Positions 1 to 64,000 of a stretch of 64,000 bases of DNA are shown here, piece by piece (the stretch's first letter is position 1; the number at the start of each line of letters is the position of its first letter). This DNA is from Sphingomicrobium sp. Lineage in GTDB: Bacteria > Pseudomonadota > Alphaproteobacteria > Sphingomonadales > Sphingomonadaceae. Below the pieces are notes generated by a model. The model saw nothing but the letters and a program-made list of their open reading frames with translations. It did not search any database and was not told the origin of the DNA. The translations under genes were made by a program, and so were the position numbers. The DNA lies in assembly GCA_035701045.1 (NCBI GenBank), contig DASSOB010000018.1:4583-68582 (forward strand). The letters run 5' to 3'.

Positions 1-1284
1 CTCGGCCGAGCGGTTGAGGAGCAGGATTCCGTGCTGCGCGTCGACCGCGATTACGCCTGCGGTTACGCTCGACAACACCGCCTCGATGAAGGCGCGGCGC
101 GTCTCGATCTGCGTGTTCGCGCTGCGTAGCTCGTTGGTCTGTTCCTCGAGCCGCTCCGTCATCTGGTTGAAGGCGGTGGCGAGGGTCTGAACCTCGTCCT
201 CGCTTTTGGTGACGGGCACGCGCGCCGAGAAGTCGCCGCTTTCTATCCGACCCGCGGCGTTCACCAGTTCCCCCACTGGCCTGACGAGCCGATCGGCGAG
301 CTTGAGAGCCGTGAGTATCGAAAGGCCGACGATGATCAGCGCCCCGAGCAGTAGCGCCGCATTGAACCGAAGTTGATTTACCCGCGATCGCTTGAGGAGC
401 GATTGATAGTCACGAAGAACGTCGTTCGCGCGCGTAATCTGGTCGCGAAATTGTGGATCGAAGACGCGCGCATCATACAAATAAGTGTTCGGACCGTAAT
501 CGAGGCGCGTGAGCGCTCCAATGCGATCGGACGAGTTCACGGGAATGCTCTGCTTGCCCTGAAGCGCGTCGAGCATTGCCGGCGTGATCACCTTGTCCAG
601 CGCGCGATCGTAAGGGTTGACGAGGGCAAGCGTCCGAATCTGCTTGTCGGGGCCGTACGTGAAGATGATCGCTTCGGAGAGGCCGCGATTGAGTACCTGC
701 TTAACGCCGAAAGCTTCGGCGAACCGCGGATCATCAATCGTGGTCATGCGGAGGTAGTCAGCAAGGTCGCCGCTCGCCGCCACTGTCTCGTTCGCGACCC
801 GGTCGACTTCGCGTTGGTAGCTCGCGCGCGCGATCTCTACCGTATTCTCGAGCATGTTGCGGGCGCGGTTGGAGAACCAGAATTCCAGGCCGCTCTGGAA
901 CAGCACCGAGGCGAAGATCGCGACCAGCACCGTCGGTACCGCCGCAATCGCGGTGAACAGCGCGACCAACCGCACGTGCAGGCGCCCGCTTCCGAGCCCT
1001 CCCCGCTCCGCGCGCCGCACGGCCACCTTGCGCGCGTAGAGCGCCATCAGCGCTATCGCCGGAAGAAGGATGGCGATCAGCAGCACCGCGATCAAAGGCG
1101 GCGACAGAAGCGATCCGGGCTCGGCGCTACGGCTCAGCAGCATCGCGCTGAGTCCGAGCATCCCGGCGAGCAGAAGCCCGACGAGGATCATCAGGCGGTC
1201 ATAAAACCGCCCGCTCGCCCGCTCGCGCTGGAGCCAGCTTTCCTGCTGTGATGTCACGGGCGATTCGGCCGTACGCGCGTCCAT
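1..1284 (-). CDS. ntrY: NtrY-like sensor histidine kinase, N-terminal 428 codons (continues past window start)
   Basis: Not in the ORF track because it is open to the window edge. Hand translation from ATG 1284..1282 gives MDARTAESPV..., then hydrophobic helices (LMILVGLLLAGMLGL; LIAVLLIAILLPAIALMAL; VALFTAIAAVPTVLVAIFA) and a HAMP-like LADRLVRPVGELVNAAGRIESGDFSARVPV...ATAFNQMTERLEEQ. Lies directly downstream of dusB. Confidence 0.7.
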   Translation of the reverse strand, partial: MDARTAESPVTSQQESWLQRERASGRFYDRLMILVGLLLAGMLGLSAMLLSRSAEPGSLLSPPLIAVLLIAILLPAIALMALYARKVAVRRAERGGLGSGRLHVRLVALFTAIAAVPTVLVAIFASVLFQSGLEFWFSNRARNMLENTVEIARASYQREVDRVANETVAASGDLADYLRMTTIDDPRFAEAFGVKQVLNRGLSEAIIFTYGPDKQIRTLALVNPYDRALDKVITPAMLDALQGKQSIPVNSSDRIGALTRLDYGPNTYLYDARVFDPQFRDQITRANDVLRDYQSLLKRSRVNQLRFNAALLLGALIIVGLSILTALKLADRLVRPVGELVNAAGRIESGDFSARVPVTKSEDEVQTLATAFNQMTERLEEQTNELRSANTQIETRRAFIEAVLSSVTAGVIAVDAQHGILLLNRSAE

Positions 1285-1342
1285 TCGCTTCGGCCCTAGC
1301 ATGGCCGTTGCAGAATCAACACACTTCTATGAAGGTCGTGCG

Positions 1343-2356
1343 TCAGGCCGCGGAGCGCGCGAGCCACGGCGAATAGAATTCCTGCAACATGCGGATCACC
1401 ACCGCCGGGTCGTCCTGCTGGTTGACCGAATTGCGCAGCTCCGCCGAGCCGGGCAGGCCCTTGGTGTACCAGCCGATATGCTTGCGCGCGAGGTTCACGC
1501 CGGTCTGCGTCCCGTAGAGCTCGAGCATCTCGTCATATTGCTGGAGCATGGTCGAAAGCTGCACGTCGAGACTTGGGTCGGGGCGCTGTCCTCCCCCGCC
1601 GAGGTCGCTCATCACCTGGCCGACGAACCACGGCTTTCCGTAGGAGCCGCGGCCGACCATGACGCCGTCGGCGCCGGACTGGCGGAGCGCCTCGCGCGCG
1701 TCCTCGATTGAATTGATGTCGCCGTTGACGATGACCGGCACCGAGACCGCTTCCTTGACCCTGCGTACGAACGCCCAGTTGGCCTCGCCCTTGTAAAGCT
1801 GGCAGCGGGTGCGGCCGTGGATGGTGATCATCTGCACGCCGAGATCCTCGGCTATCCGTGCCAGTTCCGGCGCATTGAGGCTGTCGTGGTCCCAGCCCAT
1901 GCGCGTCTTGAGCGTCACCGGCACCTTCACCGCCTTCACGGTGGCCTCGATGATCGCGGCGGCGTTCTTCAGGTCGCGCATCAGCGCAGAGCCGGCCCAG
2001 CCGTTGACGACCTTCCTGACGGGGCAGCCCATGTTGATGTCGATGATCGCCGCGCCGCGCTGCTCGTTGAGCTTGGCCGCCTCGGCCATGACCTCCGGCT
2101 CGCAGCCCGCGAGCTGCATCGACACCGGCTCCTCGCAAGGGTCCCACAGTGATTTTTGCAATGACTGGCGGGTCTCGCGGATCATCGCCTGGCTGGCGAT
2201 CATCTCGCTCACCGTCAGGCCCGCGCCGAACCGCTTGACCGCGCGCCGGAACGGCAGATCGGTGACAGCCGTCATCGGCGCCAGGATCACCGGCGACGCG
2301 ACCTCGATGGGCCCGATTTTAATCGAGCCGATCCTGATGGGCTTCACCATGCTCAT
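1343..2356 (-). CDS. dusB: tRNA-dihydrouridine synthase B (NifR3 family)
   Basis: 337-aa ORF with Dus-family motifs: [35 protein letters not shown]. Confidence 0.9.
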
Positions 2357-2421
2357 GGGACGCGGGAGATAGGGGATGAGCCCTTGGCGGACAAGGCAGC
2401 GTGCCCTGCCGCTTTCCCAAG

Positions 2422-2533
2422 CCGCTCATCCTGAGTAGGGGCTGAGTAAGCGCAGCGCATCGAAGACCCGTATCGAAGGACCGTCCTTCGATACGCCGTT
2501 TCGACAAGCTCAACGGCTACTCAGGATGAGCGG
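2422..2533. repeat. Palindromic intergenic element: 17-nt inverted arms plus an inner 11-bp hairpin
   Basis: CCGCTCATCCTGAGTAG (2422-2438) is the exact reverse complement of CTACTCAGGATGAGCGG (2517-2533). The inner hairpin is GTATCGAAGGA-CCG-TCCTTCGATAC. The right arm contains ATG 2526. Confidence 0.7.
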
Positions 2534-3680
2534 GTTCTTTCGAATGACGACGACAGCCCTCATCGTTGCTGCCGGCAAGGGCGAACGCGCAGGCGGCGGC
2601 GTTCCCAAGCAATATCGGCTGCTCGGCGGCAAGCCGATGCTCCGCTGGGCGGTCGAAGCCCTGATCGGGCATCCCGCGGTCCAGTCGGCGCGCGTCGTCG
2701 TCGGCAAAGGGCAGGACGATCTCGCCGCAGCCGCCCTCCACGGACTCGACATCGGGCAGCCGATCGAAGGCGGAGCCGAGCGAGCGGATTCCGTCCGTGC
2801 AGGTCTCGCGCAGATCGAAGCCGATGCGGTGCTGGTCCACGATGCCGCGCGGCCCTTCTGCCCCGCCGCAGTTGTCGACCGGCTGCTTGCGAGCCTCGAG
2901 TTTTACGAGGGCGCAGCGCCTGTCCTGCCGGTCGGCGACACCCTCGCTCGCGTTGGCGAGACGCTGGAGGAGCCCGTCGATCGCGGCGGCTTGGTCCGGG
3001 TGCAGACACCGCAGGCCTTCCGGCTCGCTTCGCTCAGGGCTGCGTACGACAACTGGTCCGGCAACTCCCCAACCGACGAGACGACGGTCGTTCGAGCGGC
3101 GGGCATGAAGGTCGCCGCTGTCGAAGGTGATCCTGCACTGGAAAAGCTGACCTTGCCCGGCGACTTCGCCCGAGCCGAGCAGTGGCTCGCCGGCCGCCTT
3201 GTCCCCCGCACCGGGATGGGCTTCGACGTCCATGCCTTCGCCGGCGAAGGGCCGCTGATGCTCGGCGGTATCGAAGTGCCGCACAGCCGCGGCCTGGCTG
3301 GGCACAGCGACGCCGACGTCGTGCTTCACGCTATCACCGACGCATTGCTCGGTGCCGCCGGCCTCGGCGATATCGGAGAGCATTTTCCGCCTTCTGACGT
3401 TCGCTGGAAGGGCGCTGAGTCCTCTCTTTTCCTCGCCCACGCCGTCGAGCTGCTGCGCGGCCGGGGAGCCATCATCGACCATGTGGATTGTACTATTGTC
3501 GCCGAGGCGCCGAAGGTCGGCCCTCACCGCGTAGCGATGCGCGCGCGGATCGCGGAGATTAGTGGATTGAGCATCGACCAGGTGAGCATCAAGGCGACCA
3601 CGACCGAAGGGCTCGGCTTCACCGGCCGCCGCGAGGGCATCGCCGCCCAGGCGGTGGCGAGCATCCGGACAGGATTGTGA
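2526..3680 (+). CDS. ispDF: Bifunctional 2-C-methyl-D-erythritol 4-phosphate cytidylyltransferase / MEcPP synthase
   Basis: 384 aa. IspD part: [13 protein letters not shown]. IspF part: GMGFDVHAF...[19 protein letters not shown]. Alternative start ATG 2544 ([11 protein letters not shown]). Confidence 0.9.
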
Positions 3681-3681
3681 A

Positions 3682-4185
3682 TTGAGCGACAAGCTGCTTC
3701 CGGACCTGCTGGTCGACAAGGCGCGCGAGGTCGTCGATTCGAACCGCGCCGCCGGACGGCGCGTGGCAGTCGCCGAAAGCTGCACGGGCGGCCTGGTCAG
3801 CGCGGCGCTCACGGAAATCCCTGGATCTTCCGACGTGTTCGAGGCCGGCTACGTAACCTATTCCAACGCCGCCAAAATCAGCGAGCTCAAAGTGTCCGAG
3901 GAAGTCGTCGACACGTTCGGCGCCGTCAGCGTCGCCACCGCCTGGGCGATGGCACGCGGCGCACTGGCAGCGTCAGACGCCGACGTGGCGGTTGCAATCA
4001 CCGGCATCGCCGGTCCCGCAGGCGGCACTCCATCGAAGCCGGTCGGCACGGTCGTCTTTGCCCGCGCGGAGCGCGACGCGGATCCTGCGAAAATCGTCGC
4101 CGACCAGAAATTCTTCGACGAGAAGACCCGCTCGGGCGTTCGCCTTCAGGCGGCGCTTTGCGCGCTCGACCTGCTGATGCCGTAG
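3682..4185 (+). CDS. CinA C-terminal domain / nicotinamide-nucleotide amidohydrolase family protein
   Basis: 167 aa with VAVAESCTGGLVSAALTEIPGSS and ITGIAGP. TTG start 1 nt after the ispDF stop. Confidence 0.8.
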   Translation: MSDKLLPDLLVDKAREVVDSNRAAGRRVAVAESCTGGLVSAALTEIPGSSDVFEAGYVTYSNAAKISELKVSEEVVDTFGAVSVATAWAMARGALAASDADVAVAITGIAGPAGGTPSKPVGTVVFARAERDADPAKIVADQKFFDEKTRSGVRLQAALCALDLLMP

Positions 4186-4607
4186 AGCGCCGCCGCGCGC
4201 TGCTCGAACGCGTCCGTCATGCGTCTGAGCGCCCGGTCGAACATCGCTCCGGCCAGCGTTTCGAACAGCCGCGACTTGAACGCAAAATCGACGGCAAAGT
4301 GGAGGTCGGTCCCGCCGTCCGCCGAGCGTTCGAACGTCCACTCGTTATGGAGATATTTGAGCGGACCTTCGACATAGTCGACGCAGATTCGGTTCGGCCG
4401 GTCCTTCACCACGCGGCTGGTGAACCGCTCCTTGAACGCGTTGAAGCCGACGACGATGTCGGCGAGCGTTTCCTTCGTGCTCGACGAGCGCACCCGTACC
4501 GCGACCACCCACGGCAGGAATTCATCGTAGCGCGCCACATCGGCGACCATGTCGAACAATTGCTCGGGCGTGTACGGCAGGTGTCGGGTTTCGCTGTGGC
4601 GCGGCAT
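4146..4607 (-). CDS. SRPBCC/START-fold protein of the RatA/COQ10 type
   Basis: 153 aa with HLPYTPEQLFDMVADVARYDEFLPW. Its ATG shares one nt with the lipA stop (TGATG). The 3' end overlaps the convergent cinA-like gene by 40 nt. Confidence 0.8.
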   Translation of the reverse strand: MPRHSETRHLPYTPEQLFDMVADVARYDEFLPWVVAVRVRSSSTKETLADIVVGFNAFKERFTSRVVKDRPNRICVDYVEGPLKYLHNEWTFERSADGGTDLHFAVDFAFKSRLFETLAGAMFDRALRRMTDAFEQRAAALYGISRSSAQSAA

Positions 4608-5545
4608 CAGCCGCCAATGCCTTCTGCCGTAGCACCACGCTCCAGCTGCGCGAGGCGTGCCGCCTGCATCTTCTTGAAATCGTCGCCGGCATGATAGCTC
4701 GACCGCGTCAGCGGCGAGGCCGCGACCAGGAGGAATCCCTTGGCGCGCGCAATCGCCGCATAAGCATCGAACGCCTTGGGAGTGACGAACTCCTCGACCT
4801 TGGCATGGCGCGGCGTCGGCTGAAGATATTGACCCATCGTCAGGAAATCGACTCCGGCCGAGCGCATGTCGTCCATCACTTGGTGGACTTCGAGCCTTTG
4901 CTCGCCGAGCCCGACCATCAGGCCCGACTTGGTGAAGATGTGCGGCGCCTTGCGCTTGATGCTCTCGAGCAGCCTCAGCGACGCATAATAGCGCGCGCCC
5001 GGACGGATTGTCGGATAGAGCCGCGGCACCGTCTCGAGATTATGGTTGTAGACGTCGGGTCCGGCCTCGACGATCGCATCGACCGCCGCTTCGCTCTTGT
5101 TGCGGAAATCGGGCGTCAGGATCTCGATGGTCGTGCTCGGCGTGTTCCGGCGCAGCGCCTCGATCACCTTGACGAACTGCGACGCGCCCCCATCGACGAG
5201 GTCGTCGCGGTCGACGGAGGTCACGACGACATGCTCGAGGCCGAGCTCGGCGGCCGCCGCCGCGACATGCTCCGGCTCGAGCGGATCGACCGGACGCGGC
5301 ATTCCCGTCTTGACGTTGCAGAAGGCGCAGGCCCGCGTGCAGGTGTCGCCGAGGATCATCACCGTTGCGTGCTTCTTGGTCCAGCATTCGCCGATGTTCG
5401 GGCAGGCGGCTTCCTCGCATACGGTCGCGAGGTTGAGCTCGCGCATCAGCCGCCGCGTCGCATGATAGCCCTCGCTGACCGGCGCCTTGACGCGGATCCA
5501 GTCGGGCTTGCGCTGTCGGGGCGGGATTGCGGCGGGGAGGTTCAT
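4607..5545 (-). CDS. lipA: Lipoyl synthase (radical SAM)
   Basis: [13 protein letters not shown] and [10 protein letters not shown] motifs. Likely start ATG 5545 ([20 protein letters not shown]). The ORF-track start is 5581. Confidence 0.9.
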
Positions 5546-5610
5546 GTGGGCCAGATAGCGAGTGGCTGCGGCCCTTGCCACCCCTCCCCCCGAGGCGCTA
5601 GCCGCGGAAC

Positions 5611-6246
5611 ATGCCGTACATGAAACAGCTGATCGAGGGCTACCGCCGCTTCCGTGAGAAAAGCTGGGATCGCGAACGCGCCCGATGGGCCGAGCTCGCC
5701 GAAGGGCAAAGCCCCGAGGTCATGATCCTCGCCTGCGGCGACAGCCGGAGCGATCCGTCGCAAATTTTCGATGCGAGACCGGGCGAGATGTTCGTCGTGC
5801 GCAACATCGCCGCGCTCGCGCCTCCCTACGAAACGAGCACCGGCTTGCACGGTGTCTCCTCGGCGCTCGAGTTCGCGGTCACGCAATTGAACGTCGGCGA
5901 GATCCTCGTCATGGGCCACGGCATGTGCGGCGGCTGCTCGGCGGCGCTTACCGGCGCATTCGACGACCGGCGGCCCGGGCAGGGTCAGTTCATCGCCGAC
6001 TGGGTCCGGATGCTGGACCGCGCCCGCGACAAGGTCCGGGCCCGCCATACGGAGCTGGATCGCGCCGCTTTCCTCGACATGGAGCATGAGGCGGTGAAGG
6101 TCAGCCTTGCCAACCTGCGCACCTTCCCCTGGATCGTCGAGCGAGAGAAGGACGGACGCCTCAAGCTCCACGGCGCCCATTTCTCGATCTCCGAAGGCCG
6201 GCTGTACCTGCTCGACGAGGCGGAAGGGAGCTTCCACCCCGTCTAA
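5611..6246 (+). CDS. Beta-class carbonic anhydrase
   Basis: 211 aa with [11 protein letters not shown] and VMGHGMCGG zinc-ligand motifs. Confidence 0.85.
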
Positions 6247-6256
6247 GCAAGGTTGG

Positions 6257-6568
6257 CTAGCACCTTACGTTGTAATTGTAATGCGGCTGCCCGTACTGGT
6301 CGACATAATAGCAGTAACCGCGGGTGTCGCGATAATATTGCTTGCCGCCGACGACAGCGCCCACGGCAGCGCCAAGCGCTCCGCCGACGATCGCGCCCGC
6401 ACCGGTCCCGATACCCGGAAGAACCGAGCCGGCGAGAGCGCCGGCGCCCGCGCCAAGCGCGGCGCCGGTCGCGGTGCTGGCAACGGCATGGTCGTAGGCC
6501 GGCGTGGTTGCACAGCCGCCGAGGGCTAAGCTGCTCGCTGCAGCAGCCGAAATCAGCAGACTTTTCAT
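6257..6568 (-). CDS. Glycine-zipper lipoprotein, paralogue 1, with Cys-containing YYRDTRGYCYYVDQYGQPHY C-terminus
   Basis: Start ATG 6568 after GGAGGA. MKSLLISAAAASSLALGGC lipobox. Gly/Ala zipper GAALGAGAGALAGS...GGALGAAVGAVVGG. The ORF-track start 6604 is probably too long. Confidence 0.6.
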   Translation of the reverse strand: MKSLLISAAAASSLALGGCATTPAYDHAVASTATGAALGAGAGALAGSVLPGIGTGAGAIVGGALGAAVGAVVGGKQYYRDTRGYCYYVDQYGQPHYNYNVRC

Positions 6569-6607
6569 GTGATGGTCCTCCAAAGGTGGCGCAAGCCCCT
6601 GCAATCC

Positions 6608-6632
6608 AGTGCGCTCACGGCAGTTTCGTTCC
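6608..6632 (-). promoter_or_regulatory. ECF-sigma-like promoter candidate GGAACGAAAC-N11-GCACT
   Basis: Minus strand reads GGAAC (6632-6628), N16, CACT (6611-6608), about 40 nt upstream of ATG 6568. The same motif and spacing occur upstream of paralogue 2. Confidence 0.3.
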
Positions 6633-6701
6633 GGCAGCCCCTTGGATCGTCCGTGAGCCGTGGCGAAAACGGAATGAAGCGGTTGAGCAGGAGCAAGCGA
6701 C

Positions 6702-6725
6702 GGGGCGGAGGAAACCCTCCGCCCC
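6702..6725 (-). terminator. GC-rich hairpin after lipoprotein paralogue 2
   Basis: GGGGCGGAGG-AAAC-CCTCCGCCCC, a perfect 10-bp stem about 40 nt downstream of the stop at 6765. No clear U-tract. Confidence 0.4.
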
Positions 6726-6764
6726 GTCGAACCGGCTCACTCAACAGGATGGGTTCAGGCGCGC

Positions 6765-7145
6765 CTAGCAGCGAATGTCGTAGCTGTAGTGCGGCTGCCC
6801 GTACTGGTCGACGTAATAGCAATAGCCGCGAGTATCGCGATAATATTGCCGGCCGTTGACCGTCGCGCCGAGCACGCCGCCCAGGATCGCGCCGGCGATC
6901 GCACCGGTGCCCGGCTTGATGCCCGGAAGAACAGCGCCGGCAATCGCTCCGCCCGCAGCGCCGATCGCGGCGCCCGTCACGGCGTTACCAGCCTGGTTGT
7001 TGCCATAATAAGGCTGACCATAACCGTTGTTGTAATAGCCATTATTGTACCCGTACGGACTGTATCCGTACTGGTTCGGATAAGTAGAGCATCCAGCCAC
7101 CGACACACTCGCGGCGGCAAGGACTGCAAGACCCAGCTTCCTCAT
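6765..7145 (-). CDS. Glycine-zipper lipoprotein, paralogue 2, with a Tyr/Gly/Asn-rich segment
   Basis: Start ATG 7145 (MRKLGLAVLAAASVSVAGC lipobox). Low-complexity STYPNQYGYSPYGYNNGYYNNGYGQPYYGNNQ, then a Gly zipper. Same C-terminus as paralogue 1: RQYYRDTRGYCYYVDQYGQPHYSYDIRC. Confidence 0.6.
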   Translation of the reverse strand: MRKLGLAVLAAASVSVAGCSTYPNQYGYSPYGYNNGYYNNGYGQPYYGNNQAGNAVTGAAIGAAGGAIAGAVLPGIKPGTGAIAGAILGGVLGATVNGRQYYRDTRGYCYYVDQYGQPHYSYDIRC

Positions 7146-7187
7146 TTCTCTCGTCCCTTCAACAACGCCGCCCCCTGTGCCGCTATT

Positions 7188-7212
7188 AGTGCACCAGACG
7201 GCGTTTCGTTCC
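7188..7212 (-). promoter_or_regulatory. ECF-sigma-like promoter candidate GGAACGAAAC-N11-GCACT
   Basis: Minus strand reads GGAAC (7212-7208), N16, CACT (7191-7188), about 43 nt upstream of ATG 7145. Confidence 0.3.
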
Positions 7213-7312
7213 CGCACCGATCATCCGCCGTTCAGCTCCGTGCGGGCCGGCGCGTTCAACAGTGGCCATTCCGCGATGCCGCGCTAGAGGGGCCGAAGAA
7301 GAGGAGTCGAGG

Positions 7313-8038
7313 ATGCGCGAACGCCTGCCCGAACAGGAAGCCAATGTCGCACTTCTGATCGATGCCGACAACGCCAGCCCCGACCATCTCGACGAAGTCC
7401 TGCTCGTGCTCGGTGAACTCGGCACGATCAACATCCGTCGTGCCTACGGCAACTGGGCGAAAGCGAGCCTCAAAGGCTGGGGCAATCTCACCGGCAGTCA
7501 CTCGATCGTGCCGATGCAGCAGTTCGACGTCGTCAAGGGCAAGAGCGCGACCGACATGCGGATGACGATCGACGCCATGGACCTGCTCTACCGCGGCAAG
7601 GTCGACGGCTTCGGAATCATGTCCTCGGACAGCGACTTCCTTCCGCTCGCGCAGCGCATCCGGGAGGAGGGATTGCAGGTCTATGGCTTCGGGACCGCCA
7701 AGACCCCGGTATCCTTCCAGCAGGCGTGCACGCGATTTTTCGACGTCGGCGCGCTCGCGCTCGAGGACGACCAGCTCGATCAGCCGACCGCGGGCAAGGG
7801 CCAGCGCCCGGTCGACACCGAGCTGCTCCAGGTGCTCGGATCGGCCTACAAGGCCTCCAAACGCGACGAGGAAGGCTACACGCCGCTCTCCGAGCTCGGC
7901 CAGCGCGCCAAGGCGGTCTCCAGTTTCGCCGCGCGCAACTATGGCTTCACCCGCCTCTCGGACCTCATCAAGGCCGTGCCCAACTTCGAAGTGAAGTCCG
8001 GCGACGACGGCCGGCTGCTGGTGAAGCGGCTGCGCTGA
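7313..8038 (+). CDS. NYN-domain (LabA-like predicted RNase) protein with C-terminal OST-HTH/LOTUS domain
   Basis: ATG 7313 after GAGGAG. NYN part: VALLIDADNASP...IRRAYGNW...GIMSSDSDFLPL. LOTUS-like part: YTPLSELGQRAKAVSSFAARNYGFTRLSDLIKAVPNFEV. Confidence 0.75.
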   Translation: MRERLPEQEANVALLIDADNASPDHLDEVLLVLGELGTINIRRAYGNWAKASLKGWGNLTGSHSIVPMQQFDVVKGKSATDMRMTIDAMDLLYRGKVDGFGIMSSDSDFLPLAQRIREEGLQVYGFGTAKTPVSFQQACTRFFDVGALALEDDQLDQPTAGKGQRPVDTELLQVLGSAYKASKRDEEGYTPLSELGQRAKAVSSFAARNYGFTRLSDLIKAVPNFEVKSGDDGRLLVKRLR

Positions 8039-8048
8039 CCGGCCGAGA

Positions 8049-8075
8049 CTGTGGATCGATCGTCCACAGATTTTT
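8049..8075 (+). terminator. Rho-independent terminator after the NYN gene
   Basis: CTGTGGA-TCGATCG-TCCACAG (7-bp stem) followed by ATTTTT. Confidence 0.55.
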
Positions 8076-8102
8076 CGCGGGCGCACCGATTCGTCCACTG
8101 TT

Positions 8103-8771
8103 GTGATCGCGCCACGGTCGCGTAATTTTGACGTCATGCCGGAACCACCGCGCGGGAAACCGGTTTGGGGGTCCAACCTGAATTCCATCCGCACTGGGGC
8201 AAGCTTGCCTGCACAACATCCCGAGCGCCTGCTCGACGAGGCGCTGAACGCTCTTGCCTCCTCGGGGGACTGGCGTTCCATCCTCGATGAGCTGCCGGCG
8301 CCGATCTACACCACGGATGCCGAGGGAGCGGTGACCTATTGGAACCGCGCGTGCGTCGAACTCGCCGGCCGCGTGCCGCAGCTCGGCGAGGACCGCTGGT
8401 GCGTGACGTGGCGCATCTACACCACCGAAGGCGAGTTCATGCCGCATGAAGAGTGCCCGATGGCGGAGGCGATCAAGGAGCGCCGCGAAGTGCGCGGCAA
8501 GGTCGCCATCGCGCTCAGACCCGACGGGTCGCGCGTCGCCTTCCGCCCCTATCCGAGCCCATTGTTCGACCCGGACGGTAAGTTCACCGGCGCGATCAAC
8601 CTGCTCGTCGACGTGAGCGACGAGCAGGTGGAGGCGCTGAACGTCGAGGCGGAGCGCTGCAGGCGCCTTGCCGACGCGACCTTCAACCGCGAGGTCTCGG
8701 AGATCCTCGGCACGATGGCGGAAGGGTACGAGCGGACCGCCGGCGAGCTGTCGAGGACGCGCAAGCCCTAG
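8103..8771 (+). CDS. Stand-alone PAS-domain protein
   Basis: 222-aa ORF with PAS-like LDELPAPIYTTDAEGAVTYWNRACVELAGR...PYPSPLFDPDGKFTGAINLLVDVS. Start uncertain: GTG 8103, ATG 8136 or TTG 8205. Confidence 0.7.
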   Translation: MIAPRSRNFDVMPEPPRGKPVWGSNLNSIRTGASLPAQHPERLLDEALNALASSGDWRSILDELPAPIYTTDAEGAVTYWNRACVELAGRVPQLGEDRWCVTWRIYTTEGEFMPHEECPMAEAIKERREVRGKVAIALRPDGSRVAFRPYPSPLFDPDGKFTGAINLLVDVSDEQVEALNVEAERCRRLADATFNREVSEILGTMAEGYERTAGELSRTRKP

Positions 8772-9814
8772 GCAGGCGTCTCCGCCGGCTCGATCCTGAC
8801 CGGCGGCAGCTCGACGATCGCGTAAGTTCCAGACGCGATCCCGATCTTCGCCTCGTCGAGCCCCGCCATGATGTCGCGGCTCATCGCGTCCTTCAGGTCA
8901 CGGATGCCGTGATCCGGCGCGAGGAAGCGCACCGTCAGCTCGAGCCAGTTGTCGGTGATCCGCCAATAGACGCGCGGGTCGATCTCGCCGACGTTGATGC
9001 CGAAGCGCTCGTGCAGCCGCTTCACCTCGTCCATGCCGATCTTGTTCCCGGTGACCGCGTGCCGCTTGGCCGCCTCGACGAGGATGCGCTGCACCGTCTC
9101 TCGATCGTCCTGGTAGCGGACCGGCACACGCATCTCATCCCAGATGTAGGGGAATTCCTGGGTGTAATTGTACACCGGCTCGTCGAACACCTTGTCGTTG
9201 GTGACGGTCACGATGCGGCCGGTGAACTGGCGGCTGTGCACCCACATCGCGGGCTCGGTGCCGGGATTGACCTGCGGCGGCTGCCCCGTTTCCATGATCT
9301 GGGACTGCATGAAGCTGAGGTTCACCACGTCGCCACGCACGCCGCCCATGACGATGCGGTCCCCGACGTTGAAGGTCTTCCCGCGCAGGATCACGAAATA
9401 GCCGGCGACGGCGGTAATCACCCGCTGCAATGCGAAGGCGAGGCCGGCACCGACCAGCGCGAACGCCGTCGCGAGGCGCGCGGGATTGTCGAACCAAATC
9501 GACACGATGCCGAAGATCAGGATGATCGCGAGGATCAGGCTGACCGCCTGCTTCGCCCAGAAATGGAAGCGCGTGCCGCCGCGGCTGCCGATGAACAGCC
9601 TCAGCAACTGGCGAAGCGCCCACCCGACCAGGAAGACGATCAGGATCAAGGCGAGCGTCACCAGCAGCTTGCGCCCGTTCTCGGCGGTTGCACCGATCAG
9701 CGTGACCCCGAAGACGTGCAGCCCCGGCACGGTCGCGCCCGGGCTTGCCGCCGCGGCCGCCGGAGCGGCGGCATTCTGCGCGGCGTTGAGGATGTCCGTG
9801 GGCGATCCCTGCAC
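8768..9814 (-). CDS. Mechanosensitive ion channel (MscS family)
   Basis: TM helices LLVTLALILIVFLVGWAL and VSLILAIILIFGIVSIWF. Pore/beta domain AGLAFALQRVITAVAGYFVILRGKTFNVGDRIVMGGVRGDVV. Start uncertain: GTG 9814, GTG 9730, or the ORF-track start 9913. Confidence 0.8.
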   Translation of the reverse strand: MQGSPTDILNAAQNAAAPAAAAASPGATVPGLHVFGVTLIGATAENGRKLLVTLALILIVFLVGWALRQLLRLFIGSRGGTRFHFWAKQAVSLILAIILIFGIVSIWFDNPARLATAFALVGAGLAFALQRVITAVAGYFVILRGKTFNVGDRIVMGGVRGDVVNLSFMQSQIMETGQPPQVNPGTEPAMWVHSRQFTGRIVTVTNDKVFDEPVYNYTQEFPYIWDEMRVPVRYQDDRETVQRILVEAAKRHAVTGNKIGMDEVKRLHERFGINVGEIDPRVYWRITDNWLELTVRFLAPDHGIRDLKDAMSRDIMAGLDEAKIGIASGTYAIVELPPVRIEPAETPA

Positions 9815-9823
9815 GCTCCGCTC

Positions 9824-9849
9824 AACCGGACGCCGCGCGAGAAGGTTCC
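9824..9849 (-). promoter_or_regulatory. EcfG-type promoter candidate (GGAAC-N17-GGTT) for the MscS gene
   Basis: Minus strand reads GGAAC (9849-9845), 17 nt, GGTT (9827-9824). One mismatch to the CGTT -10 element. Confidence 0.4.
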
Positions 9850-9865
9850 GGTGGGCGCAAGCGCC

Positions 9866-9890
9866 GGAACAGCGCCGCGCATGCGCCGTT
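9866..9890 (+). promoter_or_regulatory. EcfG-type promoter (GGAAC-N16-CGTT)
   Basis: GGAAC 9866-9870, AGCGCCGCGCATGCGC, CGTT 9887-9890. Then 10 nt, AAGGAGAG (9901-9908) and ATG 9913. Confidence 0.55.
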
Positions 9891-9912
9891 CCTCTGCACG
9901 AAGGAGAGCACA

Positions 9913-10179
9913 ATGGACGACCGCAGCGATACGCGCGCCGACACTGCCCGCGAGCATGACGACAGCGACATCATCGATCGCGCCGAGCCCGCGCCCAGCC
10001 AGGGCGGCACCTCCGGCGGCAATCTCCAGGAGGACGTCGCCACCCAGGCCGAGCTGGAGCGCGTCCGCGACCCCGAAGCGATGGAAGGCGTCGACAAGCA
10101 GGACGACATCAACCACCAGCAGCGCTACGAAAAACGGCACCCGGCGGACAAATCGTCGGGCGGCGGCAGCTCAGAGTAG
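9913..10179 (+). CDS. Small acidic hydrophilic protein (88 aa), hypothetical
   Basis: Strong RBS, third codon positions G/C-rich by eye, and an EcfG-type promoter directly upstream. No family recognised. Confidence 0.6.
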   Translation: MDDRSDTRADTAREHDDSDIIDRAEPAPSQGGTSGGNLQEDVATQAELERVRDPEAMEGVDKQDDINHQQRYEKRHPADKSSGGGSSE

Positions 10180-10461
10180 ATCGAGAGTCACGCTGATCTC
10201 GTCGCCGGCGGCGATGTCCGCCTTGCGGATTACGTCCATCTTCACCGGCAGGAAGTAGCCGCCGGTGTCCTTGGACGGAAACACCGAGGTCCGCCAGGTA
10301 ACATCGCTGAGCCTCACCTCGACCCGAACCGAGCCGAAGCCGCGCCGCACGAGCATGGCGTGTGCGCGGATTTCCGCCGAGACCTCCGCGGGCACGCTCA
10401 TGAAGTGCATGCGGCCTTCGTCGTTACGCCAGATTTTGAGCAGTCCGGTGACGGTGATCAT
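10171..10461 (-). CDS. DUF1905-like small protein
   Basis: 96 aa: MITVTGLLKIWRNDEGRMHFMSVPAEVSAEI...YFLPVKMDVIRKADIAAGDEISVTLDL. Its ATG overlaps (ATGA) the frame-restored stop of the upstream ydeI-like gene. Confidence 0.7.
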   Translation of the reverse strand: MITVTGLLKIWRNDEGRMHFMSVPAEVSAEIRAHAMLVRRGFGSVRVEVRLSDVTWRTSVFPSKDTGGYFLPVKMDVIRKADIAAGDEISVTLDLL

Positions 10462-11038
10462 GGCTCATTCTGCCCGTCATATTGCGGGAGGCGGCGGCCC
10501 TCGGCACTCACCCGGATCAGCTCCCGGAGCCTCTTCGCCCGCGTCTCGGCCCTCTTCGCGCCGGCGATCCACCCGAGGACTGTCTTGCGGTAACCGGCCG
10601 GCCGCCCCTCCCAATCCGTCCACGCGTCTTTGCTCTTGCGGAAAGCGCCTCTTCATCCGCAGCGAACTCGGCGAGCGGCTTCTCGTACGAATAGACGCCG
10701 CTCGGATGCTTGTCGCGCTCGTAGGCCGCCTCGCCCGCCGCCGTCATCAGGCCTGCGGCCTCGAGTGCCTCGAACCGCTCGACATTCACCTTGCTCCAGA
10801 TGCTCCCCTTGCGCCGCGGCGTGAAGCGGATGGTGTACGCCTCCTCGCCCAGCGACCTGCGCACCCCGTCGATCCACCCGAAGCAAAGCGCCTGATCCCG
10901 CGCCTGCGGCCAGTCGATCGACGGCTTGCCGCTGCCCTTCTTCCAGAAACCGACGAGGAGTTCGGGGGCGGTATCGTAGTTCCCGGAGAGCCAGCGGCGG
11001 AAGTCGGCTTCGGTGGGGAAATAGGTGGGTTGCGTCAC
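10458..11038 (-). pseudogene. YdeI/OmpD-associated family gene interrupted by a 1-nt frameshift
   Basis: The N-terminal 120 aa are in the ORF-track frame (GTG 11038; FWKKGSGKPSIDWPQARDQALCFGWIDGVRR). The conserved C-terminus AFRKSKDAWTDWEGRPAGYRKTVLGWIAGAKRAETRAKRLRELIRVSAEGRRLP is in another frame. The shift is near 10640-10650. Confidence 0.7.
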
Positions 11039-11044
11039 TTGCTC

Positions 11045-11430
11045 GTCATCCCGGCCCTGAGCCGGGATCCACCTTCTTATTGATCAGCGACTCAAATCCG
11101 AAGTCCTCGGCCAAATCGCGCCAAGTCGGATTCTCCATTACGATGAGTTGGATTTTCCAATCGCGGTGCCAGCGCTTGATAGACTTCTCGCGACGGATCG
11201 CAGTTTCCATTCTTTCGTGCACTTCGAACCAGACGAGCCGCTTCACCCCATAGCGCGTCGTGAATCCCTTCGTGATACCCTCTCGGTGTTGCCAGGTGCG
11301 GCCCAACAAGTTCGAAGTCACACCTGTATACAGCGTGCCGTGAAAGCCACTTGCAAGCAGGTAAACACAGGGACTCGCTCCATGTGCGTCATCGAATTGA
11401 AGGTGGACCCCGGGTCAAGCCCGGGGTGAC
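11045..11430. mobile_element. Hairpin-TIR-bounded GIY-YIG cassette 1 (candidate selfish element)
   Basis: 32-nt inverted repeats at 11045-11076 and 11399-11430 match at 27/32 positions, and the stem differences are compensatory. They enclose only the GIY-YIG ORF. The interior is visibly more A/T-rich than its surroundings (by eye). Confidence 0.5.
11046..11392 (-). pseudogene. Stand-alone GIY-YIG nuclease gene with a frameshift between the ATG and the GIY motif
   Basis: ATGs at 11392 and 11383 (MTHMERVP) are in one frame. CVYLLASGFHGTLYTGVTSNLLGRTWQHREGITKGFTTRYGVKRLVWFE...REKSIKRWHRDWK is in the next frame. One extra C in the run at 11370-11372 would join them. The ORF track starts at internal GTG 11321. 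Confidence 0.7.
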
Positions 11431-11441
11431 GGTGGAGGGTC

Positions 11442-13121
<1,680 letters not shown>

Positions 13122-13199
13122 GGGGTCGCGGATGTCCTTATCGAATGAGTGTTTGGAGGGTTGAGGGCCAGTTAGGCGCTGGCGCCGATGAATTCCAGC

Positions 13200-13610
13200 C
13201 CGTTCCCCTGCGAAGGCAGGGGTCCAGACCCGGACTGGAGCTTCAGCGGAAGTCCGGTCATGCTGCGGCCGATGAAAGCCGGGTACGTCTACATCATGGC
13301 GAGCGGCCGCAACGGAACGCTCTACATTGGCGTGACGAGCGATCTCGTGAAACGCGTCTGGGAGCACCGCAACGGCGTCGTTGCGGCTTCACGCGGAAAT
13401 ACGGATGCAAGCTGCTCGTCTGGTACGCTGCTTACGACGAAATTCAGCAGGCGCGATTGCGCGAGCTTCAGATGAAGAAATGGAAGCGCCTGTGGAAGCT
13501 CAGCGAAATCGAGCAGATGAACCCGGACTGGCGGGACCTGTATCCGACGCTGTTGTGAAGCCCCTGCTTCCGCAGGGGCTGTCTGGACCCCTGCCTTCGC
13601 AGGGGAACGG
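13200..13610. mobile_element. Hairpin-TIR-bounded GIY-YIG cassette 2 (candidate selfish element)
   Basis: CCGTTCCCCTGCGAAGGCAGGGGTCCAGAC (13200-13229) is the perfect reverse complement of 13581-13610. A third hairpin with the same stem lies at 13560-13579. Confidence 0.5.
13260..13558 (+). pseudogene. Stand-alone GIY-YIG nuclease gene with an internal 1-nt frameshift
   Basis: MKAGYVYIMASGRNGTLYIGVTSDLVKRVWEHRNGVV is in one frame. GFTRKYGCKLLVWYAAYDEIQQARLRELQMKKWKRLWK...NPDWRDLYP is in the next. The junction is GTTGCGGCTTCACG at 13381-13394, and one extra G would restore the frame. Confidence 0.75.
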
Positions 13611-13943
13611 CTAGAACGGAAGCTTGAACCCGGGCGGGAGCGGGAGGCCGCTCTGCATCTTCTGCATCTCCACTGCCGCCGCCGCGTCGGCTTTGGATCG
13701 GGCATCGTTGAGGGCGGCCGCGATCAAATCCTCGATCATGGTCTTTTCCGACGGTTGAAGCAGGCTCTCGTCAAGATCGACCGAAAGGATCCGTCCCTTG
13801 GCCGTCGCGCGGATCTTGACCATTCCGCCGCCCGCGGCGCCCTCCACCTCGATCTTGTCGAGATTGTCCTGCGCTTTCTGGAGCTCCGCCTGGGCGTTTT
13901 GAGCCATTTGCATGATGGAATCGAAGTCGGGCATTTCGGGCAT
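13611..13943 (-). CDS. ybaB: YbaB/EbfC family nucleoid-associated protein
   Basis: MPEMPDFDSIMQMAQNAQAELQKAQDNLDKIEVEGAAGGGMVKIRATAKGRILSV. Lies immediately downstream of dnaX. Confidence 0.85.
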   Translation of the reverse strand: MPEMPDFDSIMQMAQNAQAELQKAQDNLDKIEVEGAAGGGMVKIRATAKGRILSVDLDESLLQPSEKTMIEDLIAAALNDARSKADAAAAVEMQKMQSGLPLPPGFKLPF

Positions 13944-13944
13944 C

Positions 13945-15573
13945 TCAGGCCCCTTTCGTTGAGTGGGATTCCAGCTCGGCATCCGGGAAGGCGTCCATGA
14001 CCGCGCGTACATTCGGATCGGCAAGCACGTCGGCGCGAACGCGCTCCTTGAGCATTTTCTCCTGATCGAGCAGCGACGGCTCGCCCGCTTCGTCCGAAAG
14101 CGAGACTTGCCAGCTGGCGCCGGTCGCCGATTTCAGCTCCTTCGCCAGCTCGCGCGACCAGTCGACGCCGAGCGGGCGCGTCGGCTTCAGCACCAGCTCA
14201 GGCGGGGCGTAGCGGACCAGCCCCACCTGATCGTGAAGCTGCTGCGCGAGAATGCGTTTGCCCCCTTGCTCAAGAGCCTCGACCAATGCTGTGAAATCAC
14301 CGGGAATTCGCGCCGCCGGGCCGCCGGGCTTGGCGGCGGAGGTCGAAGCAGTCACGGATGCGGGCCCTTCCCCGCTGAGCCTCGCCATCAGCGCAGCCGG
14401 ATCGGGCAATTCGGCGGCGTGGATCAGGCGCAGCAACGCCATTTCAGCCGCTTCCCTCGGATCGGGCGCGACTTCCACGTCCTGGAGGCCCTTCAGCAGC
14501 ATCTGCCACAAGCGGTGGATCGCGCCCCAGGACAGGTTCTGCGCCAGTTTGGCGGCGCTGTCGCGCTCTTCCGACGATTGCAGCGCGTCGGCTTTGGCGC
14601 CCGCCTTCGCGCGTGTCGCGGCGTGGAGGGCTTCCATGAGCCCGCGGAGAAGCTGCGTAGGGTCGATGCCCAGCTCATGCGCTTGGTCGAGCTCCGAAAG
14701 CGCGCCCCCCGCATCGCCCGAGAGCGCCAGCTGGAGCAACCGGCGGATTCGGCCGCGATCCGCGAGCCCGAGCATGTCGCGCACCTGCTCGGCCGTGACC
14801 GCGCCCGCGCCATGCGCGATCGCCTGGTCGAGGATCGAGAGCCCGTCGCGGGCCGACCCTTCCGCGGCCCGCGCAATCATGCCGATCGCCTCGGGCTCGA
14901 TCTCCACGCCTTCCGCGGCCGCGACCTCCGTGAAACGCGCCGCGAGCGTTTCGGCCGGGATACGCCGCAGATCGAACCGCTGGCAGCGCGAGAGCACCGT
15001 GACCGGAACCTTGCTGACCTCGGTCGTGGCGAGAAAGAACTTCACATGTTCAGGTGGCTCTTCGAGTGTCTTGAGAAGCGCATTGAACGCTTCCTTGGTC
15101 ATCATATGCACTTCGTCGATGATGTACGTCTTGTAGCGCGCGCTGACCGGCGTGTAGCGCACCGCCTCGGTGATTTCCCGGACGTCGTCGATGCCCCGAT
15201 TGCTCGCGGCATCCATTTCCACGACGTCGATGTGCCGGCCCTCCGCGATCGCGCGGCACGGCTCGCAGACGTTGCAGGGCGTGATCGTGGGACCGCCCTT
15301 CCCGTCCGGGCCGATGCAATTGAGCGCTTTGGCGATCAGCCGCGCCGTCGAGGTCTTGCCGACGCCCCGAACGCCGGTGAGCAGGAAGGCGTGCGCAATC
15401 CGGTCGCGCTCGATCGCGTTGGCGAGCGTCTTCACCATCGCATCCTGGCCAATCAGCTCGGCGAAGGTCTGCGGCCGGTACTTGCGCGCGAGCACGCGGT
15501 ACGGCGAAGCGCCAGCGGGCTGTTGCGGCTGCTCGGGCATGTCCATTCCCAAGGCGGGCGATTCGTCGTCCAT
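13945..15573 (-). CDS. dnaX: DNA polymerase III subunit gamma/tau
   Basis: 542 aa with YRPQTFAELIGQ, GVRGVGKTSTARL, the C-x-C zinc module CNVCEPC, and IIDEVHM. Confidence 0.9.
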   Translation of the reverse strand: MDDESPALGMDMPEQPQQPAGASPYRVLARKYRPQTFAELIGQDAMVKTLANAIERDRIAHAFLLTGVRGVGKTSTARLIAKALNCIGPDGKGGPTITPCNVCEPCRAIAEGRHIDVVEMDAASNRGIDDVREITEAVRYTPVSARYKTYIIDEVHMMTKEAFNALLKTLEEPPEHVKFFLATTEVSKVPVTVLSRCQRFDLRRIPAETLAARFTEVAAAEGVEIEPEAIGMIARAAEGSARDGLSILDQAIAHGAGAVTAEQVRDMLGLADRGRIRRLLQLALSGDAGGALSELDQAHELGIDPTQLLRGLMEALHAATRAKAGAKADALQSSEERDSAAKLAQNLSWGAIHRLWQMLLKGLQDVEVAPDPREAAEMALLRLIHAAELPDPAALMARLSGEGPASVTASTSAAKPGGPAARIPGDFTALVEALEQGGKRILAQQLHDQVGLVRYAPPELVLKPTRPLGVDWSRELAKELKSATGASWQVSLSDEAGEPSLLDQEKMLKERVRADVLADPNVRAVMDAFPDAELESHSTKGA

Positions 15574-15599
15574 TTGTTCTCGTTTAAGGATTCGCTGCC

Positions 15600-15670
15600 G
15601 TCATTGCGAGGAGCGTAGCGACGCGGCAATCCAGAGCAACGCTGGATTGCTTCATTGCGCTCGCAATGAC
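15600..15670. repeat. Nested palindromic element
   Basis: Outer arms GTCATTGCGAG (15600-15610) and CTCGCAATGAC (15660-15670). Inner 9-bp stem GCAATCCAG (15626-15634) and CTGGATTGC (15642-15650). Confidence 0.6.
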
Positions 15671-15704
15671 GGGATTAGCTTGCCGGCCGAAGCCTCGGCG
15701 TAGG

Positions 15705-15800
15705 CCGGTGGAAGCCGGCGACCCGGCACGAAATCGTTGTGGCTGCTTCCTTCCGGATCTGACCAGGTTGGCGACAGCGCCGTCCGCCGACTTCCGGCCG
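15705..15800 (-). ncRNA. ffs: Signal recognition particle RNA (4.5S); ends approximate
   Basis: The minus strand reads ...CCUGGUCAGAUCCGGAAGGAAGCAGCCAC..., the conserved SRP domain IV motif. Closing helix: GGAAGUCGGCG / CGCCGGCUUCC. Typical position upstream of dnaX. Confidence 0.75.
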
Positions 15801-15895
15801 CGCATATGGTGGAAGGACCGCCCGTGCGCAAGCTCACACATCAGTGCTTCATTCGCCGTTCACCGTGGGGGGGCGACGTGCGATAGCCGAAAGAG

Positions 15896-16624
15896 ATGCC
15901 CTTGCCCGCTCTTCTCCTCGCGCTGCTTGCTCCCGCATCTCAAGCGCCCGTGCCGCCCTCGGCACCGATCGTCGTCACGGCGCACCCCTGGGCGCCGTTC
16001 ATCAGCCCGATGGGCGAGCCGTTCCGCGCGCATTCCGCGACCGACGACACGCTGACGAAATGGTTTCGCCAGGCGGACCGGGATGGCGACGGCTTTCTCA
16101 CTGCCGCGGAGATGCAGGCTGACGCGGAGCGCTTCTTCGCGACCCTAGACACCGATCACGACGGGGAGATCGACCCCGACGAGCTCGCTCATTACGAATA
16201 TGAAATCGCGCCCGATGTGCAGGTGATGTCCCGGACCAAGCGAGCGCCGGGACAGCCGGCGCCGGCAGCGATCGAAGGCAATTCGGAAAAGCATGTCCGC
16301 GAACGGGGAAAGCGCCGCCGCGATGAAGGCTACGCCAGCCTCGGACTCGGCGGATCGCTGCAGGGTGCGGCGCGATATGCGCTGCTCAACATTCCGGAGC
16401 CCGTCGCGGCCGCCGATACGGACTTCAACCGGTCGATCACACTCGAGGAGTTCAGGCAGGCGGCGTTCGCCCGCTTCCAGCTTCTCGACAGTGGACGCCA
16501 GGGCAGGCTTAGCCTCGCCCAGCTGGCGGCAATGCCTCACGTCCCGAGTGGCGACAAGCATCGGAAGATCGACGCTGACGCGAGGGACACCCGCATCGGC
16601 AACCCGCTTCCGACGGACCCCTAG
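15896..16624 (+). CDS. Secreted EF-hand domain protein
   Basis: Signal-like MPLPALLLALLAPASQA. EF-hand loops DRDGDGFLTAAE and DTDHDGEIDPDE. Confidence 0.7.
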   Translation: MPLPALLLALLAPASQAPVPPSAPIVVTAHPWAPFISPMGEPFRAHSATDDTLTKWFRQADRDGDGFLTAAEMQADAERFFATLDTDHDGEIDPDELAHYEYEIAPDVQVMSRTKRAPGQPAPAAIEGNSEKHVRERGKRRRDEGYASLGLGGSLQGAARYALLNIPEPVAAADTDFNRSITLEEFRQAAFARFQLLDSGRQGRLSLAQLAAMPHVPSGDKHRKIDADARDTRIGNPLPTDP

Positions 16625-16956
16625 CGCCCCATCCAGTTCCTGGCGCCCGGCGGGATTCGCACGTCGAGGCTCTCCATCCCCTCCGTCAGCATGATCTGGC
16701 AGGCCAGGCGCGACGTGCGCGTGGCGTGCGCGGCGAGATCGAGCAAATCCTCTTCCTCCTCGCTCGCCGGCGGCAAACGCGCGAAATCCTCGGAATCGAC
16801 GATCACGTGACAGGTCGAGCAGGCCATCACGCCTTCGCATGCTCCCTCCAGCGGCTCGCGCGCCGCCCAGGCGACGTCGAGCAGCCGCTGCCCCGGCGCC
16901 GCTTCCACTTCCTTGTCGAGAGTTCCGTCCGCCCGGAAAAACCGCACCAGGGTCAC
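16621..16956 (-). CDS. 2Fe-2S ferredoxin (adrenodoxin type)
   Basis: GTG 16956 overlaps the upstream stop (GTGA). The Cys pattern CEGVMACSTCHV...LACQ matches C-x5-C-x2-C...C. Confidence 0.8.
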   Translation of the reverse strand: MTLVRFFRADGTLDKEVEAAPGQRLLDVAWAAREPLEGACEGVMACSTCHVIVDSEDFARLPPASEEEEDLLDLAAHATRTSRLACQIMLTEGMESLDVRIPPGARNWMGR

Positions 16957-18071
16957 GCGCTGAGTCTCTCCTGCGTGTCCGCTGCCGCGGCGATCCGCCC
17001 GCAGGCTTCCACCAGCTCGCTTTCCTTCGTGTATCGCCCGAATCCGAGGCGGATGGACGAGCGCGTTTCGCGATAGTCGAGGCCGAGGGCGCGGAGCACG
17101 TGACTCGGCCTGCCCGACCCGCTCGCACATGCCGATCCGAGCGAAAAGGCGATGCTCCTCAGCTCGGCCATCACACGGGCTGCGTCCACCCCGTCGCGGC
17201 GGATGTTGAGATTGCCGTGATAGCGATGCTCGGTGTTGCCGTTGATCGTCCAGCGATCGCCCAGTACGCGCGAAGCGGCGGCCCAGAGCTTCTGCACGTG
17301 ATCGTAGTCGCGCGTCATGCGCTCGTCCGCCAGCGCGGCCGCCGCGCCGAACCCGACGCACAGCGCCGGCGACAGGGTCCCCGAGCGCAGCCCTTTCTCC
17401 TGCCCGCCGCCGTGAATGAGCGGAGCCGGTTCCGCACCTGAGCGCATCCACAGCGCGCCGATGCCCTTGGGACCATGAATCTTGTGCGCCGATACCGCGA
17501 CCAGGTCCGGACCCTTGCAGAGTTCGAACCGGCCGAACGCCTGCACCGCGTCGCACAGCATCAGCGCGCCGAATTCGTGCGCCATCCTCGCGATTTCCGA
17601 AATCGGCTGCGTGACGCCAATCTCATTGTTGACCTGCATGACGGCGACCAGGAGCACGCGCTCGTCGAACTCGCGCGCCAGCAGCTCGAGGTCGAGGCGC
17701 CCGTCCGGCACCACCGGAAGGACTGTGAGGTCGATCCCCTTGCTCGCCAGCCACTCGCAAGTATCTAGAACCGCGGCATGTTCGGTCGCGACCGTGACGA
17801 TCCTGTGCCGGCCTCTGGGAGCTTTCTCAACCGTGCCTTTGAGCGCCCAGTTCAACGCTTCGGTCGCGCTGCCCGTAAAAGCGATGCTTCCGCCTTTGAG
17901 GTCGATCGCCGTCTCGGCCTGTTTGCGCGCGACCTCGATTGCTGCGGCCGCCTCGTGGCCCCAGCGAGACGGCGAGTGCGGATTGGCGAACTTCTCCTCG
18001 ATCCACGGGCGCATCGCCTGCTCGACTTCCGGCGCAACCGGCGTCGTCGCCTGATAATCGAGGTAGATCAT
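16953..18071 (-). CDS. Cysteine desulfurase (class V aminotransferase, NifS/IscS-like)
   Basis: Start ATG 18071 (MIYLDYQATTP). PLP lysine in SAHKIHGPKGIG. Active-site SLGSACASG. Confidence 0.85.
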   Translation of the reverse strand: MIYLDYQATTPVAPEVEQAMRPWIEEKFANPHSPSRWGHEAAAAIEVARKQAETAIDLKGGSIAFTGSATEALNWALKGTVEKAPRGRHRIVTVATEHAAVLDTCEWLASKGIDLTVLPVVPDGRLDLELLAREFDERVLLVAVMQVNNEIGVTQPISEIARMAHEFGALMLCDAVQAFGRFELCKGPDLVAVSAHKIHGPKGIGALWMRSGAEPAPLIHGGGQEKGLRSGTLSPALCVGFGAAAALADERMTRDYDHVQKLWAAASRVLGDRWTINGNTEHRYHGNLNIRRDGVDAARVMAELRSIAFSLGSACASGSGRPSHVLRALGLDYRETRSSIRLGFGRYTKESELVEACGRIAAAADTQERLSA

Positions 18072-19144
18072 GCCGCTTCGACCTTTGGAGAAGCGCGCGC
18101 CGCAATCTCCCGCCATTGACCGAGGAAGCCATCGATGTCCGCCTCGCTCGTCGCGGATCCGAAGCTGAGGCGCAGGAAACCGCCCGCGATGTCGTCGGGC
18201 ACGCCCATGGCGGCAAGTACCACGCTCTGCTTCATTTTGCCCGACGAGCAGGCGCTACCCGCTGAGACCGCGATGCCGGCGAGATCGCATTGCACCAGCA
18301 GCGACGCGTTGGACGAGCCCGGAAGCGCAATCGCGCCAATCGTGGCGATGCGCGGACTATCTTCGGCGATGATCAGGACGCCCGTCTGCTTCACCCCCTC
18401 CTCGAGCCGGCGACGAAGCGCCGCGAGCCGCTCCATGTCATAGGGCTGCGCCGCGAGCGCCGCCGCGAACGCCGCCGCTGCGGGCGCATCCTGGGTCCCG
18501 CGGCGATAGCCCTTCTCCTGTCCGCCGACCGGCTCGAGCGCCGCAAGGTCACGCGCCAGCAGCACGCCGATCCCCGGCGGCCCGCCGAGCTTGTGCGCGC
18601 ATGCGGCGATAAAATCCGCGTCGGGGAGCGGCAGCTTGCCAGCGCTCTGCGCGCAATCGGCGAGCAGCAGCGATCCGGCCGCCCGTATTTTCGCCGCAAG
18701 CCGATCGAGCGGCTGGATCACGCCCGTTTCGTTGTTCACCTGCTGGATCGCGATCAGCGACGGCCCTTCCGCCAGCACCGCGTCCAGCGCTTCCTCGTCG
18801 ATGAGGCCGTTCGAATGCACGGGAATGACCCGCGACGCGGCGCCCATCGTGTGAGGAACGATCGCGTGCTCGGTGGCGCCATGCGCCCGGCCCGGAACCT
18901 TTGCCCGCGCCGCGGCGATCTCGACCGCCTCGCTGGCACCGCTGGTGAAGATGACGTCATGACGCCAGCCGAGCGCATCGGCGATGGTCGAGCGCGCCTG
19001 TTCGAGAATGGCGCGGGCAGCTCGTCCCTCCCCATGCGGCGAGCTCGGGTTCGCCCATGCATCCAGCGCCGCGATCATCGCTTCGCGTGCCTCCGAAAGA
19101 ACAGGCGTGGTTGCCGCATGGTCGAGATAGATGCGCTGTTTCAT
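18068..19144 (-). CDS. Cysteine desulfurase family protein (second copy)
   Basis: Start ATG 19144 (MKQRIYLDHAATTP). CAHKLGGPPGIG and SAGSACSSG motifs. The 585-aa ORF-track version is an antisense over-extension. Confidence 0.8.
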   Translation of the reverse strand: MKQRIYLDHAATTPVLSEAREAMIAALDAWANPSSPHGEGRAARAILEQARSTIADALGWRHDVIFTSGASEAVEIAAARAKVPGRAHGATEHAIVPHTMGAASRVIPVHSNGLIDEEALDAVLAEGPSLIAIQQVNNETGVIQPLDRLAAKIRAAGSLLLADCAQSAGKLPLPDADFIAACAHKLGGPPGIGVLLARDLAALEPVGGQEKGYRRGTQDAPAAAAFAAALAAQPYDMERLAALRRRLEEGVKQTGVLIIAEDSPRIATIGAIALPGSSNASLLVQCDLAGIAVSAGSACSSGKMKQSVVLAAMGVPDDIAGGFLRLSFGSATSEADIDGFLGQWREIAARASPKVEAA

Positions 19145-19164
19145 TTTGCCTGGATATCTGCCGA

Positions 19165-19192
19165 TTGCCACTTGAACGGGCGTCCCTATATA
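19165..19192 (+). promoter_or_regulatory. Sigma-70-like promoter candidate for the hydrolase gene
   Basis: TTGCCA (19165-19170), N16, TATATA (19187-19192), 64 nt upstream of ATG 19256. Confidence 0.3.
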
Positions 19193-19255
19193 GCAGCCGA
19201 CGCCGTGGCGCACCCGTTGGGGCGCCGACATTTCTGACACGAGTCCAAACCGCCC

Positions 19256-19939
19256 ATGCCCGAAGTCATCTTTCCCGGCCCCGAGGGACGCCTCGAAGGC
19301 CGATTCCATCCCGGCACCCGCCCGCGCGCGCCGGTGGCGCTGATCCTGCATTCGCATCCACAGGCGGGCGGGACGATGAACAACAAGATCGTCCAGCTGC
19401 TCTATCAGACGTTCGTCAAGCGCGGCTTCGCGACCTTGCGCTTCAACTTTCGCGGTGTCGGCAAAAGCCAGGGCGTGTTCGACAACGGTATCGGCGAGCT
19501 GTCCGACGCCGCCAGCGCGCTCGACTGGGTGCAGAGCATCCATCCCGAGGCGGAGACAACCTGGGTCGCCGGAGTTAGCTTCGGCGCCTGGATCGGCATG
19601 CAGCTCCTCATGCGGCGTCCCGAGATCCGCGGCTTCATCTCGATCGCGCCGCCGGCGAACATGTACGATTTCAGCTTCCTCGCCCCCTGCCCTTCGTCGG
19701 GCATCATCGTCCAGGGCGAGGCCGACGAGGTCGTAACCCCGAGCGCCGTCCAGAAGCTGGTCGACAAGCTTCGCACCCAACGCCACATCACCATTGACCA
19801 CGATCTCATCCCCGGCGCGAACCACTTTTTCGCCAACGAATTGAATTTGTTGATGAAGTCGGTCGACGATTATCTCGACATGCGGCTGGCGACCGACCCG
19901 GTGAAGCCGCCTATACCGTCCAGATCATCACGTTCATGA
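19256..19939 (+). CDS. Alpha/beta hydrolase fold protein
   Basis: 227 aa. Nucleophile elbow-like VAGVSFGAW. LHSHPQAGGTMNNK, FNFRGVGKSQG. Confidence 0.75.
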   Translation: MPEVIFPGPEGRLEGRFHPGTRPRAPVALILHSHPQAGGTMNNKIVQLLYQTFVKRGFATLRFNFRGVGKSQGVFDNGIGELSDAASALDWVQSIHPEAETTWVAGVSFGAWIGMQLLMRRPEIRGFISIAPPANMYDFSFLAPCPSSGIIVQGEADEVVTPSAVQKLVDKLRTQRHITIDHDLIPGANHFFANELNLLMKSVDDYLDMRLATDPVKPPIPSRSSRS

Positions 19940-20078
19940 CGATCACGGCCGCGGCGACGATCATCAGAATGCCGCGGCTGCGAGTCTGAGCCTTGAGGGC
20001 GAGCTTCGCGCCGCCCGCTGTCAGCAGGAAAGCTGCGATCATCCCGAGAGCCGGCGCAATCGCCGAAAAATTCGTCAT
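19911..20078 (-). CDS. Possible 55-aa two-helix membrane protein (below the ORF-track cutoff)
   Basis: Hand translation: MTNFSAIAPALGMIAAFLLTAGGAKLALKAQTRSRGILMIVAAAVIVMNVMIWTV. AGGAATGGA lies before the ATG. Overlaps the hydrolase 3' end by 29 nt. Confidence 0.35.
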   Translation of the reverse strand: MTNFSAIAPALGMIAAFLLTAGGAKLALKAQTRSRGILMIVAAAVIVMNVMIWTV

Positions 20079-20122
20079 TTCCATTCCTATTTACACTAAG
20101 ACTTAACCAAGATTGGTCCACA

Positions 20123-20386
20123 TTGGCGTTCATGCCAAAAGCCGACCAGCAGGTGCGCCTGGACGAGGCGTTCGAGCGGATCGAAGAGACGATCCTTCCG
20201 TGTATCGCGATGATGCTCGACACGCTGATTGACGCCTCCGAATCCGTTGCCGAGAACGAGCGCCGCTTTCTCGCCGCCGAGCTGAAGACGCTTGCCGCGG
20301 AGCTGGAGGAGTTGACCCAGGCCGTCGAGCGGTCGAGCCCCGCCCACGTCGAGCCGGGCGAATATAAAGCGCGCAACGTCGCCTGA
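20123..20386 (+). CDS. Hypothetical helical protein (about 85 aa)
   Basis: Third codon positions G/C-rich by eye. Possible start ATG 20132. No family recognised. Confidence 0.5.
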   Translation: MAFMPKADQQVRLDEAFERIEETILPCIAMMLDTLIDASESVAENERRFLAAELKTLAAELEELTQAVERSSPAHVEPGEYKARNVA

Positions 20387-20399
20387 GCGGTTTATCGCA

Positions 20400-21509
20400 A
20401 TGATCCGCATCGGGTCAGCGTCCCCTGCACCATATTGGGCGGCCTTGGCCGTCATTTTCCTGCTGGTCGACGCGGGCTTGTTCCGCCTGTTCTCGTTGGG
20501 CGCGGATTGGGCGCCGCTCTGGACCGCCGGGAAGCTCGCATGGACCGATCCGCCGAAAGTCTACGATTTCGACCTCATCACCTCGCTTCAGGCGCCGCTT
20601 CTGGGACCGGTCGACCATCGGCCTTTCATCTATCCGCCGAGCGCGCTGCTGTTTATTGCGCCCTTCGCCCTCCTTCCGTTCTGGGCGTCGCTGACACTCT
20701 TCTCGTTCGCGTCGGCGCCAGGCTTCGCGCAGGTTTCGCGGCCGCTCGGCGCGGATCGAGCTCTGCTGCTGGTCGCGCCGCCCGTCCTGCTCTGCGCGAT
20801 TGCCGGGCAGCCGACGCTGCTCGTCGCCGCGTTGGTTACCGCCGCACTTTCGCGGCTCGGAACAAGGGATGCGAGCGCTGGGGTTCTTCTCGGCATCGCC
20901 TTCGCCATCAAGCCAACGCTCTTGCTGCTTGCGCCGGTTGCGCTGCTGTTCGGCGGCCACTGGCGAGCCATGGTCTTCTCGACCCTGACGCTTGCGCTGA
21001 TCGCTGGCCTGAGCGTGAGCCTCCTGGGGATCGACGCCTGGTCGCACTGGCTGCTGGCGCTGCCGGGTTTCCAACAGCTCATCGCCGACGAGCCCACGCT
21101 GATCAGCTCCGCAATCACTCCTTACTCCGCCGCGATGCGGCTCGGCCTCGATCCGCAGCTGGCGATGGGGAGCGGCGCTCTCGTCGCCATTCCGCTGCTG
21201 GCGCTCACCTTCGCTCGCATCCAGGAAATCGCGGTCAGGCTCGTTATCCTGCTTGGCGGCGGCCTGCTGGTGGCGCCCTACTCCATGAACTACGAGCTCG
21301 CGCTGCTCGCTCCAGCAGTCTTGAGCCAGCCGCTCACGTCGCCGAGACGCCTGATCCTGCCGACCATTTGGTCGGCAAGCCTTTGCAGCGGCGCCAGCCT
21401 GCTCGGTCTCCTTGCCGTCTATACTTGGGCGGCCAACAGGGTCCTGCGCTCGCTCCGCTCACGCAGCGATGAGCGATGCATGGAGTCCGGGGTCCACGTT
21501 CGCGCCTGA
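20400..21509 (+). CDS. Polytopic membrane protein, DUF2029/GT87-like glycosyltransferase (tentative)
   Basis: 369 aa with many TM helices. FIYPPSALLFIAPFALLPF and IAFAIKPTLLLLAP resemble GT87/DUF2029 loops. Confidence 0.55.
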   Translation: MIRIGSASPAPYWAALAVIFLLVDAGLFRLFSLGADWAPLWTAGKLAWTDPPKVYDFDLITSLQAPLLGPVDHRPFIYPPSALLFIAPFALLPFWASLTLFSFASAPGFAQVSRPLGADRALLLVAPPVLLCAIAGQPTLLVAALVTAALSRLGTRDASAGVLLGIAFAIKPTLLLLAPVALLFGGHWRAMVFSTLTLALIAGLSVSLLGIDAWSHWLLALPGFQQLIADEPTLISSAITPYSAAMRLGLDPQLAMGSGALVAIPLLALTFARIQEIAVRLVILLGGGLLVAPYSMNYELALLAPAVLSQPLTSPRRLILPTIWSASLCSGASLLGLLAVYTWAANRVLRSLRSRSDERCMESGVHVRA

Positions 21510-22391
21510 CAGCACGACAACGGTGTCTTCGACGGGGGCTAGCTTGCCCGAAAGCAGCGCCGCTAGCGCCACGGCACCACCCGGCTCGACCACCAAACCG
21601 TGCTGAGTAAAGGCGAAACGGATCGTATCCGCGACCTGCGCATCGCTGACTGACAGAGCCTTCGCTCGCCGTGCCTTGAGGATTCCGAAGGTGATTTGTG
21701 ACACGCACGGCGTCTGCAGTGCATCGCAGAAGGTATCTGGAGCGTCGGCCTCCACGGGGACGATCTCGCCCAGTTCGAGCGAGCGCCCCATGTCGTCCCA
21801 GCCATCGGGCTCGACGATGACGAGCTCCGCTTCCGGCACCGCCAGCGCAATGCCGGACGCCAATCCGCCGCCTCCGCACGGGATGACGATCCTGGCCGGC
21901 GCTCTTCCGAGCTGCTCCGCGATCTCCAGCCCGGCGGTCCCCTGCCCGGCCACGATCGCCGGATCGTCGAAGCTCGGCACGACGGTCGCACCACTTTCCT
22001 TCGATATTCTGGCGGCGATCGCCTCGCGGCTCTCCGTCTTACGGTCGTAGAAGACGATCTCGGCGCCTTCGCCGCGGGTCCCGTCGATTTTCACCTGTGG
22101 CGCGTTCGACGGCATGACGATTACCGCCCGTATTCCCAGCCTCCCCGCAGCAATCGCGACTCCGCGGGCGTGATTCCCCGAGGAAAAGGCCACGACTCCC
22201 CGCTCGCGCTCCTCCGGCGAAAGCTGGAGAAGGCGGTTCGTTGCACCCCTCAGCTTGAACGCGCCGCCCGTCTGGAGGCACTCGCATTTGAGCCAGACTC
22301 GGGTGCCTCCAACCTTGGTCTCGATGAGCGGGGTTTGCTGGACCAATCCCGCGATTCGCTCCGCGGCGTCGACGACATCCTCGCGCGTCAC
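21459..22391 (-). CDS. Threonine/serine dehydratase (PLP-dependent, fold type II)
   Basis: 310 aa with LKCECLQTGGAFKLRGA (PLP lysine) and SSGNHARGVA. Confidence 0.85.
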   Translation of the reverse strand: MTREDVVDAAERIAGLVQQTPLIETKVGGTRVWLKCECLQTGGAFKLRGATNRLLQLSPEERERGVVAFSSGNHARGVAIAAGRLGIRAVIVMPSNAPQVKIDGTRGEGAEIVFYDRKTESREAIAARISKESGATVVPSFDDPAIVAGQGTAGLEIAEQLGRAPARIVIPCGGGGLASGIALAVPEAELVIVEPDGWDDMGRSLELGEIVPVEADAPDTFCDALQTPCVSQITFGILKARRAKALSVSDAQVADTIRFAFTQHGLVVEPGGAVALAALLSGKLAPVEDTVVVLSGANVDPGLHASLIAA

Positions 22392-22567
22392 CGCCGTCCC
22401 ATTTGCTAAACGGTTGATATTTCACCCTTTCGATTAGCCGTTGCAGATCAGCGACATATGTCGGGCAAATCCCGAGTCCGGGACCAATAAATCTTTACAG
22501 CCCGGACCCCCGCACATATATCGCGCCTCCGCTGCCCCATGGGACTTCCAACCGCAAGGCAGCTCTT

Positions 22568-23827
22568 TTGGATGAACGTGCCTGTTGGAGGTCCCTTGAG
22601 TTGCACAAGCATCATCGCGCGCTGGGGCTAGCTGCCGCCCCGTCCGGCATCCGAAGCGGTGCCGACATCGCAAAACTTCGGCCGATCCAGCCGGTCACGC
22701 TGTTGCGTCCGCACGCGGCGCGGCGTGCCGCACGCTTTTTCGCGGAGAAGTTCCCCGGCCGCTCGCTCTATGCGGTGAAGGCGAATCCATCGCCCGATCT
22801 GCTGCGAATCCTGTGGGACGCGGGAATCACCCATTACGACGTCGCCTCGATCGGCGAGATCCGGCTCGTGCGCGAAACGCTCCCGCAATCGACGATCTGC
22901 TTCATGCACCCGGTCAAGGCCGAGGAAGTCGTCGCCGAAGCCTATTTCGAGCACGGCGTCCGCACCTTCAGCCTCGACACGCTGGACGAGCTCGACAAGA
23001 TCGTTCGCGCGACGTCGACTGACGGCGTTGCGGCAACCGATCTCAACCTGCTGGTACGCATCCGCGTCAGCTCCGATCACGCCAAGCTCAGCCTCGCCTC
23101 CAAGTTCGGCGCCGACCCCCGCGACGTCGGCAGGCTGCTGATGGCGACGCGCCAGGCGGCCGACGCGCTCGGCATCTGCTTCCATGTCGGCAGCCAGGCG
23201 ATGACTCCCGCCGCTTATGCCGAGGCAATCGAGCGCGTTCGCGCCGCAATCGTCGAGGCGGCGGTCACCGTCGACATCCTCGATGTTGGCGGGGGCTTTC
23301 CTTCCTCCTACCCGGGCATGGAGCCGCCACCGCTCGAGACCTATTTCGCGGTCATCCACGAGGCGTTCGAATCGCTTCCGATCAGCTATTCCGCCGAATT
23401 GTGGTGCGAGCCGGGCCGCGCTCTCTGCGCGGAATACGCGAGCCTTGTGGTGCGCGTGGAAAAGCGCCGCGGCGACGAGCTGTACATCAACGACGGCGCC
23501 TATGGGGCGCTGTTCGACGCCGCGCACATCGGCTGGCGCTACCCCGTGCGGCTGCTCCGCGATCGTCCGTCGCAGGTGCGTTCGGCGGAGTTTAGCTTCT
23601 ATGGACCCACCTGTGACGATCTCGACCGAATGGCGGGTCCATTCGAGCTGCCGGGCGACGTCGGTCCCGGCGATTATATCGAGATCGGGATGCTCGGCGC
23701 CTACGGCTGCGCCATGCGCACGCGCTTCAACGGTTTCGACGCCGGAGCGGCGGAAATCGTTGGCGACGAGCCCATGGCCACGCTCTATGGAGCGGCCGGG
23801 GCACCCAAGCGTTCGAAAGCGGTATGA
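22568..23827 (+). CDS. Ornithine/lysine/arginine decarboxylase family (alanine-racemase-fold PLP enzyme), probable ornithine decarboxylase
   Basis: YAVKANPSPDLL (PLP lysine), GGGFPSSYP, EPGRALCAE, FYGPTCDDLD. Start uncertain: TTG 22568 or TTG 22601. Confidence 0.85.
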   Translation: MDERACWRSLELHKHHRALGLAAAPSGIRSGADIAKLRPIQPVTLLRPHAARRAARFFAEKFPGRSLYAVKANPSPDLLRILWDAGITHYDVASIGEIRLVRETLPQSTICFMHPVKAEEVVAEAYFEHGVRTFSLDTLDELDKIVRATSTDGVAATDLNLLVRIRVSSDHAKLSLASKFGADPRDVGRLLMATRQAADALGICFHVGSQAMTPAAYAEAIERVRAAIVEAAVTVDILDVGGGFPSSYPGMEPPPLETYFAVIHEAFESLPISYSAELWCEPGRALCAEYASLVVRVEKRRGDELYINDGAYGALFDAAHIGWRYPVRLLRDRPSQVRSAEFSFYGPTCDDLDRMAGPFELPGDVGPGDYIEIGMLGAYGCAMRTRFNGFDAGAAEIVGDEPMATLYGAAGAPKRSKAV

Positions 23828-23930
23828 CTGCTTGAAGCGTCATCTCCGCGAAAGCGGGGACCCATCTGTTCTTGTTTCAGAAGCGCGAGTAGCGGAATTA
23901 CCGCTTTCGCGAGCATGAAAAGGTATTTCG

Positions 23931-25013
23931 ATGAGCACCGATACGTTGCCGAAGCCCGAGAGCGAACCCAAGGCGAACGACACCCGAAAGGCCGACCTGC
24001 TTTCGACTCCGGTCGAGCATATCGACATCACCAAGTTCGACGCGCGGCCGATCGTCGACGCGATGGGGAAGATGAGCTTCACCAGCCGCGATCTCTCGCG
24101 CGCGACCAAAATCTACAACACGATGCTCGAGGACCAGTCCTGCTCGATCATCCTGGTGATCGCCGGCTCTACCTCCGCAGCCGGCTGCATGGATGTTTAC
24201 GCCAAGCTGGTACGCTCAAACATGGTCGACGCGGTGGTCGCCACCGGCGCCACGATCGTCGACATGGATTTCTTCGAAGCGCTTGGCCACAAACATTACC
24301 AAGCCAATGAAATTCCTGATGATGATACGCTGCGCTCGCTCTACATCGACCGCATCTACGACACCTATATCGACGAAGAGCAGCTGCAGGATTGCGACCA
24401 TGTGATCGGCCGGATCGCCGAGAGCCTGGAGCCGCGGCCCTATTCCAGCCGCGAGTTCATCCGCGAAATGGGCAAATGGCTGAGTGAGGGCAATGCGAAG
24501 AAGCAGGGCAGCCTTGTCCAGCTCGCCTACGAGCATGACGTGCCGATCTTCTGCCCGGCCTTCACTGACAGCTCGGCGGGCTTCGGGCTCGTCAAGCACC
24601 AGGTCGACGCGATGAAGCGCGGCGGTCATTACATGACCATCGACAGCATCGCCGACTTCCGCGAGCTCACCGACATCAAGATCAAGGCCGGCACCACCGG
24701 GCTACTGATGATCGGCGGTGGTGTTCCCAAGAACTTCACGCAAGACACTGTAGTCTGTGCGGAAATTCTTGGCCACGAAGACGTCGAAGTCCATAAATAT
24801 GCCGTGCAGATCACCGTCGCCGACGTGCGCGACGGGGCCTGCTCCTCCTCGACGCTCCAGGAGGCGGCGAGCTGGGGCAAGGTCTCGACCGCGATGGAGC
24901 AGATGGTGTTCGCGGAAGCGACCAGCGTCGTGCCGCTCCTGGCCAGCGACGCCTGGCACCGCGGCGCCTGGCGCAACCGCGAAAAGCGCCGCTTCGCAAG
25001 GATGTTCGACTAG
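23931..25013 (+). CDS. Deoxyhypusine synthase family protein
   Basis: 360 aa with ILVIAGSTSAAG, VATGATIVDMDFFEALG and LMIGGGVPKNF. Confidence 0.85.
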   Translation: MSTDTLPKPESEPKANDTRKADLLSTPVEHIDITKFDARPIVDAMGKMSFTSRDLSRATKIYNTMLEDQSCSIILVIAGSTSAAGCMDVYAKLVRSNMVDAVVATGATIVDMDFFEALGHKHYQANEIPDDDTLRSLYIDRIYDTYIDEEQLQDCDHVIGRIAESLEPRPYSSREFIREMGKWLSEGNAKKQGSLVQLAYEHDVPIFCPAFTDSSAGFGLVKHQVDAMKRGGHYMTIDSIADFRELTDIKIKAGTTGLLMIGGGVPKNFTQDTVVCAEILGHEDVEVHKYAVQITVADVRDGACSSSTLQEAASWGKVSTAMEQMVFAEATSVVPLLASDAWHRGAWRNREKRRFARMFD

Positions 25014-25328
25014 CTAGACCCGGGCCCAGGGCCGCGTCGGTCGAAATTGCGCCGGGTCGGTGCTGCGCGAGCGTGTGATTTCGATCAGTCCGCGGCGATC
25101 AAGCAAGGCCACGGCGTTCTGGCATGCTCGTTTCGATAGTCCAGTGAGTTCGCTCAGATCGGTGTGGCTCAAAAGGGCGCGACCCTTCTGTGCTTCCGCT
25201 TCGATGGCGAGATATACGATGAATGCGGAAGGGCTTTTGTCATGACCGACGAGGTCGCGCATCAGCGCGTCGATTACATACCTGTCGAGTAGCACTGGCG
25301 AAGTCGATGCCATAGCAATCACTGCCAT
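25014..25328 (-). CDS. Small winged-helix/HTH-like protein, hypothetical
   Basis: 104 aa. LSHTDLSELTGLSKRACQNAVALLDRRGLIE looks like a wHTH recognition unit. Confidence 0.45.
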   Translation of the reverse strand: MAVIAMASTSPVLLDRYVIDALMRDLVGHDKSPSAFIVYLAIEAEAQKGRALLSHTDLSELTGLSKRACQNAVALLDRRGLIEITRSRSTDPAQFRPTRPWARV

Positions 25329-25381
25329 ACTCCCGGTCCTAGGCTGAAGCTAGTAACCGGCGCCGCAACAGGAGCGGCTGC

Positions 25382-25747
25382 ATGATCAGAAAACTGAAAT
25401 TTGCCGGAATCCCAACGGCCGATCAGGATCAAGCGCTGGCATTCTGGACCGGCAAGATGGGCTTCAAAGTTGCGACCGACCAGCCGATGGACGACGGCAG
25501 GCGCTGGATCGAACTTTCAATTCCAGGCGCCGACACCGGCATAGTCCTGTTCACTCCTGAGGGGCACGAGGATCGAATCGGCACCTTCTTCAATGGATCT
25601 TTCGCCTGCGACGATGTCGATTACACCTATCGGCAACTCAAGGAGCGAGGGGTCGAGTTCGAAAAGGAGCCGCAAAAGCAGCCTTGGGGAACTTTCGCGA
25701 TCTTTCGCGATCCGGACGGAAACAGCTTCGTTCTCGGAAGCAAATAG
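25382..25747 (+). CDS. VOC (glyoxalase/bleomycin-resistance/dioxygenase) family protein
   Basis: 121 aa with FWTGKMGFKV...RWIEL and WGTFAIFRDPDGNSFVL. Confidence 0.8.
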   Translation: MIRKLKFAGIPTADQDQALAFWTGKMGFKVATDQPMDDGRRWIELSIPGADTGIVLFTPEGHEDRIGTFFNGSFACDDVDYTYRQLKERGVEFEKEPQKQPWGTFAIFRDPDGNSFVLGSK

Positions 25748-25763
25748 CCGAGCAGTTAAAGAG

Positions 25764-27029
25764 TCAGCCTCGCGCTCGCTCCGGCTCGCGGATCAGCAGC
25801 GCGCCGATCAGGCCCGCGGCGACCGCCACGACCATGTACCAGCCGGGCGCCACGGGGCTGCCAGTCCAGCCGATCAGCAGCTTTTCCATGATCTGCGTGG
25901 TTCCGCCGAAGATGGCGATGGCCAGCGCATAGACGAGGCTCAGCGATCCGGCACGCACGCGGGCGGGCAAGGCCTGAATGAAAAGCAGGATCGCGGCCGA
26001 GGAACCGAAGATGTGGAGCAAAGTCAGGATCGCCGTCGCGCCGAACAGCGCGCTCGCGGTTCGTGTCGCATCGAGGAAATAGAAGGTCGGGACCGCGAGG
26101 AGGATCAGCGAGAGCCACGGCCCCACGAGCACGCGCTTCGGGCCGAAGCGGTCGCTCAGCCAGCCGGTGCCGAGATCGCTGAGCGCGCTGACCAGTCCGA
26201 GCACGACGGTCGCGCCGAACGCCGACCGGACGGCCATGTGCAGCGTGTCCTGCGCATATGTCGTGAGATAGGCGAGCGTGTAATTGCTGATCGTCCCGGC
26301 GCCGAGGATCAGCATTCCAGCTCCGGCGGTGATTAGCAGTGGGCGAAGGCTTCCCGGCGGCGCGGGCAGTTTCGCTTCGGCCGGAAGCGTTTCCTCGAGC
26401 GTCCGCCGGATTGCGAGGCCGAACGGGACGATCGAGGCGCCGATCAGGAACGCGATCCGCCATCCCCAGGAATCCAGCATCGGCGGGCTCAGCAGGGCCG
26501 ACAGCGCGAGCCCGACCGCTCCGGCGACGAGCGTCGCCGCATCCGCGGTCGCGAGATGGATCGAGAGATAGAATCCGCGGCGGTGCGGAGGCGCGGCTTC
26601 CATCAGATAGGCCGCGTTCGGCCCCACTTCGCCGCCCAGCGCGAAGCCCTGGAGGAGCCGGAACAGCACCGCGAGCACCGACGCCGCGATGCCGATGGTT
26701 CGATACGAAGGTGTCAGCGCCAGCCCGACGATGCCGATTCCCATCAACGTGAATGACAGGATCATCGCGGGTTTGCGGCCGCGCCGGTCCGCCATTCGGC
26801 CGATAATCAGCCCGCCAAGCGGCCTGCTAACGAACCCGACGCCGAAGGTGGCGAGCGACAAGATCAGCGACTCCGACGCATTGCCGGGAAACAGCGAGCG
26901 CCCGATCTGCACCGCGAAGAAGCTGTAAGTGACGAAATCGTAGAATTCGAGCGCGTTGCCCGCCGCGACCGCGGCGATTTGCTTGCCGGTCAGGCGGGGC
27001 CGATCCGCGATTGAGCCAGTCGCCTCCAT
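25764..27029 (-). CDS. MFS transporter (metabolite:H+ symporter-like)
   Basis: 421 aa, about 12 TM helices, MFS loop GRMADRRGRKP. Confidence 0.85.
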   Translation of the reverse strand: MEATGSIADRPRLTGKQIAAVAAGNALEFYDFVTYSFFAVQIGRSLFPGNASESLILSLATFGVGFVSRPLGGLIIGRMADRRGRKPAMILSFTLMGIGIVGLALTPSYRTIGIAASVLAVLFRLLQGFALGGEVGPNAAYLMEAAPPHRRGFYLSIHLATADAATLVAGAVGLALSALLSPPMLDSWGWRIAFLIGASIVPFGLAIRRTLEETLPAEAKLPAPPGSLRPLLITAGAGMLILGAGTISNYTLAYLTTYAQDTLHMAVRSAFGATVVLGLVSALSDLGTGWLSDRFGPKRVLVGPWLSLILLAVPTFYFLDATRTASALFGATAILTLLHIFGSSAAILLFIQALPARVRAGSLSLVYALAIAIFGGTTQIMEKLLIGWTGSPVAPGWYMVVAVAAGLIGALLIREPERARG

Positions 27030-27135
27030 GCACCTGCCCTTCGCGCGCCGCCACTCGGGACGGCGGTGTAACGAATTCGTTTGAGCGGCGCCAACATTCG
27101 TCGCAACTAGCCGGTGTAGTCACGGGAGATCCGCA

Positions 27136-27558
27136 ATGCAGCCAAGCCCATTGCTCGGACCGGTCGTCACCCTCGTCGCCTGGTCGATCGTGATGCTGTT
27201 TTGGCTGGCGATCGCCCGCGCGCCGTACGTCCGCGGCCGCCTTCCTGACGGCGCCCGGGGCGCGGACGTCGAGCGGGACCACCCGGGCAAGGCGAACTGG
27301 CCCGCGCATAACTACCAGCATCTGATGGAGCAGCCGACGATCTTCTATGCGATCGTCTTCGCTCTGATCCTGATGGGCTTCGACGCGCCGATCAACGTCT
27401 GGCTCGCCTGGGGCTATGTGGGCTTGCGAATCGTCCACAGCATCGTCCAGTCGACCGTGAACATCGTGCGTCTGCGCTTCACGATTTTCCTTCTGTCGAC
27501 TTTGTGCCTGATCGGCCTCACGACTCACGCGGCGCTGAGACTTATCCTCGGGCACTGA
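27136..27558 (+). CDS. MAPEG family membrane protein
   Basis: 140 aa, four helices, HNYQHLMEQPTIFYAIVF. Confidence 0.7.
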   Translation: MQPSPLLGPVVTLVAWSIVMLFWLAIARAPYVRGRLPDGARGADVERDHPGKANWPAHNYQHLMEQPTIFYAIVFALILMGFDAPINVWLAWGYVGLRIVHSIVQSTVNIVRLRFTIFLLSTLCLIGLTTHAALRLILGH

Positions 27559-28780
27559 AACAAGCGGCGAGCTCGACATGGGTCGACCATATGAATTGCC
27601 CGACCGGCCGCAGCCAGTCGAGCGAATAGCCGCCGTCGACCAGAATCCCGGCGTCGCGCGCGAAGGTCGCCGGATTGCAGCTCACATAAGTGATCCGCTG
27701 AACGGTCGAGCCGGCGAGATTGCGGACCTGCTGCTCCGCCCCCGCGCGCGGCGGGTCGAGGATGACGGCGTCAAACCGCTTCAACTCCTCGCGGTCGAGC
27801 GGCCGCCGGTACAAATCGCGATGCTCTACCGCCATCGCCGGAGCAGCGCGCTCGAGAGCCGCGGCCGAATCGCGCGAGGCTTCCGCCGCATAGCCCGCAC
27901 GCGCCGGGAGCGCGAAGGTGCCAAGCCCAGAGAAGAGGTCGGCGACATTCTTCGAATTTCCGACAGCCTCCCTGACCGTCTCGATCAGCGCGATTTCGCC
28001 GTCCTCTGTCGCCTGGAGGAAAGCGCCGACCGGAAACACGACAGGAACCCCGGACAGCGCGATCGTCGCTGGAATCGGTTCATACATTGTCTCCGCGCCG
28101 GTTCCCTGGTCGATACTCAGGCGCGCAAGGCTGTGGCCGGCGGCGAATGACGTCAGCGCTTCAATGGCTTGCAGGCCTTCCGCGCCAACACCGCGCAGGA
28201 GCAAATCGACTCCTTGGTTCACCAACGCGAATTGCACCTCGGCTCCCTTTCGGGGCTGCAGAAGCGCGCCAAGCAGCTCCCGTAGCGGCTGCACCAAGGC
28301 GAACAGCTCCGGCCGCAGGATGTGGCATTCGCGCATGTCCATTATGTGGTGCGACTTCGCGGCGTTGAAGCCGAGCACGACCCCTTTGCCCACGTTCAGT
28401 GCCCGGAGCGTGGCCCGACGGCGGCTCCTTGGCGGCGACAGGTGCGGCGCCCGGATTTCGGTGGTCAGCTCATGCTGCGCCAGGGTCATCTCGATCCGCG
28501 AGACAAGATAGTCGCGATACGCCTCGTCGTCCGCATGCTGGAGCTGGCATCCGCCGCATTCGGGAAAGTGACGGCATGGCGGTTCCTGGTGATGCGGTCC
28601 CGGCGCCAGAGCGCCATCATCGAGCAGAGCGTCGCCTGGCACGCCGAACGGCACGTGCCGCCCGCTTTCCGTCACCCCGTCGCCGCGGGCGGCGATCCGG
28701 ACGATCAGTTCCGCCCGCTCGCCTCTCTCGCCCAGCGCCGTGTCAGCTCCCCGCGAGCTCGTTGGCGAGCGCATCGGCAT
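27542..28780 (-). CDS. Class I SAM-dependent RNA (uracil-5-)-methyltransferase, RumA/TrmA family
   Basis: Cys cluster CRHFPECGGCQLQH, SAM motif DLFSGLGTFAL, catalytic YVSCNPATFARD. Overlaps the upstream peptidase gene by 38 nt. Confidence 0.8.
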   Translation of the reverse strand: MPMRSPTSSRGADTALGERGERAELIVRIAARGDGVTESGRHVPFGVPGDALLDDGALAPGPHHQEPPCRHFPECGGCQLQHADDEAYRDYLVSRIEMTLAQHELTTEIRAPHLSPPRSRRRATLRALNVGKGVVLGFNAAKSHHIMDMRECHILRPELFALVQPLRELLGALLQPRKGAEVQFALVNQGVDLLLRGVGAEGLQAIEALTSFAAGHSLARLSIDQGTGAETMYEPIPATIALSGVPVVFPVGAFLQATEDGEIALIETVREAVGNSKNVADLFSGLGTFALPARAGYAAEASRDSAAALERAAPAMAVEHRDLYRRPLDREELKRFDAVILDPPRAGAEQQVRNLAGSTVQRITYVSCNPATFARDAGILVDGGYSLDWLRPVGQFIWSTHVELAACFSARG

Positions 28781-30794
28781 GATAGACTTTCCGCAGCGCC
28801 TCGCTCACCGCCGCGGTCGAGACCGACACCGCCCGGTTCAACACCGGATCGTAGCCATAATTGCCGCCGAGGCTGTGGATGTTGCCGTCGAACACCGCGC
28901 CGATCACCTCGCCCTTGGCATTGATCAGCGGCGAGCCCGAATTGCCGCCGATGATGTCGTTGGACGTCGAAATGTTGAACACTGTGTTGGGGTTGAGGGA
29001 ATTCTTCGCCGCGATCCAGCGCGGATCGAGGTCGAACGGCGGCTTGCCCGTCGCGCGCTCGTAAAGGCCCTTGAAGTAAGTGAAGGGCGGGACCGTCGTT
29101 CCATTGTAGGTCCATCCCTCGATCTTCCCATAGGACAAGCGGAGCGTGAAGGTCGCGTCGGGATAGACCTTGTCGCCATAAGCGGCGAAGCGCGCCTTCG
29201 CGATCTTCTCCGAAGCCGCCGCGATCGGTCCAGTGACGCGATTGTCCCATTGGGTCCTGAGCTTCCGCGCTTCGGGGTCGATCCTGAGCACGTAGCGGAT
29301 CATCGGGTCGTTGGACGCCTGGATAGCCGACCAGCCACCGTCCCACAGCGCCTTCCTGACCGCCGCGTCGCCGAGCTTCGACTGCGCCAGCGCGGCCGAC
29401 AGATCCTCCGGGCTGTCGCGGCCGAGCAGCAGGTGGGTGTAGGCGTTGTCCGCCGTCAGATATTCCCTCGCCTTCGACAGCCAGAATTCGAGCAACTGCT
29501 GCTCGAGCGCCGGCTCGATGGGCTTTACGTCCAACACCTGCTTTTCGAGCAGCGGCAGCCGGCTGTCAGAATAACCAGGGAGACGTTCTGCCGACGGCTT
29601 CTGCCGCTCCGCCGCCGCGCGGACCAGGGTTCGAGCGTAATCGAACAGGTCCGACCCGATCGGCCCGCTTTCGACGAACCGGTACGGCAGGTACAAGGCG
29701 CGCAGGTCGTTCTGCGCGCCGGCGATCGTGGTCCAGGGCTCGGCGCCGAGGCCCAGGCTCGTTGCTTTCGATTTCAGCGCCGTCTCGTCGGTGCGCTTTT
29801 TGGCCAGGAGATCGCCGCCGTTCAGCGCGAACAGCCGCCCGAAATAGACCTTGTAGGAATTCTCCAGTCCGAACAGCAGGTCCTGCGCGATTCGCTTGTG
29901 CTCGGCGGATTCTTCGCTGAAGCGAATCAGGCGCCCGCGGAGCTCCGAGAACTGGACGAGAGTCATCGGGATTTGCAGATCGCGCTGGGTCTCGAGCTGA
30001 GCGACCGTCAGCTGGCGGTCGGTCCCGCCCGGATTGCCCGCGATGAACACTGGCTCGTCCGCCTTGGGAGCGCTCGCGTTCCACTTCAAATGGTCCAGCG
30101 TCACAACCGGCTTTCCGTTCTCGTAGAGCCGCACGAACGCGCTATCGAGGTCGTAGCGCGGGAAGTTGAAATTGTCGGGATCGCCGCCGAAAAAGGCGGT
30201 CTGGACACCCGGCGAGAAAACCAGCCGGACATCGGAAAATTTCCGGTATTTGTACAGCTTATACTGGCCGCCGTGGTAAAGGTCGACAACCTGGCAACGG
30301 AACTTCTGGTCGTCCCCGCAGGCCTGCTTCTCGATCGTCGACGAGGCCGCGGTGCGCGCCTTCACCAGCGCCTCGCCGGTCAGCCCCTTGCCCGCCGCCT
30401 GCATCTGCGGCGTGACGTCGCTGATCGATGTCAGGATTTCGGCCTGCATTCCGGCGCACTTGTGCTCTTCCTCGCGCCCCTTCGCGACATAGCCGTGCGT
30501 GAAATAGTCGTTTTCCTTGCTCGACAGATCCTGCGCGCATCCGGCGACGCAGTGATTGTTGGTCAGCACCAGCGCCTCACCGGTGACGACCGAAGCCGAG
30601 CAGCCCGTCGACAGGCGCACCGCTGCGCCGCGGACATGGTCGAGCCACGCCTGGTCGATCGACGTGCCATATTTGGCGTTGACCGTTGCAATCGGGAAAT
30701 TGTCGAACGTCCACATGCCTTCGTCCGCCGCGGCGGACGACGAAATCAGGCACGCGCCGGTCGCCAGCAGGCCGGCAAGCAGTTTCGAATTCAT
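28743..30794 (-). CDS. S46 family peptidase (dipeptidyl-peptidase 7/11-like)
   Basis: 683 aa with a signal peptide. DEGMWTF, CSASVVTGEALVLTNNHC, GGNSGSPLINAKGEVIG. Confidence 0.85.
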   Translation of the reverse strand: MNSKLLAGLLATGACLISSSAAADEGMWTFDNFPIATVNAKYGTSIDQAWLDHVRGAAVRLSTGCSASVVTGEALVLTNNHCVAGCAQDLSSKENDYFTHGYVAKGREEEHKCAGMQAEILTSISDVTPQMQAAGKGLTGEALVKARTAASSTIEKQACGDDQKFRCQVVDLYHGGQYKLYKYRKFSDVRLVFSPGVQTAFFGGDPDNFNFPRYDLDSAFVRLYENGKPVVTLDHLKWNASAPKADEPVFIAGNPGGTDRQLTVAQLETQRDLQIPMTLVQFSELRGRLIRFSEESAEHKRIAQDLLFGLENSYKVYFGRLFALNGGDLLAKKRTDETALKSKATSLGLGAEPWTTIAGAQNDLRALYLPYRFVESGPIGSDLFDYARTLVRAAAERQKPSAERLPGYSDSRLPLLEKQVLDVKPIEPALEQQLLEFWLSKAREYLTADNAYTHLLLGRDSPEDLSAALAQSKLGDAAVRKALWDGGWSAIQASNDPMIRYVLRIDPEARKLRTQWDNRVTGPIAAASEKIAKARFAAYGDKVYPDATFTLRLSYGKIEGWTYNGTTVPPFTYFKGLYERATGKPPFDLDPRWIAAKNSLNPNTVFNISTSNDIIGGNSGSPLINAKGEVIGAVFDGNIHSLGGNYGYDPVLNRAVSVSTAAVSEALRKVYHADALANELAGS

Positions 30795-30834
30795 GATGCG
30801 GTCCCTCCCCCCTTCGCTGTCCGACCCATGCCGC

Positions 30835-32211
30835 TCAGAGATGGTCTCGGCAAGCTCTATCCAGCGCCTGAGGGATCGCCGCCGCGAGATCGTCGACGAT
30901 CATGTGCGGACCGGCGATCTCCGCGGCGCGGCCATGAAGCCAGACGGCGGCGCAGGCGGCCTCGAACGCCGGCAACCCCCTCGCGCGCATGGCAGCGATG
31001 ATTCCCGCAAGCACATCCCCCGTCCCGGCGGTGGCCAGCCAGCGAGGCGCCCCTGGCGAAAAGCCGAGTCTGCCATCGGGCGAGGCGACGAGCGTGTCGG
31101 GGCCCTTGTACACGACGACGGCCCCGGTGCCTCGCGCCGCCTCCAGCGCGCGCTCCGGCTTCGAGCCGGGAAGCTCACCGAACAATTTGCGGAACTCGCC
31201 TTCGTGCGGCGTGATGATTGCGCCCTGGCCTTTGAGCCGCTCGGGTTCGCCGAGATGCGTAATCGCGTCGGCGTCGATTACCTTGGGAGCCTTGGACGTC
31301 AGCGCCAGAGTCAGCACCTGCGGCAGGTCGCCGAGGCCCGGCCCAACGAGCAGGCAGCCAATGCGCTCGTCGTTCACTGGGGCGCTGTCGATCTGCACGA
31401 TCGCCGACGGTAGAGCGTCGATCGGACGCGAGGTGCTGACCTGGACGTAACCCGCTCCGGCCCGAGCAGCAGCTTTGGCTGCGAGCGCGATTGCGCCGGG
31501 CATTGCTCCCGCCAGCGCGTGAACCAGGCCGCGATCGTATTTGTGACCGCCCGGATCGAGGGGCGGAAGTTGTGGAGCGGCGATTTCGTGCCAGTCTCGA
31601 TCGGCCTCGATGCCGATATCTCCAAACACGAGCCGACCGCATTTATGCATCGACGAATGCAGCAGATGCGCGGGCTTCAGCGCACCGAAGGTGACGGTCA
31701 TATCGAAGCGCGGGACGAGGCCAAGCTCCACGCCGCTGTCCGTTTCGACTCCGCTGGGCAAATCGCATGCAATGCTGACGACCGCGGATTCGCACAGACG
31801 GGAAAGTTCTTCTGAAACAGCAGGATCGATCGCCCGCTTCAGGCCGGTTCCGAACAGGGCATCAATCACCAACGGCTCGCGCGCGGTATCATTCGACAGC
31901 GCCTCTACATCTCCCTGCCACTGCGACCGCGCCCAGATCGCCGCCCCGCTCTTCGGTTCGGCCAGAGACGCCACACGCACCTTCACGCCGCGTTTTGCGA
32001 GGTGGCGCGCCGCGACATAGCCGTCGCCGCCGTTGTTGCCGGGTCCGGTGAGCACGAGTGCCGGGATCGGGCCGGCGAAGCGGTACACGGCTTCGGCGAG
32101 CGCCTCCCCTGCCCGCTCCATCAGCTGCTCGACGCTGCTGCCCCCGTCGATCACCGCCTGCTCGGCGGCGCGCATTGCTTCGGCGGTGAGGATCGGCCGG
32201 CCGGTGACCAT
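30835..32211 (-). CDS. nnr: Bifunctional NAD(P)H-hydrate epimerase / ADP-dependent dehydratase
   Basis: Likely start ATG 32211 (MVTGRPILTAEAMRAAEQ). GPGNNGGDGYV, HKYDRG, TAGTGDVLAG. Confidence 0.85.
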   Translation of the reverse strand: MVTGRPILTAEAMRAAEQAVIDGGSSVEQLMERAGEALAEAVYRFAGPIPALVLTGPGNNGGDGYVAARHLAKRGVKVRVASLAEPKSGAAIWARSQWQGDVEALSNDTAREPLVIDALFGTGLKRAIDPAVSEELSRLCESAVVSIACDLPSGVETDSGVELGLVPRFDMTVTFGALKPAHLLHSSMHKCGRLVFGDIGIEADRDWHEIAAPQLPPLDPGGHKYDRGLVHALAGAMPGAIALAAKAAARAGAGYVQVSTSRPIDALPSAIVQIDSAPVNDERIGCLLVGPGLGDLPQVLTLALTSKAPKVIDADAITHLGEPERLKGQGAIITPHEGEFRKLFGELPGSKPERALEAARGTGAVVVYKGPDTLVASPDGRLGFSPGAPRWLATAGTGDVLAGIIAAMRARGLPAFEAACAAVWLHGRAAEIAGPHMIVDDLAAAIPQALDRACRDHL

Positions 32212-32222
32212 GACCCTGCGCT

Positions 32223-33041
32223 CTAGCGCAGGAAGGTCGCGAGGCGCCACCATTCGCGCGGAACCGCTTCCGATGCCACATCGCGCGACTCTTCGCTGTC
32301 GAACAAAGCGAAACAGGTCGCGCCCGAGCCCGACATCCGGGCGAACGTCGTGCCGGGCTGGAGGCCGAGCCAGGCGAGGATGGATTCAATTTGTGGCACG
32401 AGCGCAATCGCCGGCGCTTCGAGATCGTTGCCCCCGTCGCGCCAGTCGCCGAGCGGCCCACGGTCCACCCCGTCCCAGCCCGCATAGACCCCCGCTGTCG
32501 AGACCGGCATCCGGGGGTTCACCAGGAGCACCGGTGTTCCCGACAATTCGCCGAGTTCGACGGGCGCCAGTTGGTCGCCCGCGCCCTCGCCGCGTGCTGG
32601 CAGGCTCAGCAGGCAGACGGGGACATCGCTGCCGATTGCGGGCGCGACGGCGGACGCATGGGCGGGATCGATGCGCCACAATGACGTCAGCAGCCGAAGC
32701 GCCGCGGCGGCATCGGCCGACCCGCCGCCGATCCCCGAGGCAACAGGCAATCTCTTGTCGAGCATGAGCGCCGCGCCTTCCTCAACCCCCGCGGCCGCCG
32801 CAAGGAGGCGCGCGGCCTTGAGAACGAGATTATCATCTCCAGAAGAAAGCTCGGCACCGTGGGGGCCGGTCACCGTCAGGGACAGTCCCTCGTCGAGGGA
32901 CTGTCCCTCGGCTGTCAGCCAGTCGCCGTCGGTGCAGAAAGCAAAAATCGTCTCGATCGCGTGCCGTCCGTCGGGCAGCTTGCCGCGCACATGCAGTGCG
33001 AGATTGAGCTTGGCCGGCGCGATCTCGCGCTGCGTGCTCAA
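32223..33041 (-). CDS. ispE: 4-diphosphocytidyl-2-C-methyl-D-erythritol kinase
   Basis: TTG 33041 overlaps the upstream stop (TTGA). APAKLNLALHV, KRLPVASGIGGGSADAAA, MSGSGATCFALF. Confidence 0.85.
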   Translation of the reverse strand: MSTQREIAPAKLNLALHVRGKLPDGRHAIETIFAFCTDGDWLTAEGQSLDEGLSLTVTGPHGAELSSGDDNLVLKAARLLAAAAGVEEGAALMLDKRLPVASGIGGGSADAAAALRLLTSLWRIDPAHASAVAPAIGSDVPVCLLSLPARGEGAGDQLAPVELGELSGTPVLLVNPRMPVSTAGVYAGWDGVDRGPLGDWRDGGNDLEAPAIALVPQIESILAWLGLQPGTTFARMSGSGATCFALFDSEESRDVASEAVPREWWRLATFLR

Positions 33042-34688
33042 GGCGCCGCGTCTGCCGTCGTCAGGCCGGACTCGAGCTTGGCCTTCACCCGCGTCGCAAC
33101 ATCGTCCTCGGCTGTAACCAGCGCCGCGTTCCAGGCAAAGCGCGCTTCCATCCGCCGTCCCGACGTATAGAGCGCATCCCCCAGATGCTCCTGGATTTCG
33201 GCCTGATCGGGGTCCTTCTCGGCCGCGCTTTGCAGGGTCGCGATCGCTTCCTCGACCTTGCCGCGCTTGAACTGCGCCCAGCCCAGCGAATCCGTGATCG
33301 ACGCATTGTCCGGCGCGAGCTCGCTCGCCTTGCGGATCATCGCTTCGGCCGATTCCATATTTTCGCCGCGCTCGAGCTGGGCATAGCCGAGAAAATTGAG
33401 CAGCAGAGGCTGATTGGGCGCAATGACCAGTGCCTGCTGGAGTGCCTGTTTCGCCTCGGGCCAGCGATTGCCTTCCTCGAGCGCGCCAGCGCGAAGCAGG
33501 AGCAGCGGCCACAATTCGCTGTTGAGTCCCTGCGCCTTCGCAAGTGCCGCGGCACGGCCATAGGAATCGGCGGCATCGTTATGCCGGTTCATCGCCTCAT
33601 AGACATCGCCGAGCCGCGAAAAATCGGCCATACCCGCGTTCTTGTCGGCCGCTGCCGCCGCGGCGATGGCATAAGCCTCGTTGACCCGCTTGTTTTCGTT
33701 GAGGATTCTCACCTGCACGTCGCGGACCTGCGAAATCAGCGGATCGTTTGCCGGAATGGCCTTCAGCAGCGCCAGCCCGTCGTCGGCGCGGTCTTGCGCT
33801 TCCAGAAGAAGAGCGAGGAGCGCGACGGCGCTGCTGTTATGCGGGTCTGCGTAGCGCGCGACCTGAACCAGCCCGACTGGAGGCGCCGCCTGTTGCACGC
33901 GCGCAAGATCGGCGGTGAACGCGGTCAGGATTGCGCTGAGGGCCTTGGCCGAATTGTCGATCGCCACGCCGCTCGGGCGTCCCGAAAGCACGCGCTGACG
34001 CGCCGCGGCGGCGTCGCCTTCCATGCCATCCAGCATGGCGAGAGCGCGCGTTCGATCGCCTGCGGCAAGAAAGCCGTCCGAGAGCGCTAACCTGACGTGA
34101 GTCTCACGCGCTCCTGCATTGCCGATGGCCCGCCGGGCGAAAGGCTCAGCATCCGCCGTTCGACGAAATTTGAGCAGAATGAGCGCCTGCTCCTCGGCGC
34201 GGAGCGGCGCCAGCAGGCTCTTCGAAGAGACCGTGGCGATGCTTGCAAGCGCGGCGCGCGCATCCCCGCGATCCGCCGCGTCCCATGCGGTCAGGAACGG
34301 AGCCAGGAACGAGAGATCGCCACGCTCGCCTCCGGCGTTCAGCCAGCCCAATGCCTGCTGGAGCCTGTGGTGCTTGACCTCATCCGTCACGAGCAGCAGC
34401 CGGGCGTCGGTCGGAAGCTTGGCCGCGGGAAGGCTTCGCGCGAGCCTCAGCGCCAGGTCGAACTGCCCGGCGCCAATCGCTTCGACGAGGGCGCTCCGCG
34501 CGATCCCGGTATGTCCCGGCTCCGCCTCGGCGAGGCCGGCAAGCAACTCGGCCGAGCGCGCATGATCGCCGTTGATCGCCGCGGCGCGCGCCTCGACATA
34601 GGTTCGCGCCGGGTCGCCGACGCTCAGCCGCGTCGCGCCGGCGGCAACCGGAACCGACAACAATACGGCCGCCGCCGCACCGAGCCAT
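33038..34688 (-). CDS. Periplasmic TPR-repeat protein (start unresolved)
   Basis: Multiple TPR units, e.g. AKQALQQALVIAPNQPLLLNFLGYAQ. The signal-like AAAAVLLSVPVAAGA lies just after the ETF-QO stop, but ATG 34688 is 1 nt out of frame with it. Confidence 0.6.
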
Positions 34689-36338
34689 CTACATATTGGG
34701 GTAATTGGGGCCTCCTCCGCCTTCGGGCGTGACCCAGTTGATGTTCTGGGTGGGATCCTTGATGTCGCACGTCTTGCAATGGACGCAATTCTGGGCGTTG
34801 ATCTGGAGCCTCGGTTCGCCATTCTCGCCATCGACAAATTCGTAAACGCCCGCCGGACAGTATCGCTGCTCGGGGCCGGCATAGACCGGCAGGTTCACGG
34901 CCGTGGGTATATCAGCGTCCTTGAGTGTCAGATGAACCGGCTGGTCCTCTTCATGATTGGTGTTCGACACGAACACCGATGACAGGAGGTCGAACGTAAG
35001 TACGCCGTCGGGCTTGGGATAGTCGATCGGAGCGGCCTGGTCCTTCTGCCGAAGAGTGGTGTGGTCCGCCTTATGCTTCAGCGTCCAGGGAAGACCGATG
35101 CCCAGATAATTGAGCCACATGTCGATCCCGGCGTAGAGCGTACCGACCATTCCGCCCCAATGCGCGACGGCCGGCTGCGCGTTGCGGACCGACCAGAGTT
35201 CGGTCGCCACCCAGCTTTTGTGCAGCGCCGTGGGATAGGTTGCCAGCATGTCGCCGGAACGGCCGTTCGCGACCGCCTCGAACGCCGCTTCGGCCGCCAC
35301 CATCGCGGACTTCATCGCCGTATGCGTGCCTTTGATCCTCGGCACGTTCACGAACCCCGCCGAACAGCCGATCAACGCGCCGCCGGGAAACACCAGCTTC
35401 GGAACTGCCTGATAGCCGCCTTCGTTGATTGCCCTCGCGCCGTAGGACACGCGCCGCCCGCCCTCGATCTCGGAGCGGATCGCCGGGTGCGTCTTCCAGC
35501 GCTGCATCTCCTCGAAGGGCGAGAGATAGGGATTCGTATAATCGAGCGAGACGATGAAGCCGAGCGCGACCTGATTGTTTTCCTGGTGGTAAAGGAATCC
35601 TCCGCCCCATGCGTCGGTGAGCGGCCAGCCTTGCGTGTGGATCACTCTCCCGGGCTTATGTTTCTCGGGAGGAACGTCCCATAATTCCTTGACTCCCAAT
35701 CCATAAACCTGCGGGCCGCTCTCCTGGCGCAGCTCGAACAATTCGGTCAGGCGCTTGGTCAGGCTGCCGCGAGCGCCCTCGGCGAACAGGGTGTAGCGCG
35801 CGTGAAGCTCGATCCCCGGCTGATAGTCCGCGCGATGGCTGCCGTCGCGGGCGATGCCCATGTCACCGGTCGCGACGCCTTTCACCGATCCATCCTCGTT
35901 GAACAGGATTTCCGCCGCCGGAAAGCCGGGGAAGATTTCGACCCCCAGCTCTTCCGCCTGCCCGGCCAGCCAGCGGCAGAGATTGCCGAGACTCAGCGTG
36001 TACTTGCCCTTGTTGCTCATGAACGGCGGCATGACGAAATGCGGGAACCCGAATTTCCCTTTCCGGGTCAGCACCCAATGGTGATTTTCGGTGACCGGCA
36101 CAGTCAGCGGCGACCCCTTGTCCTTCCAGTCGGGGATCAGCTCGTTGAGCGCCTTCGGGTCGATCACTGCCCCCGAGAGGATGTGCGCGCCGACCTCGCT
36201 CCCTTTTTCGAGAATGCAGACCGAAAGTTCGCGCCCCGCTGCACTGGCGAGCTGCTTCAGGCGGATCGCCGCGCTCAGACCCGCCGGCCCCGCGCCGACG
36301 ATCACCACGTCATAAGCCATGGATTCGCTCTGGCTCAT
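34689..36338 (-). CDS. Electron transfer flavoprotein-ubiquinone oxidoreductase
   Basis: Start ATG 36338 after GGAGAGGAG. FAD motif DVVIVGAGPAGLSAA. C-terminal 4Fe-4S region NCVHCKTCDIKDP. Confidence 0.9.
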   Translation of the reverse strand: MSQSESMAYDVVIVGAGPAGLSAAIRLKQLASAAGRELSVCILEKGSEVGAHILSGAVIDPKALNELIPDWKDKGSPLTVPVTENHHWVLTRKGKFGFPHFVMPPFMSNKGKYTLSLGNLCRWLAGQAEELGVEIFPGFPAAEILFNEDGSVKGVATGDMGIARDGSHRADYQPGIELHARYTLFAEGARGSLTKRLTELFELRQESGPQVYGLGVKELWDVPPEKHKPGRVIHTQGWPLTDAWGGGFLYHQENNQVALGFIVSLDYTNPYLSPFEEMQRWKTHPAIRSEIEGGRRVSYGARAINEGGYQAVPKLVFPGGALIGCSAGFVNVPRIKGTHTAMKSAMVAAEAAFEAVANGRSGDMLATYPTALHKSWVATELWSVRNAQPAVAHWGGMVGTLYAGIDMWLNYLGIGLPWTLKHKADHTTLRQKDQAAPIDYPKPDGVLTFDLLSSVFVSNTNHEEDQPVHLTLKDADIPTAVNLPVYAGPEQRYCPAGVYEFVDGENGEPRLQINAQNCVHCKTCDIKDPTQNINWVTPEGGGGPNYPNM

Positions 36339-36458
36339 CCGCTCCTCTCCGGTTCCGCTACGCGCCGTTCGCCGCATCTCGTCGCGGCCGCAACACAATT
36401 CGACTCATCTGCCCTGCCAACTCCTTGACCGTGGCGTCAATGGCAGGGAGGAAGAAGT

Positions 36459-37223
36459 GTGGGAGGGTATCTGGAATCGCTCGGCGCAGTCGAGGCACGC
36501 AGCGCGTTGGCCTGGTGGCTCGATGCGGGAGTCGACGCGGTCATCCAGGAAGAGCCTCGGAACTGGCTGAAACCTCCGAACCCATCAGGGACCGTCCCCG
36601 TTCGGGGACGGTCCCTCGCCGATCCCGGGACTGTCCCCGAACGGGGACTGTTCCAAGCCAACGCCTCGAACCTCACGCTGCCGAGCCAGGAAACGCTGAG
36701 CGAGCTGCAACAATGGCTGGCGAGCAGCGTCGAACTGCCTCTTGCGGGACCGAGCGCCCGGCGAATCCTCCCGCATGGCCCGGTGAATGCCGCGGTCATG
36801 CTGCTGAGCGATTCTCCGGCGCTCGAAGATGCCGCCGCCGGCCAGCCGATCGGCGGCGAAGCTTGGGAGCTGACCCGGCGGATGCTCGCGGCGATCAAGA
36901 TCGATGCGGATGAAGCGTACAGCGCTTCCCTCTCGTGCTTCCACGCGCCGGGCGCCCGCCTCAGCAAAGAAGATCGCGATTCCTGCGCCGAGATCGCGCG
37001 CCGCCACATTTCGCTCGCGCAGCCGAAGCGGCTGCTGCTGTTCGGCGATGGGCCGTGCCTGGCCCTTCTCGGCAAGCGCCTCATCGACGCGCGCGGCCAT
37101 ATCCACAAGGTCGAAGGCGTCCGCACCGTCGCCACGTTCCACCCCCGCCATCTCGTTAATCGACCCTTAGACAAGTCTTTGGCATGGCGGGATCTTCTTC
37201 TTTTGATGGAGGACGGGCGTTGA
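36459..37223 (+). CDS. Uracil-DNA glycosylase superfamily protein (family-4-like fold, non-canonical motifs)
   Basis: 254 aa. C-terminal domain VMLLSDSP...GRLIDARG...VATFHPRHL. The linker contains an in-frame palindromic doublet. Confidence 0.6.
   Translation: MGGYLESLGAVEARSALAWWLDAGVDAVIQEEPRNWLKPPNPSGTVPVRGRSLADPGTVPERGLFQANASNLTLPSQETLSELQQWLASSVELPLAGPSARRILPHGPVNAAVMLLSDSPALEDAAAGQPIGGEAWELTRRMLAAIKIDADEAYSASLSCFHAPGARLSKEDRDSCAEIARRHISLAQPKRLLLFGDGPCLALLGKRLIDARGHIHKVEGVRTVATFHPRHLVNRPLDKSLAWRDLLLLMEDGR
36588..36654. repeat. Inverted doublet of GTCCCC-N4-GGGGAC hairpins inside a coding region
   Basis: GGGACCGTCCCC-GTTC-GGGGACGGTCCC (36588-36615) has a perfect 12-bp stem. GGGACTGTCCCC-GAAC-GGGGACTGTTCC (36627-36654) is imperfect. 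The loops are reverse complements of each other. Confidence 0.7.
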
Positions 37224-38974
37224 AGACGGGATGGCTTGCGTGCGGTAGTCTTATCTGGGCGACACCCTTGCTTGCGCAGCCAGCCGCCGATCCGCTCGCG
37301 CCGCTCCCTACGCAGCCAATCACGGCGCAGCCCGTTGCGCGGACGCCGACCTGGTCTTCCGCACCGACGAACACCGCTGCACTCAAGGACTGGCGTTCCG
37401 TGTTCGATGCGATCGACGCCGGCGATTGGTCCGCGGCGCGCGCCGGGATCGCTGCCTTGCCTCGGAACGTCCTCACTCCAGTCGCCCAGGCCGAGCTCTA
37501 CACCGCCAAGGGCTCGCCGGTCGTTGATCTCGCCTCGCTCCAGGCGCTGATCGCCGAGGCACCCGAGCTTCCTGAAGCGAATCAACTGGGCCTGATGGCG
37601 ATCAAGCGCGGTGCGACCACGCAACCTTTGGTGGTCCCGGAAAAGCAAACCGTCTGGCTCGGCTCGTCGCCGGTTCGCTACAAGGCCAAGCCGGTTCAGG
37701 GCGAGCCGGCCGCCGACCAGCTTCGTTCCGCGCTCGATCCGATGGTCAAGGCCGACGATGCGGGCGGCGCGGAAGCCCTGCTCGTCACTCAGGGGCCGGC
37801 GCTCTCGGCCGAAGCGCGCGCCGAAGCGGGTACTCGGGTGGCGTTCATCTATTACGTCCTCGGCCTCGACATGGACGCGCGCCGTGTGGCCGATACGTGG
37901 CGCCAGGGCGCGACCGGCGAATGGGCCGGTCAGGCGGCCTGGATTTCCGCGCTCGCTTCCTGGCGCCTCGGCGATTTCAATGCCGCGTCCGGCGCCTTCC
38001 AGCAGACTGCGCAGCTTGCCAGCCAGCGCGAGCTTCGAAATGCAGGTTATTATTGGGCGGCCCGAGCCGAGCAGGCAGCGGGACGTCCCGCTTCGGTCGA
38101 GCGCCTGCTCAAGGCGGCGGCGATGGCGCCGGAGGCACCGGAGAGCTTCTACGGCCTGCTCGCGCGCGAGACGCTCGGCATGTCAACCACGTTGCCGCAG
38201 GACCCGTTCATCGGCTTCGATCCGCCGATCGATCAATATCCGAACGTCCAGCGGGCCATCGAGCTGGCGAAAATCGGCGAGCCCGGCCTCGCCGACCAGA
38301 TGTTGCGGCATCAGGCGCTGATCGGCCAGCCCACGGAACATCATGCGCTAATCCAGCTCGCGAAGCGCCTCGACCTCGCGGCGACGCAGCTGTGGCTCGC
38401 TAATAACGGCCAGTACGGCGCGCGCTCGGATCCCGCCGACCGCTACCCCAATCCGTCCTGGACGCCGGTCGACGGATGGCGCGTCGATCCCGCCCTCGCT
38501 TACGGGCACATCGTCCAGGAATCCGCTTTCAGGCGCACCGCTGTCAGCACCGCCGGCGCGGTCGGCCTGATGCAGGTGCTTCCGGTGACCGCTCAGCAGA
38601 TGTCGCAGAGCACCGGCGTGCCTTACACCCGCGCGAGCCTCACGGACCCGCGCTACAATCTCGCTTTCGGCCAGGGCTTCATCGAAGCGATGCGCGGATC
38701 GTCCGCGACGGCGGGCCAGCTTCCGCGCGTCATCGCTTCCTACAACGCCGGCCCGCTCCCGGTCGCGCGCTGGGCATCCATCAACGACAAGGGCGATCCG
38801 CTGCTGTGGATCGAGTCCATCCCTTATTGGGAGACTCGCTATTACGTCCCCTCCGTCATGCGGAACATGTGGGTTTATCAGGGGCTCAACGATGAGGACA
38901 CGGCAACGCTGAAGTCGATGGCCGAGCACCGCTGGCCGTCCTTCCCGGCAAGCATGACGCGCCTCTCCCACTGA
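37220..38974 (+). CDS. Soluble lytic murein transglycosylase (Slt70-like)
   Basis: TTG 37220 overlaps the UDG stop (TTGA) after GGAGGA and gives MKTGWLACGSLIWATPLLAQP. SLT domain: IVQESAFRRTAVSTAGAVGLMQV...YNAGP. Confidence 0.8.
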   Translation: MKTGWLACGSLIWATPLLAQPAADPLAPLPTQPITAQPVARTPTWSSAPTNTAALKDWRSVFDAIDAGDWSAARAGIAALPRNVLTPVAQAELYTAKGSPVVDLASLQALIAEAPELPEANQLGLMAIKRGATTQPLVVPEKQTVWLGSSPVRYKAKPVQGEPAADQLRSALDPMVKADDAGGAEALLVTQGPALSAEARAEAGTRVAFIYYVLGLDMDARRVADTWRQGATGEWAGQAAWISALASWRLGDFNAASGAFQQTAQLASQRELRNAGYYWAARAEQAAGRPASVERLLKAAAMAPEAPESFYGLLARETLGMSTTLPQDPFIGFDPPIDQYPNVQRAIELAKIGEPGLADQMLRHQALIGQPTEHHALIQLAKRLDLAATQLWLANNGQYGARSDPADRYPNPSWTPVDGWRVDPALAYGHIVQESAFRRTAVSTAGAVGLMQVLPVTAQQMSQSTGVPYTRASLTDPRYNLAFGQGFIEAMRGSSATAGQLPRVIASYNAGPLPVARWASINDKGDPLLWIESIPYWETRYYVPSVMRNMWVYQGLNDEDTATLKSMAEHRWPSFPASMTRLSH

Positions 38975-39020
38975 CTTCGTGGTTCTTGTTTTGTTCTTCT
39001 GATGCGCATATCGGGAAATC

Positions 39021-40091
39021 ATGCCGGTCGAATCGAGCCACGGACGCGGGGCGACCCGCAATCCCACGCCGACGCGCTTCAACCTCAAGGAACGCGTCGC
39101 CGACGGCGACTGGCTCGACCAGGTCGAAGCCCTCGATGAAATGCCGAAGCGCCGCACGACGGTGACCATCGAACACCCAAAGTCCATTCTCACCCGCAAC
39201 AGCTCGCCGGACATCGGCTTCGACCGGTCGGTGAACGCCTATCGCGGATGCGAGCACGGCTGCATCTATTGCTTCGCGCGGCCGACCCACGCTTACCATG
39301 ACCTTTCGCCCGGCATAGATTTCGAGTCGCGCCTGTTCGTGAAGCCCGGCGCGGCCCAGTTGCTTCACGCGGCGCTGTCGCGCCCGGGCTACGAGTGCCG
39401 CCCGATCGCCATGGGCACCAACACCGATCCCTATCAGCCGATCGAGGAGCGTTGGCGGATCACCCGCTCCGTCGTCGAACTATTGGTCGAAACCCGTCAC
39501 CCGTTCACCATCACGACCAAGTCCGACCGTGTCCTCCGCGACATCGATCTCCTGAAAGAAGCGGCGGACCTCAGGATTGCCTCGGTCGCGATTTCGGTGA
39601 CGTCGCTGGATCCCAAGGTCGCGCGGACCCTCGAGCCGCGAGCGCCGCAGCCGAGAAAGCGACTTGCCGCCGTGAAGGCGCTCAACGATGCCGGAATCCC
39701 CTGTTACGTCGCCATTGCACCTGTGATCCCGCAGATCACCGATCACGAGCTCGAGCATATCGTCGAGGCGGCGGTCGAGGCGGGAGCTCCCGGCGGCTTC
39801 TACCTCCCGGTGCGGCTTCCGCATGAAGTCGCGCCCTTGTTCCGCGCCTGGCTTGAAGAACATTATCCCGACCGCGCCGCCAAGGTGATGGCGACGATCC
39901 ACTCGCTCCGCGGCGGGCGCGACAACGATCCCAATTTCTTCAGCCGGATGCGCGGAAGCGGTCCCTGGGCCGAGCTGCTGAAGACTCGCTTTGAGATCGC
40001 GGCGAAGAAATATGGACTGAGGCAAGCCAGATTCCCGCTCCGCACGGACATGTTCCGCCCGCCCGAAGGCGACCAGATGCGGCTTCTTTAA
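39021..40091 (+). CDS. PA0069-family radical SAM protein
   Basis: 356 aa. CEHGCIYCFAR is a CxxxCxxC cluster motif. Confidence 0.8.
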   Translation: MPVESSHGRGATRNPTPTRFNLKERVADGDWLDQVEALDEMPKRRTTVTIEHPKSILTRNSSPDIGFDRSVNAYRGCEHGCIYCFARPTHAYHDLSPGIDFESRLFVKPGAAQLLHAALSRPGYECRPIAMGTNTDPYQPIEERWRITRSVVELLVETRHPFTITTKSDRVLRDIDLLKEAADLRIASVAISVTSLDPKVARTLEPRAPQPRKRLAAVKALNDAGIPCYVAIAPVIPQITDHELEHIVEAAVEAGAPGGFYLPVRLPHEVAPLFRAWLEEHYPDRAAKVMATIHSLRGGRDNDPNFFSRMRGSGPWAELLKTRFEIAAKKYGLRQARFPLRTDMFRPPEGDQMRLL

Positions 40092-40160
40092 TCGATCAAA
40101 GGCTGTTTTTTATCGGTAGGGCCGGGTGACTTGCTCCCCTCTCCTGCTAGGCGTTGCGGC

Positions 40161-41531
40161 ATGACAAAAGCACTTTTCGCCGCGCTGCTCCTCGCCGCCT
40201 CCGTTCCCGCCCAGACCGCTCCCGCGCCCATGCCGCTGGTCCCGGAACGGGTCGCTTCGCTGCGCGATGCCGCGCTCCACGACGACATTGCCTGGGACAT
40301 CGCCGAGGGGTTGACGACCGAGATCGGCCCCCGTCTCGCCGGATCGCCGCAGGAGGCGCGGGCGCGCGATTGGGCGGTCGCGAAGCTGAAAGCGCTCGGT
40401 TTCTCCAACGTCCGCATCGAACCCTTCACGATCGACGCCTGGTCGCGTGGGTCCGAACATGCGGAGATCCTCGCTCCCTTCCCGCAGCCGCTGGCCATCA
40501 CCGCGCTGGGCAACAGTGCCTCGACTGGCCCGCAGGGAATTTCCGGTGAGGTCGTCGGATTCGACACGCTGTCGGAACTGCAGTCAGCGCCCGATTCGGC
40601 CGTCCGCGGCAAGATCGTGTTCGTCAGCCATGCCATGCCACGCACGCAGGACGGCTCCGGCTACGGCTTCTTCGGCGGACCGCGCCGCCAGGGACCGAGC
40701 ATCGCCAGCGCAAAGGGCGCGATCGCGATCGTCATCCGCTCGATCGGCACCGACCATCACCGCAATCCACACGCGGGCGTGCAGACGTTCGCGCCCGGCG
40801 TGAAGCCGATTCCCGCGGGCGCGCTCAGCATCCCCGACGCCGAGCAGGTGCAGCGCATCCTGAAGCGAGGCCGCCCGGTCACCATGCGCCTGACGCTGGT
40901 GTCGAAATCCGGACCGGCCCCGTCCGGCAACGTCATCGCCGAAGTGCCGGGTCGCGATCCCAGCCTGCCGCCGGTGCTGGTCAGCGGCCACCTCGACAGC
41001 TGGGATCTCGGCACCGGCGCGATCGACGATGCCGCCGGCCTCGCGATCACGACCGCCGCCGCCAAGCGCATCATGGACGCCGGACGCCCGCTCCGCACCA
41101 TCCGCATCGTCTGGTTCGGCTCCGAGGAGATCGGCCTGTTCGGCGGCTTCGACTATCAGAAGAAGCATGGCGCCGAGCCGCATTACGCGCTCGCCGAGAG
41201 CGATTTCGGTTCGGACAAGATCTGGAAGGTCGACAGCAAGCTCGGCAAGGGCCGCGAGGCCGAAGCGCGGATGCTCCAGGCCGCCCTCGCGCCGCTCGGA
41301 ATCGTCCCCGGCTCGCTCGATGAGGCCGACGGATCGGACATCGAGCCGCTGCTTCGGGCCGGAATGCCCGGGGTCGGCCTCAGCCAGGACGGCACTTATT
41401 ATTTCGACGTGCACCACACGCCCGACGACACGCTCGACAAGATCGATCCCGAGACGCTTCGCCAGAATGTCGCGGCGTGGACGGCGATGCTCGCCGTGCT
41501 TGCAGGCCCGGTCGAACCGGATGCGAAATAG
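40161..41531 (+). CDS. M28 family metallopeptidase (secreted)
   Basis: Start ATG 40161 (MTKALFAALLLAASVPAQT). VSGHLDSWDLGTGAIDDAAG, FGSEEIGLFG. Confidence 0.8.
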   Translation: MTKALFAALLLAASVPAQTAPAPMPLVPERVASLRDAALHDDIAWDIAEGLTTEIGPRLAGSPQEARARDWAVAKLKALGFSNVRIEPFTIDAWSRGSEHAEILAPFPQPLAITALGNSASTGPQGISGEVVGFDTLSELQSAPDSAVRGKIVFVSHAMPRTQDGSGYGFFGGPRRQGPSIASAKGAIAIVIRSIGTDHHRNPHAGVQTFAPGVKPIPAGALSIPDAEQVQRILKRGRPVTMRLTLVSKSGPAPSGNVIAEVPGRDPSLPPVLVSGHLDSWDLGTGAIDDAAGLAITTAAAKRIMDAGRPLRTIRIVWFGSEEIGLFGGFDYQKKHGAEPHYALAESDFGSDKIWKVDSKLGKGREAEARMLQAALAPLGIVPGSLDEADGSDIEPLLRAGMPGVGLSQDGTYYFDVHHTPDDTLDKIDPETLRQNVAAWTAMLAVLAGPVEPDAK

Positions 41532-41599
41532 CGGAGCGCGTTAATTCGGAGCCGGAACAGCCGATCCGCGTTGGACCCTTTCCAAAAGGGAGAATCACG

Positions 41600-41854
41600 A
41601 TGCGCATCCTGATCGCCGTTCCGGCCCTACTCGCGCTGGGCGCCTGCAACGTCAGCAAGGACGGCAACGCCGTTACCGTCCAGTACGACCAGAACACCGC
41701 CGAAAACACGGTCGCCGACGTCTCGAACACCGCCGAAAACGTCGCCACGGACATCGGCAATAGCGTCGAGAACACGAGCGACAAGGTCCAGAACCGGCTC
41801 GACAACAGCGATTCGGACGCCAACGCCCAGGCGAACGCGACGCAGAACCAGTAG
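41600..41854 (+). CDS. Small lipoprotein with repeated N-T-A/V-E-N motifs
   Basis: ATG 41600 after AAGGGAGA. MRILIAVPALLALGAC lipobox. NTAENTVADVSNTAENVATDIGNSVENTSDKV. Confidence 0.6.
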   Translation: MRILIAVPALLALGACNVSKDGNAVTVQYDQNTAENTVADVSNTAENVATDIGNSVENTSDKVQNRLDNSDSDANAQANATQNQ

Positions 41855-41895
41855 CTTCCGGCCGTCCTACTTCGCTCCCGCGGGGCTTCGAAGGA

Positions 41896-42008
<113 letters not shown>

Positions 42009-42071
42009 ATGACCTGCCGCTAGAGCGGATCGTCGTGCTCGCCAATCCCCCGGATTGGCTGCGCGCGACGA

Positions 42072-42146
42072 TGGTGGGCCCGGCAGGATTCGAACCTGCA
42101 ACCTAGCCGTTATGAGCGGCCGGCTCTACCGTTGAGCTACAGGCCC
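42072..42146 (-). tRNA. Elongator-type tRNA with CAT anticodon (tRNA-Met or lysidine-modified tRNA-Ile2)
   Basis: GGGCCTGTAGCTCAACGGTAGAGCCGGCCGCTCATAACGGCTAGGTTGCAGGTTCGAATCCTGCCGGGCCCACCA. The G1:C72 pair excludes an initiator tRNA. Confidence 0.85.
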
Positions 42147-42190
42147 TCCCCGGCGGGTGCGAGATAGACGCGGGCGCGCCGCGCGCCAAG

Positions 42191-43711
42191 TCAGGCGCGG
42201 GGAAAGATCAGTGCGAGCGAATTCCGCGTAGAGACGAGGTCCGAGCCGGCGATCCGCGCCAGCCCGCGGACGAGACGCAGCGAAAAACCCTGTTCGAACG
42301 TCGGCCCGCCGCCGCCGAACAATTGCGCGTCGCTCAGCTCGGCGAGCTTCGCCGGCCGGCCGATCGACACGCGGCAATGCGCGCCGCTGAGCTCGATCGA
42401 CAGGTTCAGCCGCTCCCCGCCTTCGGCTTCGCGGACGACCGCATCCGCGAGGCGGTAGATCAGCCGGTCGGCGAGCTGTGGTTCGATGGCCGCCGTCTGA
42501 TGCCGCCCGCGCCTCGGCAATTCGAGGAGCACGCCGCGCTCGCCGCCGAGCTCCAGCAGCGCGGGCGCCATGCGCTCAATCAGCTCGGCGACATCGACTC
42601 GCCGGGTGCCGCCGGCCGATGAATGGACCTTCGCCGCGAAATCCAGATCGTCGATCCCCGTCAGCAGAAGCCGCGCCTGGCGAACGATCTCCGAGGCGCG
42701 CTCGCGATACGGCGCATCGGCGGGGCCGAGATACTGGCCCTCGATGATTTCGGCGAAGCCGATGATCGCGTTCAGCGGAGTCTTGATCTCATGGACCAGC
42801 TCGCGCAGCGAATCCGGGTCGGTGAGGACGTCATTCGCTTGCTCGGCGACGGGTTCCGGCGGCGGCTCGCGGACGGCCACGCCGCGATAGCCGCGAAAGC
42901 GCCCGTCGGCTGGGTCGAACGCGGGAACGCCGCTGATCTTCCACTCGCCCGAGATCAGCCCCTCGCCCGGGACGATCAGCCCGGCGTCGCGGAACGGTGC
43001 GCGGAGCATGAAGGCCCGGGCGACTTCCTGGTCGACTCCCCCGCTCGCCTCGTTCTGCGCGCGAGCGATCGAGCGGCCGATCAGAGCGCCGCGCGGCGCT
43101 CCTTCGACCCAGGCGATGTTCCCGCCGGCATCGCACTCCCAGCGGAACAGTGCCGAAGCACCCCCTTCCGTTTCGCCTGTCTCGGCGCCGGCCATTTTCG
43201 GCTCGCGGATGCGGCGACGCCGCTCGATCCGGGCGACGACGTCGTGCAGGGATGCGCCCATTGCCGCAGCCGGCGGCGTTTCTTCGCCGCTGTCGGCGTC
43301 TCGTTCCGGTCTGGCTGACACTTCGCCCCGAAGCTCTGGGTGAAGCGTTTCGATGAACTGCCTCGTTTCCTCGTCGGCGCCGGCGAGGAGCGATCGCCAT
43401 TGCCGGGGGTCGAGCGTTGCAGCGGCGAGAACCGGCGCCGCGACCGTCAGCAGGTCCGACGCGAAATATTCGAGAAGGCCGAGCGGCAACGGCAAAGCGG
43501 CGACCGCGCGGGCCGCCGCCGCGCGCAAATCCTGGTCGACGTCCCCGGCATCGGACCGGATCGTGTCGAGCGCCCTGTCGACCGTCGGACTGGCCGCTTC
43601 GTCGCCCGCGCGCGCGACGAGGTCGACCAGCTGCCGCCAGCGAACCGCCGAATCGTGACGGTTAAACGCCGGTTGATTGAGGACGGTCAGCAGACGATCG
43701 TCGAAACGCAC
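42191..43711 (-). CDS. Cytoplasmic histidine-kinase-like protein with an intact H-box and a degenerate ATP-binding domain
   Basis: 506 aa with a GTG start and no TM helix. H-box LVHEIKTPLNAIIGFAEII. In the C-terminal domain I cannot find the N-box Asn or the DxGxG / GxGLG motifs by eye. Confidence 0.7.
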   Translation of the reverse strand: MRFDDRLLTVLNQPAFNRHDSAVRWRQLVDLVARAGDEAASPTVDRALDTIRSDAGDVDQDLRAAAARAVAALPLPLGLLEYFASDLLTVAAPVLAAATLDPRQWRSLLAGADEETRQFIETLHPELRGEVSARPERDADSGEETPPAAAMGASLHDVVARIERRRRIREPKMAGAETGETEGGASALFRWECDAGGNIAWVEGAPRGALIGRSIARAQNEASGGVDQEVARAFMLRAPFRDAGLIVPGEGLISGEWKISGVPAFDPADGRFRGYRGVAVREPPPEPVAEQANDVLTDPDSLRELVHEIKTPLNAIIGFAEIIEGQYLGPADAPYRERASEIVRQARLLLTGIDDLDFAAKVHSSAGGTRRVDVAELIERMAPALLELGGERGVLLELPRRGRHQTAAIEPQLADRLIYRLADAVVREAEGGERLNLSIELSGAHCRVSIGRPAKLAELSDAQLFGGGGPTFEQGFSLRLVRGLARIAGSDLVSTRNSLALIFPRA

Positions 43712-43831
43712 GGGATTGTTGGTCCTCCAGACGCACCATCTTCGGCATGTATGCGACTGTTAGATTCGCGCTAAGAAGCTTCTTCTTAACCGCCCCGATA
43801 TGAGACAGGGAGGCGCGCTCGGTCCCGGACG

Positions 43832-43863
43832 AAAAAAAGGGCACCGACAAGCGCCGGTGCCCC
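43832..43863 (-). terminator. Rho-independent terminator of the TPR gene
   Basis: Minus strand reads GGGCACCGG-CGCTTGT-CGGTGCCC followed by TTTTTTT. Confidence 0.7.
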
Positions 43864-43888
43864 TCACAATCTCTGGCTGATTTGCCGG

Positions 43889-45154
43889 TCAGCCGTGCTG
43901 CTTGACGTAGATGAGCCAGAACTTGGCGATGTCCCCCCTCGGGCCGGTCACCGCGTTGAGCGCCGCCGTCGCCCCGGCCTTGTCGCCGCCTCGCGCAAGC
44001 GCCATTCCAAGGTGGAGGTTGGCGATGTTCGCATCGACCCCGGACTGTCCCAACGCCTGCCGGTAAACTTCGGCTGCGCGCGAATAATTGCCCATGGCCG
44101 CGAAGCGGTCGCCGATCCGGATGACGTTGATCGCGCTCGGCGAGGATTTGAGCGCTTCTTCGAGGTCGGCCGCGGTCGCCTTCGGCTTGGCCTTGATGCC
44201 GGCAAAGTCGTCACGGAAGCTCGGGTCGGACGGGCTGACGATCTTGGCGGCGACGCCGGCATCGAGGACGGCCTGGGCTTCGTTGAAGTTCGACTGATCC
44301 GCCGCCGACTCCGCGAACAGCCGGTAATCGCCCGGCGTAGTCAACGACCCCGTTGCCTGCATCAGCCGAAGCAAGTCCAGCGTTCCCTCGACGTCCTGGT
44401 GCGATTCGTTCCGGTAAATGGCGATTGCGTTGCGCCAGCTGTCCGCGGTCGGATAGGCCGCCACCCATTGCCGGCTGAGTTCGCCGGTAGACGGCAATTT
44501 CGCGTCATAAGCGATGCTGAGGGCGGTCTTGTACAGCGCTTCTTGCGGCTTTTGTCCGGCGGCAGTCTGAATTTGTATGGCGCGCTGGAAGGTCGCCACG
44601 GCCTCGCCTTTCTGCCCCGCGGCGGACTGCGCTTCACCGAGGTTGATCAGCAAATCGGCGCTTTGCGGATCGAGCGCCAGGCCCTTCTGGTAAAGCCCGA
44701 TCGCCTGAGATGCCTGCTTGGCTTCGTAGAAATGGCTTCCGACGGCCATGTACAGCCGCGCGACCTTGGCCGGCGATTCGTAGCCGGAAGCCGCGATCGC
44801 ATCGATTGCCGCCGCCATTGCCACATTGTCCTTGGCGGCAACCGCCGCCTTGAGACGCATGTTGCCGATCAGATAATGGTCTTCCTTCGTGTTCGCGACC
44901 GCGTTCGCCTCGGCGAGCTTCGCGGGAATCGTGGCGGTATCGTTCGCATCGACGGCTTTCTGCAGCTCGATCAGTGCCTTTCGTGCCTTCGATGATGGTT
45001 GGACGGAAGGCTTCTTGGACTGGTCCGCTTGATCCTGCTGCTCCATGTGAGTCGGCTGTTGGCTGGTCGGCGGTGCCGGGGTTCCATATTGGGCATAGGC
45101 CGAGCCCGCCGTTGCGGTGAGGACCAGCGCAAACGCCGTGGTCGTGAATTTCAT
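43889..45154 (-). CDS. Secreted TPR-repeat protein
   Basis: ATG 45154 after AGGAGA. MKFTTTAFALVLTATAGSAYA signal peptide, then several TPR units. Confidence 0.7.
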   Translation of the reverse strand: MKFTTTAFALVLTATAGSAYAQYGTPAPPTSQQPTHMEQQDQADQSKKPSVQPSSKARKALIELQKAVDANDTATIPAKLAEANAVANTKEDHYLIGNMRLKAAVAAKDNVAMAAAIDAIAASGYESPAKVARLYMAVGSHFYEAKQASQAIGLYQKGLALDPQSADLLINLGEAQSAAGQKGEAVATFQRAIQIQTAAGQKPQEALYKTALSIAYDAKLPSTGELSRQWVAAYPTADSWRNAIAIYRNESHQDVEGTLDLLRLMQATGSLTTPGDYRLFAESAADQSNFNEAQAVLDAGVAAKIVSPSDPSFRDDFAGIKAKPKATAADLEEALKSSPSAINVIRIGDRFAAMGNYSRAAEVYRQALGQSGVDANIANLHLGMALARGGDKAGATAALNAVTGPRGDIAKFWLIYVKQHG

Positions 45155-45410
45155 TCTAGGTCTCCTGACGGGGAGCATGACGCTGATGGAAAATGAAGGC
45201 GCTGCCTTAGTATCAGGAGGCTGGCGCGCCAAGAGCGGATAGGATTCGCGGACTGAACTGCGATTGAACCACCTGCTTCCATCTTCCCCCGCGTGGTTCC
45301 GCGCGCGCGTGCGCGCGGGGTGGCGCTCCCGGGTACAATGCACTACCTCGGTCGCCGGGGCGGGTTTTCTCACGCCACCCCGTCTGCGTCCCTAAGCACA
45401 GGATTGATTC

Positions 45411-48245
<2,835 letters not shown>

Positions 48246-48331
48246 CCGGAACGGCCGCTCAGCTGCGACGAGCCGCCGCAACCGAGGCGACTCGCCTGGC
48301 GTTTCTCTCATGAAACAGAGGAGGACCGTTC

Positions 48332-48796
48332 ATGCCCCTTCCCCACGATGCGCTGGTTCTGGTTGCCGACGGTCGCAAGATGCTGCTCTTCCGCAATCAT
48401 GGAGATCCGAGCCAGATCGACCTGCGCACCGAAACGCATGGCACGCGTGAGAACACTGAGAATATCGAAGCCAACTCAGACGCGCCGGGGACCAGCTTCC
48501 AGTCCTTCTCTCCTCGCCGATCGTCTTATGAGGTCACCGATGTCCACCAGCTGGAAGAGGATCGCTGGATCAAGGATGCGGCCGAGGAGCTGAAGAAGCG
48601 CGCCTTGCGCAACGATTTCGAAGCGCTCGCCATCGTCGCGCCGCCGAGGTCGCTCGGCGTGCTCAAGAAGAACCTGCACAAGGAAGTCGAACGGCGAATC
48701 GTCGTGACGGTGAACAAGGAGATGAGCGCGCGGCCCATTCCGGACATTGAGACGCTGCTCGGCAACGTGATGCAGGCGGAGCTCCCCGACGTCTGA
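48332..48796 (+). CDS. Host-attachment family protein (Host_attach-like)
   Basis: 154 aa: MPLPHDALVLVADGRKMLLFRNHGD...LAIVAPPRSLGVLKKNL. Confidence 0.65.
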   Translation: MPLPHDALVLVADGRKMLLFRNHGDPSQIDLRTETHGTRENTENIEANSDAPGTSFQSFSPRRSSYEVTDVHQLEEDRWIKDAAEELKKRALRNDFEALAIVAPPRSLGVLKKNLHKEVERRIVVTVNKEMSARPIPDIETLLGNVMQAELPDV

Positions 48797-48848
48797 GCCG
48801 CCGCCAGTCTTCACCATCGGCCATTCGACCCGGTCCATTCCCGAGTTC

Positions 48849-49343
48849 GTGGAGATCCTGCGAGGGGGAGGCGTCCGCGCGGTCGCGGATATCCGCAGCG
48901 TGCCGCGCTCCCGCACCAACCCCCAATATAATTTCGACGTGCTGGGGGCGGAGCTGGAGCCGCGGCAAATCGGCTACGGCCGAATCCCCGATTTGGGCGG
49001 GCTTCGCGGCCGCTCGCGCGAGGTGCCGCCGGAAATCAATGGCTATTGGGAAAACCGGAGCTTCCACAATTACGCCGATTATGCGCTGTCCGATGCCTTC
49101 GGCGAAGCGCTCGACCAGCTGGTCGCCGGGGCGGCCGAGGTCCCGACCGCGATCATGTGCGCCGAAGCGGTCTGGTGGCGCTGCCACCGGCGGATCGTCG
49201 CCGACTATCTGCTGCTGCGCGGCATCCCCGTCTTCCACCTCATGGGCGGCGGACGGATTGAACCCGCCACGATGACCGCGGCGGCGCGGGAAAAGGAAGG
49301 GCGATTGAACTATCCAGCCTTGGCAGCGCCGCCTCAGGCGTAG
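48849..49343 (+). CDS. DUF488 protein, paralogue 1 (conserved N-terminus extends upstream to about 48797 with no canonical start)
   Basis: GTG 48849 is the first start codon in the frame, but the in-frame upstream codons encode PPVFTIGHSTRSIPEF, the conserved first strand of DUF488. Also CAEAVWWRCHRR. Confidence 0.65.
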   Translation: MEILRGGGVRAVADIRSVPRSRTNPQYNFDVLGAELEPRQIGYGRIPDLGGLRGRSREVPPEINGYWENRSFHNYADYALSDAFGEALDQLVAGAAEVPTAIMCAEAVWWRCHRRIVADYLLLRGIPVFHLMGGGRIEPATMTAAAREKEGRLNYPALAAPPQA

Positions 49344-49765
49344 AGGTGGGTGACTTCCGCGTCGGCGGCGACCGCGTTGAGCAGCAGTGTGCGATGGCAA
49401 TGCGCCGGCTCGCGCTCCATGCACAACAATGCGCTCGGTTTCTCCTTGGCAAGGTCCAGCATCTGCGCCGACTGCGCGATGGCTTCCGGAAGCTCGAGCT
49501 GGCCCGAGTAGATGCGCTGGAGATCGGCGTGCCGACCTGCCCGCGCGGCCGCACGTCCGTCCGCCGGCGTGCCCAGTGCCTTCAGGTGCACATATTCGAT
49601 CCCCGCCTCTCCGAGCGCGCCCCTGAGCGGCGTCTTGGAAAAGCCTGGCCGGCGCGACAACGGCAGCGCGCGAACGTCGATCACCCGTTCCACTCCGGCC
49701 CGCTTCAGCGCGCCGATGAACTCCGGCGCGGTCATGCCCTCGTAGCCGATAGTGAAGATGTGCAT
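49334..49765 (-). CDS. DUF488 protein, paralogue 2
   Basis: ATG 49765 (MHIFTIGYEGMTAPEFIGAL). VIDVRALPLSRRPGF, CMEREPAHCHR. The 3' end overlaps paralogue 1 by 10 nt. Confidence 0.75.
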   Translation of the reverse strand: MHIFTIGYEGMTAPEFIGALKRAGVERVIDVRALPLSRRPGFSKTPLRGALGEAGIEYVHLKALGTPADGRAAARAGRHADLQRIYSGQLELPEAIAQSAQMLDLAKEKPSALLCMEREPAHCHRTLLLNAVAADAEVTHLYA

Positions 49766-49777
49766 GGTTGACCTTCC

Positions 49778-49862
49778 GTCATGCTGAACTCGTTTCAGCA
49801 TCCATTTCGGAGACGGGCACAGCACTTCACGAAAATGGACCCTGAAACAAGTTCAGGGTGAC
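49778..49862. repeat. Gene-less inverted doublet of GTCA-hairpin-TCCA elements (REPIN/MITE-like)
   Basis: GTCATGCTGAACTCGTTTCAGCATCCATTT (49778-49807) matches the reverse complement of 49833-49862 (GTCACCCTGAACTTGTTTCAGGGTCCATTT) at 25/30 positions. Both stem changes are compensated. The spacer is 25 nt. Confidence 0.65.
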
Positions 49863-49892
49863 GGCGCACGGCTCGGCCACTAATTGCGCACG

Positions 49893-51260
49893 ATGCCTTT
49901 CGACATCCAGATCATCGGCGGCGGGCTCGCCGGATCAGAGGCCGCGTGGCAGCTCGCGGAAGCGGGCTTCCGCGTCCGCCTCAGCGAAATGCGCGGCGGC
50001 GGCGACATGACGCCGGCGCATCAGACCGACCGCCTCGCCGAAATGGTCTGCTCGAACAGTTTCCGTTCGGACGATCCGGAGCACAATGCCGTCGGCCTGC
50101 TGCATCAGGAGATGCGCGCGCTGGATTCGCTCGTCATGAGGGCAGCGGACGCGCATCGGGTTCCGGCCGGTTCCGCACTCGCGGTCGACCGCGATGCTTT
50201 CGCCGCGGAAGTCACGCGGGCAATCGCCGGGCACCCGAACATCGCGATCGTGCGCGAGCGCGTCGACGCGCTGCCCGATCACCCCACGATCGTCGCCACC
50301 GGCCCACTGACCGGATCGAAGCTCGCCGAGGCTATTTCCACGGAGACCGGTGAAGGCACCCTGGCCTTCTTCGACGCCATCGCTCCGATCGTCCACCGCG
50401 ACAGCATCGGCATGGACGTCGCCTGGATGGCCGCGCGCTGGGACAAGGGCGGAAAAGACTATGTGAACTGTCCGTTGGACAAGCCGCAGTACGAAGCTTT
50501 TGTCGCGGCGCTGATCGAAGGCGAAAAGATGCCCTTCCACGAGTGGGAGAAGGACACGCCTTATTTCGAGGGCTGCATGCCGATCGAGGTCATGGCCGAG
50601 CGCGGTCCCGAGACCCTCCGCCACGGCCCGATGAAGCCGGTCGGCCTCGACAATCCCCGTACCGGTCGCTGGCCTTATGCGGTCGTCCAGCTCCGGCAGG
50701 ACAATGCGCTCGGCACCTTGTGGAACATGGTCGGCTTCCAGACCAAGCTGAAGCATGGCGAGCAAGTGCGGATATTCCGCAGCATCCCGGGCCTGGAGAA
50801 AGCCGAATTCGCCCGGCTTGGCGGAATCCACCGCAACAGCTTCATCAATTCGCCGCGGCTGCTCGACCGCGAGCTGCGCCTCAGGTCGAAGCCGAACATC
50901 CGTTTCGCCGGCCAGATCACCGGCTGTGAAGGCTATGTCGAAAGTGCCGGCGTCGGGATCCTCGCTGCCCGCTTCGCCGCTGCCGAGCTGCGCGGCGAAC
51001 AGCTGCCTTCGCCGCCCGTCGAATCCGCCCTGGGCGCGCTGCTCGGCCACATCACCGGCGGCGCCGACGCCGAGACCTTCCAGCCGATGAACGTCAACTT
51101 CGGCCTCATGCCGCCGCCCCCGGGCCAAGCCCGCAAAGCCGACCGCAAAAAAGCCTACAGCGACCGCGCCCGAGCGGCATTCGGCGAATGGCTGGAGGAA
51201 ATTCCTCCCCGCCGCGAAGCGGTGGGGAGGGGAACCGTGCGCAGCATGGTGGAGGGGTAA
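49893..51260 (+). CDS. trmFO: Methylenetetrahydrofolate--tRNA-(uracil-5-)-methyltransferase
   Basis: [35 protein letters not shown]. The last roughly 12 codons run into the inverted repeat of the DUF559 cassette. Confidence 0.9.
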
Positions 51261-51653
51261 CTACCGCCCGCAGGCAAGAAGAATCGCCGTAACCACCGAC
51301 TGTAAGTCGCGGATCACATCCGTTGCGTTGAATCGCAGGACTCGCAGACCCCGGCTGCGAAGCCAATGATCCCGACGGACATCCCGCTCGGGATTGTCGC
51401 CCATCGAATGACTCTCGCCATCCACCAATGGCGAGCCGCGTCGCGGGGCAATAGAAGTCTACGATGCAGCGGCCGATCGGGTGCTGATACCTGAATTTGA
51501 GTCCGTCCGGACGCTGCCGAAGCACTTGCCAAAGCATGCCTTCCGGGAGCGTCATGCTGCGTTTCAGGGCGCGAGCCCGCAGCACTGTCTCGTTCTTGTC
51601 TCGTCTTGGTGGCATTGACCCCTCCACCATCCTCCGGATGGTTCCCCTCCCCA
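51223..51653. mobile_element. Inverted-repeat-bounded DUF559 endonuclease cassette (candidate selfish element)
   Basis: CCCCTCCACCATCCTCCGGATGGTTCCCCTCCCCA (51619-51653) matches the reverse complement of 51223-51257 at 31/35 positions. The ORF start and stop each lie 3 nt inside the repeats. Confidence 0.45.
51261..51615 (-). pseudogene. DUF559 (Vsr-like endonuclease fold) gene with an internal frameshift
   Basis: MPPRRDKNETVLRARALKRSMTLPEGMLWQVLRQRPDGLKFRYQHPIGRCIVDFYCPATRLAI is in one frame. VDGESHSMGDNPERDVRRDHWLRSRGLRVLRFNATDVIRDLQSVVTAILLACGR is in another. The junction lies at 51424-51431. Confidence 0.75.
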
Positions 51654-51669
51654 TCTGTCGATGGGGAGG
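51646..51669 (-). terminator. Hairpin after the EF-hand gene
   Basis: CCTCCCCAT-CTGTCG-ATGGGGAGG, a 9-bp stem starting 5 nt below the stop at 51674. Partly overlaps the cassette repeat. Confidence 0.4.
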
Positions 51670-51673
51670 AATG

Positions 51674-52135
51674 CTAATCGTCGTCGCTCGCGTTCCGCGA
51701 GACGTAGGTCTGGCTGCAGCTGCACGTCCTGTGCTTCGGTAGCGGCGGGGCGGTGGTGGCGTATTCGGCGACGGTGAGGAGACCGTTGCGGTCCTTGTCC
51801 GCGCCCTTGAACTTGTCGATCGTCGTGTGCGCCCATTCCTCGAAGGCCAGCGAACCGTTGCCGTTCGTATCCAGCTTGGCGAACGCTTTCCGCCGCGGGC
51901 CGAGCAACTCCTCGGATTCGATCTTGCCATTCTTGTTCTTGTCCGCGCGGCTGAACCGCCGTTCCTCGCGGCTTTTCGTGCTGGCCTCCGGAGCCTGAAG
52001 CATCGACGCACTGTAGGTGCGCGCCGGCGGAGCGCCGGGGATCCCCGGGCCCTGCTCTGCGCGCGACTGCCAGATGAGGAAGGCGCCGGTCATCAGCAGG
52101 AAGCACGCCGCGGCACCGGCGAAGAAACGAAGCAT
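51674..52135 (-). CDS. Membrane-anchored/secreted EF-hand protein
   Basis: ATG 52135 after AAGGAG. MLRFFAGAAACFLLMTGAFLIW. EF loops DKNKNGKIESEE, DTNGNGSLAFEE and DKDRNGLLTVAE. Confidence 0.7.
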   Translation of the reverse strand: MLRFFAGAAACFLLMTGAFLIWQSRAEQGPGIPGAPPARTYSASMLQAPEASTKSREERRFSRADKNKNGKIESEELLGPRRKAFAKLDTNGNGSLAFEEWAHTTIDKFKGADKDRNGLLTVAEYATTAPPLPKHRTCSCSQTYVSRNASDDD

Positions 52136-52204
52136 CGGCAAATCTCCTTTGTCGGAGGAGATTCGGCACGCGCTCATGCTCCGAAACCAAGCGGTTCGTG
52201 TCAA

Positions 52205-52783
52205 CTACAGTCGCGGAATCCGTCCGCCGAGCCGATGGCGGAGCATCGCTGCGGCATGCCCGGCCGTGCCCTCGCGCTCGAGCGGCTCGCCGTGGCGGCA
52301 ATCGCGCACCGCGAGCGCCGCGAGCATCGAAAGCGGACGAAGATGCGCCGCGAACCGCGCTCCGCCGATCCGCCTCGCGAACGAGCGCGCCTGACCCATC
52401 AGCATCTGCCGCGACTCCCGATCGCTGCAATGCCGCGCCGAATCGACCAGCGCCCAGAGGCCGCCCGCCGTCTGGATCGCCTCGCCGGCCTGGCCAAGCA
52501 CGCGCGCGCCCAGCCCGAACAGCAGATTGCCGCGCAGCCAGATCGCCTCGCTGGTCTCGATCGTCCACGGAAACGGGTCGAACAGGTGCAGCCAGCCCTG
52601 TTCCAGGCCCGCGAGGTCGCGTCCGCTGACGCCGCGCGGCAGGAGCTCGCGCTCGATTGCCTGCAGCCGCGGCTCGGGCGGGGCCGGGACTCCCGCGTCC
52701 AGCTCCTCCAGGCGCTCGCGCCACCACGCAAGACGGATCGGGCCGAGCATCGGCTCGCGGGTCGTGCGCACGACATCGCCCAT
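52205..52783 (-). CDS. Squalene/phytoene synthase family-like protein (conserved N-terminus extends upstream of ATG 52783)
   Basis: TREPMLGPIRLAWWRERL. The in-frame upstream codons encode ADRALALSYVPPVVRSSIEALFLIDAA, but that stretch has no ATG, GTG or TTG. Confidence 0.6.
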   Translation of the reverse strand: MGDVVRTTREPMLGPIRLAWWRERLEELDAGVPAPPEPRLQAIERELLPRGVSGRDLAGLEQGWLHLFDPFPWTIETSEAIWLRGNLLFGLGARVLGQAGEAIQTAGGLWALVDSARHCSDRESRQMLMGQARSFARRIGGARFAAHLRPLSMLAALAVRDCRHGEPLEREGTAGHAAAMLRHRLGGRIPRL

Positions 52784-52886
52784 CGCCGCATCGATCAGGA
52801 ACAGCGCCTCGATAGACGAACGGACAACAGGGGGAACATAACTCAGCGCAAGCGCGCGGTCGGCACCAAGCGCTGGCCGTATATTC

Positions 52887-54320
52887 TCAGCGATAGCAGA
52901 CGGCCTTCACCGCCTCGACCACCTCGGAAGCCTTGATCAGCGCCAGCTTCTCGAGATTGGCGGCATAAGGCAGCGGAACGTCCTTGTCCGTCACGCGCAG
53001 CACCGGCGCGTCGAGATCGTCAAAGCCCTCGGTCATCGCGATGGCGATGAGTTCCGAAGCGATCGAACAGACCGGCCAGCCCTCCTCGACGATCACCATC
53101 CGGTTCGTCCGCTTCAGGCTTTCGAGCACCGTGGCCTTGTCGAGCGGGCGGAGCGTGCGAAGGTCGATCACCTCGGCGTTGATCCCCTGCCCCATCAGCT
53201 CCTGCGCCGCTTCCAGCGCGACGCCGACGCCGATCGAGTAACTGACGACGGTGACGTCCTTACCCGGCCGCACCACCCGCGCCTTGCCGATCGGAAGGAC
53301 GTAGTCGTCCATCTGGGGAACGTCGAAATGCTGGCCGTAAAGCAATTCGTTCTCGAGGAAGACGACCGGATCCTCGGTGCGGATCGCCGCCTTCAGCAGC
53401 CCCTTGGCGTCCGCGGCGGTGTAGGGCGCGATCACCACCAGGCCGGGCACATGCGCGTACCAGCTGGCGTAATTCTGGCTGTGCTGCGCCGCCACGCGCG
53501 CCGCGGCGCCGTTCGGCCCGCGGAACACCATCGGGCAGCGCATCTGCCCGCCCGACATGTAATTGGTCTTCGCGGCCGAGTTCACGATATGGTCGATCGC
53601 CTGCATCGCGAAGTTGAAGGTCATGAACTCGACGATCGGGCGAAGGCCGCCCATCGCCGCGCCCGTGCCGACTCCCGCGAAACCATATTCGGTGATCGGC
53701 GTATCGACGACGCGCCTGGCGCCGAACTCGTCGAGCAGGCCCTGCGTGACTTTGTAGGCGCCCTGATACTCCGCGACTTCCTCGCCCATTATGAACACGC
53801 GCTCATCCGCGCGCATTTCCTCCGCCATGGCGTCGCGCAGCGCCTCGCGCACGGTCATGGAGACGAGCGGCGTGCCCTCCGGCACCTCGGGATCGTCGTG
53901 GGTCTTGGTCACGTCGGCGACGAGGTCACGCGCCGCGGTCTCGAACACGTGCGGAGTCGGCGTGGCTTCATCCTGCTGCGATTCGGGCTGCGGGATCGAG
54001 GGTGTTTCGGCGGAGGCCGCCTTGGGCTGCTCCTTGGTATCGGATACAGGCTCGGCCGCAGGCGCATTGACCTCCTCTCCGTCCGCCGCCAGCAAGGCAA
54101 TCGCCTGGCCAACCTTCACCCCGTCGGTCCCCTCGGGCACCAGGATTTTCGCGATCTTGCCCTCGTCGACCGCCTCGAATTCCATCGTCGCTTTGTCGGT
54201 CTCGATCTCGGCGAGGATGTCGCCGGACTTCACCTCGTCGCCTTCCTTGACGAGCCACTTGGCGAGAGTCCCTTCCTCCATCGTCGGGGACAGGGCCGGC
54301 ATTTTCAGCTCTGTGGCCAT
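52887..54320 (-). CDS. pdhB: Pyruvate dehydrogenase E1 beta subunit with N-terminal lipoyl domain
   Basis: 477 aa. Lipoyl domain [43 protein letters not shown], an acidic/Pro linker, then the transketolase-like beta subunit. Confidence 0.92.
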
Positions 54321-55372
54321 CAGTAGGCCCCCACCAGCACGTCGGTGTAGAGTTCGGACGGATCGGGCTCCGGCGCTTCTTCGGCGAACTTCGCAGCTCC
54401 GACCACGATGTCCTTAATCTCCTTGTCGATTGCTTTGAGCTCTTCTTCCTTGACCCCCATCTTCTCCAGCTCGCGCTCGACGTGGGTGATCGGGTCGCGA
54501 GTCTCGCGCACCTCCTGCACTTCCTCGCGAGTCCGGTACTTGGCCGGGTCCGACATCGAATGGCCGCGATAGCGATAGGTCAGGAACTCGATGATGATCG
54601 GCCCCTTGCCGCCGCGCACCCATTTCAGCGCGACGTCGGCCGCGCCGCGCACCGCCAACACGTCCATGCCGTCGACCTGGAAGCCGGGAATGCGGAAGCT
54701 CTCGCCGTGGCGGTAGAGCAAAGGCTCGGCGTGCGAGCGGTTGACGCTCGTCCCCATCGCATATTTGTTGTTCTCGATCGCGTAGATGGCCGGCAGGTTC
54801 CACAGCTTGGCCATGTTGAAGGCTTCGGAAACCTGCCCCTGGTTGACCGCGCCGTCGCCCATGTAGGTGAGGCAGACGCCGCCGTCCTCGCGATATTTGT
54901 GGGCGAAGGCGAGCCCCGTGCCGAGCGGCACCTGAGCGCCGACGATCCCGTGGCCGCCGTAGAACTTATGCTCGACGCTGAACATGTGCATCGAGCCGCC
55001 CTTGCCCTTGGAAATCCCCGCTTCGCGGCCGGTCAGCTCGGCCATGATGATCTTCGGATCGATCCCGTAGGCGAGCATGTGGCCATGATCGCGATAGCCG
55101 GTGATGACGCTGTCCAGCTTGTCGTTCATCGCCGACTGCAGCCCGACCGCCACCGCCTCCTGGCCGATGTACAGGTGGCAAAAGCCGCCAATCAGCCCGA
55201 GTCCGTAAAGCTGGCCCGCTCGCTCTTCGAAGCGGCGGATGAGCAGCATCTGCTTGTACAGGCCGAGCAATTCGTCCTTCGACGCCTTGTAGCGCTTGGG
55301 CTGCGGCGGTTTGGGGACGTCGGGAGCCTGGGCAACGGGCGTAACGATGGATTTCTTGGCGGAGCGCGCCAC
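54320..55372 (-). CDS. pdhA: Pyruvate dehydrogenase E1 alpha subunit
   Basis: [27 protein letters not shown] (ThDP motif). Start probably GTG 55372; the ORF-track start is 55432. Confidence 0.9.
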
Positions 55373-55439
55373 TTTTCTCTCTCTCAATCTGGAAGCGCGC
55401 CAGCCTATAGGAGGCGGTTCGAGAAGCGGCAACTGCCCC

Positions 55440-55748
55440 TCAGTTGAGCGGGACGATCACCTCGTCCGGGCGGACCAGTCCCAGGTCCTTGCGCACCAGC
55501 TCGTCGGCCATGTCGGGATCGGCCTTCTCGGGATTGAGGAGCTGCGAGCGATGCTCGAGCCGGGCCTTTTCTTGTTCGAGTTGGGCAAGCTCCACTTGGC
55601 GCTGGCTGAGCGCCCGATGATAGCCGCCCCAGGCAAGAATGCCGTTGGGCCCCGCAATCGCATGACCAGCGAAAGTGCCGACGACGATCAGCGCCAGCGC
55701 AGGCACCGCAGCACGCCGAATGAGTCCGAAAATGCGCCCGCCGCCCAT
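55440..55748 (-). CDS. ftsB: Septum formation initiator (FtsB/DivIC family)
   Basis: 102 aa. TM helix PALALIVVGTFAGHAI, coiled coil LSQRQVELAQLEQEKARLEHR, then VRKDLGLVRPDE. Confidence 0.75.
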   Translation of the reverse strand: MGGGRIFGLIRRAAVPALALIVVGTFAGHAIAGPNGILAWGGYHRALSQRQVELAQLEQEKARLEHRSQLLNPEKADPDMADELVRKDLGLVRPDEVIVPLN

Positions 55749-55834
55749 GACGTCATGAAAGAATCACGAGCGAGTCCCAAACGCAAGCGAAAAGAATGAT
55801 TTGGTGGATAATTCGCGGATAAATTTGTGGAAGA

Positions 55835-55967
55835 AAGCCCCTCTCCCCCTTGCGGGAGAGGGAGGGGCCCGCTGCGAAGCAGTGGGAGGGTGAGGGGGCG
55901 GCGCGTGATGTCCACGCCCCCACCCGCCTCGCTACGCTCGGCACCCTTTCCCGCAAGGGGAGAGGGG

Positions 55968-55968
<1 letters not shown>
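55835..55968. repeat. About 134-nt imperfect palindrome: two inverted copies of a CCCCTCTCCCC-TTGC-GGGAGAGGG-type element
   Basis: The left copy AGCCCCTCTCCCCCTTGCGGGAGAGGGAGGGGCC matches the reverse complement of the right end (AGCCCCTCTCCCCTTGCGGGAAAGGGTG). The right end abuts the eno stop. Confidence 0.55.
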
Positions 55969-58320
<2,352 letters not shown>

Positions 58321-58324
<4 letters not shown>

Positions 58325-58662
58325 GCGACGAACGGTTCAGGGCCGCCGAGTTCGAGGTCGACCGCGCGCGCGGGAAGCTCATTGGAACGCTGAACGAGGT
58401 CTCGCGCCAGTTCGAGCCGCACCGCCTGATCGAGGAAGTGTGGGACAAGGCGAAGGACAAGGGCGCCTCGCTCGCCGAGGACGCCGTCGACGCCGTCTCG
58501 CGCCGGCCGGTCGCGACCGGCGCGGTCATCGCTGGCCTCGTCGCCTTTTTCGCGCGCGAGCCGTTGATGGATTTCGCGGGCAAGCTCGTCGACGGTACCA
58601 GGAAAAAGTCACGCAAGCGCCGGAAGGCGCCTCACAAACAGCAGACGGAGGAAACCGCATGA
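58321..58662 (+). CDS. DUF3618-like small protein with a C-terminal TM helix
   Basis: ATG 58321 (MSDERFRAAEFEVDRARGKLIGTLNEV). TM helix PVATGAVIAGLVAFFA. ATGA overlap with the next gene. Confidence 0.55.
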
Positions 58663-59078
58663 TCGACCAGGACAGCGGCCGGGACTCGGACCTGGAGCAA
58701 GACGAAAGCACAAGCCCTCGCCAGCGCGCGATCGAAGCTTATGAAAGTGCCCGCGAACGGGCAGCCGGGACGCTCGGTGAGGCCCCGCTCCTCGCGCTTG
58801 CCGGCGGGCTTGCCGCCGGAGCGCTGATTGCCGCGCTTCTCCCCAGGAGCGAGACGGAATCGCGCCTGATCCGGCCGACCGCCAGGCGCGTCAAGGATAC
58901 CGCCCGTGTCGCCGCGCGCGCTGCCCGCGACTCCGGTTCGCAGCGGCTCGAGGAGCTCGGCCTCACGCGGCAGAAAGGCGAAGAGACGATCCGCAGCCTG
59001 TTCGAGGGTGTTACCGACGCGGCGAAGACCTCGGCCGAAGCGGCGCTGGGCGCCGCCCGAAACCACGACAAGCGCTGA
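58659..59078 (+). CDS. Hypothetical single-TM protein
   Basis: ATG 58659 (MIDQDSGRDSDLEQDES...). TM helix APLLALAGGLAAGALIAALLP. Confidence 0.5.
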   Translation: MIDQDSGRDSDLEQDESTSPRQRAIEAYESARERAAGTLGEAPLLALAGGLAAGALIAALLPRSETESRLIRPTARRVKDTARVAARAARDSGSQRLEELGLTRQKGEETIRSLFEGVTDAAKTSAEAALGAARNHDKR

Positions 59079-59109
59079 CGCCGGTTCCGGAATCGGTTAG
59101 CGGAAGGGC

Positions 59110-59355
59110 ATGAGCAAGCTTCACCTGGTCTTCGGCGGGCGGGTCAATGATCCCCGTACCCTCGACTTCGACCTCGACAGCATCGACGTCGTCGGCGTCT
59201 ACGACAATTACACGGCAGCCGAAGAAGCCTGGCGCGCCGCCGCCCAGCGCAGCGTCGACGACGCCGAGATGAAATATGTCGTCGTCCACCTCCACCGCCT
59301 GCTGGAGCCCGACATGGAGGGCATTTCCCGCCCGAAGGCGTCAGCCAAGACCTAG
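59110..59355 (+). CDS. DUF4170-like small protein
   Basis: 81 aa: MSKLHLVFGGRVNDPRTLDFDLDSIDVVGVYDNYTAAEEAWRAAAQRSVDDAEMKYVVVHLHRLLEP. Confidence 0.65.
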   Translation: MSKLHLVFGGRVNDPRTLDFDLDSIDVVGVYDNYTAAEEAWRAAAQRSVDDAEMKYVVVHLHRLLEPDMEGISRPKASAKT

Positions 59356-59981
59356 GCCTTCCGGTACCGCCACAGCAGCAGCGGCCGCTGGAGCAGCAAA
59401 CCGAGCGCGAATCCGCCGACGTGCGCCGGGGTTGCCAGTAAATAGCCCTGGCTGCCGGCGAGCACGCCCATCATCACTTGGAGCACGACCCAGGCGACAA
59501 GCAGCCACAATGCATTGATCCACCGGTTGAGCGTGACCGAGTTCGTGACCTGTTTCGCCCTGCCGAAGCTCAGCGCGAACGCACCGATGACCGCGCTGAT
59601 GGCGCCACTGGCGCCGATCATCGGCACTACGCCCATCGGATCGAGCGCCCATTGCGCGAGCGCCGCGGCATAAGCGCCGATGACGTAAAGGACGACCAGC
59701 CCGGTTTTCCCGATCACGCGCTCCACCGCGGCCCCGCACCAGACGAATATCAGCAGGTTGAAGCCGAGATGGACCAGGCCGGAGTGGACCAGAGTCGCGG
59801 TCAGGGGCGTCAGGAACGCCGGCACCGCGGGCCAGGGCGCCGGGATTCCGCTGAGGCGGGCGGGAATGAAGCCGAGCGTGAGCGCGGCCCAGTCATTGCG
59901 GCCGAAGACGAGCGCAGCCAGCCACGCCAGCGCGGTAATCGCGGCGATGACGTTCGTCGCGCTTCGGGTGATGCGATCCAC
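59352..59981 (-). CDS. Rhomboid family intramembrane serine protease
   Basis: 209 aa, six TM helices. Catalytic GASGAISAVIG and HVGGFALG. Confidence 0.8.
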   Translation of the reverse strand: MDRITRSATNVIAAITALAWLAALVFGRNDWAALTLGFIPARLSGIPAPWPAVPAFLTPLTATLVHSGLVHLGFNLLIFVWCGAAVERVIGKTGLVVLYVIGAYAAALAQWALDPMGVVPMIGASGAISAVIGAFALSFGRAKQVTNSVTLNRWINALWLLVAWVVLQVMMGVLAGSQGYLLATPAHVGGFALGLLLQRPLLLWRYRKA

Positions 59982-59989
59982 CGAAGTGC

Positions 59990-60469
59990 TCAGACGAACT
60001 CGATCTTCTTGACCTCGTAATAACGGTCGCCCGACGGCGTCGTCACCTCGACCTCGTCGCCGGCCTGCCGGCCGATGAGCGCCCGGCCGAGCGGCGAATT
60101 GAAGCTGATCCGCCCGACCTTCGCGTCCGCCTCGTTCTGGCCGACGAGCTGGTATTTCACCTTCTTCTCGTCCTCGTCGATCAAGGTGACGGTCGCGCCG
60201 AAGACGATCTTGTCGCCCGACAGAGTCGACGGGTCGATCACCATCGCCCGGCTGAGCTGGTCCTCGAGATCGGCGATCGTCGCCTCGACATGGCCCTGCC
60301 GCTCCTTGGCGGCATGATATTCGGCGTTCTCGGAGAGGTCGCCGTGCGCGCGCGCCGCCTCGATCGCCTCGACGATGGCCGGCCGCTCCTCGATGCGAAG
60401 CCGCCGAAGCTCATCGTTCAGCTTGCGATGGCCCTCGGCCAGCATCGGCACCTTTTCGGCAGTCGCCAT
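59990..60469 (-). CDS. greA: Transcription elongation factor GreA
   Basis: 159 aa with [22 protein letters not shown] and [13 protein letters not shown]. Confidence 0.92.
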
Positions 60470-60557
60470 GTCTCAAAACCCTTTTCAATGCTCTGCCGGA
60501 GCGCGCTGCAGGAGCACGCGGAGCCCGGTCGCAGAATTGTCGATTAAAGCCTGTCTC

Positions 60558-63500
60558 TTAAGCTGCCGAATAATAGGATTGGAGCGATGCGACTTCAAGC
60601 GCATGGCCCCGCACCGCCTCGATCGACCGCGCCGCGGCGAGGCTCGCCGCGGCAGTGGTGAAATAGGGCACCTTGCGCTGCAGCGCGGTCGCCCTGATCG
60701 AGTGGCTGTCCTTCAGCGATTGCCAGCCTTCCGTGGTGTTGAACACCAGGTCCACATCGCCGTCCAGAAGCTTGTCGACGATGTGCGGCCGCCCCTGCGC
60801 CACCTTGTTCACCGTCTCGACCGGAAGCCCCTTCGCTTGCAGGTGCGCGGCGGTGCCGCCAGTGGCGATGATCCTGAAGCCGAGCTCGACCATTTTCTCG
60901 ACGGCGGGGACGATATTGTCCTTGTCGGCGTCCTTGACCGACACGAACGCCGTCCCGCTTTGCGGCAGGATCATGCCCGCGCCGAGCATAGCCTTGGCGA
61001 AAGCTATATCGAAATCTCTATCGATTCCCATCACTTCACCAGTACTTTTCATTTCTGGTCCAAGCACGGGATCGGTCCCGGGGAAGCGCGCGAACGGGAA
61101 AACCGGCCCCTTGACCGCGATATAATCGAGATTGTGCGCGATTGGGCCGAGGCTGCTCAGCGCCTCTCCCGCCATGACCCGCGCCGCGAACTTGGCGACT
61201 GGTTTGCCGATCGCCTTCGCCACGAATGGCACCGTGCGGCTCGCGCGCGGGTTGACCTCGATCAGATACACCTCGCCGTCCTTCACCGCGAACTGAATGT
61301 TCATCAGGCCGAGCACCTTGAGCGCCAGCGCCAGCTCGCGCGCCTGCCGCTCGATCTCCTCGATAATCCTCGGCTCAAGGCTGTGCGGCGGGATCGCGCA
61401 GGCGCTGTCGCCCGAATGCACGCCCGCTTCCTCGATATGCTGGAGCACGCCGCACACCGCGACGTCCGTCCCGTCGCAAATGGCGTCCACATCCACCTCG
61501 ATGGCATCGCGGAGATAGCGGTCGATCAGCACCGGGCTCCGGCCCGACACCTGAACCGCGGTGGCGATATAATGGTCGAGCTGCTGCGGCCCGTCGACCA
61601 CCTCCATCCCGCGCCCGCCGAGCACGTAGGACGGCCTCAAGAGGACCGGATAGCCGATCTTCTCCGCGACCCGCAGCGCCTCGTCGCGGCTGCGTGCGAT
61701 GCCGTTCGCCGGCTGCTTGAGGTTCAGCTGCTGCACCAGCGCCGCGAAGCGTTCGCGGTCCTCGGCGAGGTCTATGCTGTCTGGCGACGTGCCGAGGATC
61801 GGCACCCCCGCCGCCTGGAGCTCGGCCGCGAGCTTCAGCGGAGTCTGGCCGCCCAGCTGGACGATCACGCCCAGAAGCTCGCCTTTCTCCTGCTCCCGCC
61901 GGACGATTTCGAGCACGTCCTCGGTCGTCAGCGGCTCGAAATAGAGCCGGTCCGACGTGTCGGGGTCGGTCGACACCGTCTCCGGATTGCAATTGACCAT
62001 GATGACTTCGAAACCGGCGCCAGCCTGGCCGTTGCGGTCGCGCCCGAGCGCGAAGGCGGCGTGGCAGCAGCAATAGTCGAATTCGATCCCCTGCCCGATC
62101 CGGTTCGGCCCGCCGCCGAGGATCATGATCTTGCGCCGGTCGCTGACCTGGGCCTCGTCCACGGGCTCACCGAACAAAGGCGCCTCGTAGGTCGAATAGA
62201 GATACGGCGTAGTAGCGTCGAACTCCGCGGCGCAGCTGTCGATCCGCTTGAACACCGGACGGACACCGAGCTTCAACCGATGCTCGCGCACCTCGCCCTC
62301 GGTAACGCCGCCGGTCATCGCCCGGATCGCGCTGTGCACGACGCCCGATCCGGCCGCGGCGACCGCCTCGCTCATCTCGCGTTCGACATGCGCCGAGCGG
62401 AGCGCCAACTGGGCAAGCCGTGCATCCGAGAAGCCCATGGCCTTCAGCCGCCGCATTCCCCGCGCATCGCTCGGAAGGCCGTTCACGCGAATGTCTTCCT
62501 CGGCGCGAACGATTTCTTCCAACCGCTTGAGAAACCACGGATCGAAGCCGGCGATTTCGTTGATCCGCTCGACCGTAAAGCCCTGGCGGAGCGCTTCGGC
62601 GGCGACCAGCAGCCGGTCGGGCGTCGGCCGCGCCAGCACGTGCTCGATCTCCGCCGGATCGGCATTTTCGAGCTCGCGCACCCGGTCGAGCCCGCAAAGT
62701 CCTGTTTCCAGCCCGCGAAGCGCTTTCTGCAGGCTTTCGGCGAAGCTCCGCCCGATCGCCATCACCTCGCCGACCGATTTCATCGAGGTCGTCAGGATCG
62801 CGTCCGCGCCCTTGAACTTCTCGAAGGCGAAGCGCGGGATCTTCGTCACGACATAGTCGATCGTCGGCTCGAAGCTCGCGGGAGTCGCGCCGCCGGTGAT
62901 GTCGTTGGCGATCTCGTCGAGCGTGTAGCCGACCGCCAGCCGCGCGGCGACCTTGGCGATCGGAAAGCCCGTCGCCTTCGACGCCAGCGCCGACGATCGC
63001 GACACGCGCGGGTTCATCTCGATTACGACCATCCGTCCGGTCTTCGGATCGACCGCGAACTGGACGTTGGAACCCCCTGTTTCGACGCCAATTTCCCGCA
63101 GCACCGCGATGCTCGCCGAGCGCATCCGCTGATATTCCTTGTCGGTCAGGGTCAGCGCCGGCGCGACGGTGATGCTGTCGCCCGTATGCACGCCCATCGG
63201 ATCGACATTCTCGATCGAGCAGACGATGATCGCATTGTCGGCGCGGTCGCGCACGACCTCCATCTCAAATTCCTTCCAGCCGAGCACCGATTCCTCGATC
63301 AGCACCTCGGTCGTCGGGCTCGCCTCCAGCCCGCCCGAAACGATCTGCACGAACTCGTCGCGATTGTAGGCGATGCCCCCGCCCGTCCCGCCGAGCGTGA
63401 AGCTTGGACGGATGATCGCCGGCAGTCCGACGCTGTCGAGCGCCGCCAGCGCCTCGTCGAGCGTGTGGGCGATCATCGAGCGTGGACTTTCGAGCCCGAT

Positions 63501-63914
63501 CTTGTCCATCGCCTCGCGGAACTTCAGCCGGTCCTCGGCCTTCTCGATCGCTTCCGCGTTGGCCCCAATCAGCTCGATCCCGAGCCGGTCGAGCGTCCCG
63601 TCCTTGTAAAGCGCCAACGCGGTATTCAGCGCCGTCTGCCCGCCCATCGTCGGAAGCAGCGCGTCCGGCCGCTCCTTCTCGCAGATCTTGGCGACGATCG
63701 CCGGCGTGATCGGCTCGATGTAGGTCGCATCGGCAAGCTCCGGATCGGTCATGATCGTCGCCGGGTTCGAATTGACGACGATAACCCGATAACCCTCTTC
63801 TTTCAGCGCCTTGACGGCCTGACTCCCCGAATAATCGAACTCCGCCGCCTGCCCGATCACGATCGGCCCCGCGCCAATGATGAGGATGGAGGAAATGTCG
63901 GTGCGTCTAGGCAT
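60558..63914 (-). CDS. carB: Carbamoyl-phosphate synthase large subunit
   Basis: 1118 aa: [33 protein letters not shown], duplicated ATP-grasp halves, MGS-like C-terminus. Confidence 0.95.
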
Positions 63915-63960
63915 TGACTGAGGAGCTTCCGATGATTTGAGTGGAGCCGTGCCGAACCAA

Positions 63961-63988
63961 TCCCCTCGCCCCCTTCAGGGGGAGAGGG
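63961..63988. repeat. Third copy of the CCCCTC-CCCC-loop-GGGG-GAGGG hairpin family
   Basis: TCCCCTCGCCCCCTTCAGGGGGAGAGGG just upstream of carB, near the window end. Resembles the arms of the 55835-55968 palindrome. Confidence 0.4.
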
Positions 63989-64000
63989 TCGACTCGTGCG

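Follow-up and report, generated by a model that had tools for sequence, protein, structure and literature searches.

An inverted doublet of CGTC-tagged hairpins between DUF488 and trmFO, one copy of a known sphingomonad repeat class and a probable recognition element of Ssn-type nucleases

The window, a 64-kb stretch of Sphingomicrobium DNA, harbors an inverted hairpin doublet between a gene for a DUF488 protein and trmFO, which encodes a GidA-family, folate-dependent tRNA U54 methyltransferase (Table 1). Pfam matches confirm both flanking genes, named earlier from the sequence alone, and the two form a divergent pair separated by a 127-nt spacer. This spacer corresponds to 42 nt plus the 85-nt doublet, with the ATG of DUF488 12 nt and the ATG of trmFO 30 nt from the doublet. 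DUF488 orthologues in relatives are 76-87% identical, and the closest TrmFO relative on record is 91% identical; homologues of trmFO bear the source name methylenetetrahydrofolate--tRNA-(uracil-5-)-methyltransferase. The sequence GGAAGG, immediately outside the tag, lies at what would be the Shine-Dalgarno position for DUF488. A hand reading of ACTAAT as a -10 box with the GTGACG end of the doublet as a -35 box was rejected as too weak.

Table 1. Features of the doublet locus and the two GIY-YIG cassettes of the window
Feature	Positions	Strand	Details
GIY-YIG (ssn-type) cassette 1	11044-11431	-	arms GTCATCCCGGCCCTGAGCCGGGATCCACC and GTCACCCCGGGCTTGACCCGGGGTCCACC; different hairpin subfamily
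GIY-YIG (ssn-type) cassette 2	13200-13610	+	perfect 30-nt arms (CCGTTCCCCTGCGAAGGCAGGGGTCCAGAC); third hairpin subfamily
DUF488 gene, left neighbour	49334-49765	-	Pfam PF04343, E 5e-28
Unit 1 ('TG' stem type)	49777-49807	+	GTCATGCTGAACTCGTTTCAGCATCCATTT = 49778-49807, sequence as read
Unit 1, tag, loop and tail		+	CGTC tag 49777-49780; loop 49789-49793 (CTCGT); CCA tail 49802-49804, then TTT
Unit 1, stem		+	49781-49788 (ATGCTGAA) paired with 49794-49801 (TTCAGCAT)
Spacer between the two 30-nt units	49808-49832		25 nt, CGGAGACGGGCACAGCACTTCACGA
Unit 2 ('CC' stem type)	49833-49863	-	minus strand = CGTCACCCTGAACTTGTTTCAGGGTCCATTT
Unit 2, stem and loop		plus-strand numbering	stem 49839-49846 with 49852-49859; loop 49847-49851
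trmFO, right neighbour	49893-51260	+	Pfam PF01134, E 1e-98

Both units have the parts of a CGTC-tagged REP: the tag itself (CCGTCA at 49776-49781, mirrored at 49859-49864), an 8-bp stem opened by an A:T pair, a 5-nt loop and a CCA tail. The 30-nt unit 2, read as the reverse complement of 49833-49862, is GTCACCCTGAACTTGTTTCAGGGTCCATTT, with stem arms ACCCTGAA/TTCAGGGT around the loop CTTGT. The sequence-only reading described two units that face each other with TCCA inward across 25 nt and agree at 25 of 30 positions, and the sequence bears this out. Of the five mismatches, one lies in the loop, and the other four amount to two compensated stem pairs (T:A to C:G and G:C to C:G). That reading was wrong in one detail, in that its transcription of the units was short by one T; the true loops are 5 nt, CTCGT and CTTGT, and the stems extend to 8 bp through pairing between the A of GTCA and the T of TCCA. 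The inverted repeat is prolonged into the ends of the spacer (TCCATTTCG / CGAAAATGGA), and across the doublet it has 43-nt arms that are 77% complementary.

A chance palindrome has nothing in its favor beyond the many weak inverted repeats that a GC-rich background yields. With up to three mismatches allowed, a pattern of 24 specified bases matched only these two sites in the window and had no match in 100 dinucleotide shuffles. Folded as single-stranded DNA, each unit reaches about -7 kcal/mol with a z of about -3.4 (unit 1, which forms 8 bp and a 5-nt loop, -7.4; unit 2, -7.1), and the complete doublet reaches -26.9 kcal/mol with a z of -6.3. A pattern of 21 specified bases, used for the genome scan, was found in at least 120 genome stretches, of which Sphingomonadales account for nearly all, and in 44 predicted viral-contig stretches. 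The chance reading is already refuted, and its residual probability is negligible.

Inward-facing doublets without a gene predominate among the arrangements of these units. Among the matches listed, 193 units formed 60 inward-facing ('+-') pairs versus 6 of the '-+' orientation, and the core-to-core gaps of the inward-facing pairs had a sharp peak at 35 nt. The two variable stem positions were Watson-Crick compensated in 187 of the 192 distinct units, and C preceded GTCA in 88% of the 192 related units, again among the matches listed. Within the same matches, distinct units from other genomes were of the TG type of unit 1 in 87 of 192 cases and of the CC/GG type of unit 2 in 64 of 192; TG with CC was the commonest arm pairing (31 of 48 doublets), and 44 of the 48 doublets were heterotypic. 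The window contains only one copy of this CTGAAC subfamily. It is 87-91% identical to the copies at L027 and L075, two of the loci compared, and its spacer is 74-77% identical to the spacers of these doublets, which lie at unrelated loci with flanks at background similarity. The two copies at L027 are 95% identical overall and 90% identical in the spacer, with unrelated flanks. The doublet has been copied as a unit, since the spacer as well as the arms is common to unrelated loci of one MAG. Doublet ends lie beside gene 3' ends more often than controls do (36 of 101 ends versus 6.7%), with no enrichment beside gene starts (25% versus 21% in controls). More complex arrangements are four tandem doublets at L082 and two adjacent doublets of different types at the plasmid locus L206. 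No gene-carrying version of the TTGC-type repeat was found among the loci compared.

Relatives preserve the DUF488-trmFO junction in filled and empty forms. The sequence-only reading had proposed a check of presence and absence at this locus, and junctions free of the doublet were indeed found. In L122, L124/L125, L129 and L133, DUF488 is followed by a 41-nt spacer and then trmFO; this conserved 41-nt spacer also occurs at L135, where another gene lies upstream. When the doublet is deleted from the window sequence, the remainder aligns straight over the junction in 10 relatives (BLAST, 69-78% identity), and joining the flanks in this way at all compared loci gave junction-spanning matches at the window locus only. 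This doublet occurs upstream of trmFO in 3 of about 16 close relatives and in 0 of about 60 more distant ones; conservation of position in distant relatives, named in the earlier reading as the sign of a regulatory or terminator structure, was not seen. The doublet looks like an insertion of about 86 bp at this locus, with boundaries that cannot be placed to the nucleotide because the relatives are 12-25% diverged in DNA. A comparison of the S. yanoikuyae pA3 and Sphingomonas pSH plasmids, in which two doublets stand in place of a 462-nt gene and the left breakpoint falls exactly at GC|GTCA, was considered as a nucleotide-exact empty site and set aside because it is a replacement, not a clean insertion.

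L126 and L026 have the same doublet 30-32 nt from the ATG, and in each copy one of the two arms has decayed. The element at this locus appears to be old and vertically inherited, not recently moved, since these two relatives share it in the same position and orientation. That both arms of the window copy are perfectly intact despite this apparent age might reflect selection for a local function, or gene conversion, instead of the persistence of a passive passenger. A different, CGTC-type doublet occupies the DUF488-trmFO junction in three or four relatives.

The window also contains two ssn-type GIY-YIG genes, each between inverted hairpins with TCCA facing inward as in the doublet, an arrangement reported earlier that holds at both cassettes. 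Cassette 1 is likely a pseudogene because no start codon precedes the GIY motif in its reading frame; its protein and the CTGAAC-associated Ssn of L027 share 60% identity. The gene of cassette 2 is frameshifted near 13382-13385, with its tblastn match broken over two frames. Both genes look inactivated. The claim that cassettes and doublet belong to one hairpin family stands at the level of the super-family (CGTC tag, 8-bp A:T-opened stem and CCA tail), but the subfamilies differ: the doublet stems are TGCTGAA and CCCTGAA, versus TCCCGGC/CCCCGGG and CCCCTGC in the cassettes. Likewise, the view of the doublet as a REPIN-like derivative of gene-carrying cassettes is largely right for the class, but the two cassettes of the window are not its source, since their stems differ and both of their genes look inactivated. 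No cognate ssn gene with CTGAAC hairpins was found in the 64-kb window.

Intact GIY-YIG genes with exactly this CTGAAC hairpin, whose comparison with the doublet had been suggested, are found in other Sphingomonadales at L055, L066, L108 and L104, and also at L027 and L092. The associated proteins are 102-111 amino acids long, are encoded between or beside the hairpins, and have Pfam GIY-YIG (E 1e-13 to 1e-17) as their only match above the cut-off. At L055, L066 and L108, exact units lie on both sides of the gene with a 347-nt gap, which among the matches listed is the only gene-sized spacing between inward-facing units and encodes GIY-YIG proteins. For this hairpin, a small GIY-YIG gene flanked on both sides, a feature of SRM/Ssn loci, is found at L055, L066, L108 and L104, not in the window. 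An indirect link between the sphingomonad proteins and Ssn runs through L078: a sister Ssn there, which shares 50-57% identity with the CTGAAC-associated proteins, is flanked by a near-exact Neisseria NTS hairpin (TGTCATTCCCGCGAAAGCGGGAATCCAG). Searches of NCBIfam and of PDB sequences with the hairpin-associated proteins returned no relative.

The doublet is genuine but unexceptional, a single copy of a repeat class that is already known. This class, with its dimers of CGTC REPs, was catalogued in 2013 (PMC3733652) and linked to Ssn nucleases in 2025 (PMC11893778), and the idea is not new. The members of the 2013 super-family carry an unpaired terminal tag of CGTC, or TGTC/CCTC, a stem of 8-9 bp opened by complementary A/T, a loop of 4-5 nt and a short unpaired tail that fits CCA; the units described here agree in their CGTC tag, 8-bp A:T-opened stem, 5-nt loop and CCA tail. 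Most of these REPs are from Alphaproteobacteria, among them the sphingomonads S. chlorophenolicum, S. wittichii and N. aromaticivorans; they form mainly dimers in one inverted orientation with 20-100-bp spacers, and heterodimers are preferred (PMC3733652). The nearest family is CGTC-2, which forms 'HH' heterodimers; the likeness is seen in the 8-bp-stem/5-nt-loop architecture. CGTC REPs lie mostly beside gene 3' ends, as the doublets do here, whereas the position of the window copy between divergent genes is the rarer one (PMC3733652). Neisserial dRS3/NIME arrays and the Rickettsia palindromic elements RPE-4 and RPE-6 belong to the same super-family (PMC3733652) but have other stems and hosts. 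Mosaic hairpin/spacer arrays are also seen in sphingomonads (L082 and L206); the window copy is single, isolated and not intragenic. Di Nocera, De Gregorio and Rocco concluded in 2013 that CGTC REPs lack a dedicated enzyme (PMC3733652).

Ssn-related motifs (SRM) are bound by a GIY-YIG nuclease specific for single-stranded DNA, which cuts beside them (Chenal et al. 2025, PMC11893778). In the Neisseria NTS, with the layout CGTC-A[stem]T-C, cutting depends on the 3 nt that precede the palindrome, and binding on the C that follows it (PMC11893778). The layout CGTCA-[stem-loop-stem]-TCC is common to SRM and to the units described here, as is the placement of small single-domain GIY-YIG genes between hairpins with their tails inward. 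Gene lineages are matched to distinct stems in that system, and three subfamilies occur in the window alone. Sphingomonas and Rhizorhabdus are named among the SRM-rich genera, and an IS-like hairpin-ssn-hairpin layout is discussed (PMC11893778). Gene-less inverted doublets are not described there as a unit, nor are heterotypic arms, the work on CGTC REPs is uncited, and Ssn function is shown in Neisseria only, as restriction of transforming single-stranded DNA (PMC11893778). The published SRM pattern, HGTCWYN(0-2)YYVSBRHN(0-5)WNVSBRGN(0-2)RNCYNB, is a search heuristic from 29 genomes and no definition of function; within the window it matches 11403-11431 (-) and 23838-23865 (+), it also matches an NTS example, and it misses both units of the doublet because their stems are AT-richer.

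The most probable explanation, held with good but not full confidence, is that the feature is a non-coding CGTC-tagged REP dimer with its CCA tails inward, whose hairpins serve as single-stranded recognition sites of Ssn nucleases. The nomenclature of Chenal et al. 2025 would make it a doublet of Ssn-related motifs. Whenever either strand becomes single-stranded, in replication, repair, DNA uptake or transfer, its unit would fold into the 8-bp/5-nt-loop hairpin and display the unpaired CGTC tag on the 5' side and the C(CA) tail on the 3' side. The folded hairpin would then be bound by an Ssn-family nuclease, a small single-domain GIY-YIG protein of matching specificity, which would nick the strand a few nucleotides 5' of the tag, at about 49770-49776 on the top strand and about 49864-49870 on the bottom strand. 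Binding and cutting are taken here from the literature on Ssn, and a cognate Ssn may act on the window copy in the same way. Since the two units are inverted, each strand would offer exactly one cleavable site. The unit of about 86 bp would have entered the short DUF488-trmFO spacer in an ancestor of the lineage and been inherited since, as a passenger and substrate element and not as a dedicated regulator of trmFO, although it must now occupy the 5' region of one or both genes. Such doublets may be spread by Ssn. To our knowledge, Ssn acts solely as a nuclease, with no strand-transfer or ligation activity, and we know of no demonstration of transposition by a GIY-YIG protein. A complete transposition mechanism cannot be written, given one cut site per strand and an enzyme with no known joining activity.

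The main rival holds that local selection maintains a cis-regulatory structure for trmFO, DUF488 or both, whether a 5'-UTR hairpin, an attenuator, a protein-binding palindrome or a terminator that insulates the divergent genes. The doublet does lie within the 127-nt divergent 5' region, its arms are both intact versus one decayed arm in each of the L126 and L026 copies, and the region has a strong RNA fold (-50.9 kcal/mol, z -4.5). The minus strand of unit 2, followed by a T-rich run, is the sole terminator-like match, and the GGAAGG at the Shine-Dalgarno position for DUF488 is missing from the empty sites. However, terminators are unexpected between two gene starts, most relatives have the conserved 41-nt spacer in place of the doublet, and the two relatives that share it show arm decay, not covariation. 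Near-identical doublets occur at many unrelated loci in many genera and, as noted, mainly adjoin gene 3' ends. A promoter scan found no promoter-like site, and an Rfam search gave sub-threshold noise alone, with no family at threshold. A regulatory origin is considered unlikely. It is very unlikely that the doublet is a relic formed in place, by deletion of an ssn gene from between these arms, and was never copied as a doublet. The inner-flank sequence TCCATCGTGC...GCACGATGGA is common to the L066 and L108 cassettes and to many doublets with 35-nt spacers, and ssn reading frames terminate within the hairpin, so that deletion derivatives are easily imagined. Yet a single genome has doublets with the same spacer at unrelated loci (L027a versus L027b), the sharp mode of spacer length is not expected from independent deletions, and the 25-nt spacer holds no ssn remnant.

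A classical REPIN, that is, a doublet of GTAG-type REPs mobilised by a RAYT (Y1/HUH) transposase instead of a GIY-YIG protein, seems most improbable. REPINs also consist of two inverted REP hairpins and a short spacer that are repeated as a unit and can fold into one long hairpin; they likewise combine many copies per genome with few copies of the flanked gene and show long vertical persistence (PMC3116915), and many species with CGTC repeats have RAYT and other IS200-type genes (PMC3733652). However, the tag is CGTC and not GTAG, and where REPINs have an HUH/Y1 transposase, a GIY-YIG nuclease with no known joining activity is found here. In the survey of Di Nocera et al., CGTC units flanked none of the RAYT or IS200 genes (PMC3733652), and among the matches listed no class of RAYT size (450-550 nt) lies between inward-facing units, only the 347-nt GIY-YIG class. 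REPIN excision has been observed experimentally (Bertels and Rainey 2011, PMC3116915), with nothing comparable known for CGTC doublets.

Beyond the reading of the window copy as a CGTC REP dimer recognised by Ssn, a broader idea is possible but rather doubtful. Heterodimers of the CGTC type, this one included, may act as the replicating unit of a system akin to REPINs with Ssn as helper, which would make Ssn the 'missing dedicated enzyme' of CGTC REPs. In such a system, the non-identical arms (TG with CC or TC) could play separate parts, one as left end and the other as right end. Elements could land repeatedly in short divergent 5' spacers of the trmFO type, given that in close relatives the junction has held two different CGTC families.

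By itself, the window copy is of little importance. The comparison connects the work on CGTC REP dimers with that on Ssn and SRM, two bodies of literature without mutual citation, and it reveals a large, AT-richer sphingomonad subfamily that the published SRM pattern misses, so SRM counts in this group are underestimates. The concrete pairs of gene and hairpin at L027, L055, L066 and L108 can be used to examine the specificity for TG versus CC stems. Finally, the DUF488/trmFO junction provides a series of filled, empty and differently filled sites that is relevant to the expression of neighbouring genes and to recombination breakpoints.

Judged by its architecture, the doublet between the DUF488 gene and trmFO is not new: it is a dimer of the CGTC-tagged REPs described in 2013, and its hairpins are the Ssn-related motifs (SRMs) described in 2025. 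Bacterial REPs were split into GTAG- and CGTC-tagged super-families by Di Nocera et al. 2013 (PMC3733652). CGTC REPs, hosted chiefly by Alphaproteobacteria, sphingomonads included, have 8-9-bp stems opening with A:T, 4-5-nt loops and a CCA tail, and "apparently lack a dedicated transposase"; heterodimers predominate in families 2 and 3 (PMC3733652). The window doublet agrees with this description feature by feature. Its two units face each other with their TCCA sides inward, 25 nt apart, and are identical at 25/30 positions; of the five differences, four are in the stems, where they make up two compensated pairs, and one is in the loop, in agreement with the sequence-only reading. A missing T in that reading's transcription is corrected here: the loops are 5 nt, and the stems reach 8 bp through pairing between the A of GTCA and the T of TCCA. 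The inverted repeat continues 1-2 bases outward (CCGTCA/TGACGG) and about 9 bases inward. Both arms are perfect at this locus. Each unit as ssDNA folds at about -7 kcal/mol, and the entire doublet can fold into a single long hairpin (-26.9 kcal/mol, z -6.3). Pfam confirmed the divergent neighbours, and the doublet accounts for 85 of the 127 intergenic bases. A search of the window with a pattern of 24 specified bases (at most 3 mismatches) matched just the two doublet sites, with 0 matches in 100 shuffles.

Features of the window and states of the DUF488/trmFO junction in relatives (L-numbers are stretches fetched from other genomes)
Feature	Location	Strand	Details
Doublet unit 1	49778-49807	+	GTCATGCTGAACTCGTTTCAGCATCCATTT, read directly
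Doublet unit 2	49833-49862	-	reverse complement is GTCACCCTGAACTTGTTTCAGGGTCCATTT
DUF488 gene, left neighbour	49334-49765	-	Pfam
trmFO, right neighbour	49893-51260	+	Pfam
GIY-YIG cassette 1	11044-11431; gene 11046-11400	-	hairpin arms from structural scan
GIY-YIG cassette 2	13200-13610; gene 13260-13558	+	perfect 30-nt arms, CGTT tag
Fifth structural-scan site	61928-61953
Further CGTC-type unit with apparent decayed partner	23838-23925
Palindromic element	2419-2545
Tandem palindromes	36588-36654
DUF559-like frame	51223-51653	-
Junction empty, DUF488 present	L122, L124/L125, L129, L133		DUF488, conserved 41-nt spacer (GCTGGATAGCGC...GACTAACAGCCC), trmFO
Junction empty, other upstream gene	L135		41-nt spacer as in DUF488-bearing empty loci
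CTGAAC-type doublet	window		DUF488, 127-nt spacer (42 nt + 85-nt doublet), trmFO
CTGAAC-type doublet, one arm decayed	L126, L026		TG arm distal; ATG 30-32 nt away
Different CGTC-type doublet	L123, L127, L130, partly L128		GTCATTGCGAG...GCAATCCA; ATG 6-11 nt away
SRM-like hairpin none detected	~60 more distant trmFO loci

Chenal et al. 2025 started from the Neisseria repeat CGTCATTCCCGCGMAVGCGGGAATCYRG and reported small single-domain GIY-YIG genes (ssnA) with such flanking hairpins across many phyla (PMC11893778). SsnA binds the hairpin as ssDNA only, and its cut falls a few nucleotides upstream; the cut depends on the three bases preceding the palindrome and binding on the C that follows it, and in N. 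meningitidis SsnA activity reduces transformation by DNA bearing the Neisseria hairpin repeat, NTS (PMC11893778). The hairpin-gene-hairpin unit was likened to an insertion sequence and an analogy with REP/RAYT was drawn, with no mobility shown; gene-less doublets are not described and the 2013 CGTC-REP paper is not cited (PMC11893778). The window doublet agrees with the Ssn/SRM description (PMC11893778) save for the degenerate search pattern, which matches neither doublet unit because the doublet stems are AT-richer.

A structural scan of the window (TCA, 7-nt stem, loop, complementary stem, TCC) found 5 sites against 0.4 expected: the two doublet arms, the two arms around the first GIY-YIG gene, and a weaker match with a 6-nt loop and one stem mismatch. 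The layout claimed earlier for the GIY-YIG genes (tag-hairpin-TCCA, gene, TGGA-hairpin-tag) is real and was seen at both cassettes. The stems are TGCTGAA/CCCTGAA in the doublet, TCCCGGC/CCCCGGG in cassette 1 and CCCCTGC in cassette 2. The proposal of a non-autonomous, REPIN/MITE-like derivative holds at the level of the class, that is, a gene-less doublet of GIY-YIG-flanking hairpins in a REPIN-like layout, but not as descent from the window's own cassettes, since the stems differ. Both window genes look inactivated: gene 1 is without an in-frame start codon before the GIY motif, and gene 2 has a frameshift near 13382-13385. The lesions look like one-base changes within homopolymer runs, and since neighbouring housekeeping genes are intact, genuine decay is a likelier cause than sequencing error. 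No further ssn-like sequence was found in the 64-kb window. The published SRM pattern does match one more CGTC-type unit of the window, CGTCATCTCCGCGAAAGCGGGGACCCAT; about 25 nt from it is an apparent decayed inverted partner (reverse complement TTCATGCTCGCGAAAGCGGTAATTCC), and together they probably represent a dimer in decay from a fourth hairpin subfamily. Tandem near-perfect 28-nt palindromes, GGGACCGTCCCCGTTCGGGGACGGTCCC and GGGACTGTCCCCGAACGGGGACTGTTCC, are without the CGTC tag and may represent paired terminators or a repeat of some other type.

A scan for GTCANNCTGAACNNGTTTCAGNNTCCA, with one genome per species, returned at least 120 stretches, almost all from Sphingomonadales. Sphingomonas, Sphingobium, Novosphingobium, Erythrobacter, Sphingopyxis and other genera are represented among the matches listed, to which the following counts also refer. 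The doublet recurs: among 193 exact units there are 60 inward-facing ('+-') pairs versus 6 '-+' pairs, and the gap between 27-nt cores peaks sharply at 35 nt (22 pairs; 31 nt in the window). In 187/192 distinct units, Watson-Crick pairing is kept at the two variable stem positions, the main stem types being TG/CA (87), CC/GG (64) and TC/GA (32). C precedes GTCA in 88% of units, and the ten upstream bases are G-poor. Doublets with arms of two types (heterotypic) number 44/48 versus ~59% expected from arm frequencies (binomial p ~1e-6, with copies not fully independent), and TG+CC, the window's combination, is the commonest pairing. Doublets end within 30 nt of a gene 3' end five times as often as control positions; the window site, between two gene starts, is therefore less usual. 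Contigs predicted to be viral or proviral add 44 stretches with the unit (L208-L251, IMG/VR), often in doublet form.

Hairpins of the doublet's CTGAAC-type subfamily do flank intact GIY-YIG genes. Among the matches listed, the sole gene-sized spacing between inward-facing units is 347 nt (L055, L066, L108), and in each of these stretches the enclosed gene is intact and its 108-121-aa product has a GIY-YIG domain. More ssn genes with such a hairpin on one or both sides are found in L104, L092 and L027; in L027 only 4 nt separate the ssn start codon from a complete doublet upstream, which has ~90% identity to that of the window. L078 encodes a sister protein with 50-57% identity to the CTGAAC-associated sphingomonad proteins, but the hairpin flanking its gene is TGTCATTCCCGCGAAAGCGGGAATCCAG, essentially the Neisseria NTS, which indirectly ties the sphingomonad proteins to the characterised Ssn system. 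This case illustrates how gene lineage and stem sequence are paired. NCBIfam and PDB searches with the hairpin-associated sphingomonad proteins gave no matches.

The two doublets of L027 (3813-3897 and 4727-4811, one MAG) are 95% identical overall and 90% in the spacer, with 60-nt flanks at background similarity. Compared with the L027 and L075 spacers, that of the window shows 74-77% identity (background ~55-65%). Matching arms and spacers at unrelated loci favour duplication of doublets as wholes over independent in-situ ssn deletions. A first origin from cassettes is consistent with the inner flanks common to cassettes and doublets (TCCATCGTGC...). Sphingomonas echinoides (L082 62-639) has four tandem TG+TC doublets with a 163-nt period; the 35-nt spacers and inter-doublet segments are nearly identical, a BIME/NIME-like array. 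Two plasmids (L206 697-980 and L207; NZ_CP060123.1, NZ_KU237244.1) have backbones otherwise 97-100% identical, yet S. yanoikuyae pA3 has two adjacent doublets of different CGTC types where Sphingomonas pSH has a 462-nt hypothetical gene. The left breakpoint falls exactly at the GTCA tag, and the difference suggests cassette-like exchange at hairpin boundaries. The ~125-bp palindromic element of the window (arms AAGCCGCTCATCCTGAGTAG.../...CTACTCAGGATGAGCGG) is 85% identical to L027 5267-5383, from the MAG with the closest doublet copies, and may be another small repeat common to these genomes.

TrmFO relatives, gathered through protein look-ups and a metagenome scan, include filled, empty and differently filled junctions. 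The L126 and L026 doublets resemble the window's in spacer ends and left flank. With the doublet deleted, the window sequence aligns straight through the junction in 10 relatives, although nucleotide-exact insertion boundaries are not placeable because these are 12-25% diverged. In a neighbour-joining tree of TrmFO, the window clusters with L121, which is without the doublet and has a rearranged upstream gene, and with L126, which has it. The simplest reading is that the CTGAAC doublet was inserted once, long ago, in the window's clade, that it has since decayed or been lost in some lineages, and that the other CGTC family reached this junction independently at least once; the pattern also indicates that the window copy is not recent. 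Doublets of the other repeat, GTCATTGCGAGCGAAGCGAAGCAATCCA, have very short spacers (L123 3925-4000, L127 2411-2500, L130 2411-2500, upstream of trmFO in each), and no gene-carrying version was seen among 19 units and 7 doublets in the fetched loci. Directly downstream of trmFO, the window has a DUF559-like (Vsr-type endonuclease fold) frame that looks frameshifted and lies between 61-nt inverted repeats in which GGGGAGGGG is frequent; L122 (5369-5665) and L123 (5366-5662) have an intact 98-aa DUF559 gene at the matching place.

It is possible that the doublet affects trmFO or DUF488 expression locally. It takes the place of the middle of the 41-nt promoter-proximal spacer conserved in relatives, and GGAAGG outside the tag is at the Shine-Dalgarno position for DUF488. 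Neither a promoter scan nor an Rfam search supported this directly, and the doublet is not conserved in position across distant relatives (last table row). The junction pattern points to a passenger, putatively mobile or recombinogenic, rather than to a conserved regulatory structure.

By analogy with the enzyme of Chenal et al. (PMC11893778), an Ssn would bind the hairpin folded on ssDNA and nick the strand on the 5' side of the CGTC tag, a few nucleotides away. If the genome encodes a cognate Ssn, cleavage would be expected immediately left of the doublet on the top strand and immediately right of it on the bottom strand. The inverted arms would provide one cleavable site whichever strand is single-stranded, each single strand of the doublet presenting one cut site only. 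We know of no joining activity of Ssn. Heterotypic arms would pair more weakly with each other and may thereby spare the doublet palindrome-directed cleavage, a protection also suggested by Di Nocera et al. (PMC3733652).

The remaining value of the doublet lies in revealing a sphingomonad subfamily missed by the published SRM motif, in providing an explicit bridge between the CGTC-REP and Ssn/SRM literatures, and in offering a series of filled, empty and otherwise filled states at one junction.
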